Shown piece by piece: positions 1 through 64,000 of a DNA stretch of 64,000 bases. Numbering within the stretch: the first letter of the stretch is position 1; each line of letters begins with the position of its first letter. Source of the stretch: Chlorobiota bacterium. GTDB lineage: Bacteria; Bacteroidota; Bacteroidia; Bacteroidales; JAADGE01. The notes under the pieces were generated by a model that worked only from the letters and a program-made list of their open reading frames with translations, made no database searches and was not told the DNA's origin. A program made the translations under genes and the position numbers. The stretch covers positions 7 through 64,006 of the forward strand of contig JAADGE010000001.1 of assembly GCA_013152535.1 (NCBI GenBank). Reading direction: 5' to 3'.

Positions 1-2
1 TT

Positions 3-3000
3 AAGGCATCATTACTTGAAATAACTACTGACAGTACTCGGATATATACTTCTGCAGCAACCGGTGTATCGGGCGGCTTTGCCGTCGGTCGTTATGCCTT
101 GGCAAAAGGGGGAAAGTCTTATGTTAAAAAATATTTTTTTACCGATTATGACAGCACTCGAGTTTATACCGACGGAACCGGTACCAAAGGCGTGTCCGGA
201 GGTTTTGCAGTAGGACGATATGCCTTGGCAAAAGGCAGCACACAAAATTATAATTTTTATACGGATGTTGACAGTACGCGTGTATTTACCGGCGGTTTAA
301 CCAAAGGCGTGTCCGGAGGTTTTGCAGTAGGAAGATATGCCTTGGCAAAAGGCAGTTCAGGAAATTATATGTATATGATTCCCGATAATTATTTTATAGG
401 CGATCAATCCGGCGAAGCACTCCAAAACAGCACATATACCGGAAAATACAATACATTTTTCGGCTATCAAACAGGTATGACTGATACTTCCGGCACGAGA
501 AATGTCCTTTTGGGGTATCAGGCAGGAACAAATATAACTGCCGGTTCCGATAATGTACTTTTAGGATATCAGGCAGGACGCGAATTAACTTCTGCCGGAA
601 ATAATATAAGCATAGGTACACAGGCAGGGTTTAATAACGATTCGGCAAGTAACAATATTTTTATCGGTAATCGTGCAGGTTTTAATCATATCGAATCTCC
701 GTCCGATTTTCCTGCCGATAATAATATTTATCTCGGAAATCAAGCCGGTTACGGACAATTCGGAATAGATTCTTCTTACAATAATATATTTATAGGAAAC
801 CAAGCCGGTTTTGCATCAGAAAGCGGCGGAACAAATGTGTTCCTCGGAAATCAAGCAGGGATGTCAAACAGAACCGGATCTCAAAACGTATTTCTCGGAA
901 ATGATGCCGGAATAAGTAATGAATCCGGAGACGCAAATGTTTTGCTTGGCGATTTTGCCGGAGAGTCTCTTGTATCGGGCAGTTATAATGTATTTCTAGG
1001 GAGACAAGCAGGTGACAGTCTGATTGACGGAGAATTAAATGTGTTTATCGGCGATTTAACAGGGCACGATATAAAACACGGTTACAAAAATACATTTATA
1101 GGAACCGATGCCGGTGGTAGTGCTTTGGGTGGGGATAATAATATTTTTATGGGAGTACAAGCCGGTTTTTGGCATAATTTCGGTAATGATAATGTATATC
1201 TTGGAAATAGTGCGGGTACGGGAGCAGAAACATTTATAGGAACAAATCAACGTAATGTTATACTCGGAGCAAATGCCGGGACTTTTATGGATGATGCAAT
1301 AGATAATGTTTTTATCGGACATAAAGCTGGTGAAGGAAGTATATCGGGAAGTGTTACAGGTGATTTTAATGTAGTTGTCGGAGAGCAGTCAGGCAATCAT
1401 ATTACTTCCGGGGAGAAGAATGTATTCCTCGGAAATGAAACCGGTTACAACAATACAGAAGGAAGCGGAAATATATTTTTAGGATACAGATGCGGCTTTG
1501 CAAATACAGTTGGTAATAATAATACTTTTATGGGCTTTCAGTCAGGGCGATCAAATACAAGCGGAACCGGAAATATTTTTTTGGGACCGTATACCGGTGA
1601 TGCAAATACGACAGGAAAACAAAATGCATTTATAGGGGTTGATGCCGGAAAATCTAATGTAGACGGAGAGCAAAATACTTTTATAGGATGGTCTGCAGGC
1701 GAAAATAATACATCAGGAGGTAATAATATCTTTATCGGCTCCGGTTCAGGTATTGCTAATACAACAGGACTTAGTAATATTTTTATCGGTACTTTAGCCG
1801 GTCAAGCTAATTTGGATACTCATTCCAATACATATATCGGTTCAAATGCCGGTTTGTGGAAAAAAGGCCAAGAAAACACTTATATTGGTGGTCAGGCCGG
1901 TTTTGGAAACGGGAATGGAGACGGAAATAATAATGTAGCAATAGGGAATCAAGCCGGATTTGCTTTTGGCGGTAATAATAATGTTTTTGTTGGAAATCAA
2001 GCGGGTTACAGAATTGTTGGTGACGGTAATGTACTTATCGGAAATCAAGCCGGTTATTATGAAACCGGGTCAAATACACTTTATATTGATAATTCTTCCA
2101 CATCTACACCCTTAATTTGGGGTGATTTTGCAAATGACAGTGTTAAAATTTTCAGCCATTTGAATATTAATAATGCTTATACTTTCCCGATTTCTGACGG
2201 AGCAAACGGTTATGTGCTTACAAGTGACGGATTGGGCAATGTGAGTTGGACATCCAAAAATGCAAATGCTGACGGAACAACAGCAAGCAACGGATTGTAT
2301 GAATCCGGTGTTGATGTGCGTCTCGGTGGTTCTTTAACGGAAAATACTACTGTTTCTCAATCTGATTACGGAATGGTTTATGATTTAACCGGTACAGGTG
2401 ATTTTGAAGTACGTGATAACGGTGCTACGGCTTTTTATATAGGAGATAACGGAAATGTGGGTATTGGCAGCATAAGTTCTCCTGATAATAAATTATATGT
2501 ATATCGTGCATCCGGAGATTACGGTGCCGGGAAATCAGATATTTATGCATTCAGATCCGGAACCTCGGGAGCAACAAACGGCGGGACTGCTTGGAGTTTT
2601 TCGGGTGCTGATGTTGCCGTAAAAGGATTTAACTATTATGGGAATCAATATACTGCAGGTGTTGCCGGTTACAGTTATCTTGACTATAACAACAGTGCTG
2701 CAATTATAGGAGCAATGCAAGACGGTACAAACAGCGGGATGTTGGCATATAAAGACAATAACGGTAAAATATGGGCAGGTTATTTTGACGGGGACTTAAA
2801 AGTTACGGGAGGAGTATCAATGAATATACAAACTGTTAATACTGATTTAACAATTACTGATACTGACGGAATTTATACTTTGTTAGCTTCAAATACAATA
2901 ACAATAACTTTACCGACTGCCGCTGATAATAAGGGCAGAATAATTATTATACAAAAAAATTCAGGAAACGCATCAACTGTTACAATTGACGGAGAAGGAA

Positions 3001-3104
3001 CGGAAACAATTAACGGTTTATCGTCTGTTAGCCTGACAAATATGTATACGACTTATACCTTGCAATCAGATGGTACGGAATGGAGAATTATAAGCCAAAT
3101 TTAA
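3..3104 (+). CDS. Large surface beta-helix repeat protein (adhesin- or tail-fibre-like), 5' end cut by window edge
   Basis: The frame is open from nt 3. Residues before the ORF-track TTG at 99 read KASLLEITTDSTRIYTSAATGVSGGFAVGRYALAKG, another copy of the downstream repeat, so the true start lies upstream of the window. About 30 tandem 17-aa units (N-[VIT]-F-[LI]-G-x-x-A-G...) are followed by a ~330-aa non-repetitive C-terminal region. Confidence 0.85.
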   Translation, partial: KASLLEITTDSTRIYTSAATGVSGGFAVGRYALAKGGKSYVKKYFFTDYDSTRVYTDGTGTKGVSGGFAVGRYALAKGSTQNYNFYTDVDSTRVFTGGLTKGVSGGFAVGRYALAKGSSGNYMYMIPDNYFIGDQSGEALQNSTYTGKYNTFFGYQTGMTDTSGTRNVLLGYQAGTNITAGSDNVLLGYQAGRELTSAGNNISIGTQAGFNNDSASNNIFIGNRAGFNHIESPSDFPADNNIYLGNQAGYGQFGIDSSYNNIFIGNQAGFASESGGTNVFLGNQAGMSNRTGSQNVFLGNDAGISNESGDANVLLGDFAGESLVSGSYNVFLGRQAGDSLIDGELNVFIGDLTGHDIKHGYKNTFIGTDAGGSALGGDNNIFMGVQAGFWHNFGNDNVYLGNSAGTGAETFIGTNQRNVILGANAGTFMDDAIDNVFIGHKAGEGSISGSVTGDFNVVVGEQSGNHITSGEKNVFLGNETGYNNTEGSGNIFLGYRCGFANTVGNNNTFMGFQSGRSNTSGTGNIFLGPYTGDANTTGKQNAFIGVDAGKSNVDGEQNTFIGWSAGENNTSGGNNIFIGSGSGIANTTGLSNIFIGTLAGQANLDTHSNTYIGSNAGLWKKGQENTYIGGQAGFGNGNGDGNNNVAIGNQAGFAFGGNNNVFVGNQAGYRIVGDGNVLIGNQAGYYETGSNTLYIDNSSTSTPLIWGDFANDSVKIFSHLNINNAYTFPISDGANGYVLTSDGLGNVSWTSKNANADGTTASNGLYESGVDVRLGGSLTENTTVSQSDYGMVYDLTGTGDFEVRDNGATAFYIGDNGNVGIGSISSPDNKLYVYRASGDYGAGKSDIYAFRSGTSGATNGGTAWSFSGADVAVKGFNYYGNQYTAGVAGYSYLDYNNSAAIIGAMQDGTNSGMLAYKDNNGKIWAGYFDGDLKVTGGVSMNIQTVNTDLTITDTDGIYTLLASNTITITLPTAADNKGRIIIIQKNSGNASTVTIDGEGTETINGLSSVSLTNMYTTYTLQSDGTEWRIISQI
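27..380 (+). repeat. Three tandem 38-40-codon repeats inside the 5' part of the surface protein
   Basis: Units start near 27, 141 and 261 (TDxDSTR[VI][YF]T...KGVSGGFAVGRYALAKG). Copies 2 and 3 share a near-identical DNA stretch: aaaggcgtgtccggaggttttgcagtagga[c/a]gatatgccttggcaaaaggcag. Confidence 0.85.
384..2092 (+). repeat. Intragenic array of ~30 x 51-nt (17-aa) beta-helix-type units
   Basis: Consecutive units such as NVFLGNQAGMSNRTGSQ / NVFLGNDAGISNESGDA / NVLLGDFAGESLVSGSY, read directly from the translation. Confidence 0.8.
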
Positions 3105-3170
3105 TTTAAATCAAAATAAAACATTGCAGGAGTGCAAATTGTTTTGTGTAGTTTTTTTTCATAGATTTTC

Positions 3171-3197
3171 ATCCCGCCGAGAGGCGGGATGTTTTGT
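3171..3197 (+). terminator. Rho-independent terminator after the surface-protein gene
   Basis: atcccgcc-gaga-ggcgggat forms an 8-bp GC-rich stem with a 4-nt loop, followed by gttttgt. It lies between convergent genes. Confidence 0.75.
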
Positions 3198-3261
3198 ATA
3201 ATCGTTTTAAAAATTACTGACAGGATTTTAAACCTTCCTTGAAAATATAATATATTTGTAA

Positions 3262-5370
3262 TTATAAGTCTAAACTTTTTACTACTATTTCGGCAATATC
3301 CAAAACTTCAATTTCATTTTCTTTATCTTTCATTTTTATTCCGTCTTTCAGCATTGTCATACACATAGGGCAGGCAGTTGCTATAATATTACAGCCGGTT
3401 TCAAGAGCATCTTCGGTGCGAAGTTCATACACTTCTTTATCACCTTTTTCGGCTTCTTTAAACATTTGCGTTCCGCCGGCACCGCAGCATAATGAACGAC
3501 TTTTATGTCTGTTCATTTCGGTAATATCACTTATTTTATTAAGTGTAAATCGCGGAGCTTCGTATTCGCCGTTTCCTCTGCCGAGATAACACGGGTCGTG
3601 ATAAGTAATTTTTTTATCGCTGAAAAGTTCGGAATTAAGGTCTAATTTTCCGTTTTCAATAAGTTGCTTAATAAATTGTGTGTGATGAAGAACTTCATAA
3701 TTTCCTCCGAGATCGCAATATTCATTTTTAAGAGTATTAAAATCGTGCGGATCGCAAGTAATAATCTTTTTTACATTATAGCCGTTCATTACTTCAATAT
3801 TCATAAAAGCCTGCATTTGAAATAAAAACTCGTTTCCGGCACGTTTTGCGTTATCACCGGAATCGGTTTCTTCGGTTCCGAGGCATGCATAGTCAACACC
3901 GGCAAAGTCTAATATTTTTGCAAAATTACGAGAAATTTCCATACCGCCTTCATCATAACTTCCGGCAGACCCTACCCAGAACAAATATTCGGGAGTTTTA
4001 TTTTCTGCAAGTTTTTCTGACATTAAAGGGACTTTTATCTCTTTTTCTTCACCTTTTACAGTTATTTTTATTTTATCAGCCCAATTAAAACGATCGGCAG
4101 CAGAATATTTCCAAGGTGCACCGTTATTTTCAATATTCGTTGACATAGCATTAATTAAAGCCGGTGCTTTTGATTCTTCTAAGAAAATATAACGACGCAT
4201 TTCCAATATCATTGAAGGATGATCAATATCTACGGGACATTCCTGTGCACAAGCATTACAAGTTGTGCAGGCCCAGAGTTCTTCGTAAGTTGTATGATCG
4301 GGGTATAAAGCCTTTCCGTCGGAATAGGATTTACCTTCTTTCAACAGTCCTTTCATTTTTTCTTCCATACGTCTTCGGTAATCCAAAACTATTTTTCGCG
4401 GAGAAAGTGCTTTCCCGGTCTGATTTGCCGGACAAACAGAAGTACATCTTCCGCATTGTGTACAAGCAAGCGAATCAATGTAATTTTTCCAAGTTCCGTC
4501 TTCAACATCTTTCATTCCGAAACGTTCAACTTCTTCTTCATCTTCAGGCATCGGAGCATCGGGGTTCAACATTAATTTAACTTCTTTGGTAACCGATTCC
4601 ATTTCATTCATTTTTGTATAAGGTTCCGTTCGCGAAAAATACACATTCGGAATTGACATAAATACATGAAAGTGTTTTGAATAAGGCAAATAATTTGCAA
4701 AAAAGAATATCAAAATAATATGTGACCACCACATTATCATCTCAATTGTATGAGCAGAACCGACCGGTATCCAATTAGTTATTAACGAACTTAAAGGAAA
4801 AACGCCTTTCATTTGTGAACCGGCACTGACAATATATGAAGTATTCATTCCGATTAAACTAATCATCAAAAACAAAATAAGTAATAAGGCAAATGTTGCA
4901 TCTTTATGATCACGATGCCTCATTTCTTTACCTGTAAAGCGTTTGATGTGCATAAAATTTCTTCTGATAAGAAAAGCAATAATCAGCACAAGAATTATCC
5001 AAGCAAAAATATCGCTGCCGGCAATTAAAATATCATATACAACACCGAGAAAGGAAAAAATACGATCGTTTGCAGGATTTCCGTCAAACGGCGTTCCTAT
5101 TAATCCGTCAATAAGCATTTCGCCCGAGCCGAAAGTTATGAGCAAAAAGCCCCAGAAAACCATAGCATGCATAATTCCTACAACCGGAAATCGCATAATT
5201 TTAGTTTGCCCGAAAGCAACATTAAAAACGTTTTTGATACGTTCGCCGACATTGGAAATTGAATATGGTTTTTTTAAAAGATTAATAATTTTAAAAATTC
5301 TTGAAAAACTCCAAGTTAAAATTCCGAAACCGATAATCGTTGTTACGATAAAAAGAATATGTTCTGCCAT
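3262..5370 (-). CDS. Membrane-anchored Fe-S oxidoreductase (multi-TM NarI/DsrM-like N-terminus fused to HdrD/GlpC-like 2x[4Fe-4S] and CCG domains)
   Basis: Ferredoxin motifs CTQCGRCTSVCP and CTTCNACAQECP. C-terminal Cys-rich CCG-type motifs CDPHDF, CYLGRGNG, CCGAGG and CPMCMTM. About 6 hydrophobic helices in the first ~250 aa. Confidence 0.75.
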   Translation of the reverse strand: MAEHILFIVTTIIGFGILTWSFSRIFKIINLLKKPYSISNVGERIKNVFNVAFGQTKIMRFPVVGIMHAMVFWGFLLITFGSGEMLIDGLIGTPFDGNPANDRIFSFLGVVYDILIAGSDIFAWIILVLIIAFLIRRNFMHIKRFTGKEMRHRDHKDATFALLLILFLMISLIGMNTSYIVSAGSQMKGVFPLSSLITNWIPVGSAHTIEMIMWWSHIILIFFFANYLPYSKHFHVFMSIPNVYFSRTEPYTKMNEMESVTKEVKLMLNPDAPMPEDEEEVERFGMKDVEDGTWKNYIDSLACTQCGRCTSVCPANQTGKALSPRKIVLDYRRRMEEKMKGLLKEGKSYSDGKALYPDHTTYEELWACTTCNACAQECPVDIDHPSMILEMRRYIFLEESKAPALINAMSTNIENNGAPWKYSAADRFNWADKIKITVKGEEKEIKVPLMSEKLAENKTPEYLFWVGSAGSYDEGGMEISRNFAKILDFAGVDYACLGTEETDSGDNAKRAGNEFLFQMQAFMNIEVMNGYNVKKIITCDPHDFNTLKNEYCDLGGNYEVLHHTQFIKQLIENGKLDLNSELFSDKKITYHDPCYLGRGNGEYEAPRFTLNKISDITEMNRHKSRSLCCGAGGTQMFKEAEKGDKEVYELRTEDALETGCNIIATACPMCMTMLKDGIKMKDKENEIEVLDIAEIVVKSLDL

Positions 5371-5731
5371 TTTAAATCTGTTTTTTAGTTTTCTGTTTCA
5401 AAAATAATAAATATTATGCCTGCATAAGAATATTTTTGCAATTTAGAATGATTTTAAATAAAAACCTGTCATTTACCTTCAAAAAATAAAGCTTCTTTAA
5501 GTGTTATAACTCTTTGATTTTAATATTAATAATTTCCAAAAATTTACATGAACAGTATAAATCATTTATTTTATTTATATTTTGAGAATATGTGTTCTGA
5601 AAAGAAAGAAATCCGAGAATAAAAAACAGGAAATACTTCATAATAAAAGGATTTTAAATTATTACAAATTAACAGATAATTATAAAAAATCCGTATTATT
5701 GCAAACTGTTTATTAACATAAAATTTGGAAG

Positions 5732-6235
5732 GTGCTCTATTTTAAAAAATCTGCTATATTATTAATAGTACTTGTATTTGCCTCATTTACAGCCTCTTCA
5801 CAGAGAGCAAAACTATATGATACAAATGCCGACGGTTTACAACAATTTAAAACAGCTGTTGAACAAGCACAAAAAGAAAATAAACACGTAATGGTTCAAA
5901 TAGGCGGCAATTGGTGTTCGTGGTGTTATAAATTTCATGATTTTTATACGAATGACACACAACTTGATTCGATGATTAAGGCGGATTATGTTGTTATTCG
6001 CGTTAATTACGATAAATCAATGAAGAATGAGCAATTGTTTGCTCAACTTGGCTGTCCGCAACGTTTCGGATTTCCGGTTATCGTTATTTGCAATGCCGAA
6101 GGAAAAAGATTGCATACACAAAATTCGTGGTATTTAGAAGATGGTAAAGGCAGTTATAACAAGGAGAAATTTATTGCATTTTTAAAAAATTGGACGGTTA
6201 AAGCAGTAAATCCGGATAGTTATAAGAAGAAATAA
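5732..6235 (+). CDS. Secreted thioredoxin-fold protein (thioredoxin/DUF255-like)
   Basis: N-terminal signal-like segment (ILLIVLVFASFTASSQ), CxxC motif WCSWC, GTG start. Confidence 0.7.
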   Translation: MLYFKKSAILLIVLVFASFTASSQRAKLYDTNADGLQQFKTAVEQAQKENKHVMVQIGGNWCSWCYKFHDFYTNDTQLDSMIKADYVVIRVNYDKSMKNEQLFAQLGCPQRFGFPVIVICNAEGKRLHTQNSWYLEDGKGSYNKEKFIAFLKNWTVKAVNPDSYKKK

Positions 6236-6272
6236 AACTTTCTGAAATCAAATTTCTAAACGTTTTTAACTT

Positions 6273-6920
6273 TTATTTTACGGCTTTTACCATATGTCGT
6301 TTTCCTTCAGGACCTTTCAGTCGTTTTACGGTAAATCCGACTTTTCGCAATGCCTGTTTTATGATTCCTTTTGCAGAATATGTTACAAGAATACCGTTTT
6401 TTCCGGTTGCTGCATATAACTTTGTAAAAATATCTTCTGTCCAAAGTTCGGGTTGCTTATCGGGCGAAAAAGCATCGAAATAAATTAAATCAAAAGTTTT
6501 ATCAGGATAATAATCAAGCAAATCAATTTGTATTTTCTTTAGTGTAAAATTATCAGATATTTTAACCGGTTTTTCCCAAATTGCCTGCTGTATTTTTTTT
6601 GAAATTTCTGAACTGAAAACAGAATTTTCTTGTAAACTGTTTATAATTTCGGAAGATAAAGGATATTTTTCAAGGCTTTCATAATAAATTAGTTTTTTTA
6701 ATTTTATATTTTCCGTATAGCTTAAAATTGTATTTAATCCGGTTCCGAAACCTATTTCCAAAATATTGACAGTCTCTTTTTCAATTTGTTTCAAACCGGC
6801 ATTAATAAACACATGAACCGATTCCCGGACAGCACCGTTTACGGAATGATAATGTTCATCAAGTTCCGAAACATAAAGTGTAGGCGATTGATCAGCTGTT
6901 AATACTTTTTTTAGTTTCAT
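6273..6920 (-). CDS. SAM-dependent methyltransferase, MnmC methyltransferase-domain-like (tRNA mnm5s2U family)
   Basis: Motifs ILEIGFGTGLN and DLIYFDAFSPDKQPELW. I prefer the ATG at 6920 (MKLKKVL...), 3 nt after the upstream gene's stop, over the ORF-track start at 6974, which overlaps that gene. Confidence 0.7.
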   Translation of the reverse strand: MKLKKVLTADQSPTLYVSELDEHYHSVNGAVRESVHVFINAGLKQIEKETVNILEIGFGTGLNTILSYTENIKLKKLIYYESLEKYPLSSEIINSLQENSVFSSEISKKIQQAIWEKPVKISDNFTLKKIQIDLLDYYPDKTFDLIYFDAFSPDKQPELWTEDIFTKLYAATGKNGILVTYSAKGIIKQALRKVGFTVKRLKGPEGKRHMVKAVK

Positions 6921-6922
6921 AA

Positions 6923-8197
6923 TCAGTACCTGTAAACAATTCCTGAACGCCAAGATCTTACGGCTCTGTTCCAAATAGTGATGTATTTTGCATTACGTAA
7001 TAATTCAAAATCATTTCCGGAAATTGCATTTTCGGGGATTGTAAAAATAAATTCTGCCTTTTTATTTTCTTTAGTATTGATATAAATCCATTTTTCGGCA
7101 TCATCAAAATTTTTGATGTCATCGGGCGGACCGAACATCATATATATCATTCCTCTGTCGGTTTTCCAACCTTCTTTATAAGATGTAAAATAATAATTGG
7201 CATATATTGCTCTGTTATACCAAATTTTTAATATTTCTCGTGCACGTTCCTTATTTTTTGTTGCCTGCAACCAAAAATTATCAATACTTAATTTTTTATT
7301 ATCGGAACGAATCATTTTCAGATATTCGTCATCGGAAAGCAAATATTTTGTTGCCTCTGCAAGTTCATAGGATTTTGTCAACAGGGGATAGGTATTGCTG
7401 AAATTCACTTTCAATAATCCTTTATGTTTTAAGGTATCGGCTTTTATAAGATAAAGTCCTCTTCGTTTAGTTTTAAAAATTATTTGACCTGAATGTGCCG
7501 GAACATTCCAAACAGAATCGGGAGTTGATTGTAATGAGCTAATATCCTGTATTTTAAAAGGCTCCAAAGCTTCGGGAAAATGATTATTAAAATGCTTAAT
7601 TTGCATTTTACTGACGGATTTATTTTTATACCTGATAAGTAAAGTATCGTTTAATCGAAAATATTCTTTAAAAACAGGTTTTAGATTTTGAGCTTTTAAA
7701 CTGAGATAATATTGCTCATTATCATCACCGGAATTATTAATCCTGATAAATGAATGACTTCGTTTGTCAGCATACACATCGGTTAGCATAATTTCAACAA
7801 TATAATGCTTGTCTTTGATATTTTTTAATTTTATGAATGTGATAACGCTTGTTTGATTCGGACTTTTTTTAACTGTAAATGAAGTTTTTGCACTGTCAAT
7901 TATCAGATTATTTTTTACGGACGGTTTTATTTTGTAGGTAATTTTTATAATTGCTTGGTTGACTTTATCGGCATTTGCACTGCTGAACCGGAGTTCATTT
8001 GTAAAAAGTTTAATGTACAGTTTTGAATAAGAATCGGACGCATGAAATACTTTAAATTTCGGATGCAAAACAAAACTCGTAGGGTTGTATTGAGATGCAT
8101 TAGTTTTGGTTCTTTGAGGCTTTTGGATTAGACAAGCCGAAAAAAAACTTAATAATATGCTTATTATCAGTAATTTATATAAAATATTTTTTTTCAT
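6923..8197 (-). CDS. GWxTD domain-containing protein (secreted/lipoprotein)
   Basis: Literal GWKTDRG motif followed by MIYMMFGPPD. N-terminal signal sequence with Cys (LLSFFSAC). Confidence 0.8.
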   Translation of the reverse strand: MKKNILYKLLIISILLSFFSACLIQKPQRTKTNASQYNPTSFVLHPKFKVFHASDSYSKLYIKLFTNELRFSSANADKVNQAIIKITYKIKPSVKNNLIIDSAKTSFTVKKSPNQTSVITFIKLKNIKDKHYIVEIMLTDVYADKRSHSFIRINNSGDDNEQYYLSLKAQNLKPVFKEYFRLNDTLLIRYKNKSVSKMQIKHFNNHFPEALEPFKIQDISSLQSTPDSVWNVPAHSGQIIFKTKRRGLYLIKADTLKHKGLLKVNFSNTYPLLTKSYELAEATKYLLSDDEYLKMIRSDNKKLSIDNFWLQATKNKERAREILKIWYNRAIYANYYFTSYKEGWKTDRGMIYMMFGPPDDIKNFDDAEKWIYINTKENKKAEFIFTIPENAISGNDFELLRNAKYITIWNRAVRSWRSGIVYRY

Positions 8198-8210
8198 TAG
8201 TGATATTGAT

Positions 8211-9086
8211 TTATAAAATATTTAAACTTTGCTCTTTAACTTTCCCGAGATAATCCTTCATATTTACAACAATTTTTTGAATTTCGGCATGATTTGCTTT
8301 TGAACCGAGTGTGTTAATTTCTCGACCTATTTCTTGTACAATAAAACCGAGTTTGTTTCCTGCAACTTCATTTTGCTGCATTGTTTCAAGAAAATATTCG
8401 CAATGATTTTTTAAGCGTATTTTTTCTTCGTTTATGTCAAATTTATCAAGAAAAAGGATAATTTCCTGCTCAAAACGATCGGCATTTTGTTTGCTTGCAT
8501 CCAAATATTCATGTAATTTTGATTTTAATCGTTCTTTAACAGTTTCAATGCGTTCGTTTTCGTATTTTTCAACTTCCGGAATCAAAGATATTATGTGCTG
8601 AATATTTTCTTTGATGTCTTTTTCGGCAGATAATCCTTCCTGTGCTCTGAATTTATTAATTTCTGAAATCGTTTCTGAAATAACTTTTTTTATCTCCTGC
8701 CATTCTTCCGGATTTTCACTTTCTTCTTCATTTTTAATAATATCGGGTAATTTTAATACGGCTTGCAAAAGATGTTCGTTTTCGGGTTTTAAATGATGAG
8801 ATTTTGCAATTTCGGAAAGTTCGTTAAAATATAATGATATTTTTTCCTTATCTAATTTTAAAATATCAGTTTCGAGATTATTAATATTTAAAATAAAACT
8901 AATTTTACCGCCCTTTAATTCTTTTGACAGTAAATTTCTGATTTCCAACTCTTTATTGTTATACGATTCGGGAACTTTTACTTGAAGATTTAAATTTTTA
9001 CTGTTTAATGATTTTATCTCAACACTAATTTTTTTATTATTTATTGTAAGAGATTTTTTACCGTAACCGGTCATTGATTTTATCAT
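8211..9086 (-). CDS. YicC/YloC family stress-induced protein (endoribonuclease family)
   Basis: Typical N-terminus MIKSMTGYG. Conserved C-terminal motifs GFIVQEIGREINTLGSKAN and EQSLNIL. Confidence 0.85.
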   Translation of the reverse strand: MIKSMTGYGKKSLTINNKKISVEIKSLNSKNLNLQVKVPESYNNKELEIRNLLSKELKGGKISFILNINNLETDILKLDKEKISLYFNELSEIAKSHHLKPENEHLLQAVLKLPDIIKNEEESENPEEWQEIKKVISETISEINKFRAQEGLSAEKDIKENIQHIISLIPEVEKYENERIETVKERLKSKLHEYLDASKQNADRFEQEIILFLDKFDINEEKIRLKNHCEYFLETMQQNEVAGNKLGFIVQEIGREINTLGSKANHAEIQKIVVNMKDYLGKVKEQSLNIL

Positions 9087-9099
9087 AATTCACTAATTT

Positions 9100-10074
9100 T
9101 CAGTTTGCAAAATAATTAATATCTTTTAAAATTAAATCAAAATCATAATATTTAACAATTACAACATCTTGGTTGTTGATAATTGCACGTAATTTATTCA
9201 TATCAAAATTATTCGTTGAATCGTTCTCAATTTTGAATAATTTAACGTTTTTAATACTGTTATTGTCGGTTTCCACTGTAATATCGGCAAAAGGTATTTC
9301 TTTTAGTAATTTATTATGTATTTTTTCTGTATCAGTAGTTTCGGAGGAAAATTTTACATTCATAAAATAGCTCAAATAACTTCCTACTTTTTGTAAATTA
9401 ATATTCGTAATATATTTATTTTCTTGAAAACTGAAAATCTTAGCTGTGTCCGGGAACACTTCAAGTCTGAAAGATTTTGCATTGTTATTCGGATATTTTA
9501 AAATAATTGTCTTTATCTCATTCGGATTATAAGAAAAAATTTCGGGTTTCAGCCAATACAAGGCATTGATATTATAACGATAATTCAAATTATTTTCCAC
9601 ACCCGGAATATTTACAATAAACGGAATGTTATTTTCGACATTCATCATATAAGTCCCTTCATATTCTTTATTATAACTTCCTACAATAATTTTCTTAATA
9701 AGCTTATTATCAGAATTATATATTTCAATTCTCTTACCTTTACTTTGTAAATATTTTACTGTAGAATCGTTTTCTGAAATTAAAACAGGTTTATTTATTT
9801 TTGCTTCGGTAAGTGTTTGATACAACATTTTAATTGCTTTTTTATTTGCCGGATATTTATTATCGACAATCCATGCTCCCTCGGGATGTGTTCTGCTTAA
9901 TGTAACTTTCTCGGAATTTTGTATAATAATAACTTTTGCAATTTCGGAGGTATCTTTAATCAGAAATATTTCGGATGTTATATTTGTTGATTGAGGGATT
10001 AAAAAAAAATAAATTCCGAACGCAATAACAATAAAAAATATTGCTGTAATAATTATTTTTAAAACTTTGCTCAT
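9100..10074 (-). CDS. Membrane-anchored hypothetical protein (possibly DUF4340-like)
   Basis: Single N-terminal TM (IIITAIFFIVIAFGIYFFL) followed by a beta-rich periplasmic-looking body. No catalytic motif recognised. Confidence 0.6.
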   Translation of the reverse strand: MSKVLKIIITAIFFIVIAFGIYFFLIPQSTNITSEIFLIKDTSEIAKVIIIQNSEKVTLSRTHPEGAWIVDNKYPANKKAIKMLYQTLTEAKINKPVLISENDSTVKYLQSKGKRIEIYNSDNKLIKKIIVGSYNKEYEGTYMMNVENNIPFIVNIPGVENNLNYRYNINALYWLKPEIFSYNPNEIKTIILKYPNNNAKSFRLEVFPDTAKIFSFQENKYITNINLQKVGSYLSYFMNVKFSSETTDTEKIHNKLLKEIPFADITVETDNNSIKNVKLFKIENDSTNNFDMNKLRAIINNQDVVIVKYYDFDLILKDINYFAN

Positions 10075-10095
10075 AAGTTAAATTCTGGCAATTAA

Positions 10096-11478
10096 TTATC
10101 TTAAACTTACATTAACAGAACGTCCTGATTTTATTATAAAATGACGTTCTTTTGACATTGAAGTCGTTTTCATTCCTTCGGGACGATATACGGCAATATA
10201 ATGCCCGGGTTGTAAATAAATACTTTTCAAAGTTATTTGATTAATATTTTCAATTAATTTCACATCTCCTTTATCGACTTTATAAATACCTCCGAATCCT
10301 TTAGACGGCAAATAAATGTTTACTAAACCGGGTTGTTTTATTTTTACCGAAGTTGTTTTGCTTTGAGTAATTTTAACATTTTTAATATATATACGCGGTT
10401 TGCTTAAAATTTCCAAATCGTAAGTTCCGACAAGATATTTTATCGGTTGAAACATCTCCTGAACATTCAAAGTTTTCATATTTTTGTGTTTTCGGACAAT
10501 ACATTTTACACCTTTTAATTCCAAACCTCTTGCTTGAATTATATTCAATTTTCCTTGCGGTGTTTTTGCAATAATTTTATTATGCTTACCTTCTTTAATA
10601 ACTATATTCTCTTTCACAACAGGAGGGATTGTATGCACTTTCATTTTATAAATAATACTTGACGGAAGAACAATTGTATCCGGATTTCCTTTATAATTCA
10701 AAGTATGAATAAAGTCTTTAAATAACATTCCCGATTTTTGATTAAACAAACTGATATTTACATTTGTTTCAGTCGGTTTTCCCGTAATATCCAATAAATC
10801 AATTTCTGCCGATGTTCCGTATAGTGATTTACGAACAACCTTTTTCATAATTTCGGCAAATTGTTCTTCATTTGTTGCATTATAAAAACTACCGATGCAA
10901 TCAAAAGCATTTTTGAACTCCACATCCAAACCGATACCTATAATAAATGGTTTTATTGTAATACCCTTATTTTGAAGCATAAGGGCAATTTTACACGGGT
11001 CACCTTTGCATTCTTCTTTGCCGTCGGTAATCAGAATAATAATATTACGGCAATTATAACAAGGCGGAAAATCATCGCCTGCTTCTTCAAGCGAACGTGC
11101 AATAGGTGTTGTTCCTTTCGGTACGGTTACTCTTAACTTCTGTTTTATCTGTTCTGCATTATTCTTGCTGAAAGGAACTTCGAGATGTGTATCGTTGCAA
11201 TCCTGAGGCGGCATTTTACTTTTGTTTCCGTACATTCGCAAAGCCATTTCCAGATTATCAACATTTTTCAGACTGTCAACCATTTTAATAAGAAGATTTT
11301 TGGCAATATCTATCTTTCTTCCTGTCTTCCAATTGCCTGTCATACTGTATGATTCATCGAAAATGAACAAAATACGGGTTTTCAGCGGACTTCTTTTTAC
11401 TTGAGCATCAATACTTGAAACCAAGGAAATACTGAAAACAAGGAAAAACAGTAAAAATTTATTATTTAATCTTTTCAT
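10096..11478 (-). CDS. Secreted von Willebrand factor A (VWA) domain protein
   Basis: Signal peptide. MIDAS motif in ILFIFDESYSMTG (DxSxS), downstream ILITDGKE. C-terminal beta-rich extension. Confidence 0.8.
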   Translation of the reverse strand: MKRLNNKFLLFFLVFSISLVSSIDAQVKRSPLKTRILFIFDESYSMTGNWKTGRKIDIAKNLLIKMVDSLKNVDNLEMALRMYGNKSKMPPQDCNDTHLEVPFSKNNAEQIKQKLRVTVPKGTTPIARSLEEAGDDFPPCYNCRNIIILITDGKEECKGDPCKIALMLQNKGITIKPFIIGIGLDVEFKNAFDCIGSFYNATNEEQFAEIMKKVVRKSLYGTSAEIDLLDITGKPTETNVNISLFNQKSGMLFKDFIHTLNYKGNPDTIVLPSSIIYKMKVHTIPPVVKENIVIKEGKHNKIIAKTPQGKLNIIQARGLELKGVKCIVRKHKNMKTLNVQEMFQPIKYLVGTYDLEILSKPRIYIKNVKITQSKTTSVKIKQPGLVNIYLPSKGFGGIYKVDKGDVKLIENINQITLKSIYLQPGHYIAVYRPEGMKTTSMSKERHFIIKSGRSVNVSLR

Positions 11479-11750
11479 CGGAAAAATTTAAAGTTTTTTT
11501 ATTGTTAATAATGCTTCGCTAAACTTTGCTGAAGTTACATTCAGAAAAGACGTAATATGCTAATTATTATCAAAATAAACACGCCTGTAAAATCTTGACA
11601 GAATTGTTATTTTCTGATACTTACAAAACTTCATCGAACCATTATACTTTTACAACTCGTAAAATTAATAATAATTAAGCTTTAAGCAGCTTTTTGTTTC
11701 GGAATTTATTCATTTACTTTTAAAAATATATTTCGACTTAATTTTTTGTT

Positions 11751-11758
11751 TATATTTG
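11751..11758 (+). promoter_or_regulatory. Candidate Bacteroidota -7 promoter box TATATTTG
   Basis: Matches TAnnTTTG, 20 nt upstream of the ATG at 11778. No good -33 TTTG at the expected spacing. Confidence 0.4.
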
Positions 11759-11777
11759 CAATACTAAAATATACTTT

Positions 11778-12773
11778 ATGACCAATCAATTACCTTCCGT
11801 TAAGAAAAAATCGTTTTGGAAACGCCCCGAAGGAAAAACAGGTGCATTTTTTTTAATTGCCGGTGCTGCTGTTATTGCAATTTATAATGTGCCTATTTTG
11901 AATTTCATAACAAGCTTATTAAAAGGAACAATAAGCACAATTGCTCTCGGAGCGGTCGTTCTTGCTTTATTGTATATGATTTTTGACAAACGTGTAAGAA
12001 ATTTAATTTGGTATATGTATAAAAGTTTTATGCGTTGGATTACCGGATTATTTGTCCAAATTGACCCGATAAAAATTCTTGAAAATTATGTTGAATATTT
12101 AAAGAAAAATATGCGCAAAATGAATATGCATATTACCCAACTGAAAGGACAAATTTCACAGCTTAAAACAATTATATTAAAAAATAGGCGTGAAATGGAA
12201 CACAGCATAAAATTAGCCGAACAGGCAAAAAAGCAAGGAAAAAACGAACTTATTACAATTAACACTCGACAATACGGAAGATTAAAAGAAACAAACGAAC
12301 GTTATCAAAAATTACTTGACAGAATGTTAGTTTTGTATAAAGTACTGAATAAGATACATATAAATTCCGGTTATTTAATTCAGGATACAGATAATGATGT
12401 TCGTATGCGAAAACAAGAACTTAAAGCTATCAGAACAAGTCATTCGGCAATGAAACGTGCAATGTCAATAATACAAGGCGACCCGGATAAACGGTTAATT
12501 TTTGATATGGCAACCGAAACCGTTGTTGAAGATATTCATAATAAAATTGGTGAAATGGAACGCTTCATCGAAATTTCCGGAAGTTTTATTGACAGCATTG
12601 ATTTACAAAACGGTATTTATGAACAGGAAGGATTAGAAATTCTTGAAAAACTTGAAAAAGAAGGTTCTTCATTTTTATTCGGTCAACCGAAAGAAGAAGA
12701 TTTATCGGAAATTCAAAAACAAGATAAAGAATTAAAAGATTTATCGGAATTATCAAAATCATTTGACGAATAA
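11778..12773 (+). CDS. Membrane-anchored PspA/IM30 (ESCRT-III-like) family protein
   Basis: Two N-terminal TM helices (aa ~22-70). Then the PspA-like entry motif DPIKILENYVEYLKKNMRKM and a long heptad-rich helical region. Acidic C-terminus. Confidence 0.55.
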   Translation: MTNQLPSVKKKSFWKRPEGKTGAFFLIAGAAVIAIYNVPILNFITSLLKGTISTIALGAVVLALLYMIFDKRVRNLIWYMYKSFMRWITGLFVQIDPIKILENYVEYLKKNMRKMNMHITQLKGQISQLKTIILKNRREMEHSIKLAEQAKKQGKNELITINTRQYGRLKETNERYQKLLDRMLVLYKVLNKIHINSGYLIQDTDNDVRMRKQELKAIRTSHSAMKRAMSIIQGDPDKRLIFDMATETVVEDIHNKIGEMERFIEISGSFIDSIDLQNGIYEQEGLEILEKLEKEGSSFLFGQPKEEDLSEIQKQDKELKDLSELSKSFDE

Positions 12774-12785
12774 ACAATTGAAATA

Positions 12786-13133
12786 ATGAAACGCAGATTA
12801 AAATTTACTCCTTTCTCAAAAATTATTTTTGTTATACTGATAATTGCAGCTGCAAGATATGTTTATGTTCATAAGAAAGATATACAAAACGGTAAGTTTT
12901 TTAATTTTACAGACACTTTAAACACTTCACATTACAATACGGATACTGTAAATGACATTCATAATATTGATACTGTAGTTTTTTATCTTTCTGAAAATGA
13001 CAGTATTATAAATATTAACATTAACAACCGGAATATAAAAATATTAAAAAACTCCGGCAGAACTTTATCTGATACTTTTATTTTTAATATTTCTGCAGAG
13101 AAAAGTATTGTCGGGAAATTAATATCAAAATAA
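12786..13133 (+). CDS. Small membrane-anchored hypothetical protein, likely co-transcribed with the PspA-like gene
   Basis: 12-nt gap after the upstream stop. One N-terminal TM (IIFVILIIAAARYVYV). Confidence 0.55.
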   Translation: MKRRLKFTPFSKIIFVILIIAAARYVYVHKKDIQNGKFFNFTDTLNTSHYNTDTVNDIHNIDTVVFYLSENDSIINININNRNIKILKNSGRTLSDTFIFNISAEKSIVGKLISK

Positions 13134-13143
13134 TACCATAAAA

Positions 13144-13947
13144 TTATATCAACATAATACCGGCACCGAACCTGCCGGTATTTCCTCGTCTTGCCGAAAA
13201 AAACAGATCGTTATTATCGTAAGTGCAGTAATTTGAAATCTCAATATTATTTTCCGGAATACCAATATCTATAAGTTCTTGTTATGCAGCATACCACATA
13301 TCAAAATGATATTTACCTGTTGTTTTATTAAATTGCAAATACAGATCTTTTGTTCCGAATGCTTTTTCAACCTCAGAAACCACATTTTCTCCTACCTCAT
13401 AATTTTTGACACTTATTGAGGGCCCTATTCCGACAATAATATCATTCGGATTAGAATTATATATTTCAATCATTTTATAAGCAGTTTTTTGTACGATTTT
13501 TTTTACAGTTCCTTGCCAACCGGAATGAGCAGCCGCAATAATATGTTTTTTTATATCGCAGAATAAAACGGGCATACAATCCGCAGCAAATAAAAATAAA
13601 CAAATATTTTTTTTATCAGTAATCATTGCATCGCTGTTTTGAACAGCATTTTTATGATTAATAACACCTCTGCCTTTATAGGTTTCATCAATAATCGTAA
13701 TATTATTTCCATGAACCTGATTTTGCATAACAAAATTCTCTAAAGGAATACTAACGGATTCGGATAATATTTTTCTGTTATTAATGACTTTTTTATCAGC
13801 CGTTTTGTTCTCTAAACTAATATTAAAATCAGAATTTACGGAATTTCCTGTTTTATAAATTCGAGATGAAATAAAGTGTTTAATTTTTTGTTCCGGGAAA
13901 AGATTAAAACGCAGAATATCAGTTTTTTCGGAATGATAAATTTTCAT
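13144..13947 (-). pseudogene. pgeF: Peptidoglycan editing factor PgeF (YfiH/laccase-domain family) interrupted by an in-frame TAA
   Basis: Family motifs DAMITD, FAADCMPVLF and AAAHSGWQGT lie in 13282..13947. The same frame continues past TAA (13282-13284) as QELIDIGIPENNIEISNYCTYDNNDLFFSARRGNTGRFGAGIMLI*, the conserved PgeF C-terminus. Confidence 0.8.
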
Positions 13948-13951
13948 TTTA

Positions 13952-15355
13952 TTATATTAATTTTACTCCGAGAATTAAAGCATCATCAGTTCTTTTTTGC
14001 TTTCCTTTCCATTTTCTGAATATTTTTTTGAATTGTTCTTTTTGGATAAACATGGGTTCATCAGAATTATCTGTTAATATTTTTTTTAATCTGTGAAACG
14101 AAAATTTTTGATCTTTTTCACCTCCGAATTGATCCGTAACACCGTCGGTAAATAAATAGAAAGTGTCATCTTTTGAAATATCAATGTAATTATTTTTGAA
14201 AGGTTTCATAGTAATATATGTCCCGACAGGCATGTTATCCGGAGAATAAGAAATGATTTCTTTTTGTTTCATTAAAATAAGAGGAAGATTTGCTCCTGCA
14301 TAATTCAATTGCTTTGTTTGAGAATCAAAAATACAAATTGCAACATCAAAACCGTCATTTGTAGTAGAACGAATGTTTTTTTGGTCTAAAGAATTGATAA
14401 TTTCCTCTCTGAATTTATTAAGAATTTCTGCGGCATTTAAAATATTCTTCCGTTTAATAATTTCTTCTAAAATAGTTATTCCCAACATAGACATAAATCC
14501 TCCCGGAACTCCGTGTCCGGTGCTGTCTGCCACTGCTGTTACAAAACAGTTATTAATTTTTGTAAAATAATAAAAATCTCCGCCTATTTTTTCTCTCGGC
14601 AGGTATAGCAAAAAATAATCTTTGGTGTTACGTTTTAATAAATCAACAGAAGGAAATACCGCTTTTTGAATTTTCTGAGCATATTTTATACTGTCAGTTA
14701 TATGTATATTTTGATTTTCTATTTTACTTTGATGTTGAAATAATTGTATATTTTGTTTTTTCAATTCGGTATTCTTAAATGATAATTCTAAATTTGTTCT
14801 GTCATACAATTCTGTATATGTGTAAAACAGATATATAACTCCAAACAGCACAAAAATAAAACCGATAAATAAATCTCCGTACTTATCTTCTCTTGAAGGA
14901 TATCCGAGTATTCTTTCCGGAAAAGTATATTCATAAAATAATAAAGCAATAAAAACAATAACAGTTATAGATATAAAAAGTTTAAGAACTTTTTTATTTT
15001 TTACGACTGCAATAATAAAAGTTGCATATACAAAGAAATAATATTGAAACCCGCCGGATGAACCGCCGTTTGAAATCCACATTATAGGTGTGTATATTAA
15101 CATATTAATCAAAATAGCCGTGTATGTAGGAAATTTGAAATTTGCTTTAACTCTTGAGAAATAATATAATATACTTAAAATAACAGTCATTCCTAAAGTT
15201 GTATAAACTGTTATCATCGGTAAATTCAACATATAATTTGATACAGATGCCTGAATACCGAGTAAAGCACCCAAAATTAATGCTGCATTACTAATTCTGT
15301 GATTAAGAGGGAACTCTTTTGAATTACCGAGAAATTTAGTTACTAATTTATTCAA
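13952..15355 (-). CDS. Multi-TM sensor fused to a PP2C/SpoIIE-type serine phosphatase
   Basis: About 7 hydrophobic helices in the N-terminal half. The C-terminal half carries GGDFYYF, VADSTGHGVPG and LFTDGVTDQ motifs. Confidence 0.8.
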   Translation of the reverse strand: MNKLVTKFLGNSKEFPLNHRISNAALILGALLGIQASVSNYMLNLPMITVYTTLGMTVILSILYYFSRVKANFKFPTYTAILINMLIYTPIMWISNGGSSGGFQYYFFVYATFIIAVVKNKKVLKLFISITVIVFIALLFYEYTFPERILGYPSREDKYGDLFIGFIFVLFGVIYLFYTYTELYDRTNLELSFKNTELKKQNIQLFQHQSKIENQNIHITDSIKYAQKIQKAVFPSVDLLKRNTKDYFLLYLPREKIGGDFYYFTKINNCFVTAVADSTGHGVPGGFMSMLGITILEEIIKRKNILNAAEILNKFREEIINSLDQKNIRSTTNDGFDVAICIFDSQTKQLNYAGANLPLILMKQKEIISYSPDNMPVGTYITMKPFKNNYIDISKDDTFYLFTDGVTDQFGGEKDQKFSFHRLKKILTDNSDEPMFIQKEQFKKIFRKWKGKQKRTDDALILGVKLI

Positions 15356-15405
15356 AATAATAAAATAAAATCATTGATTTGTAAAAATAAAAAAAAAAAA
15401 ACAAT

Positions 15406-16614
15406 TTACGGTATTAAAATTGAACTATCTCCGTAACTTAAAAATCTGAAATTATTTTTTAACGCATAATCATAAACTTTTTGCCAATCATCACCAATAA
15501 AAGCTGCAATCAGTAACAGTAAGGTACTTTTAGGTTGGTGAAAATTTGTTATCAGTTTATTTACAATTCTAAATTTATATCCCGGAACAATAATTATTTG
15601 TGTCGTAGCTTCAAAATAATTAATATTCTTACCTATCATATAATCATAAATCTCGGTCAAAGCTTCTTTTGCCGACAATTCCAAAGTAAATTCATAAACT
15701 TCCCATTGCGAAATATGAAAATCTTTTAAATCAAAATTATCTTTTAATTTAACTCCCAGCCAATACAAACTTTCTAATGTCCTGACACTTGTTGTTCCTA
15801 CGGAAACGATATTATTTATATTTGAAATTAAATCTTGAATTAGTTTCAATGTAATAATGAAATGTTCCGTATGCATATCATGATCTGCAATTATTTCCGA
15901 TTTTACGGGTTTAAAAGTTCCTGCACCGACATGAAGAATGAGATTTGAAGTTTTTATTCCTTTTTTACCTAATTCACTTATGACTTCTTTTGTAAAATGA
16001 AGTCCGGCAGTAGGTGCCGCAACAGAACCTTTTTGTTCGGAATATACCGTTTGATAACGAATTTTATCACTTTCTTCTGATTCTCGATTCAAATAAGGAG
16101 GAATTGGTGTTACACCGCCTGATTCTAATATCTCGGCAAAAGTAAAATCGGAATTATCCCAAGAAAATTCAATAATTTGTGTATCATGTTCTGCCGAAAT
16201 TCTGTTTGCACATAATTCAATATTATTATCAGAAATTTGAATATCAGAAACCAAAGTGTCTTTTTTCCATTTTTTAGAATTCCCGACAACACATTTCCAA
16301 ATACAACTTTTTGTTGTTTGAAAAATTTGCTCATAATCTGCCGGTTCATTAGGTTCAAGGCAGAAAATTTCAATTTTTGCTCCGGTTTTTTTACGAAAAA
16401 TTAAACGTGCCTGTATCACCTTTGTTGTATTGAATACAAGCAAATCCTTTTCAGATAACAGTTCCGGTAAATTATAAAATTTTTTATCTTTTATTTTCCC
16501 TGAATTATAAACTAACAGTTTTGAATTTTCACGATTTTTTAAAGGATATTTGGCAATTTTTTCACCGACTAAGTTGTAATTATAATTTTCAGTTTTAAGT
16601 TCTTTAATTTTCAT
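15406..16614 (-). CDS. queA: S-adenosylmethionine:tRNA ribosyltransferase-isomerase
   Basis: Motifs TPIPPYL, RYQTVY, GSVAAPTAGLHFT and SYGDSSIL. At 402 aa it is about 50 aa longer than typical QueA. Confidence 0.85.
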   Translation of the reverse strand: MKIKELKTENYNYNLVGEKIAKYPLKNRENSKLLVYNSGKIKDKKFYNLPELLSEKDLLVFNTTKVIQARLIFRKKTGAKIEIFCLEPNEPADYEQIFQTTKSCIWKCVVGNSKKWKKDTLVSDIQISDNNIELCANRISAEHDTQIIEFSWDNSDFTFAEILESGGVTPIPPYLNRESEESDKIRYQTVYSEQKGSVAAPTAGLHFTKEVISELGKKGIKTSNLILHVGAGTFKPVKSEIIADHDMHTEHFIITLKLIQDLISNINNIVSVGTTSVRTLESLYWLGVKLKDNFDLKDFHISQWEVYEFTLELSAKEALTEIYDYMIGKNINYFEATTQIIIVPGYKFRIVNKLITNFHQPKSTLLLLIAAFIGDDWQKVYDYALKNNFRFLSYGDSSILIP

Positions 16615-16631
16615 CTCAAAAAAAATTTCTG

Positions 16632-16664
16632 CAAAGATAAAATTTCCCGATTATATCAGTCAAT
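16632..16664 (-). promoter_or_regulatory. Candidate promoter for queA (ATTG-N21-TATCTTTG)
   Basis: Minus strand reads attgac-N-tatctttg. The -7 box matches TAnnTTTG and lies 18 nt upstream of the ATG. The -33 element has one mismatch to TTTG. Confidence 0.4.
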
Positions 16665-16793
16665 TATTTTTTTTCAAAAAAAACAGCGTTGAAAAAAATA
16701 TATAATTAAAGAAGAAGACAAACAGAATGGCATCTTAATTGCCAGATAAGTTGTTGATTATTAATTATTTATAAAATTTGTAAAGTATTTGGT

Positions 16794-17933
16794 TTATCTT
16801 AACAAATCTCTCGAAACCACTATTTTTTGTATTTCGGAAGTCCCTTCGTAAATTTGTGTTAATTTGGCTTCGCGCATCAGTCGTTCTACATAATATTCTT
16901 TAACATAGCCGTAACCGCCGTGTATTTGAACGGCTTCAGTTGTAACAAACATAGCTGTTTCGGCAGCAATATATTTGGCAGCGGCACTTGCTTTTTTGAA
17001 ATTTTTGTGTTGATCTTTCATCCAAGCTGCCTTATAAACCATATTTCGGGCAGCTTCGGTACGAATATCCATTTCTGCCAATTTAAAAGCAATTGCCTGA
17101 TGTTCCGAAATTAATTTTCCGAAAGCTTTTCGTTCTTTGGAATATTGAATTGCCAAATCTAGTGCTCCCTGTGCAATGCCAAGTGCTTGTGCGGCAATAC
17201 CTATTCTTCCGCCGTTCAGCGAAAGCATGGCAAGTTTAAATCCGAAACCGTCTTCTCCGATACGATTTTTTTTGGGAACTTTCACATCATTAAACATTAA
17301 AGAATGTGTGTGAGAAGCCCTTAATCCCATTTTATTTTCTTTAGGACCTATTTCAAAACCTTCGGTATCTCTTTCAACAATAAAAGCATTGATACCGTGA
17401 TGTTTTTTTTCGGGATGGGTGTGGGCGAAAACAATAAAATAATCGGCAAAAGAGGCATTTGAAATCCAGTTCTTGACACCGTTTATCAAATAGTGGTCTT
17501 CTTTTTCAATTGCTGTTGTTCTTTGTCGTGTGGCATCGGAACCCGCTTCCGGTTCAGAAAGGGCAAAAGCTCCGAATGCTTTTCCCGTACACATAGGAAT
17601 CAAGTATTTTTCTTTTTGTTCTTCGCTGCCGTAATATTCTAATCCGCGGTTAATCAGTGAATTTTGAATCGACATAACAACTGCTGCCGAAGCATCAATT
17701 TTTGAAATTTCTTCCACAGCTAAAACGTAAGAAACAGTATCCATACCTTCACCTCCGTATTTCGGAGCTGTCATCATCGACATAAACCCCATTTCCTGCA
17801 TCATTTTCAGCTGCTTCGCAGGCTCAATCTCTTTTTCATCTCTTTCGGTTACACCCGGAAGTAATTCCGTGCGAGCAAAATCTTTTGCTGCATCTTTCAG
17901 CATCAATTGTTCTTCGGTGAAATTAAAATCCAT
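16794..17933 (-). CDS. Acyl-CoA dehydrogenase (short/medium-chain, butyryl-CoA dehydrogenase-like)
   Basis: Full-length 379 aa with GAFALSEPEAGSD, WISN, QIHGGYGY and YEGTSEIQ motifs. Confidence 0.9.
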   Translation of the reverse strand: MDFNFTEEQLMLKDAAKDFARTELLPGVTERDEKEIEPAKQLKMMQEMGFMSMMTAPKYGGEGMDTVSYVLAVEEISKIDASAAVVMSIQNSLINRGLEYYGSEEQKEKYLIPMCTGKAFGAFALSEPEAGSDATRQRTTAIEKEDHYLINGVKNWISNASFADYFIVFAHTHPEKKHHGINAFIVERDTEGFEIGPKENKMGLRASHTHSLMFNDVKVPKKNRIGEDGFGFKLAMLSLNGGRIGIAAQALGIAQGALDLAIQYSKERKAFGKLISEHQAIAFKLAEMDIRTEAARNMVYKAAWMKDQHKNFKKASAAAKYIAAETAMFVTTEAVQIHGGYGYVKEYYVERLMREAKLTQIYEGTSEIQKIVVSRDLLR

Positions 17934-18009
17934 TATATACGTTTTATTTTTGTACTCTGTTAAAACTAATTATTTATGCAGATGCTCAACATATTTTTTA
18001 CAAGTTTGG

Positions 18010-18041
18010 CAAATTTAGATAAAATGTTCTGTTGTTTCAAA
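18010..18041 (-). promoter_or_regulatory. Candidate promoter for the acyl-CoA dehydrogenase gene (TTTG-N20-TAAATTTG)
   Basis: Minus strand has TTTG (18041-18038), a 20-nt spacer, and TAAATTTG (18017-18010). Both elements match the Bacteroides-type consensus, 77 nt upstream of the ATG. Confidence 0.55.
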
Positions 18042-18177
18042 TCTTTTTATAAGAATAAAAACAGAAATAATTATTAATTTTGAGTTTTTAAATTAAAAAA
18101 TAATAGAAATAGTAATTCTTCAAGAGTTTAACGGATAATTTTCCTGAATTCTTCTGAATTAAAAAATAAATATTACA

Positions 18178-18933
18178 ATGAATTATTCGCAAAGCTTAAA
18201 AATTACAGGAGTTATTTTTAAAAAAGAAGTCAGCTCTTTTTTCACTTCTCTCACAGGGTATATTGTTATTGCCGTTTTTTTGATTGCCAACAGTTTGTTT
18301 TTGTGGGTTTTTCCGGGTGAATATAATGTTTTGGACAGCGGTTATGCTAATTTAGATACTTTTTTCTTTATGGCACCCTGGGTTTTTTTATTTTTGGTAC
18401 CGGCAATTACTATGCGTCTTTTTTCTGATGAAAGACGTACCGGCACAATAGAAATATTATATACCGGACCAATGACAAATTTGCAAATTATATCGGCAAA
18501 ATATGTTGCCGGCATCGCATTGGTTATTTTTTCTTTAATTCCGGCATTAATATTTTTTATCAGCGTGGGTTTACTCGGAAATCCAATGTGGGATATTGAT
18601 ACCGGTGCTTTTTGGGGCTCTTTTATAGGTTTGTTTTTTTTGGCTTCCGTTTATGTAGCTGTAGGAGTTTTTGCTTCGTCACTAACTGAAAATCAGATTA
18701 TTGCATTTTTAGCAGCCATGCTTATTTCATTTTTCTTTTATATTGGTTTTGAAGCAGTCAGTAATCTTGATTTGTGGGGAAATTTCAGAGATGTTATAGA
18801 TAATTTGGGTATTGCTGCACATTATAAGTCTATGAGCAGGGGTGTTTTAGATACAAGTGATCTTATTTATTTTATTGCAGTTTCGGCTTTGTTTATTGTT
18901 TCAACAAAATTTGTTTTAGAAAGGAGAGGGTAG
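18178..18933 (+). CDS. gldF: Gliding motility-associated ABC transporter permease GldF
   Basis: ABC-2 type 6-TM permease with the characteristic N-terminus FKKEVSSFFTSLTGYIVIAVFLIANSLFLW and DERRTGTIEIL. Immediately followed by gldG. Confidence 0.8.
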   Translation: MNYSQSLKITGVIFKKEVSSFFTSLTGYIVIAVFLIANSLFLWVFPGEYNVLDSGYANLDTFFFMAPWVFLFLVPAITMRLFSDERRTGTIEILYTGPMTNLQIISAKYVAGIALVIFSLIPALIFFISVGLLGNPMWDIDTGAFWGSFIGLFFLASVYVAVGVFASSLTENQIIAFLAAMLISFFFYIGFEAVSNLDLWGNFRDVIDNLGIAAHYKSMSRGVLDTSDLIYFIAVSALFIVSTKFVLERRG

Positions 18934-19000
18934 AACGGGAATTAAAATTTATAAAGTTGAGAGTTTAAAAAGTTAATAATCGGAGATTAATTGAAAAAAG

Positions 19001-20695
19001 ATGAAAATAAAAAACAGCATACTTCGCTTAATCATATCTTATACAGCAATCATTGTTTTTGCATGGGTATTATCAATTAAGTTTTTGAGAATAGATTTAA
19101 CTTCGGAAGGCAGGTTTACGCTTTCTTCCTATACAAAAAATATATTAAGAAATTTGGATGATAAAGTTTATGTGAAGGTTTATTTAACGGGAAACGGATT
19201 ACCTATAACACTTAAAAAATATAAACAATATATTAAAGAAGAATTAGATGAATTTAAAGTCTATGCCGGCGATAATTTAGACTATGAATTTATTGACCCT
19301 TCAGAAAGTAAAGATAAAGAAGTCCGTTTCGGATTGTATAAAACTCTTACCGATAAAGGACTGTTACCGATAGAAACAAGCGAAGTTTCCGATGACGGCA
19401 AGACATCAACAAAAATGGTTTTTCCCGGTGCTTTGGTTTCGTATAAAGGAAAAGAAATTGCCGTAAATTTGTTGAAGAATGCAGCCGGTTCGGCTCCCGA
19501 AAGCGAAGAAAATGTTAATAACTCCGTTCAATCTTTAGAATATGAATTAACAAATGCCGTACAAAAACTAAGTAAACAAAAGAAACCTGAAATTGCCTTT
19601 ATAAACGGACAAGGAGAATTAAATGAATATGAAGTTATGGATATATCTTCTGTGTTATCCGAGTATTATACAGTAAAAACCGGAATAATGGGCGGAAAAC
19701 CCGGGATTTTAAACAATTTTAAAGCCATTATCATTGCAAAACCGATGAATAAATTTTCCGAACAAGATAAATTCGTTATTGACCAATATATTATGAACGG
19801 CGGAAATGTGCTATGGATGCTTGACGGAACAAATGTTAATATTGACAGTCTGTTTTTAACGTCTTCGACTATTGCTCTGCCTCTCGATAATAATTTGGAT
19901 GATATGTTGTTCCAATACGGCGTTCGTGTGAATAAAGATTTGTTTCTTGATAAATTGTCATCTCCCATAGGTATTGCAGTTGACGGTACCGACGGAAAAC
20001 CATATATTAAAAATTATCCGTGGTATTATTTTCCCGTTATTGTGTCTGATAATAAACATGTTATTTCAAAATATTTGAATTATATAAAAACAGAATTTGT
20101 AAGTACAATTGATACAGTGGGTAATAATAATAAAATAAAAAAGACTATTTTGCTGAGAAGTTCAGAGAATACTAAACCGGAACCTATTCCGGCAAGAATC
20201 AGTCTAGATCAAGTCAGGTCTATGCCTCCGGATAATGAAATGCACGGCGGGAAAAAAAATATTGCTGTTTTGCTTGAGGGCAGGTTTACTTCTGTATTTA
20301 AAAATCGCCCCGTTGAAAAATATTTTCCGAATATGAGATACAGCGATGTGCTTACTGAAAGCAAACCGGCAAAAATGATTGTTGTAAGTGACGGTGATAT
20401 AATAAAAAATGAAGTATCTTCAAAAGGGCAACCGTATCCTATTGGGTTTGATCGTTATACAAGGCATGTTTTTCAGGGCAATAAAGAGTTTATTCTGAAT
20501 GCCGTAAATTATTTATGTGATGACGGCGGATTAATGACCATTCGTTCACGCGAACTAAAAATGCGTTTGCTTAATCATAATAAAGTTGTTAAAAATCGCT
20601 TTTTAATTCAACTGATAAATGTTACCCTGCCGGTATTACTGGTTGTACTGTTCGGAATTTTAGTTTATTTTATAAGAAAGAAAAAGTACAGATAA
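19001..20695 (+). CDS. gldG: Gliding motility-associated ABC transporter substrate-binding/accessory protein GldG
   Basis: 564 aa with N- and C-terminal TM anchors around a large periplasmic domain. Conserved position after gldF. Confidence 0.8.
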   Translation: MKIKNSILRLIISYTAIIVFAWVLSIKFLRIDLTSEGRFTLSSYTKNILRNLDDKVYVKVYLTGNGLPITLKKYKQYIKEELDEFKVYAGDNLDYEFIDPSESKDKEVRFGLYKTLTDKGLLPIETSEVSDDGKTSTKMVFPGALVSYKGKEIAVNLLKNAAGSAPESEENVNNSVQSLEYELTNAVQKLSKQKKPEIAFINGQGELNEYEVMDISSVLSEYYTVKTGIMGGKPGILNNFKAIIIAKPMNKFSEQDKFVIDQYIMNGGNVLWMLDGTNVNIDSLFLTSSTIALPLDNNLDDMLFQYGVRVNKDLFLDKLSSPIGIAVDGTDGKPYIKNYPWYYFPVIVSDNKHVISKYLNYIKTEFVSTIDTVGNNNKIKKTILLRSSENTKPEPIPARISLDQVRSMPPDNEMHGGKKNIAVLLEGRFTSVFKNRPVEKYFPNMRYSDVLTESKPAKMIVVSDGDIIKNEVSSKGQPYPIGFDRYTRHVFQGNKEFILNAVNYLCDDGGLMTIRSRELKMRLLNHNKVVKNRFLIQLINVTLPVLLVVLFGILVYFIRKKKYR

Positions 20696-21009
20696 GAATT
20701 CGCTTCGAAAAAGATAAAAAATGCGATTTTACTTTTTGTGACTGAATATCTTGTAATTAATATTTCTTTTTCTAAATCACCATTTTGATAACAGTTTGGT
20801 ATCATCTGTTAATTTCGGGAGTTGCTCTGCTTGTTTTCTTAAAAGATAACTTTCCAATTTCTTTATTTATAAAAAACTTCTGAAAGATACCTCTTTTTTA
20901 TATCAATGTAACATTCTTTTTAAAAGCATTTAGATTGATTTCATCAATATCTTGAAACTTATTTTTTAAATTAACGTATTATTATATATAACAATAAGAT
21001 TTTTATTTT

Positions 21010-21246
21010 ATGAGATTTCAAATAAATCCGGATATAATCAATCGAACAATTTGTGATAAAGATTTTATATGTTTACAAGAAAATTCTAAAAGTAATATTT
21101 GCAGTATTAAATATTGTTTTGAAAATGAATTCTGCCTCACGGAAAATGTAAAATTCGGTACTTGTATCAATAGTTTTTATTTCGGTAACGAAAAAATGTG
21201 TAAATGCCCGGTACGTATTGAAATCTATAGTAAATACGGTATTTAA
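21010..21246 (+). CDS. Small Cys-rich hypothetical protein (78 aa, 8 Cys)
   Basis: Intergenic ATG-initiated ORF in an otherwise stop-rich AT region. Cys at 15, 21, 31, 36, 42, 52, 64 and 66 (ending CKCP). No signal peptide. The antisense ORF 21073..21312 looks like its shadow. Confidence 0.4.
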   Translation: MRFQINPDIINRTICDKDFICLQENSKSNICSIKYCFENEFCLTENVKFGTCINSFYFGNEKMCKCPVRIEIYSKYGI

Positions 21247-21269
21247 TGAGATAATAATATTCAGGATTA

Positions 21270-21302
21270 TTTGTTCTAAAAAAATATTTTTCCGTAAATT
21301 TG
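21270..21302 (+). promoter_or_regulatory. Candidate promoter for the histidine kinase gene (TTTG-N21-TAAATTTG)
   Basis: TTTG at 21270-21273, 21-nt spacer, TAAATTTG at 21295-21302, 18 nt upstream of the ATG at 21320. Confidence 0.55.
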
Positions 21303-21319
21303 TAAAAAACATCTGACTG

Positions 21320-24055
21320 ATGAATAAAAAATATCTCTTATTATTTCTGCTTGTTATATTTATTGTTAGTTTTAATAATACGTTTTCACAAAATATTTCT
21401 GATTCAATAAAATTTAAAAAACAAATATACTCTGCCGAAAATGATAATCTGAAACAAAAAGCCTTAATTGATTTATATGACTATCAATTAAAATTTAATT
21501 GGTTTGATGCTATAAATACTTGTAAAAAAGGTATTGATTTTTTTCATAATTCAAATGCAGAATATACTTCCTTTTGGTATTTGAAAATCGGTCAAATATA
21601 CATCGAACAAGGTTTGTATATCTTGTCTTTAGTTAATTTGTACACAGCACTGGAAATTGAAGAAAAAAATCATTTAAACAAAGGCGAAACATATCTTTAC
21701 ATTGCAAAAAACTATTACTTACAAAATCATTTTAATAAAAGTATTATTATTTATCAAAAAGCACTTGACGAATTTCATAAATTAAAGAAAGTTAATCACG
21801 ATTTTGCATCCGCAATGATTGCAAAAACCTACAATAAATTAGGAATTGTATATGATTTACAAGGTGATTATACCGAATCCGGTAAATACTTTAAAAAAGC
21901 ATTAAAAATGCGTTTACAAATTAATCGGAAGCAAGATATAATAGATTCATACACATCATTAGGATATTATTTTAATTTACAAAATAAATATGATTCTGCG
22001 AATTATTATTTTACGAAAGGAATTGACAAATGTTATAAATATAATAATTTTCATTATTTAATTGATTTATATTTATTCAGAAGTTCTGTTTATAAAGAAC
22101 AAAAAAATTATCCTATGGCATATTCAAGCTTAAATGCTGCAAAAAAATATGCTTTTGATAAAGAAAAATCCGGTTTAGCACGAATATATTATTATTATGC
22201 CTTAACAGATTTTGCAAAAAATAATACCCTTGCATTCAATAAACATATTGATTCAGCTTTTCAATATGTTGACAGTTTTAATATAAACTCTGTTAAATTA
22301 CGTGCTTATGAACTTATAATAAAAGAAAAAATTAAACTCGGCAACTATAAATCGGCTTATTTACATGAAATTGAATTAAATAAACTGAAAGAAATAAACA
22401 GTAATGATAAACTATTGAAAATTGAAAATGAAGCAAAATCTGAAATTGAAAGAATGAAAGTTTTAAATTTGGAAAACTCAAACAGAACTTTAAAAAGCCG
22501 TAACAGATTACTGCTTATTTCATTTTTTTTCGGAATCCTTTCTTTATTACTTCTGTCGGCAATAATTTTTTTAAACATACGAAAAAATAAACTTTTAAAT
22601 AAACGAAAAACATATTTTAAGACACTTTTTAATATTTCACCGTTTGGCATTGCCGTTATTGATAAATTTGGTAATATCAAAGATGTAAATAATGCATTAT
22701 TAAATATTTTGTACTATCCGTCCTATGATAAAACAATTGAATCAGAGAATATTTATAAAATAAAACCTTTACAATACAGCAGATTTATTGATGATTTTAA
22801 TCGTGTTTTAAAAACCGGAAAGCAATCTGATACCGAATTTTCATATCCTTATTCGTCGGGAAATGAAGTTTTTTTAAGAGCCGTTAATGTACCTATAAAA
22901 AATAATAATGATGAAATTTATTTAGTTTATTCAATTATTGAAGATATTTCGATTCGTAAAAAAAATGAAGAAATAATTTCAAAATTATCGGAAATTGTCA
23001 AACAAAGTACCATTTCTATTCTTACAACGGATAATAAAGGTAATATTGATTATGTAAATCCTTATTTTTCTGAAGTTTTCGGATATACAGAAGCAGAAGT
23101 TTTAGGCAAAAATCCTCGTATTTTAAAATCCGGATTGACACCCGAAGAAACGTACAAAAATTTATGGAAAACGATAAAAAAAGGTGAAACATGGAGAGGT
23201 GAGTTCATAAATAAAACAAAAAACGGTCGAAAAAACTGGGTAAATTCGACTATTTTTCCTTTAAAAAATCAATTAAATAATGTGATTAATTATATCGCCT
23301 TTATTGAAGATATTTCCGAACGCAAAAAAATGCAGGAACTTTTAGAAGAAAATGAGCTAAAACTCAAAGAATCGAATGAGACAAAAGACAAATTTCTTTC
23401 GATTATTGCACACGATTTAAAAAATCCTTTCGGTGCTATTATGTCTTTATCTGAACTTTTATATCAAAACTTTAAAAAATATGATGAAACGAAAAAAGAA
23501 AACTTAATTCGTTTAATTTCGGAAGGGGCTAAAAATACTTATAACTTGCTTGAAAATCTGTTAACTTGGGCACGTTCACAGAAAGGCGAAATTAAATTTC
23601 TTCCTGAAACATTGATAATTAATAAGATAATTTCTGAAAATATCAGTTTATTATCGGATTTGACAGCAAAGAAAAATATTTCGGTAATTTTTGAATCCAA
23701 TCAAGAAATTACCGGTTTTGTCGATTTTAATATGTTGAATTTTATTATCAGAAATTTATTTACAAATGCAATAAAGTTTACACCTAAAGACGGACACATA
23801 AAATTCAGTTTGGAAAAATCCGATAAAAAAATAACTGTTTGTATAGAAGATACCGGAACAGGAATGGATAAAGATCAAATTGATTCTCTTTTTAAAATTG
23901 AACAGACGTCAAGTCAACGAGGAACTGAAAATGAAACCGGAACGGGTTTAGGCTTAATTTTATGTAAAGATTTTATTGGTTTTCATAAAGGAAAAATCCG
24001 AGTTCAAAGTGAACTCGGAAAAGGCAGTACGTTCTGTATTGAAATACCGAGGTAA
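21320..24055 (+). CDS. Sensor histidine kinase (periplasmic TPR domain, TM, 2 PAS, HisKA, HATPase_c)
   Basis: Signal/TM, TPR-like N-terminal half, TM (LLLISFFFGILSLLLLSAIIFL), and two PAS-like blocks. H-box SIIAHDLKNP, N-box RNLFTNAIKFT, G-boxes EDTGTGM and GTGLGL. Confidence 0.85.
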   Translation: MNKKYLLLFLLVIFIVSFNNTFSQNISDSIKFKKQIYSAENDNLKQKALIDLYDYQLKFNWFDAINTCKKGIDFFHNSNAEYTSFWYLKIGQIYIEQGLYILSLVNLYTALEIEEKNHLNKGETYLYIAKNYYLQNHFNKSIIIYQKALDEFHKLKKVNHDFASAMIAKTYNKLGIVYDLQGDYTESGKYFKKALKMRLQINRKQDIIDSYTSLGYYFNLQNKYDSANYYFTKGIDKCYKYNNFHYLIDLYLFRSSVYKEQKNYPMAYSSLNAAKKYAFDKEKSGLARIYYYYALTDFAKNNTLAFNKHIDSAFQYVDSFNINSVKLRAYELIIKEKIKLGNYKSAYLHEIELNKLKEINSNDKLLKIENEAKSEIERMKVLNLENSNRTLKSRNRLLLISFFFGILSLLLLSAIIFLNIRKNKLLNKRKTYFKTLFNISPFGIAVIDKFGNIKDVNNALLNILYYPSYDKTIESENIYKIKPLQYSRFIDDFNRVLKTGKQSDTEFSYPYSSGNEVFLRAVNVPIKNNNDEIYLVYSIIEDISIRKKNEEIISKLSEIVKQSTISILTTDNKGNIDYVNPYFSEVFGYTEAEVLGKNPRILKSGLTPEETYKNLWKTIKKGETWRGEFINKTKNGRKNWVNSTIFPLKNQLNNVINYIAFIEDISERKKMQELLEENELKLKESNETKDKFLSIIAHDLKNPFGAIMSLSELLYQNFKKYDETKKENLIRLISEGAKNTYNLLENLLTWARSQKGEIKFLPETLIINKIISENISLLSDLTAKKNISVIFESNQEITGFVDFNMLNFIIRNLFTNAIKFTPKDGHIKFSLEKSDKKITVCIEDTGTGMDKDQIDSLFKIEQTSSQRGTENETGTGLGLILCKDFIGFHKGKIRVQSELGKGSTFCIEIPR

Positions 24056-24059
24056 TAAA

Positions 24060-25953
24060 TCAGAATGTTTTTACATTATCTTCCGGATAAGCATCCGGTG
24101 TGGTTTCCGTATCTAAAATTATTTTTTGCAAACCTCCTGAATGAATTTGAATTTTATAAGTTTTAATATTGTTTTTCCAAATACTCATTTTAAAATCAAA
24201 TTGCTTTGTTTTTCCGGTTTTATATACGGCGGTTAAATGCACGGGGACCGGAAAGCCTGTTTTGTTTTTTACGGTAACATATACAGCATCTTTTGCAGAA
24301 GTATCAATGTTTTCAATACTTAAATCGGCACAGCCCAAATCGAAAAACCAAGGTTTCCAAAACCAAGCTAAATCTTCGCCGGCAACTTCGTTAAAGGTAA
24401 AGAAAAAATCAAACGGCATCGGGTGCTTACCGTGCCAGCGTTTTGTAAACAAGTTCAGAGCTTTTGCAAACTTATCTTTACCGAGATAGTTGTACAACAA
24501 ATAAAAAGCCGTAGAAGGACGATTATATGAATGAAAACGATATGCATAGCGTCCTACATTATTGGTGTTTATCATCATCGGAACATCATTATAGTTTCCG
24601 GCAGATTTGTTGTATGCGGCAATGTTTCGTTTAAACAAAATATAATCGGGGTCATCCGTATATTTTTCAACAATAAATTGCGGAAAAAAAGTGATTAATC
24701 CTTCATCCATCCAAGCATATTTTTGTTCGTTAAGTCCGGTGTAAAATGGAAAATATGAATGACCGATTTCGTGTGCTGTCAGATAAATCGTAGAAGTATA
24801 GCTGCGAGCTTCACCGCAATTAGTCATGCCGGGAAATTCCATTCCGCCGCCGCCGTTAAAGTCCGTAATTTGCGGATAAGGGTAGGGAATACCCGGAATT
24901 TCTTCCGTATAGAATTTAAGCGTTTTATGTGCAATATCGGCAACTTGTTTAAAATATTCAGAAGTCGGTTTGTAAACGGCATTTATTGAAACTCTTCGCT
25001 TGCCGGATAGAATACTTGTTGCATCCCAATAATACGTTCGGCTCATTGCAAAAGCAAAATCCGGGGTTTGTTCCGATTTGAATTTCCATATATGAAATTC
25101 GGATTTTTTCGGATTTTTTCATAATATCTCCGGATTTTCGGTCTTCTGCCGAAATAATGTGAACGACATCATCCGTTTTTTCAGACTTCTCAAAACGCTT
25201 AATGTATTTATCTGTGTATAAACTGGTTATATTTTGCAAAATGCCGGTTGCCCAAAGTTGGTAATCGCCCGGAACAGTGATACTTACATCAAAATTTCCG
25301 AAATCGTTATAAAATTCCTGATTTCCCGTATGTCCGTGCGTATTCCACCCCACAATATCATCATAAACCGTAACTTTCGGATACCAATAGGCAATCATAA
25401 AATTATCTTTTTCATATGTCCCCATTCGTATCGGAACCGTTCCCGGAAAGGTAAATTCCCAAGATATTTCAATTTTTGCCGATGTTTCGGGATTAATATT
25501 TTCAGGCAGTTTTATTCTTAAAATTGATTGCCTGTTTGAAACCGCATCGGAATTTACTTTAATCAGTTTTCCGTTAAAAACGATTTTTTTGATTTTTACA
25601 CCGTCGGTAATATCAACGGCACCGATATCCCAATCGCGTGCATTTCCTTTTTTAAATATATCCTGATACAGATTAAAATACATTTGTTTCAAAGTGTCGG
25701 CACTGTTGTTTGTGTATGTCATTGTTTCCGTGCCTGAGAGTAATCTTGTTTTCGGATTAAATTCGGCGTTTATTTTATAGTCTGTTCGGTTTACAAAATA
25801 GTTTTTGCCCGGTTTTCCGTCGTAAGAACGTGTTTTGTTTTTATACGCTTGTCGGAGTTCTTTTTGCATAAATAACTTATTCATAGTTATTTGTGAAAAT
25901 GAATTAACACCTGAAAAAATAATTACCGAACAAAATAATAATTTCTTTAACAT
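24060..25953 (-). pseudogene. M1-family zinc metallopeptidase split by a +10-nt frameshift
   Basis: The N-terminal ORF (24958..25953, signal peptide) and the C-terminal ORF (24060..25046, HEIGHSYF...WMDEG = HExxH-E) overlap in different frames. Deleting one copy of the 10-bp duplication at 25101-25120 fuses them: ...GDIMKKSEFHIWKFKSEQTPDFAFAMSRTYYWDA... Confidence 0.85.
25101..25120. repeat. Perfect 10-bp tandem duplication cggatttttt x2 (frameshifting lesion in the M1 peptidase gene)
   Basis: Read directly: gaaatt cggatttttt cggatttttt cataat. Confidence 0.95.
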
Positions 25954-26257
25954 AATCCGGAAGTTTAAAATTTGAATGACAAATTTGCAAAATAATTTTG
26001 AAAATATGTTGATAAATCTACATAAGTTATTTTTTGGCTGACAAATGACAATAATTTCTCAAATTTTTATTAATACTTATTCTGTTGTCAATTGTTCATC
26101 AGTTCAACTTATAAAGTTAAAAAAATATCAAAGTATTTGGTGAACACAATATAAGTTGCTAATTTAGATGTAGTTAAAAAGTTGTTTATTATAGTTGATT
26201 TAATTTGAGTTAACAGAAACACCCTGTAAATCTGTTGTTTCACAGAGTATTTTCTGA

Positions 26258-28636
26258 TTATTTAAAAAAATTACCGATTTTTAAACCAAAATAAACAGTT
26301 CTTGGATTCATCGGTCCGTATATATATCCCGGATCTCGGTCAACTCCGCTGTCAAAATCGCTCTGATAAGAATTAAATATATTTTTTATTCCGGTAAAAA
26401 GTTGTAAAACAGTCCCGTTTAATTTAATATTATACCGTATTTTTATTCCTAAATCATAAAAACTTTTTGATTCTATCAATTTTCCTTTGTCAGGGTCGGA
26501 TATTTGTAAACCAAAATAAGGAATAAGCATTTTTCCGGTATAATTACCTGTTGAAGATATTCCGAGTTTTTTTGACAGTTGCCAATCTAAAGTTAAGTAG
26601 CCGTAATCTTCCGGAGTACGGAAAAACCTTTTTTCATTAAACTCTTGTGTTTGTTCATATTTGTTCTTTTGTATTGTGAAACCTGATTTCAGAGAAAATT
26701 TATCGGACGGTACCACATTCAATTCAATATTTACACCTTTTACTTTTGCCCCTTCTTCTGCATTAATTCGTGTATAAATCACAGTCCCGTTTTCATCAGG
26801 TTCACTATATTCATTTGCAAAAGGATTGTTAAGTTGCGTGTAAAACATTTCAACCAATAAGCCGAAATATACCTTACCTAATTTATTATTGAAGTCGAGT
26901 GATGCCATGTAACTATGACTTGTTTCTTGTTTTAAATCGGGGCTGTTCTCGTGAATTACCTTTCTTGAACCTGATGTTTCAATGTGTAAGTCTTCATCAA
27001 ATATTTGCGGGGCACGGTATCCTTGCGAGTAGCTAATTCGAGCTTGTAAATATTCTTTTATATCATATTTAAAAGTTAGCCGGGGGCTTAACACATTTCC
27101 TGATTTGTCAGAACCGGATTGTTCTTTATCTTCTACCCTGTAATTGTCAAATCGTGCCCCGACAGAAACTTTAAGTTTATTTCGGTTAATTTCATATTGT
27201 GCAAAAATCCCGGCGGTATTAGTAGCTTGATCTGCAACCACAACATTATCGGTATGCGGAACACTGACAATTGTATCGTTAACAACTATTGCATTATTAA
27301 TATCGGCATATCCCAGCTTTTTATCTTTTAATAAAGCTCCGTCGTTCTCAATGCCGATAACTAAATTTGAAATCCCGAATTTTGCATTGTATTGAGCACC
27401 TATTGTATAAGAAAAATCTTTGGTATTTCCGTAATCATTTAACGATTTTTCGGCTCCGTAGTACGAATCTCGGTTTACTCTTTGTCCGGAAGCATAAATT
27501 GAAAACAAATCATTCTTATTGATAAACTGTTCATATGTTAATGCTCCTGTTGTCAAATTATGATTTAATGCTTCAGCAATATTTGCTTCATGAACAGGAT
27601 AATCAAATTTATCTCCGCCTCGTCTGTCTTCTTTTATATTAAAAAAATCGACGGTAAGTTTATTCCTTATTCCGAAGCGGTGGTATAATCGGGTTCCTAT
27701 TGTAGTATTTTTTAAAGAAGCGATTTCGGAAAAATTATCATTATTTGCATCAAACGGTTCTCTGTTGCGATAAAACCCATAAAGAGCCATGCCTGTTTTA
27801 TTATCCGCAGAGACCGAAGATGTATTAAAATTAACAGAATAATCTTGTGCGGTATTTCCTGAGTTTTCCGGACCAACACCAATAAGCCCTGTATTTATAC
27901 CAAATTCATAAGAGTTGTTTATCGGGTCTTTAAGGATAATATTTATTGTGCCGGCAATAGCATTACTTCCGTATAATGCAGAACCGCCTCCTCTGATTAC
28001 TTCAACGCGTTCGATCATATTTGAAGGTATTAATTCCAAGCCGTAAACTCCGGCTAATCCGCTGAAAATCGGACGACTATTTATTAGAATTTGGGAATAG
28101 GGTCCTTCCATTCCGTTCATTCTGACTTGAGAAAAACCACAATTCTGACAATTATTTTCCATTCTTAAACCCGGACAAAAATTTAATCCTTCGCTTAATG
28201 TTACCGATTGAGTTGCCGCAAACAGTTTTGGTGTAATTGTATTAACAATTGTTGAAGATTCTCTTCTGTTTGTTGCGTTTCTGTCTCCGGTAATTACAAC
28301 TTCTTCAAGCCCTAAAACATCTTGTTCTAATTCAAATTTCAGTTCTTTGGTTTCTCCTGCTTTTATTGTAATTTCCTTTTCCCGGGGCTTATAACCTGAT
28401 GATTGTGCTATAATTATCAAATTACCTTCCGGCAGATTTATTAATTGATAATGTCCCGATTCATCTGTTGTTGTCCCAATTGTTGTTCCTTTAACACTTA
28501 CGGTTGCAAAAGGGATATGTTCACCATTGCAAACTACGTGTCCGATGATATTTGCATCAGTTTTTAATTTTTGTGCATAATTAATTTGTGTGAATGACAA
28601 TAAAAGTATTGTCGAAAGAAAAAATATTCTGTTCAT
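26258..28636 (-). CDS. TonB-dependent receptor with N-terminal CarboxypepD_reg-like domain
   Basis: Signal peptide. CarboxypepD_reg-like segment (IIGHVVCNGEHIPFATVSVKGTTIGTTTDESGHYQL). Plug motif IERVEVIRGGGSALYGSNAIAGTINII. Long beta-barrel. Confidence 0.85.
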   Translation of the reverse strand: MNRIFFLSTILLLSFTQINYAQKLKTDANIIGHVVCNGEHIPFATVSVKGTTIGTTTDESGHYQLINLPEGNLIIIAQSSGYKPREKEITIKAGETKELKFELEQDVLGLEEVVITGDRNATNRRESSTIVNTITPKLFAATQSVTLSEGLNFCPGLRMENNCQNCGFSQVRMNGMEGPYSQILINSRPIFSGLAGVYGLELIPSNMIERVEVIRGGGSALYGSNAIAGTINIILKDPINNSYEFGINTGLIGVGPENSGNTAQDYSVNFNTSSVSADNKTGMALYGFYRNREPFDANNDNFSEIASLKNTTIGTRLYHRFGIRNKLTVDFFNIKEDRRGGDKFDYPVHEANIAEALNHNLTTGALTYEQFINKNDLFSIYASGQRVNRDSYYGAEKSLNDYGNTKDFSYTIGAQYNAKFGISNLVIGIENDGALLKDKKLGYADINNAIVVNDTIVSVPHTDNVVVADQATNTAGIFAQYEINRNKLKVSVGARFDNYRVEDKEQSGSDKSGNVLSPRLTFKYDIKEYLQARISYSQGYRAPQIFDEDLHIETSGSRKVIHENSPDLKQETSHSYMASLDFNNKLGKVYFGLLVEMFYTQLNNPFANEYSEPDENGTVIYTRINAEEGAKVKGVNIELNVVPSDKFSLKSGFTIQKNKYEQTQEFNEKRFFRTPEDYGYLTLDWQLSKKLGISSTGNYTGKMLIPYFGLQISDPDKGKLIESKSFYDLGIKIRYNIKLNGTVLQLFTGIKNIFNSYQSDFDSGVDRDPGYIYGPMNPRTVYFGLKIGNFFK

Positions 28637-28740
28637 AATATTATATTTTGTTAATGTTAATAAATTACTTCTTCGGCAATAAAATTTTGAATTACGGATA
28701 GAGCCGAATGACAGAAGTTATAATTATGTAAAAATTAATA

Positions 28741-29103
28741 TTATGAAATCGGAGGAGCCCTTCCTTTATGAAGAATTTCGGATATTAAACTATGTCTTAT
28801 TATAAAATAAAAAGAATATTTTACTTTTTTAATAACGACAAATAAGATAAAATTAAAAAATATAATCAGAAAAAGAATTCTTAAATTTTGAAAGAAGAAA
28901 AATTCAGTATCTGTATGATGATGAGATTTATACGGCTTTGAATCTTCAGATTTATTATATGGATGTGAGTGGGAAATTACAGAACCGTTTGCCAATTTGT
29001 GTGAATGCATAAAAACACCTTTATTGACGATAAACAATCCTATTATTCCAATCATTACTAAAGTAATGAATTTCATTGTTATATTTTTAATAATTTCTTT
29101 CAT
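28741..29103 (-). CDS. Small His-rich membrane protein upstream of the TonB-dependent receptor
   Basis: Two predicted TM segments flank HSHKLANGSVISHSHPYNKSEDSKPYKSHHHTD. An alternative start is the ATG at 29076 (MKFITLV). Same strand as the receptor, 104 nt upstream of it. Confidence 0.55.
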   Translation of the reverse strand: MKEIIKNITMKFITLVMIGIIGLFIVNKGVFMHSHKLANGSVISHSHPYNKSEDSKPYKSHHHTDTEFFFFQNLRILFLIIFFNFILFVVIKKVKYSFYFIIRHSLISEILHKGRAPPIS

Positions 29104-29532
29104 TAATTATATAAATCAGAATATTCCGAATTTATACGGACTAATTTTTAAGTCGATATTCTGCTTATTTGCAAAAACAGATTATGCGAAGACAAAAAAA
29201 TTAACGTAACAGCAATAAATTAAATTTATTTCATTGCGTATTGTTTTAAAATTTCTGCAAACATAAATGTTCCGAAAATTTCGTACAATACCGTGATTTG
29301 GGGATTTTTTCAACTTTTAAACATCCGAAAGATTTTAAAACGTTGAAAATAGCGGAAATGCCGATGTAGAGACAACTTGCGGTTGTTTCGTTGTATTTTT
29401 CTCGGGTTTGAAAAGACGTACGCATTTAGAGACAGCCGCATCATTAAAAAGAGACAAACGCAGGTCTGTCACTTCGGGTTTGTGCATTTTAAAAATTTTT
29501 GCGGTTTAATGAGAAGTCCTGCCGGTGCGTTT

Positions 29533-32500
29533 CTATCGTTCTTCCAATTTAAGTTTAATTTTCTTTTCTTTTTGGTTTCTTAAAACGGTTAAAGTAATGA
29601 CATCACCGGGTTGATGTTCTTTCAAATAATCGGAATATTGTTTTAAGGTTTCAACTTTTTTGTTGTTTAAAGCAATAATAATATCCCCGGCTTTTAAACC
29701 GGCTTTTTCGCCGGCGGAATTTTCAACAATGCTGCCGATTTTTACTCCTTTTCCGGTAAAGGAAAAATCCGGAACCGAACCGGTGCTTACACGTCGGTTT
29801 TTCTTGTTTTTCGGTTTCGAATTGTTATTTTTTTCAGTGTCGGTATTGTGTATTTTTCCGGTATAATGCATAGCATCCTCACGGTCAGCCAAATATTCCA
29901 GAACTTCTTTTGCTACGGCAATTACTTTTACAAGCCCTTTGCCGTCAATTTTTTCCCAAGTATCGGTCGGGCGATGATAATTTGGTGTTGCACCCGTAAA
30001 TAATTGAACAGCGGGAATATCTTTCTCGATAAAAGCAAATTGGTCGCTGGCATCAAGTTCTTTATCAATAACTTCCGATTTTACACCGGTTGTATAATCC
30101 GTTCCCATAAAAATATATTTCCATTCTTTTGCGGTGTTGCCGTTTAAAACAAGTAATTTTTTATCGAATAAACTGCCATCGGTATCAATGTTTACATCGG
30201 CAAAAATTTCACCTTTTACATACTCTTTACGATGTTGAACAAAATAGCGGGATCCGATTAAGCCGGCTTCTTCGCCGCTGCACGACAAAAAGATAATTGT
30301 TCTCTTCGGTTTTACTGATTTTGCCATAGTTCGTGCCAACTCAATTAAAATTGCGGTTCCGCTGGCGTTATCATCAGCACCGTGATGAATTTTTCCTTTA
30401 TCGCCTTTATGCACATCGGGCCAACCGAAACCGAGATGGTCGTAATGGGCGGAAACAACAACCGGATAATCTTTAAGAGCGGGATCGGTTCCGGGAATTA
30501 TTCCGATGACATTGGTAACTTTCAGTTTACCTTTATCTTTAAACTTGTGAGTAAACGTTTGATAATAAGAATCCTTTATAAGCGGTTTTAATCCGGCTTT
30601 TTTAAATGCCCCTGCAATGTATTTTGAAGCTTTATCAAGTTCAGGAGTTCCTAAACCGCGACCTTTTAATTCATCGGAAGAAAGATATTTAATGGTTGAC
30701 ATCATTTTGCTTTCCGAAAAAACAGGTTTTAAGTATGCTAATGCTTTTCTGTCGGTGATTACCGATAATTTTCTTGCATCTTTTGTGAATGTTTTTACTA
30801 ACGGCGAATGTAAAACAGACCATTCTCCTTTGGCAATATTTGTCGGTTCATCGCCGGTAAATGCCAAATAACCGTATTTTCCGTAATGCGGTAATTTTCG
30901 GATTAATCCGGGAATGGCTTTTTCATTATCAAAAGCAATGAAAATATGTTGTTTATCGGCATTATTTTTATCAAAAAGCGTAAAAATAAAATCGTTCCCT
31001 TTTTTGAACAGTTTTTTATTTTCAAAAATGACCGAATCTTTCAAAAAACCAGATTTATAAACACGGAGTTCTTTGTTAATTTCAGGAGCAAATATATTTT
31101 CAAAACCTAAAACCCAGGCTGTTACATTTTTCGGTAAAGTTTTTAACTCATTGTCATATACAATTTTAAAATTGTCATTATCCGTATTTTTCCAGTCTTT
31201 TGCAAATTTATCGTATATTCGTTGTTGCGTTTTATTTGCTCGGCTCGGAACGATTATTATATTTTCTTTGCTTCCCCAAATTTTTGAAAGAGCAGGAGGG
31301 ACTTCATTCGGATTTAATATTCTGAAAACATCGTATTGAGGATCAACAGCTAATTTAAGAGGTTTGTTTTTCAGAATAATCTGATAATTCTGAACTTTTT
31401 TATTCATATTGAAAACAAAGGTTTTAATGCCTTTGCTTGTTGCAATATTTATCGGAACGTCAATATTAAAAGCATTATCCGGTTGTTTTTGCTCAAGTGT
31501 TATAAAAATACGATATTTTCCGCCGAACATATCCGTTTTAACGGTTTTCAAAGCTAATTCCGGTGCTCCCGTACGATAAATCCATTGTTTAAAAAACGGT
31601 TTTAAATCCATACCGGAAACTTTTTCCATAGCTTTGCGGATATCATCATAAGATGCGGCTTTGTATATATTCTTTTTATAAAATAATCGCATTCCTTTCA
31701 AAAACAATTCATCACCGAGTTTTCGGCGAAGCATTTGCCATATCATCAGAGCTTTTCCGTAACCAATAGCTTCACTTGCACCGTTGTAGCGTGAACGAAA
31801 CTTGCTTAGCGGAAAATCATTAGTTTTATTTACGAGATTTGTAAATTTTTGCAAAGTCGAACGGCGATATTCTTCACCGGCTCCGCGTTGTTCTTTTATC
31901 AGGTGGTCTGCCATAAAAGCCGTTGTTCCTTCGCACCAGTTTCCGCCGGAAAAATCGACATAAACGCTGTTTCCCCACCAATTGTGCAGTAATTCGTGCG
32001 GATAAGAGGAATGCAGAATAAACGGAAAGCGGATAATTTTTTCGCCCAAGAGCGTAAAAGAAGGCATTCCGTAGCCGGTTTCCCAAAAGTTTTCGACCAA
32101 AGCAAACTTTGAATACGGATAGTTCCCTAACATACTTTCATACATTTGCATATATTGTTCGGTAACTTCCGAATATTTATTTGCCAATCCTTCGTCGGGG
32201 GTTCTGAGAAAAGCCATAATCTTAATTCCGGCAGCTGTTTCACGAGAATATTCCGTAAATTTTGCGGCAATTAAAAAAACTTCTTCCTGCGGTTTAGTGC
32301 ATACCCAAGTGTCAAAATGTCTATGTTCTTTTGTAAGTTCTTTAATTCGTTTTCCCTGTGAAACATTTTTCCAATTTTCGGGCAATTCGCAAGTAAGTGA
32401 AAAAGTAATCAAAGTATTATCAAAAACGGGTATCCAATAGGTTGATCCGGCAAGGTAAATGCCTTTATTACAAATGATTCCGGCAGATTGTGAAAATCCT

Positions 32501-32892
32501 CTTTGATAATTCTCTTTACTTTGTTCAATTTCGGAGGCAATTTTTCCTTTATACGAAATAACGAAATTCTTATTTTTTCCGGAAATTTTGTATTTTGTTA
32601 ATTTAATACCTGCCTCTTCATTATCTCTGTCCATTCCTATATCGCCGGCTTTGATATTATCTTGAATTTTTTTCAGCTTAATATTTTTTGAATTTGAAAA
32701 AGGAAGTAAATCGGAGTTTAACAGAAATTCTCCGGTGAAATCACCCGTAATGCTTATGCTGTCGGTAACTTCAATTTCGGAAGTTTCGGGATTTATTTTC
32801 GCAAATAGCTTATGATTTACGATATTATTTTTTTGAGAGAATGTTAATATGCTTATTAACAGTAGAATAGTAATAATTACAGATTGTTTCAT
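29533..32892 (-). CDS. Secreted tri-domain peptidase: M1 (HExxH-E) + M28 aminopeptidase + C-terminal PDZ
   Basis: Signal peptide. M1 motifs GYGMPSF and HELLHNWWG...NWCEG. M28 motifs SAHYDHLG, HHGADDNASGTA and SGEEAGLIGS. PDZ-like segment GSIVENSAGEKAGLKAGDIIIALNNK. Confidence 0.85.
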   Translation of the reverse strand: MKQSVIITILLLISILTFSQKNNIVNHKLFAKINPETSEIEVTDSISITGDFTGEFLLNSDLLPFSNSKNIKLKKIQDNIKAGDIGMDRDNEEAGIKLTKYKISGKNKNFVISYKGKIASEIEQSKENYQRGFSQSAGIICNKGIYLAGSTYWIPVFDNTLITFSLTCELPENWKNVSQGKRIKELTKEHRHFDTWVCTKPQEEVFLIAAKFTEYSRETAAGIKIMAFLRTPDEGLANKYSEVTEQYMQMYESMLGNYPYSKFALVENFWETGYGMPSFTLLGEKIIRFPFILHSSYPHELLHNWWGNSVYVDFSGGNWCEGTTAFMADHLIKEQRGAGEEYRRSTLQKFTNLVNKTNDFPLSKFRSRYNGASEAIGYGKALMIWQMLRRKLGDELFLKGMRLFYKKNIYKAASYDDIRKAMEKVSGMDLKPFFKQWIYRTGAPELALKTVKTDMFGGKYRIFITLEQKQPDNAFNIDVPINIATSKGIKTFVFNMNKKVQNYQIILKNKPLKLAVDPQYDVFRILNPNEVPPALSKIWGSKENIIIVPSRANKTQQRIYDKFAKDWKNTDNDNFKIVYDNELKTLPKNVTAWVLGFENIFAPEINKELRVYKSGFLKDSVIFENKKLFKKGNDFIFTLFDKNNADKQHIFIAFDNEKAIPGLIRKLPHYGKYGYLAFTGDEPTNIAKGEWSVLHSPLVKTFTKDARKLSVITDRKALAYLKPVFSESKMMSTIKYLSSDELKGRGLGTPELDKASKYIAGAFKKAGLKPLIKDSYYQTFTHKFKDKGKLKVTNVIGIIPGTDPALKDYPVVVSAHYDHLGFGWPDVHKGDKGKIHHGADDNASGTAILIELARTMAKSVKPKRTIIFLSCSGEEAGLIGSRYFVQHRKEYVKGEIFADVNIDTDGSLFDKKLLVLNGNTAKEWKYIFMGTDYTTGVKSEVIDKELDASDQFAFIEKDIPAVQLFTGATPNYHRPTDTWEKIDGKGLVKVIAVAKEVLEYLADREDAMHYTGKIHNTDTEKNNNSKPKNKKNRRVSTGSVPDFSFTGKGVKIGSIVENSAGEKAGLKAGDIIIALNNKKVETLKQYSDYLKEHQPGDVITLTVLRNQKEKKIKLKLEER

Positions 32893-32993
32893 CTTTTAAA
32901 TTTTTATCGGAATAATATTACAAAAGTAGTTAATATCCGGTTTAAAGAAAGAAAAGTATTACAAATTATTTTGGTGATTTAGTTCTTATTTAT

Positions 32994-33100
32994 TTCACAC
33001 AGATTTCACGGATAATAAATTTTTGCTTCACACGGATTATACGGATTTCACAGGTTACTCCGGATAGTTGTTTTGTTTCACACGGATTTCACATATTACA
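32994..33100. repeat. Array of TTCACAC[A/G]GATTTCAC units / CACGGAT heptamers in the peptidase promoter region
   Basis: ttcacacagatttcacggat (32994), ttcacacggattatacggatttcac (33027) and ttcacacggatttcac (33076). Reverse-complement heptamer ATCCGTG is identical to the 5' end of the REP unit. Confidence 0.7.
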
Positions 33101-33218
33101 CAGAATACTATTTATTTATTGAAGTGTTTTATTCAGTTAAATTTTTTAAGTTCGGTTTTAATTTCATCAATTGTATCGCAAACCGATAAAATTAAATTTT
33201 TTAATTTTCCTCTGTTTA

Positions 33219-34257
33219 CTAAGTCTTGTATGTACCTGTAAACCGGGGAGTTTCTTCCGTCCAAAATTTCTTATTCATAAAAATCATTGGGCTTGCATAG
33301 CCGAAACTCAGGTAGTGGTTTTGTGTTATTTCCTGAAAAATTTCTTGTATGGTTCCGGCACTTCCGGGTGAAAATATAATACCGCCTTTGGCAATGGTGA
33401 GCAATCCGTCTTCGCGAACGCTGTTGGCAAAATATTTGGCAATTTTTGTCGCAAATGGTGTGGGAGGTTCGTGTCCGTAGAGCCACGTAGGAATTCCGAG
33501 ACTTTCGTATTTGTTATTGTTCGGAAATTTGTCAATTATCTGTATCGCAGTATCCATCCAGAGTTTATCTTTGTACACAGGTGCTGTGTCTAGTATGTCA
33601 AAAGCATTTTTTAAATCGTCTGAATTTCTGCCGGCAAACCAAGCACCGACGTGGGTTGCTTCCATTGCACCCGGTCCGCCGCCGGATGTCATCAGATAAC
33701 CGTTTTCGGTTAATTCTTTTGAAAGTTCGACAACCATTTTATAATCTTCGGTATTTCTTGCTAAACTGTGACCGCCCATAATTGCAACCACTTTTTTTTC
33801 GTCGTATTTCGATAAAAAATCGTAAAGAGCATCTGTAATTGAATGGTCGTGCAGGCGGCGGGCAAGGGTTTCCTTTATGCTGTCAGTTTCTTTCCCGGTT
33901 TCAATAAAGTGTTTGTAAACAATTTTGTCAAATGTTAGTTCGTATGTTTCCGGTTTTCCGAGTTCGTATTCGCCGTATAAATCGTTCTTGTCATATAATC
34001 GGTTGGGGTAGATATTATAAGGAACATTTAATTTCGGAAATATGTAATTTTCTTCTTCAATATGATATTTTACTTTTTCGTTCATCGTGGTTCATCGTGC
34101 AGCCAAGAAAGAGACAGTTGCTGAAATAAAATCGAAAAAAATCTTCTTCAAATTCAGTTAAATCAACATCTTGAAAAGCAACTTTATCAATAATATCTCC
34201 CGGTTTTCTGAAAAGGTGCTTCAGTTCTTTTTGGGTTTCGATTTCGGCGTATTTCAT
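33219..34257 (-). pseudogene. LOG-family (TIGR00730/PpnN-like nucleotide N-glycosidase) protein split by a +10-nt frameshift
   Basis: LOG motifs SGGGPGAMEA and PGSAGTIQE lie in 33219..34085. A 66-aa ORF (34057..34257) overlaps the start in another frame. Removing one copy of the 10-bp duplication at 34080-34099 gives a continuous ...FSNCLFLGCTMNEKVKYHIEEE... Confidence 0.8.
34080..34099. repeat. Perfect 10-bp tandem duplication gttcatcgtg x2 (frameshifting lesion in the LOG-family gene)
   Basis: Read directly: tttttc gttcatcgtg gttcatcgtg cagcc. Confidence 0.95.
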
Positions 34258-34682
34258 TTTGTTCAGATTTAAATGCTTATATTAATATTCAGCAAAGCAT
34301 AAATTATGCCGCTGACTGCCGCCAAAGGAGATAATAATGCAAGAATGCTTAAAACCAAACCGATAATTGCAAATGCTTTACCTCTAGTTTGTCTTTATAA
34401 ACCCGAAACAGCAAAAATGAAACTTTTTAAAGCGTATTTTTCAATTTTGGGCTTATTATCGTATTTTTTTCAGAACAGTTCGGCTTGGCGTTTATTGATA
34501 TTGCATTATTTTTTGTTGTAAAATGTTTATCTGTTTCTGTACCGAACAGATTTACGGATATATACAGAAATTTTAATGTTTTCATTTTTCTATGTTTTTA
34601 TGATTTATTACAAATTTACATAATCGAAATGAAAATATTAAAACATATCCGGATTATTAAAAACTTGCAGTATGAACTTTAT

Positions 34683-34708
34683 CCGTGCCACGCTGCAGCG
34701 TGGCACGG
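34683..34708 (+). repeat. REP-like 26-bp perfect palindrome, copy 1
   Basis: ccgtgccacgctgcagcgtggcacgg with flanks tat...ta, 19 nt downstream of the stop of the 34728..37289 gene. Confidence 0.9.
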
Positions 34709-34727
34709 TATTATAAATGATTATTAA

Positions 34728-37289
34728 TCAATATGTCCATTTTTTTGTATAAGAATTAAAGGGGCTGATACCGATTTTAAAAGTAAAATTGGTATTTGAT
34801 AGTGTATTATCAGCTGTTACGGCATAAATTCCCAATCTGAAAAGTTGGTCTTTTATTCTGATTACACGCTCCAATCCGGCAAACATTTCAAAATGATAAA
34901 ACCTGTCTTTCGGAATGCTCATAGTTCCGACACCGCCGGCAAGTGAAATTTTCAAATAACTGATTAACGGAATTTTGTTTAAAATTGCCCCATTAAAGTG
35001 GTGAATGTAATTGGCCCGAAAAAATTCATTATTGGTATTCAGCGTAGGACCGAGCAATTGAAAAGATTTTAATGGGTCGGAAAATATAATAATGTCGGAA
35101 CCTCTGAAATATTTGTATTCTAACAGTCGCAAATGTTGTTTATTGGTAAATATTCCTGCCGTTATCTGCCATCTTGAAGAACCGAAACGTGCCAATTGAT
35201 GTTCCGCTTTTGCTCCGATTTCAAAATAATCAAAATTTACTTCGCTGCCTAAAATATCGGGAATGCCTTTTCGGTATGTGAAAAACAGTTCAGGATAATC
35301 TTTACCAATAATTATTTTTTTATTGCCTTTAATCAGGTATTTTTGGTTTATTCTATATGTTAACTTTAGCTTTAGTTCACTTTTGGTATATCGCTTAAAA
35401 TCAATAGGTTCATTAAGTTCTCCGAAAATTTCTTTTGACCATTCGGACAGTTGCAAGTCGGATATGGGATTTTGGTCGGAATAGAGTAAGGTTAATTCGG
35501 CAAACAATCCGTTAATTATTTCAATTCGTTGTCGAATTTGTATCGACTTTGTATTCACATAATTACTGCGGCTGAATATTTGCTCGAAAGAGGCATAATT
35601 GTTTATTAATTCATAAGTATTTCCGACATCAATAAAGGTTCGGATAAATTTTTTCGGGTAATACGTTAATCCGATGCCGAGTTTTCCTTTAAGGTCTTTG
35701 TTATTAAAACCGTAATCTATTGCTTCGGTTGTTTCTAAAAGCATTCCGTTATGAAACTCTTTGTTGAAATACAGAGGAAGTTTATGTCGGTATCCGCCGA
35801 TTCCGAACGGAACAAGCTGTTCTAAAATTCCGCCTATGTGAAATTCCGTTCCCGTATAATGATTTTTATGTCCCCAGCCGGCAATTGGTGTGTACCAATA
35901 CAGTCGGTTAAAAATTGAATCTTGTTTGTCAAGAAATTCATTACTTTTGTAATAACGCTGCAGACTGTCGGTTTTTGAGATGAATTTTAACTCCCCTGGT
36001 TTCAGCGAAAGCAAACGATTTTTTGCCCAATATACAGAGTCTTTTTCAAATGCGTCTTTTTCGTATGTTTTTATTTCATTATTAAATATTTTTTTATTTA
36101 TCTCAATATTAACACTGTAATTTTGGTATTTAATTTTAGTTTCTCCGAGAATATTTTTTTTGCCGTCTTTTACGGTGTAAATAATATTTAATTTTGACGG
36201 CAGATAAATACCGGTTTTAATTTGTTTGCAGTTGATAATAATTCTGAAATTTTTATAAAGCATTAATGCCGACGGATTTATTGATAAATCGGCTGCCGCA
36301 AGTGCCCAAGTACTGTCTTCTATAAAAATATTTCCTTTGAATAAAGCGGCATTCTTGTTTATCGGCAGTACACTGAGTTTGAATATTTTCTTACCGTTTT
36401 CGGTAAATGTTTCAATGTATTTGTACTTATAATTTAGAAATGAACTTGAGGCAATCGGTGATTTTAAAGGTTGGTTGCATAATTGCGGAATATCAAGAAG
36501 ATTTTTATAAAAATTGAAAGTTGCCGCTGTATTTTCAGTTTCAAACAAATACAGATTTGATGCGGAATATTGTTTCGGCGTAATTTCATCATCGGGAATG
36601 CCTGCTTGTACGGTAATTGATCTGCCGAGAGGTTTTTGTTCCGAAAAATCGTGAAATGCTTTGATGCTTTCTTTGTATTTATCCGGATTTTCGTAATACA
36701 CTTCCGCAATGTATTCAATAAGATTTAGTTTGTCTTTTTTAAGGTAAGAATTAATATCGTGATTTTTTTTTGAAATTGTGTTCGTTACCGATGTCGTATC
36801 TCCGTGTTTTATCTTAAAAGTATCTTTTGCCCGGTATTCCTTTTCAAAAGAAGTTTTAACATAAATTTCACATTGATAGTTTTTTACATTATTTAAGTAA
36901 TCTTTTCGTTTATCACGAACATTTTTCATAATACGTTTTGCTCGGTCGATTTTATCGGCAACAATTTCGACTTCTTCAATAGACGAAACAGCTCTTTTCA
37001 GTTTAATATTAATTTTCAGATATTGATTTCCGGTTAATTTTATTTTCTTTTCAAACTTTTCATATCCGAGAAATGAATATATTAAGGTATAAGTTCCGGC
37101 TTTAAGTTCCAGAAAATATTTTCCTTCAAAATTTGCAGAAACACCTGTGGTAGAATTCTTTATAAAAACGGAAGCGAAGGGCAGGGGAGTGCCTGTTTCA
37201 TCTGTTATTGTTCCGGAGATAACGGCGGAGTTTGAAATTTTACCGTTAAAGAGTGCAACAAGAAGTAACAGAAGAAATTTAAATTTCAT
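34728..37289 (-). CDS. CarboxypepD_reg-like domain outer-membrane protein (DUF5686-like)
   Basis: Signal peptide. N-terminal segment ISGTITDETGTPLPFASVFIKNSTTGVSANFEGKYFLELKAGTYTLIYSFLGYE. An ~750-aa beta-rich body without a TonB plug motif. Confidence 0.7.
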   Translation of the reverse strand: MKFKFLLLLLVALFNGKISNSAVISGTITDETGTPLPFASVFIKNSTTGVSANFEGKYFLELKAGTYTLIYSFLGYEKFEKKIKLTGNQYLKINIKLKRAVSSIEEVEIVADKIDRAKRIMKNVRDKRKDYLNNVKNYQCEIYVKTSFEKEYRAKDTFKIKHGDTTSVTNTISKKNHDINSYLKKDKLNLIEYIAEVYYENPDKYKESIKAFHDFSEQKPLGRSITVQAGIPDDEITPKQYSASNLYLFETENTAATFNFYKNLLDIPQLCNQPLKSPIASSSFLNYKYKYIETFTENGKKIFKLSVLPINKNAALFKGNIFIEDSTWALAAADLSINPSALMLYKNFRIIINCKQIKTGIYLPSKLNIIYTVKDGKKNILGETKIKYQNYSVNIEINKKIFNNEIKTYEKDAFEKDSVYWAKNRLLSLKPGELKFISKTDSLQRYYKSNEFLDKQDSIFNRLYWYTPIAGWGHKNHYTGTEFHIGGILEQLVPFGIGGYRHKLPLYFNKEFHNGMLLETTEAIDYGFNNKDLKGKLGIGLTYYPKKFIRTFIDVGNTYELINNYASFEQIFSRSNYVNTKSIQIRQRIEIINGLFAELTLLYSDQNPISDLQLSEWSKEIFGELNEPIDFKRYTKSELKLKLTYRINQKYLIKGNKKIIIGKDYPELFFTYRKGIPDILGSEVNFDYFEIGAKAEHQLARFGSSRWQITAGIFTNKQHLRLLEYKYFRGSDIIIFSDPLKSFQLLGPTLNTNNEFFRANYIHHFNGAILNKIPLISYLKISLAGGVGTMSIPKDRFYHFEMFAGLERVIRIKDQLFRLGIYAVTADNTLSNTNFTFKIGISPFNSYTKKWTY

Positions 37290-37353
37290 TATTTGTTTTT
37301 ACGGTTACGGAATAATAACGTATAAATTTGTGATTTGTTACATTTTATATATT

Positions 37354-37401
37354 ATCCGTGCCGCTACATAATGAACCGTGCCACGCTGCAGCGTGGCACG
37401 G
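37354..37401 (-). repeat. REP-like palindrome copy 2 (37376-37401, inverted orientation) preceded by a truncated REP half (37354-37368)
   Basis: atccgtgccgctaca-taatgaa-ccgtgccacgctgcagcgtggcacgg-at. Confidence 0.9.
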
Positions 37402-37427
37402 ATTTGATTACGGGTTTGGTTAATATG

Positions 37428-38321
37428 TTATTCCAAATCTTCTAAAATATCTTTCGTAAATTTTGCCAAAGGTCGTTTATGAACTTCATCGTCCGAGATA
37501 TAATTACCGAAAATAATTCCTTTCAGTTGCTCAAAATTTTTAAATAAAGTTCCTTCATACTGTTTATAAAGAGTTTCAAGGTAGTCGTCCGAATACATAT
37601 ATTGTTTTTTTATGAGTTCAAGAGCAATGTCCGAATGTTTTTCGTAGATATCATTTAATCTGAAAGTTGAAATTGTATTTTTTGTTTTAATATCTTCATT
37701 ATCGTTTTCTTTAAGTTCAATTCTTATTCCTTTCGTTGAATGATAAAAACTCGGTTTAACAATTTTTAAATGAAATTTTGCACGTGAATTAAAATCATCT
37801 TCATAGGGGTGCAAGTGTTTTTCTTCGTAAAAATCCTTTGTTGTTTTAAATTTGCTGTTACATATTGAACAAGACGGAATTAAGTTGTAAAAAGATAATG
37901 ACAGAAACGGATATCGTGATTTATCATAAAAATGGTCAAAAGTTGCCAAAACTCTTGCTTTTTGTTTTTTTGTGTCTTCAAATTTAAATATATATTCTCT
38001 GTTGCAATAGGGACAAACAGTAATCTCTAAATTATTGATAAAATCAGAACCAAATTTATTTATAAATTTAGTATAATGATTTTTAATAATTTTTTTTGCG
38101 AATATAAATTTTGCTTTATTATAGTTATTTTTTTCATATTTATACAGCATCTTATTTAACTCAACAGGTCTTGCTTTTATTAAAAATTCAAAATCTCCAT
38201 TATAAATATCTTTGAAAAATAAAAAAGACTGTCTTATTCTATTATTATTGATAATAGATTTTACTTTTTTATAATGTTCATTTACTATATCATCAATATT
38301 TGAATGTGTAATAACTATCAT
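37428..38321 (-). CDS. Zinc-finger HNH nuclease (PtuB-like / HNH_5-TIGR02646-like) with N- and C-terminal extensions
   Basis: Core C103-P-Y-C106 ... D129-H130 ... N146-L ... C151-S-I-C154-N155-x-K (VCPYCNREY...TFDHFYDKSRYP...YNLIPSCSICNSKF). Very AT-rich coding sequence. Confidence 0.7.
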   Translation of the reverse strand: MIVITHSNIDDIVNEHYKKVKSIINNNRIRQSFLFFKDIYNGDFEFLIKARPVELNKMLYKYEKNNYNKAKFIFAKKIIKNHYTKFINKFGSDFINNLEITVCPYCNREYIFKFEDTKKQKARVLATFDHFYDKSRYPFLSLSFYNLIPSCSICNSKFKTTKDFYEEKHLHPYEDDFNSRAKFHLKIVKPSFYHSTKGIRIELKENDNEDIKTKNTISTFRLNDIYEKHSDIALELIKKQYMYSDDYLETLYKQYEGTLFKNFEQLKGIIFGNYISDDEVHKRPLAKFTKDILEDLE

Positions 38322-38338
38322 TATTATTTAAGGTTTAT

Positions 38339-38364
38339 CCGTGCCACGCTACAGCGTGGCACGG
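38339..38364 (+). repeat. REP-like palindrome copy 3 (centre variant ctACag)
   Basis: ccgtgccacgctacagcgtggcacgg, located between the ATPase stop (38381) and the HNH start (38321). Confidence 0.9.
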
Positions 38365-38380
38365 TTTTAAAGTAACAAAA

Positions 38381-40348
38381 TTATTTTTTATCGTCTTCTA
38401 ACAAATTAATTTTTTCTTGTATTTCTGTTATTTGTTTTTTTAAATCATCAATATCGTCAAGTTTTCCCAATCGTTTATTATTCAGCATTTTTTGAAGTTG
38501 ATTTTTTATAATGGGTTCTCCTATGATGTTAATGATTTTTTGTGCTTCATCGTTGTTTTTTATTTTGCTTTCTTTTTTATCGTTAAGATAATCAATAACA
38601 TCTTGTATTTTTTCTTCGGCAAATTTACCGATTAAACCGTCTTGCATAAAAAACGCATTTGAAAATAATGTATGAATATTTGCCCCGAAAGTTTCTTTTT
38701 GTTCTATTTCGGGGATTACTTTGCAATTTCCTGTTTTCTTATCTTTTTCAAGAAACATTATGTGTTTTTCCGGTAAATCAGAAACAATGAAGGGAGAGTG
38801 TGCCGTAATGATTAATTGAACGGGTTTATCAAAAATTAAAGGTAAAACTTTTGTGAGCAAATAAATATTTTGTTTTGACCATTCCGGATGTAAATATAAA
38901 TCTATTTCATCAATAAAAACTAGGTATTTTTCAAAATTAATTTTTCCATTATTTTTTTCTTTTTGCACTTCAATATCTATTAATTCTTTTGCTTCAAGCA
39001 TTTTTGAAAATAAAGTAATAAATGCTAATTCTCCGGAACTTAACCCCCAGTTAAAATACAAGTAATTATTAATTTCAGGGTTATATTTTAACGTTTCTTT
39101 ATAAATCTTAATAATTTCACTAAAAAACTCCCTTGGGATTTCAAAGTTTATAAAGTCTTCTGATATATTATTAAATATAATTTTATCTGTTTTTATTTTT
39201 TTTATAAAATGCAACATTTTCGAAAAAGCATTTAAATTATTTTCATCAAAAAAGGTTTTACTTTCTTTCAAAAATATTTCATAAGTAGCTGTTTGATTAT
39301 TGATTAAATCATAAACAGCATTAATATATTCAAAATAATCTGTAAGTAAACGAGAGTCTGCTTTTATCAGTGTTTCTAGTTCTTTTTTCTTTTCTTTAAA
39401 CGTATTATTTTTAATAGAATTAAATAAATCTCTAATATCTGTAAGTAGATTTCTAATTTGGTTTTTCTCTGAATCTGTATTGTTATCAGGATTTAAATTA
39501 TTAAAAATTGATTTTACTTTAATTTCAAAGGATAAAACAAAAAAAATAGAAAGTAATACTATTATTAATTGCTCTTGTTTAGTATCTGTTTGTATTTTTC
39601 TATATATTTCATAATATATCTGCGATTCTCCTACCTGTAAATTTGTGTTCAATACAAATATGTTTGATGATATTGTTATGTTTTTTATTCCGTTTTTTAT
39701 TCCGACATATTTTAATATATGTTTTGAAAGTTCCGATTTATTAAGGAATTTATCAATACTTATAAGTTCTTTAAGCCAATATTCTCTTAAAACATAAAAG
39801 TTGTTTCTATTAGAAATTTTCTCTTCAATTTTTCTTAAAATATAATTTGTCGAAACATTTATTTGTGTCGAATAAATTCCTTTTGGGTTAAAATATGTTA
39901 TATTCGGACTAAAAGTATTTGATAGATATATACTTGCAATGCTTGGTTCAGGTAATTCTTTATTTAGTCCTCTTTCAGTAAAGAAAGGAATACATTTAAA
40001 CGGAGTGTGTATAGAAATTTTATTATGTAAAATAATAATTTCATTTTGTAAGTTTAAGACAACAAAATATTTTAAATGATAATTTCTTATCCATTTTGAT
40101 AAAAATTCTAATAAACTGCTCTTTCCGCTTCCGTTTTTTCCGACAATTCCGGTAATATTTACAATATTATCGCCGAAAAAATTATCGGGTAAATCATATT
40201 TGTTTGGGGTATATTTTAGTTCACCGCCGGTTATTTTTTCGTTGTCGTCTTCTTTTGGGATAAACTCAAAATAATGTTTCGGGCTGAAATTAAAACCTTG
40301 TAGTTTGATGTTTTTATAATTTTCTATCCAAATGTATAATAGTTCCAT
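38381..40348 (-). CDS. ABC/SMC-type ATPase (AAA_15/AAA_21-like, PtuA-like)
   Basis: Walker A GKNGSGKSS (aa 70-78), then a ~350-aa helical insert. Signature-like LSSGELAF, Walker B YLVFIDEIDLYLHPEW, H-loop ITAHSPFIVSD. Confidence 0.75.
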   Translation of the reverse strand: MELLYIWIENYKNIKLQGFNFSPKHYFEFIPKEDDNEKITGGELKYTPNKYDLPDNFFGDNIVNITGIVGKNGSGKSSLLEFLSKWIRNYHLKYFVVLNLQNEIIILHNKISIHTPFKCIPFFTERGLNKELPEPSIASIYLSNTFSPNITYFNPKGIYSTQINVSTNYILRKIEEKISNRNNFYVLREYWLKELISIDKFLNKSELSKHILKYVGIKNGIKNITISSNIFVLNTNLQVGESQIYYEIYRKIQTDTKQEQLIIVLLSIFFVLSFEIKVKSIFNNLNPDNNTDSEKNQIRNLLTDIRDLFNSIKNNTFKEKKKELETLIKADSRLLTDYFEYINAVYDLINNQTATYEIFLKESKTFFDENNLNAFSKMLHFIKKIKTDKIIFNNISEDFINFEIPREFFSEIIKIYKETLKYNPEINNYLYFNWGLSSGELAFITLFSKMLEAKELIDIEVQKEKNNGKINFEKYLVFIDEIDLYLHPEWSKQNIYLLTKVLPLIFDKPVQLIITAHSPFIVSDLPEKHIMFLEKDKKTGNCKVIPEIEQKETFGANIHTLFSNAFFMQDGLIGKFAEEKIQDVIDYLNDKKESKIKNNDEAQKIINIIGEPIIKNQLQKMLNNKRLGKLDDIDDLKKQITEIQEKINLLEDDKK

Positions 40349-40375
40349 TTTGTTTTGTTTTAATTTGTTTTTCTA

Positions 40376-40401
40376 TCCGTGCCACGCTGCAGCGTGGCAC
40401 G
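40376..40401 (+). repeat. REP-like palindrome copy 4
   Basis: ccgtgccacgctgcagcgtggcacgg with flanks tat...tt, 16 nt after the RAYT stop. Confidence 0.9.
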
Positions 40402-40417
40402 GTTTGCTCACTTTAAA

Positions 40418-41008
40418 CTACCAAATGTGTCTTAATTCATTATCATCCGGTTTATACAATGTCTGATATTCCAAATTATCTTTATCGTAATTTATAATTT
40501 CTTGTGCCAAATTTATATTACATAAACTTCCTGTTCGTAAACCTGCATGGTCTTTAAAAGAGGAGAATTGCCAATCGGAAACTTTGGATACAAGTTTAGC
40601 TTCAAACGGATTTCTGTGAATATAGTGAAAACAGGTTACGGCATATTTGTTTGTATTAACTTGGTACAGACATTTTGATTTTGTATTTTGTCTGAACAGA
40701 GAACCGCTTAAATTTTCTTGTTTGTTAATTGCCTGTGAATATTGGCTTAACAAAAGCCGTAAATTTTCCGAAAATTGACTTGCTTCTTGTTTGCGTTTTT
40801 CTGCTTGTTTAATTGTTCTGTCGTTTGCAGCAATCATAATGTGAAAATGATTAGGCATTAAACACCATGCGAGAATATCGGAAACCGGCATTAAATATTT
40901 TCTGATTTTTTGAATAAAAAACAGATAATTTTCATGCGAGAAGAATATTTTTTGATATTGATTCCCCGTATTGTAAATATGATATATTTTGTTTTCTTCA
41001 AAAAACAT
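40418..41008 (-). CDS. REP-associated tyrosine transposase (RAYT; IS200/IS605-like HUH Y1 enzyme)
   Basis: HUH motif in LMPNHFHIMI (H54-F-H56). Catalytic Tyr motif FHYIHRNP. Size of 196 aa. Flanked by inverted copies of the palindrome. Confidence 0.8.
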   Translation of the reverse strand: MFFEENKIYHIYNTGNQYQKIFFSHENYLFFIQKIRKYLMPVSDILAWCLMPNHFHIMIAANDRTIKQAEKRKQEASQFSENLRLLLSQYSQAINKQENLSGSLFRQNTKSKCLYQVNTNKYAVTCFHYIHRNPFEAKLVSKVSDWQFSSFKDHAGLRTGSLCNINLAQEIINYDKDNLEYQTLYKPDDNELRHIW

Positions 41009-41022
41009 ATTGCTGTTATTAA

Positions 41023-41048
41023 CCGTGCCACACTACAGCGTGGCACGG
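41023..41048 (-). repeat. REP-like palindrome copy 5 (variant, inverted orientation)
   Basis: ccgtgccacactacagcgtggcacgg with flanks aa...at, 9 nt after the citF stop and 14 nt upstream of the RAYT start. Confidence 0.85.
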
Positions 41049-41057
41049 ATACATCAA

Positions 41058-42617
41058 TTACTCAAACTTCTTCAATTTCCTGACAACGTCAATTACCGTT
41101 CCGTCAACCCATTTTATTGCGGCGATTATTTCGTCGGTAAATTCGGGTTTTTGCGGTTTACCGCATATTTTTTCGGCTTCGTCTTTCAGTTCTTGTATGG
41201 TTTTTATCGGTAAACCGGAATTTTTGCTTGCTTCGATTAAATCTTTTCGTAAAGGATTTATCGCAATACCGCGCTCGGTAACGATAACGTCAATAAGCTC
41301 GCCCGGTCCGACAAGTGTTGTAACTTCATCTACAATAACCGGAATACGATTGCGGAAAAGAGGCAAGGGGAGGATAACGGTTTTGCTGAACAAGCAGTTT
41401 TGCCAACCGCCGATACCGTGCATCAATAAACCGTCTGAATGTGTAACCACGTTGCCGTTAAAATTTACGTCAACTTCCGTTGCTCCGAGAATAACAACAT
41501 CAACCATTCCGGCAAAGTTGCCTTTGCCGTGGTAGTTGTAGCTCGTAAACGGGCTTGTCCAAGTGTGGTTCGGGTTTTCACGCATTGAACGTACGCCTTC
41601 GAGGTCGAAAGTTTGTCCGTCAAGAATGTAGTCAATTAAACCATCTTCGAGCATTTCTACGAGATATTTGTTGCTTCCGCCGCGTGCAAAACGTGCTTTT
41701 ATGCCTTTTTGCCGCATAATGTCGCCGAAATATTTGCTTACGGCAAGTGATGTTCCGCCGGCACCTGTTTGGAAGGAAAATCCGTTTTTTATAATGCCGG
41801 TTGCTTCACAAAATTTTGCGGTCATTTCGGCAAGCAGTAACCTGTCAGGGCTCTTGGTTATTTGCGTTGTTCCCGAAACGATTTTATCCGGGTCGCCTGC
41901 TTTATCTACTTTTACTACGTAATCAACGTAATTTCCTTGAATTTGCCACGGCACGCAGGGAAAAGACACAAGATTATCCGTAACAACTATTACTTTATCG
42001 GCATATTGCGAGTCGGCAAGGGCAAAACCGAGCAGCCCGCTTGCCGATGTACCGGTAAGTCCGTTTGCGTTTCCGAAAGGGTCGGCGGTTCCGGCGGCAA
42101 TAATTGCGATGTCTATTTTCACTTCACCATCTTGCACGGCTTGATAGCGTCCGCCGTGCGAACGAAGTATTGCCGTTCCTTTCATTTTTCCTTCGGAAGC
42201 AAATCGTCCGAGAGGTCCGTTCATACTGCCTTCTATACGTTGTATTGTTCCGTCTTCAAGATAAGGAATAAGATGTTCGTGGCAGGGAAACGATGCCGAA
42301 GGAAACCAGCGTAAATATTTTATACCTAATCCTTTGGCAATGTCAAAAACTTGGTTCATAATTAAATCGCCGTTTCTGAAATGATGATGAGAAGAAATTG
42401 TCATACCGTCTTTAAGTCCGGCTTTTATAAGGGCTTCTTTAATGTTATTTACAAGTTTGTTTCCGTCCGGCGGATAATCGGCATTTGTAGAAATTATTGG
42501 TGCGTGTTTTCTGCCTTCGGGTTTATATTTTCCTACACCTTGATACGGAATTTGTGTTTCTCCGTTAACTTCGGTCGGGACTATTCGTCCTGCTGCGTTT
42601 TTTATTAGTTTTGACAT
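41058..42617 (-). CDS. citF: Citrate lyase alpha subunit / citrate CoA-transferase family protein
   Basis: 519 aa with CitF-type motifs SSHHHFRNGD, LRSHGGR and QTGAGG. No citD or citE next to it. Confidence 0.75.
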   Translation of the reverse strand: MSKLIKNAAGRIVPTEVNGETQIPYQGVGKYKPEGRKHAPIISTNADYPPDGNKLVNNIKEALIKAGLKDGMTISSHHHFRNGDLIMNQVFDIAKGLGIKYLRWFPSASFPCHEHLIPYLEDGTIQRIEGSMNGPLGRFASEGKMKGTAILRSHGGRYQAVQDGEVKIDIAIIAAGTADPFGNANGLTGTSASGLLGFALADSQYADKVIVVTDNLVSFPCVPWQIQGNYVDYVVKVDKAGDPDKIVSGTTQITKSPDRLLLAEMTAKFCEATGIIKNGFSFQTGAGGTSLAVSKYFGDIMRQKGIKARFARGGSNKYLVEMLEDGLIDYILDGQTFDLEGVRSMRENPNHTWTSPFTSYNYHGKGNFAGMVDVVILGATEVDVNFNGNVVTHSDGLLMHGIGGWQNCLFSKTVILPLPLFRNRIPVIVDEVTTLVGPGELIDVIVTERGIAINPLRKDLIEASKNSGLPIKTIQELKDEAEKICGKPQKPEFTDEIIAAIKWVDGTVIDVVRKLKKFE

Positions 42618-42644
42618 ATTAGTTGAAAGTTATAAAGTTAAAAG

Positions 42645-42989
42645 TTATAAAGTTGAAAGTTCAAGCCAATATTCGGCGGCTCTTCTGAGATGCGGAATAA
42701 CAACAGAACCGCCGACTAACACGGCAACTGAAAATATTTCATACATTTCTTTATCGTTGACATTAAGATTCTTACATTTTTCCAGATGATATTTAATACA
42801 ATCATCACAACGCAAAACCATTGATGTTGCCAAACCAAGCATTTCTTTTGTTTGTGATGACAACGCACCGTCTTGATAGGTTTTCATATCCAGATTGAAA
42901 AGCCGTTTTATCGCTAAATTATCATGAGATAAAATCAGTTTGTTCATTTTTTCGCGATATTCGTTAAATTCCTTAATTATATTACTCAT
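42645..42989 (-). CDS. Carboxymuconolactone decarboxylase/AhpD-like family protein
   Basis: 114 aa, all-helical, with the CxxC-type motif RCDDCIKYH. Confidence 0.7.
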   Translation of the reverse strand: MSNIIKEFNEYREKMNKLILSHDNLAIKRLFNLDMKTYQDGALSSQTKEMLGLATSMVLRCDDCIKYHLEKCKNLNVNDKEMYEIFSVAVLVGGSVVIPHLRRAAEYWLELSTL

Positions 42990-43642
42990 TTTTTATTTTT
43001 TAATAAAGAATTATCTAAGTACTTATTTTTATATTCGTTTATAAATAAATAACATATTGCTGTTATTATAATTCCTGTAATTGATCCGGCAAGTGTATCA
43101 CCGAGAAAATGCCACGATAAATAAATTCTTGAATATCCGACCAATAAGGCAATTATAAGAAAAATAAACTTCAGAAACTTATTTTTTACGATAACAGCCG
43201 ATAAGAAAAAAATTGCAAATGCTGCTGCCGTATGTCCTGAAGGAAAAGAAAAAAAATTTGCAGGCTCTGCTCCTTTAATAATGTACAGCTGATAATTGCC
43301 CTTATAATGTTCTTGAAAAAACATTACAGGTCTTAAACTTCCTGAATATACAGTGTGTTTTAAGATTTGTACAACTAAACTTGTGATAATCAAAGAAACA
43401 GCTGAAATTAAAGCCCAACGGTATTTAATAAACAGTAAAACTACTGTAAAAACAGCTGCAAATATTCCGTCGCCTAACCAAGTCCAATATTTAAATAAAA
43501 AGTCAAAAAACAGAATATGTCGTGAGTTTATAAAAATATGAATATCTGTTTTGCTGAAGAATAATAAACAAGCAGAAGAAATCAATAATATTGACAGATA
43601 AGGAATTATAAAAATGATATTATCTTTGAATAAGTTTTTCAT
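42986..43642 (-). CDS. PAP2-family membrane phosphatase
   Basis: Multi-TM protein with PAP2 motifs PSGHTAAAF and SRIYLSWHFLGD. Its stop overlaps the downstream start by 4 nt (ATGA). Confidence 0.8.
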   Translation of the reverse strand: MKNLFKDNIIFIIPYLSILLISSACLLFFSKTDIHIFINSRHILFFDFLFKYWTWLGDGIFAAVFTVVLLFIKYRWALISAVSLIITSLVVQILKHTVYSGSLRPVMFFQEHYKGNYQLYIIKGAEPANFFSFPSGHTAAAFAIFFLSAVIVKNKFLKFIFLIIALLVGYSRIYLSWHFLGDTLAGSITGIIITAICYLFINEYKNKYLDNSLLKNKK

Positions 43643-43725
43643 GCGTTTATTTTACAAAAATAAATATTTGAAATTAAAAGTTGTCTTAAAAATAATATAT
43701 TTATATTTAACGGAAATTTAAAAGG

Positions 43726-44604
43726 ATGGAAAAACAAAATATTGCATTAGTATTATCAAGCGGAGGTGCCAGAGGTGTTGCCCATATCGGTGTTATAGAA
43801 GAACTTGAAGCACAAGGATTTAAGATAACATCCGTTGCCGGAAGCTCAATGGGCTCAGTTATTGCCGGTGTTTATGCAATGGAAAGTATGCATGTATATA
43901 AAAACTGGTTGTTAACTCTTAAAAGAACAGATGTATTAAATCTTATGGATTTTACTTTCAGTAAGAGCGGTTTAATAAAAGGAGAAAAAGTGTTTAAAGC
44001 AATGCAGGAATTTATTCCGGATAAAAATATTGAAGATTTAAAAATATCGTTTACAGCAGTAGCAACAGATATATTAAATGAAAAAGAAGTTGTTTTTTCA
44101 GAAGGCAGTATTTATGATGCAATGAGAGCATCTACAGCAATTCCCACTGTTTTTAAACCCGTAAAAAGTAATAATACAATACTTGTTGACGGCGGGGTTT
44201 TAAATCCTTTGCCTTTAAATCGAATAAAACGGAATTCGGGTGATTTATTAGTTGCTGTTAATGTTTATGCCGACATTCCTTTTGAACGAATGAAAACGAA
44301 AACAAATATTGTTAAAAATAAATTTTTAGATAAACATTTGAATATTTCTGCACGATTAAAATTAATTGATTCGCATAAAAAAGATCAGCGAAAGATCGGA
44401 TATTTGAAACTAATTGATTATGCTACGCGTACAATGGTCTTTAAGTTATCCGAAATGGCAATAAAATTGTATCAACCGGATATTATTATAAATATTTCAC
44501 GACATTCGGGAAATACATTTGATTTTTATAAAGCTGAAGAATTGATTGAGATCGGCAGGAAAGCGGCAAGAAAAAGTATAAAAGACTATATTAAGAATGC
44601 ATAA
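43726..44604 (+). CDS. Patatin-like phospholipase
   Basis: Oxyanion motif SSGGARG, nucleophile elbow GSSMGS, catalytic Asp motif VDGG. Confidence 0.85.
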   Translation: MEKQNIALVLSSGGARGVAHIGVIEELEAQGFKITSVAGSSMGSVIAGVYAMESMHVYKNWLLTLKRTDVLNLMDFTFSKSGLIKGEKVFKAMQEFIPDKNIEDLKISFTAVATDILNEKEVVFSEGSIYDAMRASTAIPTVFKPVKSNNTILVDGGVLNPLPLNRIKRNSGDLLVAVNVYADIPFERMKTKTNIVKNKFLDKHLNISARLKLIDSHKKDQRKIGYLKLIDYATRTMVFKLSEMAIKLYQPDIIINISRHSGNTFDFYKAEELIEIGRKAARKSIKDYIKNA

Positions 44605-44627
44605 ACGGACGGGTTAACCCGTCCGTT
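44604..44627. terminator. Bidirectional terminator-like hairpin between convergent genes
   Basis: aacggacggg-ttaa-cccgtccgtt forms a perfect 10-bp stem. A T-rich run follows only on the minus strand (tttatgc). Confidence 0.6.
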
Positions 44628-44644
44628 ATCGTACTATAAATAAT

Positions 44645-46027
44645 TTATTTCCCTTTCATTTTCAAATACTTATCCGCTTTATCAAAATTAGGAATTCCGT
44701 ATCCGTATTCATTATCCGGATGTGAATATCTGTCAGCCGTTTTGATAACTGCATCAATAATTTCCATATTTGAGCATTCGGGATGAGCCTGCCACAAACA
44801 AGCAACGGCTCCGGCAACAATAGGTCCTGAAAATGACGTTCCGAAAGAAAAAGTAACTCCTCGTTTGGGCAGCAATACCCATACGAAAGCACCTTGTGCC
44901 ACAACTTCCGGCTTTATTCTGCCGTCGTATGTAGGTCCTACGGAACTGAAATTTGCTATCATACCTTCGCCTGATACGGCACCGACTGTTAAAGTTGAAT
45001 CGGCATCTGCCGGAGAAGTAATGTATTTCCAAGGAACATCACCTTCATTTCCGGCACTCGTTACACACAAAATACCTTTTGAGGAAGCAATATCCGCTGC
45101 CACTGTTGCAGGTGCAATATCTCCGTTCATATCTTTATATTTAAAACTTACTGATTTATCATCAAAATTATTGTATCCGAGAGAAGAATGGATAATATCT
45201 GCACCGACACTGTCGGCAAATTCAGCTCCGGAAATCCAGTAATATTCCTCAACTAAATTTTCAGAATGTTCATCTTCTGTTCTTAATAACCAAAACTTTG
45301 CTTTCGGTGCTGTTCCGATAAGTTTTCCGGGCATATCGGCAGCCATTGTTGACAAAACCTGCATTCCGTGTGTGGCATCTCTGTACACATCACTGTCACG
45401 AGCAACAAAATCTTTAATACCCAAAATTTGTTTATTTGTTCTGATACTGTCAAAACCTTTTATTCTGTCCACATTTTTAAATCCGGCATCCAACACAGCA
45501 ATTTGCATACCTTCTCCTGAAAATCCTTTATTATGAAGATTCTGCAAATTCATAATTCGTACTTGATTTTTGCCGTAACCGTAGTCGTAATTATAAAATG
45601 TATCCGGTTTACTTTCAATGTTAATTTCTTCCGGATCAGGTTGTATATATTTGGGTTTTTCTTTTTTAGAAATTTTTACTGTATCAACAAAATCAAGCAG
45701 ATATGCTTTGTTAATTAAAGTAGAATCTTCACTGTGAACAACAACATGATTAAACCATTTTGAGACGGCATATATTTCAAAACCCAAGTTTTTAATACTG
45801 TCAATATAGGTTTTATTTACTGGAAAATCTTGCTCGGTAATCGGAATGTTGTATTTTTGTCTTCGCAAAACAGCTCTTTCAGAAAGAAACTCAAGCGGCT
45901 TATCAACAGAATAAGTCGAATTTGCCTTATCTTTAAAACGTATTAACCAGGTATTCGGAGCAACTTTTTGTGCAAAACCTGAAAAAAATGATAAAAATAT
46001 AACGGACAACAATAATCCTTTTTTCAT
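44645..46027 (-). CDS. Secreted S8 (subtilisin-family) serine peptidase
   Basis: Signal peptide. Catalytic triad contexts AVLDAGF (D), THGMQVLS (H) and GTSFSGP (S). Confidence 0.85.
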   Translation of the reverse strand: MKKGLLLSVIFLSFFSGFAQKVAPNTWLIRFKDKANSTYSVDKPLEFLSERAVLRRQKYNIPITEQDFPVNKTYIDSIKNLGFEIYAVSKWFNHVVVHSEDSTLINKAYLLDFVDTVKISKKEKPKYIQPDPEEINIESKPDTFYNYDYGYGKNQVRIMNLQNLHNKGFSGEGMQIAVLDAGFKNVDRIKGFDSIRTNKQILGIKDFVARDSDVYRDATHGMQVLSTMAADMPGKLIGTAPKAKFWLLRTEDEHSENLVEEYYWISGAEFADSVGADIIHSSLGYNNFDDKSVSFKYKDMNGDIAPATVAADIASSKGILCVTSAGNEGDVPWKYITSPADADSTLTVGAVSGEGMIANFSSVGPTYDGRIKPEVVAQGAFVWVLLPKRGVTFSFGTSFSGPIVAGAVACLWQAHPECSNMEIIDAVIKTADRYSHPDNEYGYGIPNFDKADKYLKMKGK

Positions 46028-46125
46028 AATAAAAATGATTTAATTTATTTAACGGCAACAAATGTAATTTTTTTAAGAAAATATAAAGAATTCTGTTTTA
46101 ATAAATATTTATTAATTGATAAAAT

Positions 46126-47199
46126 ATGCGACAACTGATTTTTATAATTACTGCATTAGTGCTGCTTTCTGCAACTTGTAATGTGAATAAAAATAATAAA
46201 ACTATGAGAAATAATTCATCAGAGGAAAATACCGGTACGAATAGTCTTATAAAAAAAGACAGTTATGTAATTGCTTCTTATAATGTTGAAAACCTGTTTG
46301 ATACAATTGATGATCCGAATACGAAAGACTATGAATTTACTCCGAAAGGTTATAAACATTGGACAAAAAAACGCTATGATAAAAAAATAAAAGATTTATC
46401 TTGGGTTTTAAGTAATATTTCGGGCAGTTTGCCTGCACTTATCGGCTTATGTGAAGTTGAGCACAAATCAGTTGTTCGGGATTTGGCAAACAGCAATTTA
46501 TTAAAAAAAGGAAATTATAAAGTTGTTCACAGAGAAGGACCTGATATACGCGGTATTGACGTTGCAATGATGTATCGTTCAGATTTGTTTCATTTAATTG
46601 ATTTTGAAGAAATTCCTGTTATTGTTCCTTCTGCACCTGAATCGAAACTGCGTAATATTTTGCACGCTTGGGGAACCTTTGCCGACAGCGATACCTTTCA
46701 CATTTTTATTAATCACTGGAAATCCAGAAGAGGCGGGAGCGACGAAACAGAATATAAAAGAATTGCCGCAGCAAAAATTCTTAAAAAACATACTGATGAA
46801 ATTTTTGCAGAAAATAAAGATGCAAATATTATAATAATGGGTGATTTTAACGATGTTCCCAAAAGCAAAAGTTTAAATATTGTATTAAATGCTACAAATA
46901 ATACTAAAAATCCGGCTTTTAATGAATTCTATAACTTATTGTATAACAAATCACTAAAAGGAGAAGGGACAAATTCGAGAGATTATCGTTGGTTTATGTT
47001 GGATAATTTAATTGTTTCGCAGGCATTGCACGACGGAAAAGATTTTTATGCAGAAGAAGGGCAAATTTTTAAATCGGATAAGATATTATATTATAATGCG
47101 AAGGCAAATTTTAAAACTCCGAATAAAACCTACGGCGGAAAGAACTATTACGGCGGATACAGTGATCATTTACCGGTATATTTTATACTAAAAAGATAA
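46126..47199 (+). CDS. Secreted endonuclease/exonuclease/phosphatase (EEP) family protein
   Basis: Signal/lipoprotein-like N-terminus (LLSATC). EEP blocks SYNVENLFD, IGLCEVE, GDFND and SDHLPV. Confidence 0.75.
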   Translation: MRQLIFIITALVLLSATCNVNKNNKTMRNNSSEENTGTNSLIKKDSYVIASYNVENLFDTIDDPNTKDYEFTPKGYKHWTKKRYDKKIKDLSWVLSNISGSLPALIGLCEVEHKSVVRDLANSNLLKKGNYKVVHREGPDIRGIDVAMMYRSDLFHLIDFEEIPVIVPSAPESKLRNILHAWGTFADSDTFHIFINHWKSRRGGSDETEYKRIAAAKILKKHTDEIFAENKDANIIIMGDFNDVPKSKSLNIVLNATNNTKNPAFNEFYNLLYNKSLKGEGTNSRDYRWFMLDNLIVSQALHDGKDFYAEEGQIFKSDKILYYNAKANFKTPNKTYGGKNYYGGYSDHLPVYFILKR

Positions 47200-47246
47200 A
47201 AACATATTAAAAATTACGAAAGTCAGGTGAAATATTAATAGTATTT

Positions 47247-49259
47247 ATGAACTTCAAACTTGTATCAGACTATAAACCCACGGGCGACCAACCGCAGGCA
47301 ATCGCTGAACTTATAAAAGGCATAGGGGCAGGAGAGAGGTTCCAAATTTTGCAGGGTGTTACAGGTTCCGGAAAAACATTTACCGTAGCAAATGTTATTG
47401 AAAAACTTAATCGTCCGGTATTGGTTTTAAGTCATAATAAAACATTAGCTGCTCAATTATACGGTGAATTCAAAAGTTTTTTTCCGAAAAATGCCGTTGA
47501 ATATTTTGTGTCGTATTACGATTATTATCAACCCGAAGCATACATTCCTTCTTCCAATACGTATATTGAAAAGGATTTAAGCATTAATGCCGAAATTGAA
47601 AAACTGCGGTTAAGCACAACAACTTCATTATTAACCGGCAGACGAGATGTAATTGTAGTTTCATCGGTATCTTGTATTTACGGTATCGGGAATCCCGAAG
47701 ATTTTTATTCCAATTTGATTGATGTAAAAAAAGGACATAAGTTACCGAGGAATAAGTTCTTACGCGACCTTGTTTCAAGTCTTTATTCACGTAATGATAT
47801 TGAATTTAATCGCGGAAATTTCAGGGTCTCAGGTGATACCGTTGATATTTTTCCCGCATACAGCGATATTGCACTCAGAATTTCTTTTTGGGGTGATGAA
47901 ATTGATGAAATATTGACGTTTGACCCGATAAACGGGCATACTATTGATAATTTAGATTACATCAGAATTTATCCGGCAAGTATTTTTATGACGACTAAAG
48001 AACGTTTGAACCAAGGAATTGACCAAATTGTACTTGATTTGGGAAAACAAATTGAATACTTTAAAGAAGTGGGGAAACATCTTGAAGCAAAACGCATAGA
48101 AGACCGTGTAACGTATGATGTTGAGATGATTAAGGAATTAGGATATTGTGCGGGAATTGAGAATTATTCACGGTATTTTGACGGCAGAAAACCCGGAAGC
48201 AGACCTTTTTGCCTGTTAGATTATTTTCCCGATGATTTTTTAGTAATAGTTGATGAAAGTCATGTAACTCTGTCACAGGTTCATGCGATGTTCGGAGGAG
48301 ACCGTTCAAGAAAAAGAAATTTGGTTGAATACGGTTTTCGCCTGCCGGCAGCTATTGATAACCGACCTTTAACTTTTGAAGAGTTTGAAGGCTTTGACAA
48401 ACAAACAATCTATTTGAGTGCAACACCGTCGGATTACGAATACACGAAAACAGAAGGAGTTGTAGTTGAGCAAGTTATACGCCCTACAGGTTTGATTGAT
48501 CCGCCGATTGATGTTCGCCCGAGTTTAAACCAAATTGACGATTTAATTGCGGAAATCAGCGACCGTGCACAAAAAGACGAACGTGTTTTGGTAACAACTT
48601 TAACCAAACGTATGGCGGAAGAATTAGCAGCTTATTTTGATAAAATAAGAATCAGAAGTCGTTATATTCACTCTGATGTTGACACGCTGGATCGTGTACA
48701 AATTATGGAAGATTTAAGACGCGGCATATTCGATGTTTTGATTGGCGTAAATCTTCTTCGCGAAGGGCTTGATTTGCCCGAAGTTTCACTTGTTGCAATA
48801 TTGGATGCAGATAAGGAAGGATTTTTACGCTCGGCACGTTCATTAACACAAACTGCCGGACGAGCAGCTCGAAACTTGAACGGAAAAGTAATTATGTATG
48901 CCGATAAAATGACCAAATCGATGCAAAAGACGATTGACGAAACCAACCGACGCAGAGAAAAACAGTTGAAATATAACGAAGAACACGGAATTACGCCGAC
49001 ACAAATTAAGAAAGAACTCGGAAAAATACATCTTTCCGATAAACAAGATGAGTATCGCAAAAAATATTATTCCGAAAGAAAAACATCAATTGCTGCCGAC
49101 CCGGTTGTAAAATATATGAATAAAGATGCTCTTGAAAAAGCAATTCAAAATACTGAAAAAAAGATGTTAAAAACAGCCGGAAATCTTGATTTTACGGAAG
49201 CAGCAAGATTGCGGGACGAATTGTCGGAATTTAAAAAACTTCTTAATAAACAAGATTAA
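47247..49259 (+). CDS. uvrB: Excinuclease ABC subunit B
   Basis: GVTGSGKTF, YYDYYQPEAY, VDESH, helicase C-terminal motifs, and a C-terminal UVR motif (FTEAARLRDEL). Confidence 0.95.
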   Translation: MNFKLVSDYKPTGDQPQAIAELIKGIGAGERFQILQGVTGSGKTFTVANVIEKLNRPVLVLSHNKTLAAQLYGEFKSFFPKNAVEYFVSYYDYYQPEAYIPSSNTYIEKDLSINAEIEKLRLSTTTSLLTGRRDVIVVSSVSCIYGIGNPEDFYSNLIDVKKGHKLPRNKFLRDLVSSLYSRNDIEFNRGNFRVSGDTVDIFPAYSDIALRISFWGDEIDEILTFDPINGHTIDNLDYIRIYPASIFMTTKERLNQGIDQIVLDLGKQIEYFKEVGKHLEAKRIEDRVTYDVEMIKELGYCAGIENYSRYFDGRKPGSRPFCLLDYFPDDFLVIVDESHVTLSQVHAMFGGDRSRKRNLVEYGFRLPAAIDNRPLTFEEFEGFDKQTIYLSATPSDYEYTKTEGVVVEQVIRPTGLIDPPIDVRPSLNQIDDLIAEISDRAQKDERVLVTTLTKRMAEELAAYFDKIRIRSRYIHSDVDTLDRVQIMEDLRRGIFDVLIGVNLLREGLDLPEVSLVAILDADKEGFLRSARSLTQTAGRAARNLNGKVIMYADKMTKSMQKTIDETNRRREKQLKYNEEHGITPTQIKKELGKIHLSDKQDEYRKKYYSERKTSIAADPVVKYMNKDALEKAIQNTEKKMLKTAGNLDFTEAARLRDELSEFKKLLNKQD

Positions 49260-49348
49260 ACCTTTTAATTTATAATATTACTTATATTCAATTAATTTAA
49301 CTTTTTAATTGGCAATAAAATTGATAATATTGCAGTAAAATAAAAAAA

Positions 49349-50185
49349 ATGTTAGAATTTCTTAAGAAACCGTATCCTTTTAATAATGATTTGAATCATA
49401 ATGCAAAAGTTGTTTTTTTTATAGGATTTGCAATCGGACTTTTTTTATTCTTTTTTGAGCCTTTTAATTTTAATGATTTCAGTTTAAGAGATAAATTCAT
49501 TGTATCTTCGCTTATAAGCTTAATAACTTTTGCTGTGTTGAGTTTCAGTATGATTATAATTCCGTCTTTTTTCAAAAAAGTATTTTCAATACAAAAGTGG
49601 AATGTTTTAAAAGAAATCTTTTGGAATACTTGGTTAATTTTTACCCTGATTGTCGGATATTATTTTTATTTCAGATTTAATGCCGTATTTATTATTAAAC
49701 CCGGTGACATATTAAAAATAATCCTTCTCAGTTTTCTTGCAATTTCAATATTGGTTGTTCTTAACAGAAACAGATTAGTTAAAATTCATCTTAATCTTGC
49801 TGTTGAACTAAATAAAAAACTAATGACGAAAATGGATTATGTTGACGACGAACTGCTTTTTGAATCAGAGTATAAGAAAGATTCAATTAAATTAACAGTT
49901 AAAGATATTGCAGTTATCAAATCTGCCGGAAATTATGTAGAATTTTATTATTTTAAGAATTCTAAAATAAAAAAGCATTTGTTAAGAAATACATTAAAAA
50001 ACATAGAAGATAACTTAAAAAATTACAATTTCATTTTTCGATGTCACAGAACTTATCTGATTAATACTGACTTTATTATTAAAGCAACGGGAGATTCGCA
50101 AGGTGTGAAACTTTTAATGAAAGGACTTGATTTTTCTGTTCCTGTTTCAAGAAACTATTTGGCAGGTTTAAAAGAAAAAATTTGA
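49349..50185 (+). CDS. Membrane-bound LytTR-domain DNA-binding protein
   Basis: Four N-terminal TM helices. C-terminal LytTR-like block (IAVIKSAGNYVEFYY...FRCHRTYLIN). Confidence 0.7.
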   Translation: MLEFLKKPYPFNNDLNHNAKVVFFIGFAIGLFLFFFEPFNFNDFSLRDKFIVSSLISLITFAVLSFSMIIIPSFFKKVFSIQKWNVLKEIFWNTWLIFTLIVGYYFYFRFNAVFIIKPGDILKIILLSFLAISILVVLNRNRLVKIHLNLAVELNKKLMTKMDYVDDELLFESEYKKDSIKLTVKDIAVIKSAGNYVEFYYFKNSKIKKHLLRNTLKNIEDNLKNYNFIFRCHRTYLINTDFIIKATGDSQGVKLLMKGLDFSVPVSRNYLAGLKEKI

Positions 50186-50387
50186 TATTTCTTCCCTTTT
50201 TTATACATTTTATCCCTGAAACAATAATTGTAATATTTGTCTGAAGAACTGCAAATTAAGATATTATAAAGATAACTTATCCCTAAAAAAGTTTTTCATA
50301 ACTAATTTTCATTTCTCGTAACTTAGATTTTTTTCTGCTTTCATACTCACATACTTTTGAGAAAAAAATAATTCAAAATATTCAGAT

Positions 50388-51527
50388 ATGAAACCGTTAA
50401 TAATAGGAAATTTAAAAGTGCGTGTTCCGATAGTACAAGGCGGAATGGGAGTAGGTGTGTCGTTATCAGGTCTGGCTTCGGCAGTTGCAAACCGGGGCGG
50501 GATAGGAGTAATTTCTGCTGTAGGGCTCGGAATGAATTATGATACAAAAGGCAAATATTCAAAACAAGCAAATATTGACAGCTTCAGAAAAGAAATCAGA
50601 AAAGCAAAAAAATTATCTCCTAAAGGAGTATTAGGTGCTAATATAATGCTCGCGGTTACAAATTTCGACGAACTTTTTAAGGTTGCAATTGATGAAAAAC
50701 TTGATATTGTGTTTGTAGGTGCAGGCTTATTCATACATAAACCGACAACAGTTACTGCAGAAGAATTTTTGAATTCAAATACTAAATTTGTTCCTAAAAT
50801 TTCTTCGGCACGAGCCGCAAAACTTACACTTAAAGTTTGGGCAGACAAATTCGGAAGATTGCCGGATGCCCTGGCGATTGAAGGTTCCAAAGCAGGCGGA
50901 CATCTCGGTTTTAAGAAAAATGAATTAATTAAAGGAACACAATCATTACATAATATTGTAAGAGAAACAAAAATTATTGTTTCTGAATACGAAAAGGAAT
51001 TCGGAGTTAAAATTCCGATTATTGCAGGCGGAGGTATTTATGACGGAATTGATATTTATAAAATTTTTAAAGCCGGTGCAGATGCTGTTAAAATGGGAAC
51101 AAAATTCGTTACTACTTTTGAATGTGATGCCGATATAAAATTTAAAGAACAATATTTGAATATTAACAAACCGAAAGATATAGTGTTGATTGACAGTCCT
51201 GCCGGTTTGCCGGGAAGAGCCGTAAATAACGATTTTTTAAAATCGGTAGCCTCAGGTGAACAAAAACCGGTAAAATGTGCTTGGCAATGTTTGAAAACCT
51301 GTAATTATAAAAATGTTTCTTACTGTATTGCAGAAGCGTTGTTTAATGCAGCAAACGGTAATTTGGAAAACGGATTTGCTTTTGCCGGAACTAATGCTTA
51401 TAAAGCTGATAAAATTCAAACTGTTAAAGAAGTTTTCGACGAGTTAATTTCTGAATTCAAGTATATTTCTAATAAAAACAGAAATTATAAAAAGACATAT
51501 GACTATGCAGTATGCGTTTCTGCGTAG
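50388..51527 (+). CDS. NAD(P)H-dependent flavin oxidoreductase (nitronate monooxygenase / FabK-like)
   Basis: TIM-barrel FMN motifs PIVQGGMGVG, EGSKAGGHLG and IIAGGGI. Confidence 0.75.
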   Translation: MKPLIIGNLKVRVPIVQGGMGVGVSLSGLASAVANRGGIGVISAVGLGMNYDTKGKYSKQANIDSFRKEIRKAKKLSPKGVLGANIMLAVTNFDELFKVAIDEKLDIVFVGAGLFIHKPTTVTAEEFLNSNTKFVPKISSARAAKLTLKVWADKFGRLPDALAIEGSKAGGHLGFKKNELIKGTQSLHNIVRETKIIVSEYEKEFGVKIPIIAGGGIYDGIDIYKIFKAGADAVKMGTKFVTTFECDADIKFKEQYLNINKPKDIVLIDSPAGLPGRAVNNDFLKSVASGEQKPVKCAWQCLKTCNYKNVSYCIAEALFNAANGNLENGFAFAGTNAYKADKIQTVKEVFDELISEFKYISNKNRNYKKTYDYAVCVSA

Positions 51528-51641
51528 AATCTTAATTTTTTCATAATTAGTTAGTTTTAAAAAAGCTTGATACTTTAATGTATGAGCTTTTTTTTAATGT
51601 ATAACACATAATTTTATTGAAAATTAAATCAAATATATCTG

Positions 51642-51857
51642 TCAAAAAGCATTTCGGGAGGTATTTAGTTTTATAATATCATCAACACTTTTAAAATGCT
51701 CAACTCTTCCTTTCTCAATATCTTTAATTGCTTTTCGTGTGCGAGCATTGGGAATTTTTTCTCTTTCTTCCGCAATTTTAACAAAAGGCAGGGTTTTAAT
51801 AAAGTTTAAAAATTCTTTTGCTCCTTTTATTTTTTCGTTTACGATTACTGTTACCAT
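51642..51857 (-). CDS. Small hypothetical protein, antitoxin-like C-terminal motif
   Basis: 71 aa. Contains IPNARTRKAIKDIEKGRVEHFKSVDD, which resembles small antitoxin/DNA-binding accessory proteins. No partner ORF is adjacent. Confidence 0.45.
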   Translation of the reverse strand: MVTVIVNEKIKGAKEFLNFIKTLPFVKIAEEREKIPNARTRKAIKDIEKGRVEHFKSVDDIIKLNTSRNAF

Positions 51858-51972
51858 AGTTGTTAATTTTGGTTACGTAGCAAATATACGACATTTTTTA
51901 AAAAACCGGAACAAAACCCGGGTACAATTTGTCTTATAATTAATATTATGTTAAATAGAGCAAATCTTAAAA

Positions 51973-52007
51973 GGGGGATAAAATTAATTATCCCCCCTTT
52001 TTTTTTT
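51973..52007. terminator. Strong bidirectional rho-independent terminator
   Basis: gggggataa-aattaa-ttatccccc forms a 9-bp stem, followed by T10 on the + strand and preceded by an A-run. It lies 1 nt from the stop of the 52009..53511 minus-strand gene. Confidence 0.8.
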
Positions 52008-52008
52008 A

Positions 52009-53511
52009 TTAATCAATAGTTTTTTTCTCTGCTCCGAGATTTTCAATCATATCGGTTATTCGTTTTAAGTTTGCCTGATCATGAAGTTTATAGTAAATTC
52101 GTTTTAATACACCTAATAAATCGCGGTCTTCGGGCTTAATTTTAAGAGTATTTTCAAATTTTTGAGCTGCAGTTTTCAAATAATCTTTCGCAGTTGTTTC
52201 ATAAATAGCAGAACGGTTAAAATCTTTATTTATAAATACTTTAAGTAACCAATCAGAGTGTTTAGCATTAATATCATTTCTTTTTAAATATAATCTGCCG
52301 ATATTATAAGAAGCATTAAAAAATTTAGGATTTATTTCTAATGACTTATTGTATAATTTTTCAGCTTTGGCAAGATTCGTTTCGATTTGATCAAAATATT
52401 CAACAGCTTTTGCAAGAGCTGCATCTCTTTTTTTCTGAAATTCTGCTTTTACTTTGGAATTATTCCTGTTTTGAAATGCTTTCTTTTTCAGTTCATAAGC
52501 TTGTTCCATATTTTTATCATACAATTTTGTCAATGTGTCTGTTTTATTATCAAAAATTGTTGCTTTTGCAGAATAATAAGACGGGTTATCCGGATTCTTT
52601 TCTATCGCAATATTAATGTATTCAATAGCTTTATCTTGCTCATTACGAGTCATATAATAATTAATCAAATCAATAATTAATTGTTCATAATCAGGATATT
52701 TTTCAAAGCCCTCTTTAACAGTAGATATGAATTTATCATTATTTTTTTCGTTAGCATAGCAGGTTGCCAGATAATGATATGAAGAACCGGGTTCATAATT
52801 ATCTTTAATACTTTTTTCAAAATATTTTTTTGCTGTATCATATTTACCTGCTTTAAAAGCTATAATACCTTCAAAATACTGAACTTGTTTTTCATTATAA
52901 GCTGTATCTTTGGGAGGTTTCGGTAATTGACATAATTTATAACCGTAATTCATTAAGGTAAAGGCATTATCATAATCATTCTCAGTATATTTTAAGATCG
53001 CTTTATTAATAATACTGTTTTTAATCATTTCATTCAAATCTTTAGTAGAAGTTTTTTCTTTTAAACTGCCTTTTTTATCTAATTCAACAGCTTTTAATAA
53101 TGCTTCTGCAGATTTTGTAAGAGCATCCTTATCAATAAAATCAGTTTGTTCCCAATGATCAAGAATTCCGTTTTTAAAGTATAACTTTTTGCGATTATAC
53201 ACCCAAACTTCAGTATCTCCTTTTTTTAATATTTTTCCCGGTTTCCCGACTAAGTATTCTGCATTTTGAATTCCGCTGTTTTTAGCAGGCATTCCTTTAT
53301 ACAAACCACCCAATACAAAAGTTGAAATATTAAAATATGTATCGGCACGCTTTATCCATGTTTTAGATTTAATATTTTTTTTAGGATTTGTGATTTCAAT
53401 ATCACTCTTCTCTTTTTGCTTTTTTAATCCTTCCCAAGTCGGTCCGGCTTCCTGAGCAAACATGATACCCGAAAAGAATATAAAAATAAGAATTACAGAT
53501 AATTTTTTCAT
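52009..53511 (-). CDS. Secreted TPR-repeat protein
   Basis: Signal peptide. Multiple TPR-like A/Y/N-rich helical pairs (e.g. YDTAKKYFEKSIKDN, KAIEYINIAIEKNPDNPSYY). Confidence 0.75.
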   Translation of the reverse strand: MKKLSVILIFIFFSGIMFAQEAGPTWEGLKKQKEKSDIEITNPKKNIKSKTWIKRADTYFNISTFVLGGLYKGMPAKNSGIQNAEYLVGKPGKILKKGDTEVWVYNRKKLYFKNGILDHWEQTDFIDKDALTKSAEALLKAVELDKKGSLKEKTSTKDLNEMIKNSIINKAILKYTENDYDNAFTLMNYGYKLCQLPKPPKDTAYNEKQVQYFEGIIAFKAGKYDTAKKYFEKSIKDNYEPGSSYHYLATCYANEKNNDKFISTVKEGFEKYPDYEQLIIDLINYYMTRNEQDKAIEYINIAIEKNPDNPSYYSAKATIFDNKTDTLTKLYDKNMEQAYELKKKAFQNRNNSKVKAEFQKKRDAALAKAVEYFDQIETNLAKAEKLYNKSLEINPKFFNASYNIGRLYLKRNDINAKHSDWLLKVFINKDFNRSAIYETTAKDYLKTAAQKFENTLKIKPEDRDLLGVLKRIYYKLHDQANLKRITDMIENLGAEKKTID

Positions 53512-53553
53512 TTTTTTGTTATTTAATATTTATTGAATAGGTTTTATTTAAAA

Positions 53554-56064
53554 TTAATTTTCAGAATTTGTATTGTCATCGAAATTTTCACCATTTTCAT
53601 TATCGGTTTCTTCTGTTATATCATCACTTTTTTCAACTTTTGCAACTGATGCTATGCTGTCTCCGTCTTTTAATTTTATTAATCTTACGCCTTGTGTAGC
53701 TCTTCCGGCAACCCTTACGGTATCAACACTTAACCTGATTGTAAGTCCGGATTTATTAATAATCATCAAATCATCACCGTCTTTTACATTTTTTATTGCA
53801 ATAAGCTTACCGGTTTTTGGGGTTATGTTAATTGTTTTAACGCCCTTCCCTCCTCTTTTGGTAATTCTGTAGTCTTCAAGATGCGATCTTTTTCCGTATC
53901 CGTTTTCCGATACAACGAGAATATGTTCTTCGTTATTGTTTTCTACACAAATCATCCCGATTACTTCATCCTCTTTATCTATACGTATTCCTCTTACTCC
54001 GGCAGCTGTTCTTCCCATCTTTCTTACATCTGTTTCATTAAAACGGGTGGCTTTTCCGTTTCTTGCGGCAAGCATAATATCATTATTTCCGTTTGTAAGT
54101 TTTGCAGAAAGTAATTTATCACCTTCATTAATTGTAATGGCATTTATCCCGTTTTGACGCGGTCTTGAGAATGCCTCTAATGAAGTTTTTTTAATTTTTC
54201 CGTTTTCTGTTGCAAAAATAATGTTATTTTGATTTAAATAGTCTGCATCATCCAAAGTTGTAACTTTCATATAAGCTGTTACTTTATCATCTTGTTCAAT
54301 ATTTATCATATTTTGAATGGCACGTCCTTTTGAGATTTTGCTCCCTTCAGGAATATCATAAACTTTCATCCAGAAACAGCGTCCTTTTTCCGTAAAGAAT
54401 AACAACCAATTGTGCATTGTAGCAACATACATATGTCTTAAAAAATCTTCATCTCTCGTTGTACTTCCTTTTGAACCTTTACCGCCTCTGTGCTGTGTTT
54501 TAAATTCCTTTAAATCGGTTCTTTTTATGTAGCCTAAATTAGAAATAGTAATCAGAACTTCATCATCGGCATAAAAATCTTCGGGATTAAATTCGGATGA
54601 AGAATAAATAATTTCAGTTTTACGTTCATCTCCGAATTTGTCTTTAATTTCCAGAAGTTCATCTTTTATGATTTCCATTCTTAAAGGTTCTTTTTCTATA
54701 ATTTCTTTAAGATGTGCTATCGTTTTAACTAATTCTTCATATTCCGATCTTAATTTATCTTGTTCCAGACCCGTTAATTGTCTCAATCGCATTTCAACAA
54801 TTGCACTCGATTGGATTTCGCTTAAGTTAAAACGTTCCTGTAATGCTTCTTTTGCTTCGTTAGGACTTTTTGAAGCTTTAATTATTTTAATGACTTCATC
54901 AATATTATCGGAAGCAATGATAAGACCTTCCAGAATATGAGCACGTTCTTCAGCTTTTCTTAATTCGTATTGTGTTCTTCGAAGAACGACATCGTGCCGA
55001 TGTTCAACATAATTGGAAATAAGATCAACGATAGTAAGCATTTGCGGGCGACCTTTAACAAGTGCAATATTATTGACACTGAAAGATGATTGTAATGCCG
55101 TGTATTTGTATAATTTATTTAATACTACATTTGCAATGGCATCACGTTTTAAAGTAAATACCATACGCATTCCGTTTCTGTCGGATTCGTCATTTGCGTA
55201 TGAAATACCATCGATTTTTTTATTATTTACCAAATCGGCAACTTTTGCAATTAAAGTAGCTTTATTTACTTGATAAGGAATTTCGGTAACAATGATTTGT
55301 TCGCGTCCGGATGCTTTTGTTTCGATATGAGATTTTGCTCTAATAACAATTCTTCCTCTTCCGGTTTTAAAAGCATCAATTACACCTTGATAACCGTATA
55401 TTGAACCACCTGTGGGAAAATCCGGAGCTTTAATGATTTTTATTAAATCATCAATATCAATATCGTTATTATTTATATAGGCAATAATTGCATCAATCGT
55501 ATCCGACAGATTATGAGGAGCCATATTTGTTGCCATTCCGACAGCAATACCTGAAGCACCGTTAACAATCAAATTAGGAATACGTGTCGGCAAAACTGTT
55601 GGTTCTTCTAAGGTATCATCGAAATTCATTCGAAAATCAACTGTTTCTTTATCTATGTCTTCCAACATTGCTTCTGCAATTTTCTTAAGACGAGCTTCGG
55701 TATAACGCATAGCAGCAGGATTATCTCCGTCAATTGAGCCGAAGTTTCCTTGTCCGTCAACCAAAGTGTAACGCATTGACCATTCTTGTGCCAAACGAAC
55801 CATTGCAAAATAGACCGAACTGTCGCCGTGCGGATGATATTTACCGAGAACCTCTCCTACTATTCTTGCAGATTTTTTATGTGCTTTATTTGAAGCTAAT
55901 CCCAGTTCTTTCATCCCGAATAAAACGCGTCTGTGAACAGGTTTTAAACCGTCGCGAACATCCGGCAAAGCACGAGAAACAATAACCGACATTGAATAAT
56001 CAATATAAGCCGATTTCATTTCTTTTTCTATATTAACAGGGATTATTCTTGCTGTTTCTTCCAT
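53554..56064 (-). CDS. gyrA: DNA gyrase subunit A
   Basis: QRDR context [11 protein letters not shown], active-site [11 protein letters not shown]-terminal beta-pinwheel repeats, acidic tail. Confidence 0.95.
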
Positions 56065-56205
56065 ATCTTTCTAAATCATTAATAATCAAATTGTTTAGTC
56101 ATTTTTACCTTTTTCAAAGAATTTGCTAAAATAGTGATATTTTATGATTAAATCTAAAATTTTTTGACAAATTTTATTAACCGATAATTGTTAATAAATA
56201 ACTGT

Positions 56206-59200
56206 TTAATCAACTTCAATAATTTTATTATTTTCAGGATAATACAGATAGGATTTTACCGGTAAGCCGTAATATTCTTTCAAAAGGTTTTTATATTCCG
56301 TTATCTGTTCTGTGTATTTTTTATTGTGTTTTCCGAATTTAAAATCTATTACAACAATTTCTGTTTCAGAAAAAAGAACACGGTCGGGAATTCTGATATT
56401 TCCTTTTTCCGTTAGCAAAGCATCTTCATTTATTACTTTGTATGTTCCGTCAAACCAAGATTTTACCGTTTCTTTATTTACCGCATTTTTTATTTTCAGA
56501 ATAAATTCTTCGGCTTCTTTTAATGTTAAAATACCTTCTGAATGTTGTTTCATAACGGATTTATCAATATCTTTTATTGTAATGATATTTTGAAAAATAC
56601 GGTGCATTAATTTCCCGTAATTTACTTTTTCTTCAAGTTCGGGAATGCTTTCAATGAAAAATTCTTCAGAATTTAATTTTAACTGAAGTTTATTTTGCCA
56701 ATGGTTTGAAGGGTATTTTTTTTCAAGAAGATATGATTTCTTTTCTTCCTTTATTAAATCTTTTTTTTCAGCTTTATGATTTATTGAAAAATCAAATATT
56801 TGAGTTTCGGGATTATAATATTCAGAGAAATTAAAAATTTCGGCACTATCCCCTACTCTAATATCAATATCTTGATTTACAATTTGATACATAGCATTAC
56901 TTGTATTTTTAATTGATGTATTTTTTTTTGTTTTAGGAATATTAAAAGATGAAAAAATAATTAATTCTTTCTCGGCACGCGTAAATACAACATATAAAAG
57001 GTTAATTGTATCAGTGTAACTGTAAAGCATTTCATCGAAATAATCTTTGCGGAAAAAAGTTTGAGACAAATATGAAGAATATTTAATCGGTAAATAAGGA
57101 ATTTTATTGAAAGGCTGATTATCAATTTTTGCCCATAAAATAGGTGCAGAATAAGAAGAATGGTCAAAATTGAAATTTGTATAAGGTATTAATACGGTAT
57201 CAAAAGCCAGACCTTTGGATTTATGGATGGTCATAACATTTACTGCATCCGTTTTATCGGAGATTTGAACAGATGTATTTTTTGCTTTTTCATTCCAATG
57301 TTCAAGAAATTCGGATAAATCGGAATAATATTTTCGAGTAAAATCAGTAATTATATTTTGAAAAGTTTTTATATAAGCAAATTCCTGTGTTTTGTCTGTT
57401 AAACCGAATATAACAATAAGCTCCTCGCTTAATTCGAATAATTCTTTTTGCAAAAACAGTTCTTGTTCATTTAAAAATTTTTCAGGCAATAATTTTATAT
57501 AATCTTCATTTTCAACAGATAAAAATACTTTATTATAATCTAAGGAAGCTGATACAGATTTTTGATATTCGAAAATTAACTGAGTTAAATTTATTTTATC
57601 GTATTTGTTATTAATATATTTCATTGCTGAAATCAAAATTCTTACAGCAGTTGAATTTTCGATATACAGAGCATCTCCCGATATAATTTTGTATTTTGCT
57701 CTTTCGTTTTTTTCATTTTGATAATATGTCAGTAATTCAGTAATTTCTTTCGCCTGTTTATTTGTTCTGACTAAAATACCGATATCACGAGGATTTTTAT
57801 AATTATTTTTCAATAATTCGTCAATTACTGCCGGAAATTTGTCTTTTAATTCTTCTTCATAATTATCTTTTTCAATAAAATGGATTTTAACATTACCGCC
57901 ATTTTTATCCGAGCCGGCAGGAACTTTTTGAATATGTTCCGCATAAGCATCAATAAGCATAGTGTTGTAATGTTCATTTTTAAGTTTTATTTTTACATTT
58001 TCGTTATTTATACTTTCAAGTTTTTCATTATATTGATTTTGAAGGATTTGAGGAAGAATTTCAAAAAAGGCATTATTAAATTTAATGATATTTTCCCTGC
58101 TTCTCCAATTTGTATCAAGTGTTTTATCTTCGATAAATTCATTACCGATATCATTTTTTACACCCGAAAGCAGTAATCTCCAATTTCCGCCTCTCCACCT
58201 GTAAACGGACTGTTTAATATCACCTACAATTAAATTATCGTAACCCATACTTAATGAATTTGCAATCAAGGGTTTAAAATTTTCCCATTGAAATCCTGAG
58301 GTATCCTGAAATTCATCAATTAAAATATGTTTATAGCGATTTCCGATTTTTTCATATATAAACGGTGCGTCATTATTTCCGATTATTTCTTTAAGCAGTA
58401 ATGTCGTATCGCTGATGAGTAAAACATTGTTTTCACTACGATATTCGGGTAAAAATCCGGCTAAATCATTTATAATTCCGAATGAATGAAAATTATTGAT
58501 AATTTGAACGGCAGTGTAATAATTTTCGTGTTCTTTTTCAAAAAAGTTAAAATAATTCATTAAAATTTCGGATAAATTATTGTAAACAGAATTTATTTCT
58601 GCAATAATTTCTTTTGCGGCATTTTTTGCATACCAATTCTCGATTCCTTCGCAGGCTTTAATTATAGTTGTCGTAAAGTCATCGTATATTTTATTTTTTG
58701 CGATTTTTGTAAGAAAGTGATTTGAAATTGTTTTAAATTTTGCTCCGAGCGATAAAATATCAATTCCTGCTTTTTCAATAATTTCTTTGTAGCCGTATGC
58801 AAATTCTGACATTTTATTTTCAAAGGAATTTTTTATTTGATACAACATTTTTAAATAATCGGAAAGCTCTTTTTTATTAAATTTTTCGGCATTTATATTG
58901 TATAATTTCTGAAAATGTTCTTTAAAAATTTCAGCAGCCAAATTTTTAATGTCTTTTTTAAAATCCCAATTCCGGCTTTCTTCGGTTTTGGAGTTTGAAA
59001 ATTGAATGAGCCAATTTTGTAATTCCTTATTTTCCGACAAAGAATTAAATAACATTTCAGTTAATTCATCAATTACTTTATTTTGATCTAATTCAATGTC
59101 ATAGCTTGAATTCAAATTCATTTCAAATGAAAATGCCCTGATAACTCGTTGCACAAAACTGTCGATGGTGTTTACGTTAAAAGCGGAATAATTATGCAGT

Positions 59201-59490
59201 ATTTGATCTCGTACGGCAAGTGCTTTCTTTTTAATATCTGCTGCTGTATTAATTTTAATATGTTCCGAAATTTCATTAAAATAGTCAGCATTTTTACCGT
59301 TATCAATAAGAGCATTTAATTTTTCCAAAATTCTGGTTTTCATTTCTTCTGCAGCTTTATTGGTAAAAGTTACCGCTAAAATTTTGCTGAAATTATCCGG
59401 AGTTTCAAATGCTGATTTTAAATAGGTTAAAGTTAATAACCAAGTTTTTCCCGAGCCGGCAGATGCTTTATATATTTCAAGTTTGTTCAT
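56206..59490 (-). CDS. UvrD/Rep-type helicase fused to a PD-(D/E)XK nuclease (AddA-like)
   Basis: Walker A ASAGSGKT, DEFQDTS, VMTIHKSKGL, and a C-terminal nuclease motif IPDRV...VVIDFKFGK. Confidence 0.85.
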   Translation of the reverse strand: MNKLEIYKASAGSGKTWLLTLTYLKSAFETPDNFSKILAVTFTNKAAEEMKTRILEKLNALIDNGKNADYFNEISEHIKINTAADIKKKALAVRDQILHNYSAFNVNTIDSFVQRVIRAFSFEMNLNSSYDIELDQNKVIDELTEMLFNSLSENKELQNWLIQFSNSKTEESRNWDFKKDIKNLAAEIFKEHFQKLYNINAEKFNKKELSDYLKMLYQIKNSFENKMSEFAYGYKEIIEKAGIDILSLGAKFKTISNHFLTKIAKNKIYDDFTTTIIKACEGIENWYAKNAAKEIIAEINSVYNNLSEILMNYFNFFEKEHENYYTAVQIINNFHSFGIINDLAGFLPEYRSENNVLLISDTTLLLKEIIGNNDAPFIYEKIGNRYKHILIDEFQDTSGFQWENFKPLIANSLSMGYDNLIVGDIKQSVYRWRGGNWRLLLSGVKNDIGNEFIEDKTLDTNWRSRENIIKFNNAFFEILPQILQNQYNEKLESINNENVKIKLKNEHYNTMLIDAYAEHIQKVPAGSDKNGGNVKIHFIEKDNYEEELKDKFPAVIDELLKNNYKNPRDIGILVRTNKQAKEITELLTYYQNEKNERAKYKIISGDALYIENSTAVRILISAMKYINNKYDKINLTQLIFEYQKSVSASLDYNKVFLSVENEDYIKLLPEKFLNEQELFLQKELFELSEELIVIFGLTDKTQEFAYIKTFQNIITDFTRKYYSDLSEFLEHWNEKAKNTSVQISDKTDAVNVMTIHKSKGLAFDTVLIPYTNFNFDHSSYSAPILWAKIDNQPFNKIPYLPIKYSSYLSQTFFRKDYFDEMLYSYTDTINLLYVVFTRAEKELIIFSSFNIPKTKKNTSIKNTSNAMYQIVNQDIDIRVGDSAEIFNFSEYYNPETQIFDFSINHKAEKKDLIKEEKKSYLLEKKYPSNHWQNKLQLKLNSEEFFIESIPELEEKVNYGKLMHRIFQNIITIKDIDKSVMKQHSEGILTLKEAEEFILKIKNAVNKETVKSWFDGTYKVINEDALLTEKGNIRIPDRVLFSETEIVVIDFKFGKHNKKYTEQITEYKNLLKEYYGLPVKSYLYYPENNKIIEVD

Positions 59491-59593
59491 ATATTAAAAG
59501 TGTTTAAACTTTAATTTTTCTGTCAATCAGAAAAAAAGATACATTTGTTTAGTTCATACTGAATATAATATCTCAAAAATATAAAAATAATTA

Positions 59594-60398
59594 ATGCAAA
59601 TCGAATTAATTAAAAATATTGATGTATGGTCGCCTGAAATTATCGGTTTATTAATTTTGAGCGGATTTATAATCGGAGTTATTAATACGCTTGCAGGAAG
59701 CGGAACAGCAATCAGTTATGCCGTGTTTATGAGTTTGGGACTTCCGCCTGCCTGGGCAAACGGAACCGTGAGAATCGGTGTTATTCCTCAGACATTTGCT
59801 GCCGGATTAAATTTTTATAAACATAAGTTATTAAATATAAAAAATGCTGTATTTATTGCTGTTCCGATAACAATCGGGTCTGTTCTCGGAGCAGAAATTG
59901 CCGTTAATATTAATCAGGAGATTTTTAAAAAAGTAATCGGAATTGCAATGTTGATTATTTTATTTTTTGTTATTTTTAAACCTGAAAAATTTTTAAAAGG
60001 AGAAGTAAGTAAAATTAATAAATATAGAACATCGATTTTGGCATATTATTTTGTATTTTTTTATAGGAACATACGGCGGATTTATTCACGTAGGTGTCGG
60101 TATCTTTTTATTAATTGCCTTGGTTGCCGCTTCCGGTTACGACCTTGTAAGGGCTAACAGTTTGAAAATCTTCGTCGTTTTTATATATACACCATTTGCT
60201 TTGGCAATATTTATGATTAACGGTGAAATTCATTATGCAATGGGCTTGATTGCTGCCGTAGGGAATACTTTAGGCGGTATTTTTGCGTCAAAATTTGCAA
60301 TAAAACACGGTGCCGAGCCGTTGCGTTGGTTTTTGGCAATCGTAATTGTTGTATTTACCGTGTATTTATTCGGTGCTTTTGATTTTATACATTTATAA
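59594..60398 (+). pseudogene. TSUP (TauE/SafE) family anion permease with a homopolymer frameshift
   Basis: Two overlapping ORFs (59594..60157 and 60051..60398). With T6 instead of T7 at 60056-60062 the frame reads through as ...ILAYYFVFFIGTYGGFIHVGVGIFLL... Confidence 0.8.
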
Positions 60399-60519
60399 TA
60401 ATATTTCAAATATGCCGGTTCTCTGTTTCTTTATTAAGATTACTTGAATTTTAGGTTTTATTTGAAAGAAAAAAATCGTAAATTCGCACAAAATATTGTT
60501 AAACATAAAAAATATAAAA

Positions 60520-61344
60520 ATGGCAAACAAAGCAAAATCATTATTAATATTAGCAGGTGTAGTTGTTGTTATTCTTCTTATGTTCGGTTCGGCAACATTT
60601 GTTACGCTTCAACCGGGTGAAAAAGGGGTTATTTTCAAAAAATTTTCCGGAGGATTGGATAAAGATCATATTTACAATGCCGGATTTCATATGATTGCCC
60701 CGTGGAATGACATGATTATTTATGATGTAAGAGAACAAAAAGTTGATGAAACAATGGATGTTTTGGATAAAAAGGGACTTCCTATTTCCGTCGATGTTTC
60801 CGTTAGATTTTATCCGATTTTTAATAAAATAGGTTATTTACACGAAAAATTCGGCAGAAAATATGTTGACAAACTTGTAATTCCTGAAGTTCGATCTACA
60901 GTGAGGCAAGTTATGGGACGTTATACTGCCGAAGAAATTTATTCTACAAAACGTTCTGAAGTTGAAACGCAAATTAAATCGGAGACAGAAGCTGTTTTAA
61001 ATAAACCGGAGAATAATATTTTTATGACAACCTTGCTGATACGATCAATAAATTTACCGGTTGATTACAAAAAATCAATTGAAGATAAAGAAATTAAAAA
61101 GCAAGAAGCTTTAGCTTATGTCTATATTTTGGAAAAAGAAACAGCAGAAGCAAAACGGAAAGTTATTGCAGCAAAAGGGGAAGCCGATGCAAATGATATA
61201 ATTAACAGTTCATTAACAAATAATTTGTTAAAAATGAGAGGAATTGAGGCAACTTTAAAATTGGCGACTTCATCTAATGCAAAAACGGTTGTTATAGGAA
61301 GCGGTAAAGACGGAATGCCCTTAATTTTAGGCGGAGACAAATAA
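60520..61344 (+). CDS. SPFH/band-7 (prohibitin-like) membrane protein
   Basis: N-terminal TM and an SPFH body (GEKGVIFKKFSGG...PEVRSTVRQVMGRYTAEEIYS). I prefer the ATG at 60520 (MANKAKS) over the TTG at 60496. Confidence 0.8.
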   Translation: MANKAKSLLILAGVVVVILLMFGSATFVTLQPGEKGVIFKKFSGGLDKDHIYNAGFHMIAPWNDMIIYDVREQKVDETMDVLDKKGLPISVDVSVRFYPIFNKIGYLHEKFGRKYVDKLVIPEVRSTVRQVMGRYTAEEIYSTKRSEVETQIKSETEAVLNKPENNIFMTTLLIRSINLPVDYKKSIEDKEIKKQEALAYVYILEKETAEAKRKVIAAKGEADANDIINSSLTNNLLKMRGIEATLKLATSSNAKTVVIGSGKDGMPLILGGDK

Positions 61345-61369
61345 TTTTTTTAAAAGAATTTTACGAATT

Positions 61370-61678
61370 GTGAAAAAGAATATGAAATATATATGGTCAG
61401 TAACAGTAAAATTCAAATATGTAATTGCTGTCTTATTATTCGGTATTTGGATTACTTTTATTGATCAAACTAATTTAAGATTTAAATCTCATTTAAGAAA
61501 CGATATTGAATATCTTAAAAAGAAAAAGAAATTTTACAAGAAAGAAATTCTTAAAAATGAAAAATATTATAAAGATTTGACAACAAATCCCGGTGCAAAA
61601 GAAAGGCTTGCACGCGAAGAATATTATATGAGTAAAGACAACGAAGATGTTTTTATTATTGTTGATAAAACGAAATAA
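61370..61678 (+). CDS. FtsB/DivIC-type septum formation initiator
   Basis: Single TM followed by a short coiled coil and the conserved tail ERLAREEYYMSKDNEDVFII. GTG start, with an alternative ATG at 61382. Confidence 0.7.
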   Translation: MKKNMKYIWSVTVKFKYVIAVLLFGIWITFIDQTNLRFKSHLRNDIEYLKKKKKFYKKEILKNEKYYKDLTTNPGAKERLAREEYYMSKDNEDVFIIVDKTK

Positions 61679-61697
61679 TATTGCAATTTTCCGAATT

Positions 61698-61729
61698 AAA
61701 AAAGGTGATTTTTAAAAATCACCTTTTTT
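61698..61729. terminator. Bidirectional terminator (32-bp perfect palindrome)
   Basis: aaaaaaggtgattttt|aaaaatcacctttttt lies between convergent genes, with an A-run and a T-run on the two sides. Confidence 0.7.
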
Positions 61730-61746
61730 AATGTATTTTAATTTTC

Positions 61747-63120
61747 TTAGTTTTCGTTTATTAATTCAAAATGTGCAAAAAAAAGTTGTTTCAAAAGTAA
61801 TTTTTTATATTCTTTACTTCCTCTGATATCACTGATGGGGCTGACTTCCGACAATAAAACATCACTTGCTGCATTAATATTTTCAGCATTTAAATCTTTA
61901 CCTGTTAAAAACTCTTTAGTTTTTGAAAGATATTTCGGTATCGGAGCAATGCCTCCGGCGGAAATGTGTATTTCCTTAAAAGTATTATTTTCTGTGGTAT
62001 AACAAATTGCAGTATTCACACTTGCAATATCTAAATAGGTTCTTTTAGAAACTTTTTCAAAATTAAATTTAAAATTGGTATCGGGAATTTTAAACCTAAT
62101 TTCTTCAATATATTCTCCTTCTTTTAAATCTAAAGTTTTATATCCCGTAAAAAATTTATTTAAAGCTGTTATTCTTGTATTTCCGGTTTCTTTTTTTAAT
62201 ACTAATTCAGAATTAAGAGCCAAAAAGAAGATGCTCAAATCTCCTATAGGTGAGGCATTTACAAAGTTCCCGGCAATGGTTCCCATATTTCTGATTTGTT
62301 CGGAAGAAATCAATTTAAACCATTGTTGAATTTTAGGAAAATAGTTATTAATAATTTCGGAATGCATCATTTCGTTGGCTGTAACAGAAGCACCTAATTT
62401 TATAAAACCGTTTTCATTTTTAATCTTTTTCAATTCAATCTTATTTAAATAAAATTTTGCATCAGTATCAGAAGTTTCATCAGCTTTTTGAACATATAAA
62501 TCTGTTCCTCCGCCGATTATTTTTTCGCCTTCAGTTATTTTCGGACTTTCGATTTCGGCAAGTTGATTTGCAATACCGGAAAAATATTCCGGTAAATATT
62601 TATGCTCAATTAACCAATCAAGAGAATTTTCCGGTTTGTTTTTCAAACCGTCGGCAATATCTTTTACAGCACGTTCAATAGATTTATAGCCTGTACATCG
62701 GCAAATATTTCCGGCAACGAAATTTATTGCTTCATTATATTTTGCAAAATTTTGTGATAAGGCATGACCTGTTAAGGAAACAACAAATCCGGGTGTACAG
62801 AACCCGCACTGTGTTCCGGCGTGCTCATCAAGTGCATGTTGAACAGGTGTTAACCCGAACTTATTATTTAGCCCTTCAACGGTAACCACATGCTTACCGG
62901 CAATATTTCCCAATGGCGTAAGGCAAGATGCCATACTTTTATATTCTGCCTTATCATTAACCAAAGAACCGACTAAAACAGTGCATGCCCCACAATCTCC
63001 TTCTCTGCAACCGGATTTGGTTCCTTTTAAATGTTGGTCTTCTCGAATAAAATCTAATAATATTGTACTTGCTGATTTATTCGTTTTAATTCTTTTATTA
63101 TTTAATATAAATTGTATCAT
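61747..63120 (-). CDS. Xanthine-dehydrogenase-family small subunit-like protein ([2Fe-2S] x2 + FAD-binding domain)
   Basis: CREGDCGACTV, CGFCTPGF and CRCTGY cluster motifs, then a FAD-binding block (IIGGGTDLYV). No molybdopterin subunit gene is adjacent. Confidence 0.75.
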   Translation of the reverse strand: MIQFILNNKRIKTNKSASTILLDFIREDQHLKGTKSGCREGDCGACTVLVGSLVNDKAEYKSMASCLTPLGNIAGKHVVTVEGLNNKFGLTPVQHALDEHAGTQCGFCTPGFVVSLTGHALSQNFAKYNEAINFVAGNICRCTGYKSIERAVKDIADGLKNKPENSLDWLIEHKYLPEYFSGIANQLAEIESPKITEGEKIIGGGTDLYVQKADETSDTDAKFYLNKIELKKIKNENGFIKLGASVTANEMMHSEIINNYFPKIQQWFKLISSEQIRNMGTIAGNFVNASPIGDLSIFFLALNSELVLKKETGNTRITALNKFFTGYKTLDLKEGEYIEEIRFKIPDTNFKFNFEKVSKRTYLDIASVNTAICYTTENNTFKEIHISAGGIAPIPKYLSKTKEFLTGKDLNAENINAASDVLLSEVSPISDIRGSKEYKKLLLKQLFFAHFELINEN

Positions 63121-63216
63121 TTAATTCTGTTATTTCAAAATACAAATATAAAAGTTTTAAAGAAATTATAAAAGAAACATACTATAATATAAGGTGTGTA
63201 TAATACATCAATAAAA

Positions 63217-63247
63217 AAACTTTCCGAATAAAACACTCGGAAAGTTT
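63217..63247 (-). terminator. Terminator after the lipoprotein gene
   Basis: aaactttccga-N9-tcggaaagttt forms an 11-bp stem. On the minus strand it is followed by ttttattg. Confidence 0.6.
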
Positions 63248-63292
63248 TGAAATTTACAAATTCAGTAAAAAACTATGTATAATTCTGTTTCA

Positions 63293-63823
63293 TTATTTCT
63301 TTTCTTCTAACGTTTCAAATTTTAAAGAATAATTAGTAAAATGATCAAGTCCTGATTTTTTTAAAGAATCTTGCATTTTAGTAATATATTTTGTCATATC
63401 TTTTAATTTTTCTTTTTCTGCGTCATCAGCATCAACATAGCTTTTTTGTTCATGTTTTAATTTTTCAGCTAAATATGCTGAATCTACGACTTCTTGTTCT
63501 ACAATACCTTTTACGGTTACTTTACTTCCTGATAATGATTCTTTAAAACGATTATCATTAAAAATATGAAGATTATAATCACCGTCAACAAGTAATAATT
63601 TTTTACCGCCGTGTTTACATACATGATCAACAATTCCTGTAACTTTAACCTCTTTCCCCACATAATTCGCTGCTAAAGAATCAAATTCATTAAGATTGAT
63701 TTCAGGAACTTCTGCAAGCTTAATTTCTGTAGTATCGCTCTTGTTTTTTTCAGTATTATCATTATTTCCGCAAGCTGCTATAAGTAAAACACTTACACTT
63801 AAAAATAAAATCTTTTTAATCAT
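63293..63823 (-). CDS. Lipoprotein of unknown function
   Basis: The preferred start MIKKILFLSVSVLLIAAC (ATG at 63823) gives a lipobox (LIAAC). The ORF-track start at 63880 adds 19 unlikely residues. Confidence 0.7.
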   Translation of the reverse strand: MIKKILFLSVSVLLIAACGNNDNTEKNKSDTTEIKLAEVPEINLNEFDSLAANYVGKEVKVTGIVDHVCKHGGKKLLLVDGDYNLHIFNDNRFKESLSGSKVTVKGIVEQEVVDSAYLAEKLKHEQKSYVDADDAEKEKLKDMTKYITKMQDSLKKSGLDHFTNYSLKFETLEEKK

Positions 63824-64000
63824 AATTATAATTTTTTGGTTTAAAAGTGCATAGATAATAATATTTAAATTATGTTCCAATTAATGTTTTTTGATATTCG
63901 ACAAGTTTATTTCTATTATTTTCGACTATTTAATTAAGTCTGATAAAATATTGTTTACAAACATAGAATTTGTACATAATTAAAAAATGTTTAATTTCGA

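Follow-up and report, generated by a model that had tools for sequence, protein, structure and literature searches.

A single-copy gene for a domesticated HUH/Y1 transposase resembling RAYT/TnpAREP, together with the 26-nt palindrome CCGTGCCACGCTGCAGCGTGGCACGG as its cognate REP, very probably forms a REPtron within the 64-kb stretch of DNA analysed here (hereafter the window). This REP/RAYT reading is supported by protein motifs, profile match, predicted fold, orthologue synteny, dispersal of the palindrome and a co-varying architecture that extends across the family. The system is of a known kind and adds a well-documented member, not a new type, from a genome of the Chlorobi/Bacteroidota group.

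Results

Palindrome copies in the window

With up to three mismatches allowed, CCGTGCCACGCTGCAGCGTGGCACGG was matched five times in the window, and the observed matches carried 0–2 mismatches (Table 1). None of 100 dinucleotide-preserving shuffles of the window gave any 26-mer match, i.e., none is expected by chance. Five copies had already been listed in an earlier, sequence-only reading of this DNA, in which only the start of copy 4 has to be corrected (40377 instead of 40376). Its statement that no further copy exists in the 64 kb was borne out even with seven mismatches allowed. Half-arm matches in the window (up to three mismatches) remained at chance level, with the truncated half-site at 37353–37364, complementary to the 3' arm and flank of copy 2 (GGCACGGAT), as the sole exception.

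All five copies are intergenic and occupy five consecutive gaps of roughly 45, which by simple arithmetic has a probability of about 3e-5 if placement is random. They are spaced at 2693, 963, 2038 and 646 nt, and each was found 9–26 nt after the stop codon of a minus-strand gene, just as claimed before. Copy 2 lies 86 nt ahead of the start of the DUF5686 gene and copy 5 lies 14 nt ahead of the ATG of the RAYT gene; copy 3 resides inside the 59-nt spacer of the ATPase and HNH genes. The palindrome has a G+C content of 73% versus 31.7% in the window. As to orientation, the grouping of copies 3 and 4 ((T)AT-core-TT) and the inverse position of copies 2 and 5 could be verified; copy 1, previously placed with copies 3 and 4, belongs there by its 5' TAT only.

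Table 1: Coordinates of REP copies and associated genes in the window (the genes preceding the REP copies are on the minus strand).
Feature	Position	Strand or orientation	Characteristics	Context
REP copy 1	34683..34708		exact palindrome, flanks TAT/TAT	19 nt past DUF5686 stop codon
Truncated REP half-site	37353..37364	+	TATCCGTGCCGC	11 nt ahead of copy 2
REP copy 2	37376..37401	inverted (AA-core-AT)	exact	26 nt past HNH stop codon
HNH gene	37428-38321	-	PDC-M62B match	
REP copy 3	38339..38364		1 mismatch, loop G>A	16 nt past ATPase stop codon
AAA ATPase gene	38381-40348	-	PDC-M62A match	
REP copy 4	40377..40402		exact	15 nt past RAYT stop; REP-RAYT-REP left arm
RAYT-like HUH/Y1 protein, 196 aa (NOZ33693.1)	40418..41008	-	HFH 54-56, Tyr129 in YIHRNP 129-134	
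REP copy 5	41023..41048	inverted vs copy 4	2 mismatches	9 nt past citF stop

Hairpin and type of repeat

As single-stranded DNA the palindrome folds into a hairpin with an 11-bp stem and a 4-nt loop (-15.7 kcal/mol, z -7.5), and the corresponding RNA hairpin reaches -22.2 kcal/mol. Among 23 copies the core was flanked as TAT-core-T in 16 and as A-core-T in seven, and neither GT[AG]G nor CGTC was found as a 5' tag of the hairpin foot in any of these flanks; the missing GTAG fits the atypical REPs described from Bacteroidetes (Quentin et al., 2018; PMC6006769). REPIN doublets, that is, inverted REP pairs with a short spacer, were not seen either, the window having just the half-site plus full site at 37353–37401, and doublet-like pairs bracket whole genes only, namely the RAYT gene in the window and a GIY-YIG gene in a relative (L091). 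The REP-RAYT-REP layout proposed earlier stands, but the attribute 'classic' goes too far, as both tag and doublets are missing.

Rfam and tRNA scans yielded no match. The same was true when viral contigs were searched, and therefore no sign of a phage origin was obtained. An integron attC array and a CRISPR array were both rejected, as perfect 26-nt palindromes recur here at irregular spacing (646–2693 nt) with ordinary, partly conserved genes in between, and neither an integrase nor a cas gene is nearby.

The 196-aa HUH/Y1 protein

The earlier gene calls (DUF5686, HNH, AAA ATPase, HUH/Y protein and CitF) were confirmed. Within the 64-kb window the HUH/Y1 gene is present in one copy, with the genes for the ATPase and CitF as neighbours, and copies 4 and 5 form an inverted repeat around it (I2; 46-nt arms, 80% complementary). 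H54, F55, H56, Y129, I130 and N133 are invariant in 37 homologues, and P134 is invariant or nearly so. The NCBIfam profile NF047646 (REP_Tyr_transpos) was matched over positions 6–146 of 146 (E 5.6e-14) with 52.2 bits, under its curated cut-off of 80, a threshold under which proteobacterial subclass 2.1-like plasmid proteins also fall (75–77 bits). Pfam Y1_Tnp likewise stayed under its cut-off of 23 (14.4 bits, E 0.04).

When the profile of the 37 homologues was compared with PDB sequences, E. coli TnpAREP (4ER8) was the sole match, with HFH opposite HMH and YIHxNP opposite YIYINP. An AlphaFold (AF2) model of the protein (pLDDT 94.4) also had 4ER8 as its best Foldseek match (E 4.4e-9, TM 0.65); IS608 and ISDra2 TnpA reached E about 3e-4 at best, and all matches to IS608, ISDra2 and IS200 TnpA ranged from about 3e-4 to 1e-3. 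Motifs, profile match and predicted fold consequently agree with the RAYT identity that had been assigned to the protein bracketed by the inverted copies 4 and 5.

Homologous loci

The RAYT clade is large: at E <= 0.001, matches numbered over 2,000 proteins with lengths of ~195 aa. In six of seven homologous loci examined, the gene has its own long palindromes (25–33 nt) on both sides, the flanked homologues showing 72, 66, 49, 48, 50 and 46% identity. Arms of the form CGTG-N-CACG are kept in three homologues (72, 66 and 48% identity), and the CGTG-N-CACG stems display compensatory changes at three of 11 stem pairs with 98.5% of cells paired. Orthologues in L092 and L097, too, are flanked by a half-site paired with a full site, and in one homologue (L101) an in-frame REP lies within the RAYT gene. 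Two orthologues keep the same gene neighbourhood in all places listed, four for P0009 (13 contigs) and three for P0102 (21 contigs), the remaining contigs having been collapsed as similar.

Dispersal in related contigs

The exact palindrome was present in five contigs of two low-GC MAGs and in 11 metagenome contigs, and as just these 11 metagenome contigs among 241 million records carry the exact sequence, the REP family may be low in copy number. A scan with the pattern CCGTGCCAC-N8-GTGGCACGG was too permissive, since 75 of the 80 loci listed were chance hairpins in other, nearly all G+C-rich genomes. Beyond the window, about 15 further distinct sites were found, all intergenic save for overlaps with two doubtful ORFs; most lie 9–41 nt past a stop codon, several at contig ends, and some copies are situated between convergent genes. 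The palindrome is thus not confined to the locus; its absence from the rest of the genome had been named earlier as a finding against the REP/RAYT reading. The RAYT itself is not encoded on any of the 16 further contigs with a REP, although these are short.

Two sites of the window are also occupied in relatives, that of copy 3 in the ATPase/HNH spacer (L090) and that of copy 5 after citF (L002). Orthology of the latter insertion is uncertain, because the flanks of the post-citF REP are not the same in the window and in L002. Relatives have kept REP sites almost unchanged although the proteins encoded beside them share just 62–87% identity. The earlier proposal that the family is active, or was so recently, is unproven, since the two sites are shared with relatives that have diverged to 79–88% nucleotide identity.

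Neighbouring genes

The HNH and ATPase genes match the PADLOC profiles over their full length (PDC-M62A, E 5.6e-87; PDC-M62B, E 5.3e-70) and, more weakly, PtuA and PtuB of Septu. Their G+C content is 22–27% (37428..40348) in comparison to 31.7% in the window. Judged from these matches, they represent the candidate defence pair PDC-M62, which appears Septu-like and is regarded as context outside the REP/RAYT machinery. The pair is bounded by REP copies 2 and 4, and copy 3 lies between its genes.

Discussion

Comparison with known systems

The locus shares with the E. coli REPtron a single-copy gene between inverted intergenic hairpin repeats that are also dispersed elsewhere, and the protein resembles E. 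coli TnpAREP (RAYT, YafM; 4ER8) in its HUH motif and in having one catalytic Tyr on a YIxxNP helix, with DWxFS(S/T)F behind it. However, identity is only ~20%, the segment from beta3 to the Trp position is ~17 residues longer here (counted from alignment and model), and Phe replaces the conserved Trp (LFxQ; Trp94 in E. coli). Differing from E. coli REP/BIME, the repeat is a bulge-free perfect palindrome of 26 nt, neither a 5' GTAG nor BIME/REPIN doublets were seen, and its copy number is apparently low. With no GT[AG]G guide and Phe in the place of Trp, the hairpin must therefore be recognised in another way than in E. coli.

For Bacteroidetes, the literature describes RAYT subclasses whose REPs are palindromic or atypical and lack GTAG (Quentin et al., 2018; PMC6006769). 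The protein resembles subclass 2.6 (Bertels group 5; PMC6006769) in its Y motif (YIH[QN]NP in that subclass), a conserved Ser-Ser extension and a Bacteroidetes host range, and its REPs are devoid of GT[AG]G, those of subclass 2.6 having needed manual detection; yet the palindrome found here exceeds in strength the 'weaker secondary structures' known from that subclass (PMC6006769). Shared with subclass 2.4 (Bertels group 4) are the length of ~194 aa, the HuH motif NH[IFV]H, a beta3-alphaC segment that varies, and perfectly palindromic REPs, which in Runella and Solitalea are 28-nt 'double-foot' REPs, but the present palindrome has no GTAG/CTAC feet (PMC6006769). The in-frame REP within the RAYT gene of homologue L101 is a further resemblance to these subclasses. 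Compared by motifs with subclasses 2.1, 2.4 and 2.6, plasmid-borne relatives included, the proteins combine signatures of more than one subclass (NHFH, YIH(Q/R)NP, and LF(Q/R)Q in place of WQ).

As in the REPIN/RAYT systems of Pseudomonas fluorescens (groups 2, 3; Bertels & Rainey, 2011), cognate repeats flank a single-copy, vertically inherited RAYT gene and are dispersed in extragenic DNA. The mobile unit there is the REPIN, two inverted REPs ~70–110 bp apart in hundreds of copies, whereas the copies here are singlets. With IS200/IS605 elements (IS608, ISDra2) the protein has in common the HUH/Y1 fold and a presumed recognition of single-stranded hairpins; those elements, in contrast, are multi-copy and autonomous, with distinct LE/RE hairpins and often tnpB, none of which was seen in this locus.

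Alternative explanations

That kinship in fold and HUH/Tyr chemistry, visible in the Foldseek matches to IS608, ISDra2 and IS200 TnpA and in the weak Pfam Y1_Tnp match, together with hairpins bracketing the gene as inverted repeat I2, could suggest an autonomous IS200/IS605-type insertion sequence, with the HUH protein as self-moving TnpA and the palindromes as LE/RE ends and solo ends. Very little probability is assigned to this, as TnpAREP is clearly the better match by structure and sequence and the flanking hairpins are one palindrome in inverted position, not distinct sub-terminal LE and RE. Moreover, the window contains the gene just once, its orthologues keep to a fixed locus (in the places listed), no tnpB is adjacent, and the repeat occurs alone, separate from the gene, at many sites. 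An assignment to IS200/IS605 TnpA with distinct LE/RE, which had been named as a finding that would speak against a RAYT, is contrary to the observed proximity to TnpAREP and to the identical hairpins on both sides.

It is also quite unlikely that the palindromes are host regulatory hairpins (Rho-independent terminators, stabilisers of mRNA 3' ends or insulators) next to the HUH gene by mere coincidence. Such a function would explain why all five copies follow the stops of co-oriented genes so closely, as do most copies elsewhere, and the very stable RNA hairpin is in line with it; REPs in E. coli are known to make upstream mRNA more stable and, within ~15 nt of a stop codon, to influence translation. 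Nevertheless, a loose terminator scan was passed by copy 2 only, proper T-tracts in transcription direction were absent throughout, and both orientations are represented among the copies. One and the same sequence on both sides of the HUH gene, with co-varying palindromes likewise in six of seven homologues, is unexpected for purely regulatory elements. A regulatory role is compatible with the REP/RAYT explanation as a secondary, exapted function.

Binding sites in double-stranded DNA for a dimeric regulator, or promoter elements of the sigma-54 type, are extremely improbable, even though the dyad is perfect, TGGCACG in the arm equals the sigma-54 -24 element and copies 3–5 precede the next start codon by 14–28 nt. 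A -12 TTGC at the required spacing is absent from every copy, the distance from hairpin to start is too small for a promoter, copies lie between convergent genes and in varied contexts, and the dyad sequence follows the RAYT lineage, not the neighbouring genes.

Proposed mechanism

Under the REP/RAYT explanation, with E. coli TnpAREP and the 'peel-and-paste' transposition of IS200/IS605 elements as models, the protein would bind the REP hairpin on single-stranded DNA, e.g., at the replication fork; Tyr129, aided by a metal that His54 and His56 coordinate, would cut beside the hairpin foot, and the strand would then be rejoined. Such cutting and rejoining may seed or maintain REP copies in intergenic DNA, and copies would persist chiefly within a few nucleotides after stop codons, where genes stay undisrupted. 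As RNA hairpins, these post-stop REPs may in addition influence 3'-end stability or translation termination. The clustering near the RAYT gene is likely due to cis-preferential action of the enzyme and to insertions being tolerated around a low-GC candidate defence cassette of horizontal origin.

A more far-reaching idea, which we consider unlikely, is that REPs are more than passive products of the RAYT and delimit gene-sized modules which the RAYT excises and pastes as single-stranded DNA, so that the PDC-M62 pair would be a REP-bounded cassette that was captured or mobilised; if this were true, the REP-bracketed GIY-YIG gene of L091 would be a second example. In a related, weaker version, GTAG-less perfect palindromes might persist over very long times through selection or RAYT-driven homogenisation.

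Significance

To our knowledge, nearly all work on REP/RAYT systems has dealt with Proteobacteria, and we know of those in Bacteroidetes only as 'atypical secondary structures' noted by manual inspection. For genome annotation it is relevant that REPs come directly behind stop codons and surround a candidate defence cassette of horizontal origin, and that REP hairpins break assemblies and are mistakable for terminators. The locus and its relatives form a clean, large clade in which all RAYTs examined except one carry long perfect palindromes of their own, which co-vary in their stems and lack GTAG, and therefore the clade is a good model for RAYT hairpin recognition without the canonical guide tetranucleotide.

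Results

The repeated palindrome

Five copies of a 26-nt palindrome, CCGTGCCACGCTGCAGCGTGGCACGG (arms CCGTGCCAC-N8-GTGGCACGG), were located in the window, all five in intergenic DNA, following five consecutive minus-strand genes at 9–26 nt past the stop codons, and dinucleotide-preserving shuffles gave no match (0/100). The repeat described in the sequence-only reading was thus recovered, and all five of its calls for the neighbouring genes agreed with ours; four of its start positions stood, and the remaining one, 40376, should read 40377. Its statement on orientation held for copies 3 and 4 against the inverted copies 2 and 5, whereas for copy 1, there grouped with 3 and 4, the flanks are TAT-core-TAT and the orientation is given by the 5' TAT only. 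That no other copy exists in the 64 kb was likewise found up to seven mismatches, the sole additional fragment being a half-site. The palindrome stands out because its G+C content is 73% in a window of only 31.7%. The repeat unit forms a hairpin as single-stranded DNA, an 11-bp stem capped by four loop nucleotides (-15.7 kcal/mol, z = -7.5); its RNA folding energy is -22.2 kcal/mol.

Positions of palindrome copies, genes and further features in the window (core: the 26-nt palindrome without flanks; distance: from stop codon to copy)
Feature	Position	Strand	Distance (nt)	Remarks
ORF, 1001 aa	99-3104			at least 13 degenerate 38-nt repeats (motif ...AATATTTTTATCGGAAATCAAGCCGGT...); no Pfam match
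Direct TTCACACGGAT(T) repeat cluster	32990-33110			intergenic, between peptidase start (32892) and SLOG-gene stop (33219)
Gap of 597 nt	34086-34682			SLOG/LOG-like gene to copy 1
REP copy 1	34683		19	exact; TAT-core-TAT
DUF5686 with CarboxypepD_reg domains	34728-37289	minus
Half-site TATCCGTGCCGC	37353-37364
REP copy 2	37376		26	exact; flanks inverse to copies 3, 4
HNH protein	37428-38321	minus
REP copy 3	38339		16	one mismatch, in loop; (T)AT-core-TT
AAA ATPase	38381-40348	minus
REP copy 4	40377		15	exact; (T)AT-core-TT
HUH/Tyr protein (RAYT), 196 aa	40418-41008	minus
18-nt direct repeat, first copy	41004-41021			spans RAYT start codon and spacer to copy 5
REP copy 5	41023		9	two mismatches; flanks inverse to copies 3, 4
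CitF	41058-42617	minus
18-nt direct repeat, second copy	43051-43068			inside PAP2 ORF

Some further features of the window were recorded. The 7-mer ATCCGTG, corresponding to the REP foot, occurs three times in 80 nt on the minus strand within the TTCACACGGAT(T) cluster, which holds no palindrome; these repeats could be left over from REP feet, or be regulator sites with no relation to the REP. For the exact 18-nt direct repeat, AACATATTGCTGTTATTA, an origin by chance in AT-rich DNA is borderline. The gap before copy 1 contains no convincing gene, only small ORFs without Pfam matches, and gave no Rfam match. The 1001-aa ORF probably encodes a repetitive surface or adhesin-like protein.

The RAYT-like protein and its place among known RAYTs

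The 196-aa protein, encoded by the only RAYT gene copy in the window, has no Pfam match above threshold (Y1_Tnp, E 0.04) and covers the whole NCBIfam profile NF047646, 'REP-associated tyrosine transposase', with E 5.6e-14 and 52 bits, under the curated 80. A database search returned 2,089 homologues at E <= 0.001; among the best 120 of these, nearly all are about 190–230 aa long and the named sources are mostly Bacteroidota MAGs, and some source annotations of homologues read 'REP element-mobilizing transposase RayT'. An identical protein (NOZ33693.1) is present on a 256-kb contig of a 'Chlorobi bacterium' MAG. Residues H54, F55, H56, Y129, I130 and N133 are invariant across 37 aligned homologues, and the profile of this alignment found a sole match among PDB sequences, E. 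coli TnpAREP (4ER8), with HFH aligned to HMH and YIHxNP...DWxFSSF to YIYINP...DWPFSTF. An AlphaFold model of high confidence (pLDDT 94.4) again has 4ER8 as its top structural match (E 4e-9), with the TnpA proteins of IS608, ISDra2 and IS200 following at E 3e-4 to 1e-3. Profile matches and fold therefore agree with the earlier assignment of this HUH protein to the RAYTs.

TnpAY1 proteins were split into subclasses by Quentin et al. (2018; PMC6006769). [quoted passage not shown] In subclass 2.4 (Bertels group 4), proteins of about 194 aa bear the HuH motif NH[IFV]H, the 'double-foot' REPs of Runella and Solitalea are perfect palindromes, and REPs have also inserted within the RAYT gene. Subclass 2.1 is marked by the motifs NH[YF]H, FQ and Y[IV]HLNP and lacks REPs (PMC6006769). 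The clade of the window RAYT combines NHFH, LF(Q/R)Q, YIH(Q/R)NP and a Ser-Ser extension, a signature that is mixed across these subclasses, and identity to the window RAYT is no more than 21–23% for plasmid proteins of Proteobacteria that bear the 2.1 signature. Compared by published motifs, subclasses 2.6 and 2.4 are the closest candidates. The clade has a Phe where Trp is otherwise conserved, and relative to 4ER8 it has extra residues between beta3 and alphaC. At the homologous locus L101, the RAYT gene itself contains, in frame and between its HUH and Tyr motifs, a copy of the REP of that genome (10202-10230, translated SSDDLESSD), similar to subclass 2.4 (PMC6006769). Strong REP association was reported for groups 2 and 3 only, with intermediate 16-mer abundance in group 5 (Bertels et al., 2017). 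Unlike canonical REPs, which bear GTAG or CGTC tags (Di Nocera et al., 2013), the copies studied here lack both and are flanked as TAT-core-T (16/23 copies) or A-core-T (7/23).

Hairpins across the family

The neighbourhoods of seven RAYT homologues on related contigs were compared (identities to the window RAYT in brackets). L092 (72%) is flanked at 1746-1837 and 2457-2562 by ATCGTGGCACGTTGCAACGTGCCACGAT together with three half-site units in tandem, the two sides being in mirror symmetry; L097 (66%) has TCGTGCCACGATTATCGTGGCACGA twice upstream and one full copy with one half-site downstream; L100 (48%) carries 33-nt palindromes built on CCGTGCCACGG; L098 (Tangfeifania, 49%), L101 (50%) and L103 (46%) each have their own 29–31-nt palindrome on both sides; and L093 (59%) retains decayed remnants only, a hint that palindromes may decay or be lost once a RAYT is lost. 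A half-site paired with a full site, smaller than the arrangement of L092, occurs in L097 and in the window (37353-37401), and the arrays of all three suggest partial duplications generated at the hairpin.

In the alignment of REPs sharing the CGTG-N-CACG core, pairing holds in 98.5% of cells and is lost when the partner columns are slid, and three of the 11 stem pairs are changed on both sides (C-G to G-C, U-A or A-U). Since pairing is kept through these two-sided changes, the hairpin is conserved while its sequence drifts along with the protein, which is the signature that would be expected of a cognate enzyme-substrate pair. For the RAYT orthologues P0009 (13 contigs) and P0102 (21 contigs), all places listed show a single gene neighbourhood per orthologue; both are single-copy and vertically inherited.

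Dispersal to other sites

When species-representative genomes were scanned with a deliberately loose palindrome pattern, most matches were hairpins that had arisen by chance in other genomes, mainly ones rich in G+C; the genuine palindrome was present on 3 contigs of one low-GC MAG, Chlorobiota CSMAG_422, and on 2 contigs of another, Bacteroidales GMC4.metabat2.5. Searching metagenome contigs for the exact pattern gave 11 contigs from 5 metagenomes, with several copies at contig ends, as expected because a dispersed repeat breaks assemblies. Two contigs are syntenic with the window. L090 shows the order DUF5686, an extra gene, HNH, REP, ATPase, with the REP in the matching spacer; its block GTTTAT-core-GGTTTTAA is one loop base apart from that of the window, against 84% identity in the ATPase coding DNA next to it. 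In L002, citF is followed by a REP 11 nt past its stop codon; the gene after the REP differs from the window, and the immediate flanks of the REP do not align with it. About 15 additional unrelated sites on other contigs are all intergenic, save for overlaps with two doubtful ORFs, and most lie 9–41 nt downstream of a stop codon. L085 has one decayed copy with 5 mismatches. None of the other palindrome-bearing contigs, all of them short, encodes a RAYT gene. In the metagenome contig L091 (339-1236), a gene for a small GIY-YIG nuclease lies between two window-type palindromes, which are 872 nt apart and, judged by their flanks, in the same orientation; this adds a second REP-bracketed gene.

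Discussion

The REP/RAYT interpretation put forward by the sequence-only reading was upheld by the hairpin repeat, the RAYT-fold protein with intact catalytic residues, the pairing conserved in the family and the intergenic dispersal, and we regard it as very probable. Other readings of the hairpins were weighed against it. As terminators, copy 2 alone passed even a loose filter, and 0/5 copies are followed by a T-tract along the direction of transcription. A sigma-54 promoter could be read from the 3' arm GTGGCACGG (e.g. 34700-34708), which includes TGGCACG, identical to the -24 element; a -12 TTGC at proper spacing occurs in no copy, and the presence of this motif within the arm is probably coincidental. 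CRISPR and integron arrays are excluded by the irregular spacing and the ordinary genes between copies, and searches of the hairpins for Rfam families, tRNAs and viral-contig matches returned none.

By analogy with E. coli TnpAREP and IS608, whose biochemistry is reported in Ton-Hoang 2012 and Messing 2012, the RAYT would bind the folded hairpin on single-stranded DNA, cleave beside its foot via Tyr129 and rejoin the strand, by which REPs would be copied or maintained. Without GTAG and the Trp-Gln residues that bind the guide, the RAYT must recognise the hairpin through other contacts, which the conserved TAT flank and the CGTG-N-CACG arms might provide. Copies probably lie behind stop codons because insertions are tolerated there. 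E. coli REPs have reported roles in mRNA 3'-end stability or translation termination, and by analogy an added role of this kind is plausible for the post-stop hairpins.

That five gaps in a row hold one copy each and the other 57 kb hold none has a chance probability of about 3e-5 by our arithmetic; the clustering is non-random. It might stem from the RAYT acting preferentially in cis, on DNA close to its gene, or, compatible with this, from relaxed constraint around a foreign low-GC cassette. The HNH/ATPase pair (37428-40348) matches full length the PADLOC profiles of the candidate defence system PDC-M62 (B by HNH, E 5e-70; A by the AAA ATPase, E 6e-87), with weaker Septu matches (PtuB and PtuA, respectively), and one REP sits in its 59-nt inner spacer in the window as well as in the relative L090. 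Its G+C content of 22–27%, under that of its neighbours (31–44%) and below the window's 31.7%, suggests that this PDC-M62-like pair was acquired horizontally. The cluster is not simply a recent burst, since two of the five sites are occupied also in diverged relatives, one of them without an adjacent RAYT. For the same reason, recent activity of the system, as earlier proposed, cannot be concluded; the identity of the three exact copies could equally well be due to conservation.

REP/RAYT systems as such are already known. What is notable here is a perfect palindrome without GTAG, a clear co-variation of the hairpin over a large Bacteroidota/Chlorobi-group clade, and the association of a REP/RAYT locus with a candidate defence cassette.

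What the first reader, a model, noticed from the sequence alone, without database searches (positions are those of the whole stretch)
37428..40348. AT-rich two-gene ATPase + HNH nuclease cassette (Septu/PtuAB-like candidate defence module with atypical features)
Seen: a 655-aa protein with Walker A GKNGSGKSS and a ~350-aa helical insert. It also has an ABC-signature-like LSSGELAF, Walker B YLVFIDEIDLYLHPEW and H-loop ITAHSPF. Its stop is 59 nt upstream of a 297-aa protein. That protein's core, CPYC...DH...NL...CSICNxK, is a zinc-finger beta-beta-alpha-Me (HNH) nuclease motif. Both genes are far more AT-rich than their neighbours. My hand count on single 60-nt lines gives roughly 17-23% G+C here versus about 50% in citF, so this is only indicative. 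Established: AAA_15/21-type ATPase plus HNH pairs define Septu (PtuA/PtuB) and retron-linked PtuAB anti-phage modules. Inference: this is a horizontally acquired defence-type cassette. Three features are atypical. The nuclease has ~100-aa N-terminal and ~130-aa C-terminal extensions with no motif I recognise. The two genes are separated by a GC-rich REP hairpin. The pair lies directly downstream of an HUH/Y1 enzyme gene, so a three-component system is an alternative reading.
Basis: partly seen in the sequence, partly recalled or inferred. Interest (0 to 1): 0.8.

Follow-up and report, generated by a model that had tools for sequence, protein, structure and literature searches.

The report
Septu-like ATPase–HNH defence gene pair
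This is an intact two-gene ATPase-plus-nuclease cassette from an already catalogued, Septu-related family of candidate anti-phage systems; it sits in a 3.8-kb stretch that a sister genome lacks, beside an unrelated REP/RAYT repeat element, so it is a fairly ordinary defence module, not a new kind of system.

Summary
Two intact minus-strand genes (655-aa ABC-type ATPase, 297-aa zinc-finger HNH nuclease) carry all the stated motifs, with a 59-nt gap holding a GC-rich hairpin. Both match PADLOC candidate system PDC-M62 over their full length (A 5.6e-87, B 5.3e-70). They match canonical Septu PtuA/PtuB only weakly and partially, and fall far below NCBIfam equivalog cut-offs. Predicted structures nevertheless find solved PtuA (top 33 hits) and PtuB (top 6 hits) first. 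In 80 genomes with an HNH homologue, 74 have the ATPase directly upstream (the other 6 are truncated), usually overlapping by 4 nt. None has the HUH/Y1 gene and no third gene is conserved. A sister contig (CitF 93% identical) has citF and the DUF5686 gene 95 nt apart, so the window carries a 3.77-kb insertion. The "atypical" features are either typical of the family (nuclease N- and C-terminal domains, long ATPase insert) or belong to a separate REP/RAYT element whose palindrome fills every intergenic gap here. Verdict: a stand-alone Septu-family module and a new member of a known kind. Its function is inferred and untested. GC contrast was overstated (24.4% against a 32.6% gene mean).

The parts
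38381..40348 (-). PtuA-like ABC-type ATPase (PADLOC PDC-M62A), 655 aa: N-terminal beta-rich lobe with Walker A (K76), roughly 165-430 helical insert, signature LSSGE (436-440), Walker B D480-E481, H-loop H517, and a conserved C-terminal helical extension (about 553-654)
   Evidence: ORF. PDC-M62A E 5.6e-87 over residues 1-652; PtuA1 2.3e-20, partial. Pfam AAA_21 47 bits, cut-off 27. AF2 model pLDDT 81; Foldseek top 33 PDB hits are all PtuA chains, best E 2.4e-9. Invariant motif residues in 85 homologues.
37428..38321 (-). PtuB-like zinc-finger HNH nuclease (PADLOC PDC-M62B), 297 aa: N-terminal helical domain (about 9-98), CxxC...DH...N...CxxCN beta-beta-alpha-metal core (100-158), small beta sheet (181-205), helical C-terminal domain (211-296)
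   Evidence: ORF. PDC-M62B E 5.3e-70 over residues 15-297; PtuB1 1.8e-9. Pfam HNH 24 bits, cut-off 21.4. AF2 model pLDDT 78; Foldseek top 6 PDB hits are all PtuB chains, probability 0.90-0.99. Invariant C103, C106, D129, H130, N146, C151, C154, N155 and the C-terminal R283-P-L...K290-D.
38339..38364 (.). REP palindrome inside the 59-nt ATPase-HNH gap. It is an insertion specific to this genome and separates two genes that normally overlap.
   Evidence: In 66 of 69 homologous loci the gap is 20 nt or less, median -4 nt. REP absent from all 82 other loci checked.
37376..37401 (.). REP palindrome 26 nt downstream of the HNH stop codon; terminator-like on the minus strand; marks one end of the inserted segment
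40377..40402 (.). REP palindrome between the RAYT stop and the ATPase start; inverted relative to the copy at 41023
40418..41008 (-). REP-associated tyrosine transposase (RAYT), 196 aa, HUH motif H54-F-H56, catalytic Y129 in YIHRNP. It is a neighbour of the defence pair, not a component of it.
   Evidence: NCBIfam REP_Tyr_transpos E 5.6e-14 (52 bits, cut-off 80). Homologues named RayT. Flanked by inverted REPs. 0 of 80 homologous pairs have it.
41023..41048 (.). REP palindrome (2 mismatches) between the citF stop and the RAYT start; marks the other end of the inserted segment
37290..41057 (.). 3.77-kb segment (RAYT + ATPase + HNH + four REPs) present here but replaced by a 95-nt spacer in a sister contig
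   Evidence: L083: CitF 93% identical, then 95 nt, then the DUF5686 gene; no REP, RAYT, ATPase or HNH.
34683..34708 (.). Fifth REP copy, 19 nt downstream of the DUF5686 gene and outside the inserted segment

Best explanation
A stand-alone, two-gene Septu-family anti-phage module of the subfamily PADLOC lists as candidate system PDC-M62. By analogy with solved PtuAB complexes, the ATPase (PtuA-like ABC ATPase) binds ATP and oligomerises into a scaffold. Its C-terminal helical extensions hold the HNH nuclease (PtuB-like) through the nuclease's helical C-terminal domain, in a quiescent state. A phage cue then activates or releases the nuclease. The nuclease cuts nucleic acid (supercoiled-DNA nicking and/or cleavage of a host tRNA, as reported for E. 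coli Septu and retron-Eco7) and blocks phage replication, probably at a cost to the infected cell. Shown here: gene integrity, conserved catalytic residues, family membership, obligate A-to-B synteny with co-divergence, PtuA/PtuB-like predicted folds, and absence of the segment from a sister genome. Inferred: the complex, the trigger, the substrate and the defence phenotype. The adjacent RAYT and the REP hairpins are a separate genomic repeat element. One REP copy has landed between the two normally overlapping genes. It may alter their expression ratio, but it is not part of the mechanism.
For: Both proteins match PDC-M62A/B over their full length (5.6e-87, 5.3e-70). PtuA1/PtuB1, PDC-M01B, NCBIfam PtuA/PtuB and TIGR02646 are the next, weaker relatives. 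PDB sequence search finds only PtuA chains for the ATPase (1e-7 to 1e-5). Foldseek gives PtuA for ranks 1-33 (E 2.4e-9 to 1.7e-5) and PtuB for ranks 1-6 (probability 0.90-0.99, 175-252 aligned columns of targets 205-234 residues long). The ATPase gene is directly upstream and co-oriented in 74 of 80 loci across Bacteroidota, Campylobacterota, Bacillota and others; the other 6 loci are truncated. The median gap is -4 nt. The two proteins co-diverge (Spearman rho 0.60, p 1.6e-6). The HNH motif is intact in 53 of 54 and Walker A in 53 of 54. A B. thuringiensis megaplasmid pair hits the same best models and shows the same weak relation to PtuA1/PtuB1. In the B. cereus group PADLOC calls the same gene pairs both Septu and PDC-M62 (PMC11811056). 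A homologous pair lies beside type I R-M genes and a reverse-transcriptase gene, and the closest homologue lies beside a SIR2/pAgo-like gene. Empty site in L083. PtuAB mechanism: PMC12819146, PMC13376987, PMC13096335.
Against: I found no published experimental test of PDC-M62, so defence is inferred from homology and context. Similarity to canonical PtuA/PtuB is distant: NCBIfam PtuA 44 bits against a cut-off of 500, PtuB 18 against 150, TIGR02646 25.8 against 52. Foldseek TM-scores are low (0.27-0.50), and the PtuB E-values (0.02-0.09) are not significant on their own. In this window the pair is not in a defence island; its neighbours are housekeeping genes. The REP insertion breaks the usual gene overlap, so normal expression here is not guaranteed. 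The reported substrates of PtuAB (DNA or tRNA-Tyr) disagree between studies and may not transfer to this subfamily.
Confidence: 0.8

Rival explanations
1. A three-component system in which the HUH/Y1 enzyme works with the ATPase and the HNH nuclease.
For: The three genes are adjacent and co-oriented. The same hairpin lies in every gap between them. All three are missing from the sister contig L083.
Against: No RAYT homologue in any of the 80 loci that hold the pair. No conserved third gene of any kind; the largest flanking cluster covers 13 of 69 loci, lies on either side and is generic. In one genome that has both, the RAYT lies among housekeeping genes and the pair lies elsewhere in a defence island. 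The protein matches REP_Tyr_transpos (5.6e-14), and relatives are flanked by their own cognate REPs. RAYT G+C (30.5%) is typical of the host, while the pair is 24.4%.
Confidence: 0.03
2. The whole 3.77-kb REP-bounded segment is a mobile unit. On this view the RAYT, like an IS200/IS605 TnpA acting on hairpin ends, moved the defence pair as cargo into the citF-DUF5686 spacer.
For: The sister contig lacks the RAYT, the REPs and the pair together. The two outermost REP copies (37374-37403 and 41021-41050) have the same orientation and sit at the two ends of the segment. All five REP copies in 64 kb lie within 6.4 kb of the RAYT.
Against: The unit is not seen anywhere else (0 of 80). Different G+C in the RAYT and the pair points to separate origins. 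A fifth REP lies outside the segment, beyond a native gene. The REP sits between two genes that overlap in 66 of 69 relatives, which suggests REPs invaded an existing cassette. From my own knowledge, RAYTs are regarded as domesticated and are known to act on REPs, not on cargo. The exact junctions could not be defined at nucleotide level.
Confidence: 0.07
3. A non-defence function: a selfish or homing HNH endonuclease with an accessory ATPase, or an SbcCD/Rad50-like DNA-repair pair.
For: The ATPase also resembles Rad50/SMC heads (Pfam SMC_N and AAA_23, weak; Foldseek ranks 43 and 49). Phage HNH endonucleases share the core fold. The local neighbours are housekeeping genes.
Against: PtuA and PtuB outrank all repair and homing proteins. 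Viral matches cover only the roughly 60-160-residue HNH core, with E of 0.1 or worse. The partner is an HNH nuclease, not an Mre11-type phosphoesterase. The distribution is patchy and accessory, with a presence/absence difference between sister genomes and occasional defence-island neighbours. There is no intron, intein or homing context.
Confidence: 0.08
4. A retron-associated (type I-A, Ec78/Ec83-like) PtuAB effector pair.
For: The NCBIfam retron PtuA/PtuB and TIGR02646 models are among the hits, and the best structural matches include retron I-A complexes.
Against: No reverse-transcriptase ORF next to the pair. No Rfam hit and no structured ncRNA other than the REPs. Scores are far below the equivalog cut-offs. 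No RT gene is conserved in the flanks of homologous loci.
Confidence: 0.02

Closest known systems
PADLOC candidate system PDC-M62 (A + B), as also found on B. cereus-group megaplasmids
   Same: Both proteins match the A and B models over their full length (291 and 235 bits). The architecture is the same: an ATPase of about 600-650 aa directly followed by an HNH protein of about 300-340 aa with N-terminal and C-terminal helical domains. The best-hit models are the same as for a B. thuringiensis pair.
   Different: Only 31-38% identical to the Bacillus proteins, and the first ~95 residues of the nuclease do not align with them by BLAST. Here the two genes are separated by a 59-nt REP-containing gap instead of overlapping. 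The host is a Chlorobi/Bacteroidota-group MAG.
Stand-alone Septu PtuAB of E. coli (PDB 8EE4, 8EE7, 8EEA, 8SUX)
   Same: An ABC-type ATPase plus an HNH nuclease encoded as an A-to-B pair. PtuA is the best PDB sequence hit (1e-7). PtuA and PtuB are among the top structural hits. The nuclease has a helical C-terminal domain and the ATPase has a C-terminal helical extension, the two elements that form the A-B interface in PtuAB (PMC12819146).
   Different: Sequence similarity is confined to the Walker B to H-loop region of the ATPase and to the HNH core. The ATPase is about 190 aa longer (655 against 465), with a much larger helical insert. The nuclease is about 60-70 aa longer, with an extra N-terminal helical domain. 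The signature motif is LSSGE here, whereas stand-alone Septu carries Leu at the position of Ec78 PtuA's Gln361 (PMC12819146). TM-scores are only 0.2-0.5.
Retron type I-A (Ec78/Eco7, Ec83) PtuAB effectors
   Same: The same ATPase-nuclease effector fold; these give the best Foldseek hits for both proteins.
   Different: There is no reverse transcriptase, ncRNA or msDNA partner here. NCBIfam equivalog cut-offs are missed by a wide margin (44 against 500 bits; 18 against 150).
PADLOC PDC-M01 (another ATPase + HNH candidate) and ATPase-based systems with a non-HNH partner (PARIS AriA, AbiL)
   Same: The nuclease hits PDC-M01B models (down to 3e-16). The ATPase hits AbiLi (4e-19), and AriA appears in Foldseek.
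   Different: These scores are far below those for PDC-M62. From my own knowledge, the PARIS and AbiL partners are Toprim/OLD-type proteins, not HNH.
REP/RAYT elements (for the neighbouring gene and the hairpins only)
   Same: An HUH-Y1 protein flanked by inverted copies of a GC-rich palindrome that also occurs in nearby intergenic regions. A 72%-identical RAYT in another contig is flanked by arrays of a related palindrome.
   Different: The score is below the NCBIfam cut-off (52 against 80 bits). Only five REP copies are seen in 64 kb, and all lie within 6.4 kb of the RAYT.

Membership tests
PADLOC PDC-M62 (candidate two-gene system) | Protein A matches a PDC-M62A profile over essentially its full length | tested here: met
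   PDLC04734 E 5.6e-87, 291 bits, residues 1-652 on profile 1-591 of 597; seven further PDC-M62A models also hit.
PADLOC PDC-M62 (candidate two-gene system) | Protein B matches a PDC-M62B profile over essentially its full length | tested here: met
   PDLC04743 E 5.3e-70, 235 bits, residues 15-297 on profile 25-324 of 328; three further PDC-M62B models also hit.
PADLOC PDC-M62 (candidate two-gene system) | A and B are adjacent and co-oriented, with A upstream | tested here: met
   59-nt gap on the same strand. Same order in 74 of 80 homologous loci; the other 6 are truncated.
PADLOC PDC-M62 (candidate two-gene system) | Demonstrated anti-phage activity | not testable with these tools
   No experimental test of PDC-M62 was found in the searchable literature. 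It is described as an unpublished candidate system (PMC11811056).
Septu (PtuAB) | PtuA: ABC-type ATPase (AAA_15/AAA_21) with intact Walker A, Walker B and signature motifs | tested here: met
   Pfam AAA_21 47 bits, above the cut-off of 27; AAA_15 19.9 bits, below its cut-off of 32.1. K76, S437, G439, E481 and H487 are invariant in 85 homologues. PADLOC PtuA1 models 2.3e-20 and weaker, partial coverage.
Septu (PtuAB) | PtuB: HNH (beta-beta-alpha-metal) nuclease with catalytic His and Asn | tested here: met
   Pfam HNH 24 bits, above the cut-off of 21.4. D129, H130, N146, N155 and four Cys are invariant. PADLOC PtuB1 1.8e-9.
Septu (PtuAB) | ATPase fold closest to solved PtuA | tested here: met
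   Foldseek ranks 1-33 are all PtuA chains, E 2.4e-9 to 1.7e-5, probability 1.00. TM is only 0.23-0.36 because of the different helical insert. phmmer against the PDB returns only PtuA chains below 1e-4.
Septu (PtuAB) | Nuclease fold, including the helical C-terminal domain, closest to solved PtuB | tested here: inconclusive
   Foldseek ranks 1-6 are all PtuB chains, with probability 0.90-0.99 and 175-252 aligned columns. However, E is 0.018-0.09 and TM 0.39-0.50. The profile search of the PDB gives only 9n69_F at E 0.024.
Septu (PtuAB) | PtuB C-terminal domain docks on a pair of PtuA C-terminal extensions (A-B complex) | not testable with these tools
   No multimer prediction is available. 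Both regions exist and are conserved (ATPase F554...G610-E-P...L618; nuclease R283-P-L...K290-D). The interface is described in PMC12819146.
Septu (PtuAB) | NCBIfam PtuA (NF041760), PtuB (NF041761) and TIGR02646 curated cut-offs | tested here: not met
   44.2 bits against 500; 18.1 against 150; 25.8 against 52.15. These models are built on the retron Ec78 type, so failing them argues against equivalog status, not against family-level relatedness.
Retron type I-A (retron-Septu) | Adjacent reverse transcriptase and msr/msd ncRNA | tested here: not met
   No RT ORF in the flanks. No Rfam match except two chance-level hits.
REP/RAYT element (neighbouring gene only) | HUH and catalytic Tyr motifs; match to REP_Tyr_transpos | tested here: inconclusive
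   H54-F-H56 and Y129-IHRNP are present. NF047646 E 5.6e-14 across the whole profile, but 52 bits is below the cut-off of 80. Homologues are annotated RayT.
REP/RAYT element (neighbouring gene only) | Gene flanked by inverted copies of a palindromic REP that recurs in intergenic regions | tested here: met
   Copies at 40375-40404 and 41021-41050 are reverse complements of each other. Five copies in the window against 0 expected. A related RAYT is flanked by a related REP.
Hypothetical three-gene RAYT-ATPase-HNH system | Co-occurrence of the three genes in other genomes | tested here: not met
   0 of 80 loci. The RAYT and the pair are unlinked in a genome that has both.

The most novel reading that the evidence does not exclude
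The REP-bounded 3.77-kb segment (REP-RAYT-REP-ptuA-like-REP-ptuB-like-REP) is a single mobile unit. On this reading a REP-associated tyrosine transposase, normally regarded as domesticated, carried an anti-phage module as cargo into the citF-DUF5686 spacer. A weaker version is that REP invasion of the operon retunes the ATPase:nuclease expression ratio. The evidence does not exclude this: a sister genome lacks the whole segment and REP copies sit at both of its ends. However, it is not seen anywhere else and the composition argues for separate origins.
Probability: 0.07. Interest if true: 0.65.

Novelty: new member of a known kind. Interest (0 to 1): 0.25.

Why it matters
The practical value is modest. 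The locus can be annotated confidently as a Septu-family (PDC-M62-type) candidate defence pair instead of "hypothetical protein + AAA ATPase". It also documents a clean presence/absence difference between sister genomes. The subfamily is large: about 1,700 clusters at 50% identity at E <= 1e-30, spread across Bacteroidota, Campylobacterota and Bacillota. I found no direct experimental test of it. It differs from structurally characterised PtuAB by an extra N-terminal domain on the nuclease and a much larger helical insert in the ATPase. These are plausible sensor or regulatory elements, so a representative would be a reasonable target for testing how Septu-type systems diversify their triggers. 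This particular copy adds no new principle. The REP/RAYT association is a curiosity and would matter only if cargo mobilisation were shown.

Tried and rejected
(1) Three-component system with the HUH/Y1 gene: rejected. 0 of 80 co-occurrence, unlinked elsewhere, and the gene is a RAYT with its own REP.

(2) Any conserved third gene: none found by clustering 805 flanking ORFs from 69 loci.

(3) Retron association, structured RNA or a tRNA integration site: no RT gene, no Rfam family, and no tRNA in the whole window.

(4) Defence-island context in the window: rejected. The neighbours are CitF, a DUF5686 outer-membrane protein, CMD, PAP2, patatin and an S8 peptidase, with only generic weak PADLOC hits.

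(5) REP as an intrinsic terminator between the genes: the hairpin is very stable but lacks a U-tract. Only the copy after the HNH gene looks terminator-like. The sigma-70 promoter scan is uninformative for this phylum.

(6) Viral look-alikes of the nuclease: only generic HNH cores, with E of 0.1 or worse. One weak hit in 50,697 phage records.

(7) Reading the original Septu papers (PMC6387622, PMC12318543): not held. I therefore could not check whether the originally validated Bacillus Septu belongs to the PDC-M62 subfamily.

(8) My first ATPase motif regex was too strict (19 of 54). I recounted each motif separately.

(9) Nucleotide-level definition of the insertion junctions: the flanks are too diverged.

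(10) Quantifying defence enrichment among neighbours of homologous pairs: the output gives per-family counts only and there is no background, so I report examples only.

Full report
**Observation.** The minus strand carries three consecutive intact ORFs: 40418..41008 (196 aa), 38381..40348 (655 aa) and 37428..38321 (297 aa). The ATPase has Walker A GKNGSGK76SS, signature LSSGELAF (436-443), Walker B YLVFIDEIDLYLHPEW (475-490) and H-loop ITAH517SPF. The nuclease has C103PYC, D129H130, N146L and C151SIC154N155SK. The gap between the genes is 59 nt. It holds a perfect 11-bp-stem, 4-nt-loop hairpin (dG -23.3 kcal/mol, z -5.3).

The composition claim is right in direction but overstated. Both genes are 24.4% G+C, the lowest of 40 genes in the window. 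The other genes average 32.6 +/- 4.4% with a minimum of 25.7%, so z is about -1.9. citF, used as the contrast, is 43.9% and is the most GC-rich gene in the window.

**What the two proteins are.** Against PADLOC-DB, both proteins match the two components of candidate system PDC-M62 over their full length. The A component scores E 5.6e-87 (residues 1-652) and the B component E 5.3e-70 (residues 15-297). Canonical Septu models come next, but they are much weaker and partial: PtuA1 2.3e-20 covering mainly residues 473-598, PtuB1 1.8e-9, PDC-M01B 3e-16. Pfam gives AAA_21 (47 bits, above its cut-off) and HNH (24 bits, just above its cut-off). NCBIfam's retron-type PtuA, PtuB and TIGR02646 models are hit but fall far below their curated cut-offs: 44 against 500, 18 against 150, and 25.8 against 52.

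A sequence search of the PDB returns only PtuA chains for the ATPase (8ee4_A 1e-7, plus retron Ec78/Ec83 PtuA), aligned over the Walker B to H-loop region. The nuclease family profile finds only the retron I-A HNH subunit, weakly (9n69_F, E 0.024).

**Structure.** The AlphaFold2 model of the nuclease (18-sequence alignment, pLDDT 78, pTM 0.77) has four parts: an N-terminal helical domain (9-98), the beta-beta-alpha core (100-158), a small sheet (181-205) and a helical C-terminal domain (211-296). Its six best PDB matches are all PtuB chains, including E. coli Septu 8eea_G. Probability is 0.90-0.99 and 175-252 columns are aligned. However, E is only 0.02-0.09 and TM 0.39-0.50. The next hit, McrA, has probability 0.14.

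The ATPase model (85 sequences, pLDDT 81, pTM 0.81) has an ABC/SMC-type head, a long helical insert of lower confidence (about 165-430) and a C-terminal helical extension. Its best 33 PDB matches are all PtuA chains (E 2.4e-9 to 1.7e-5). PARIS AriA, Rad50 and cohesin heads follow.

In solved PtuAB complexes the helical C-terminal domain of PtuB is clamped by the C-terminal extensions of a PtuA dimer (PMC12819146; PMC13376987). The nuclease's "unrecognised" C-terminal extension is therefore most simply the PtuA-docking domain. This is an inference, because I could not predict the complex.

**Are the "atypical" features atypical?** No. The N-terminal domain and the C-terminal domain of the nuclease both align to the PDC-M62B profile (profile positions 25-324 of 328). 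C-terminal residues R283, P284, L285, K287, K290 and D291 are invariant in 18 homologues. A B. thuringiensis megaplasmid pair (617 aa + 337 aa) hits the same best models at 629 and 362 bits. It relates to PtuA1/PtuB1 just as weakly (8e-18, 2.5e-8) as the window's pair does. A survey of the B. cereus group reports that PADLOC assigns the same gene pairs to both "Septu" (244) and "PDC-M62" (203) (PMC11811056). PDC-M62 is therefore best seen as a long-form branch of the Septu family.

The family is large. The HNH profile finds 1,720 representatives (clusters at 50% identity) at E <= 1e-30 and 4,198 at E <= 1e-10.

**Synteny.** I fetched 80 genomic loci encoding HNH homologues. They come from Campylobacterota, Bacteroidota, Bacillota and a cyanobacterial relative, among others. 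In 74 of them an ATPase homologue lies immediately upstream on the same strand. The other six are truncated less than 1 kb upstream. In 66 of 69 measurable loci the genes overlap or abut, with a median gap of -4 nt. The two proteins co-diverge (Spearman rho 0.60, p 1.6e-6, n = 54). The HNH motif is intact in 53 of 54 and Walker A in 53 of 54.

Clustering 805 flanking ORFs found no conserved third gene. None of the 80 loci contains a homologue of the 196-aa protein.

Some homologous pairs have defence genes as neighbours. One sits beside HsdM/HsdS, a 1303-aa reverse-transcriptase protein, Toprim and RlaP. The closest homologue (64-67% identity, a Bacteroidetes MAG) sits beside a SIR2/pAgo-like gene. 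In this window, however, the neighbours are housekeeping genes.

**The HUH/Y1 gene and the hairpins.** The 196-aa protein matches NCBIfam REP_Tyr_transpos across the whole profile (E 5.6e-14, 52 bits, below the cut-off of 80). It has H54-F-H56 and Y129-IHRNP. Many homologues are annotated RayT.

The 26-nt palindrome CCGTGCCACGCTGCAGCGTGGCACGG occurs five times in the 64-kb window against 0 expected. The copies are at 34683, 37376, 38339, 40377 and 41023, that is, in every intergenic gap from the DUF5686 gene to citF and nowhere else. The copies on either side of the RAYT gene are in inverted orientation, which is the canonical RAYT arrangement.

The palindrome is absent from all 82 other loci checked. 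A 72%-identical RAYT in another contig is flanked by arrays of a related palindrome, ATCGTGGCACGTTGCAACGTGCCACGAT. In a genome that has both a RAYT homologue and an ATPase-HNH pair, the two are in unrelated places. The RAYT/REP element is thus a separate entity, and the three-component reading is refuted.

**Acquisition.** A metagenomic contig from a close relative, L083, has the order patatin, PAP2, CitF, DUF5686, with 95 nt between the citF stop and the DUF5686 start. Its proteins are 93% (CitF), 69% (DUF5686), 69% (PAP2) and 74% (patatin) identical to the window's. It has no REP anywhere in 12.8 kb. The window therefore carries a 3.77-kb segment (about 37290..41057) that the relative lacks.

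This fits an insertion by horizontal acquisition, given the patchy cross-phylum distribution and the lowest G+C in the window, although a deletion in the relative is not formally excluded. I cannot tell whether the RAYT and the pair arrived together. The different G+C (30.5% against 24.4%), the fifth REP outside the segment, and the REP lying between genes that normally overlap all favour separate events, with REPs spreading locally afterwards.

**Mechanism (inferred).** The following is by homology with PtuAB. The ATPase binds ATP and forms a dimer-based oligomer that holds the nuclease inactive. Infection then activates the nuclease. Reported activities for relatives are ATP-inhibited nicking of supercoiled DNA and infection-dependent cleavage of the tRNA-Tyr variable loop. 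Both the ATPase motifs and the HNH motif are required for defence (PMC12819146, PMC13376987, PMC13096335).

The extra N-terminal domain of the nuclease and the enlarged ATPase insert are candidates for subfamily-specific sensing or regulation. This is speculation. The intergenic REP removes translational coupling and could change the A:B ratio, which is also speculation. No retron partner is present.

**Verdict.** This is a real, intact, horizontally variable two-gene module. It is a clear member of the catalogued candidate family PDC-M62 and a distant relative of Septu PtuAB in sequence and predicted structure. It is a new member of a known kind. The defence function is inferred, and I found no published test of this subfamily. 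Interest is low to moderate.

Noticed in passing
window 34683-34708, 37376-37401, 38339-38364, 40377-40402, 41023-41048; RAYT at 40418-41008: A REP/RAYT element. Five copies of a 26-nt GC-rich palindrome all lie within 6.4 kb of a RAYT gene, with none in the other ~58 kb of the window. The RAYT is flanked by inverted copies. A 72%-identical RAYT in L163 (gene at 1855-2445) is flanked by arrays of a related palindrome, which suggests that RAYT and REP co-evolve in this lineage.
   Followed up: partly
window 42645-42989 versus L083 2157-2191: The 114-aa carboxymuconolactone-decarboxylase-family (CMD) gene between PAP2 and citF is absent from the sister contig L083, where PAP2 and citF are about 30 nt apart. 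This is a second small presence/absence difference in the same neighbourhood.
   Followed up: no
L167 1-5755 and 6001-8696: In a JGI metagenome contig, a homologous ATPase-HNH pair (4-nt overlap) lies next to type I R-M genes (HsdM, HsdS), a Toprim/zinc-ribbon protein and a 1303-aa protein with an RVT_1 reverse-transcriptase domain. RlaP nucleotidyltransferase genes lie downstream. It looks like a defence island and might contain an uncharacterised RT-based system.
   Followed up: no
L081 245-2302: On B. thuringiensis plasmid p_4F5-1, the PDC-M62-type pair is preceded by a 685-aa 'DUF4435 domain-containing protein'. This may be another defence gene.
   Followed up: no
L001 3537-4889: The closest homologous pair (64-67% identity, a Bacteroidetes MAG) has a divergently oriented upstream neighbour of 450 aa that hits PADLOC pAgo and SIR2-PNTD models (E 6.5e-21).
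   Followed up: no
L023, L045, L063 (gaps of 664, 973 and 208 nt between the ATPase and HNH genes): Three of 69 homologous loci also have the normally overlapping genes pulled apart. This could be due to insertions or to errors in my ORF calling. I did not examine what lies in these gaps.
   Followed up: no
window 41058-42617: citF (citrate lyase alpha subunit) is the most GC-rich gene in the window (43.9% against a 32.6% mean). Its protein is 93% identical in the sister contig, while neighbouring proteins are only 69-74% identical. The gene is unusually conserved.
   Followed up: no
window 1-64000: ARAGORN finds no tRNA or tmRNA gene anywhere in the 64-kb window.
   Followed up: no
window 33219-34085: A 288-aa protein matches the SLOG cluster4 family (LDcluster4, 27.3 bits, just above its cut-off). 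It lies two genes away from the cassette, on the far side of the DUF5686 gene. It has no PADLOC hit and no homologue in the sister contig L083.
   Followed up: no
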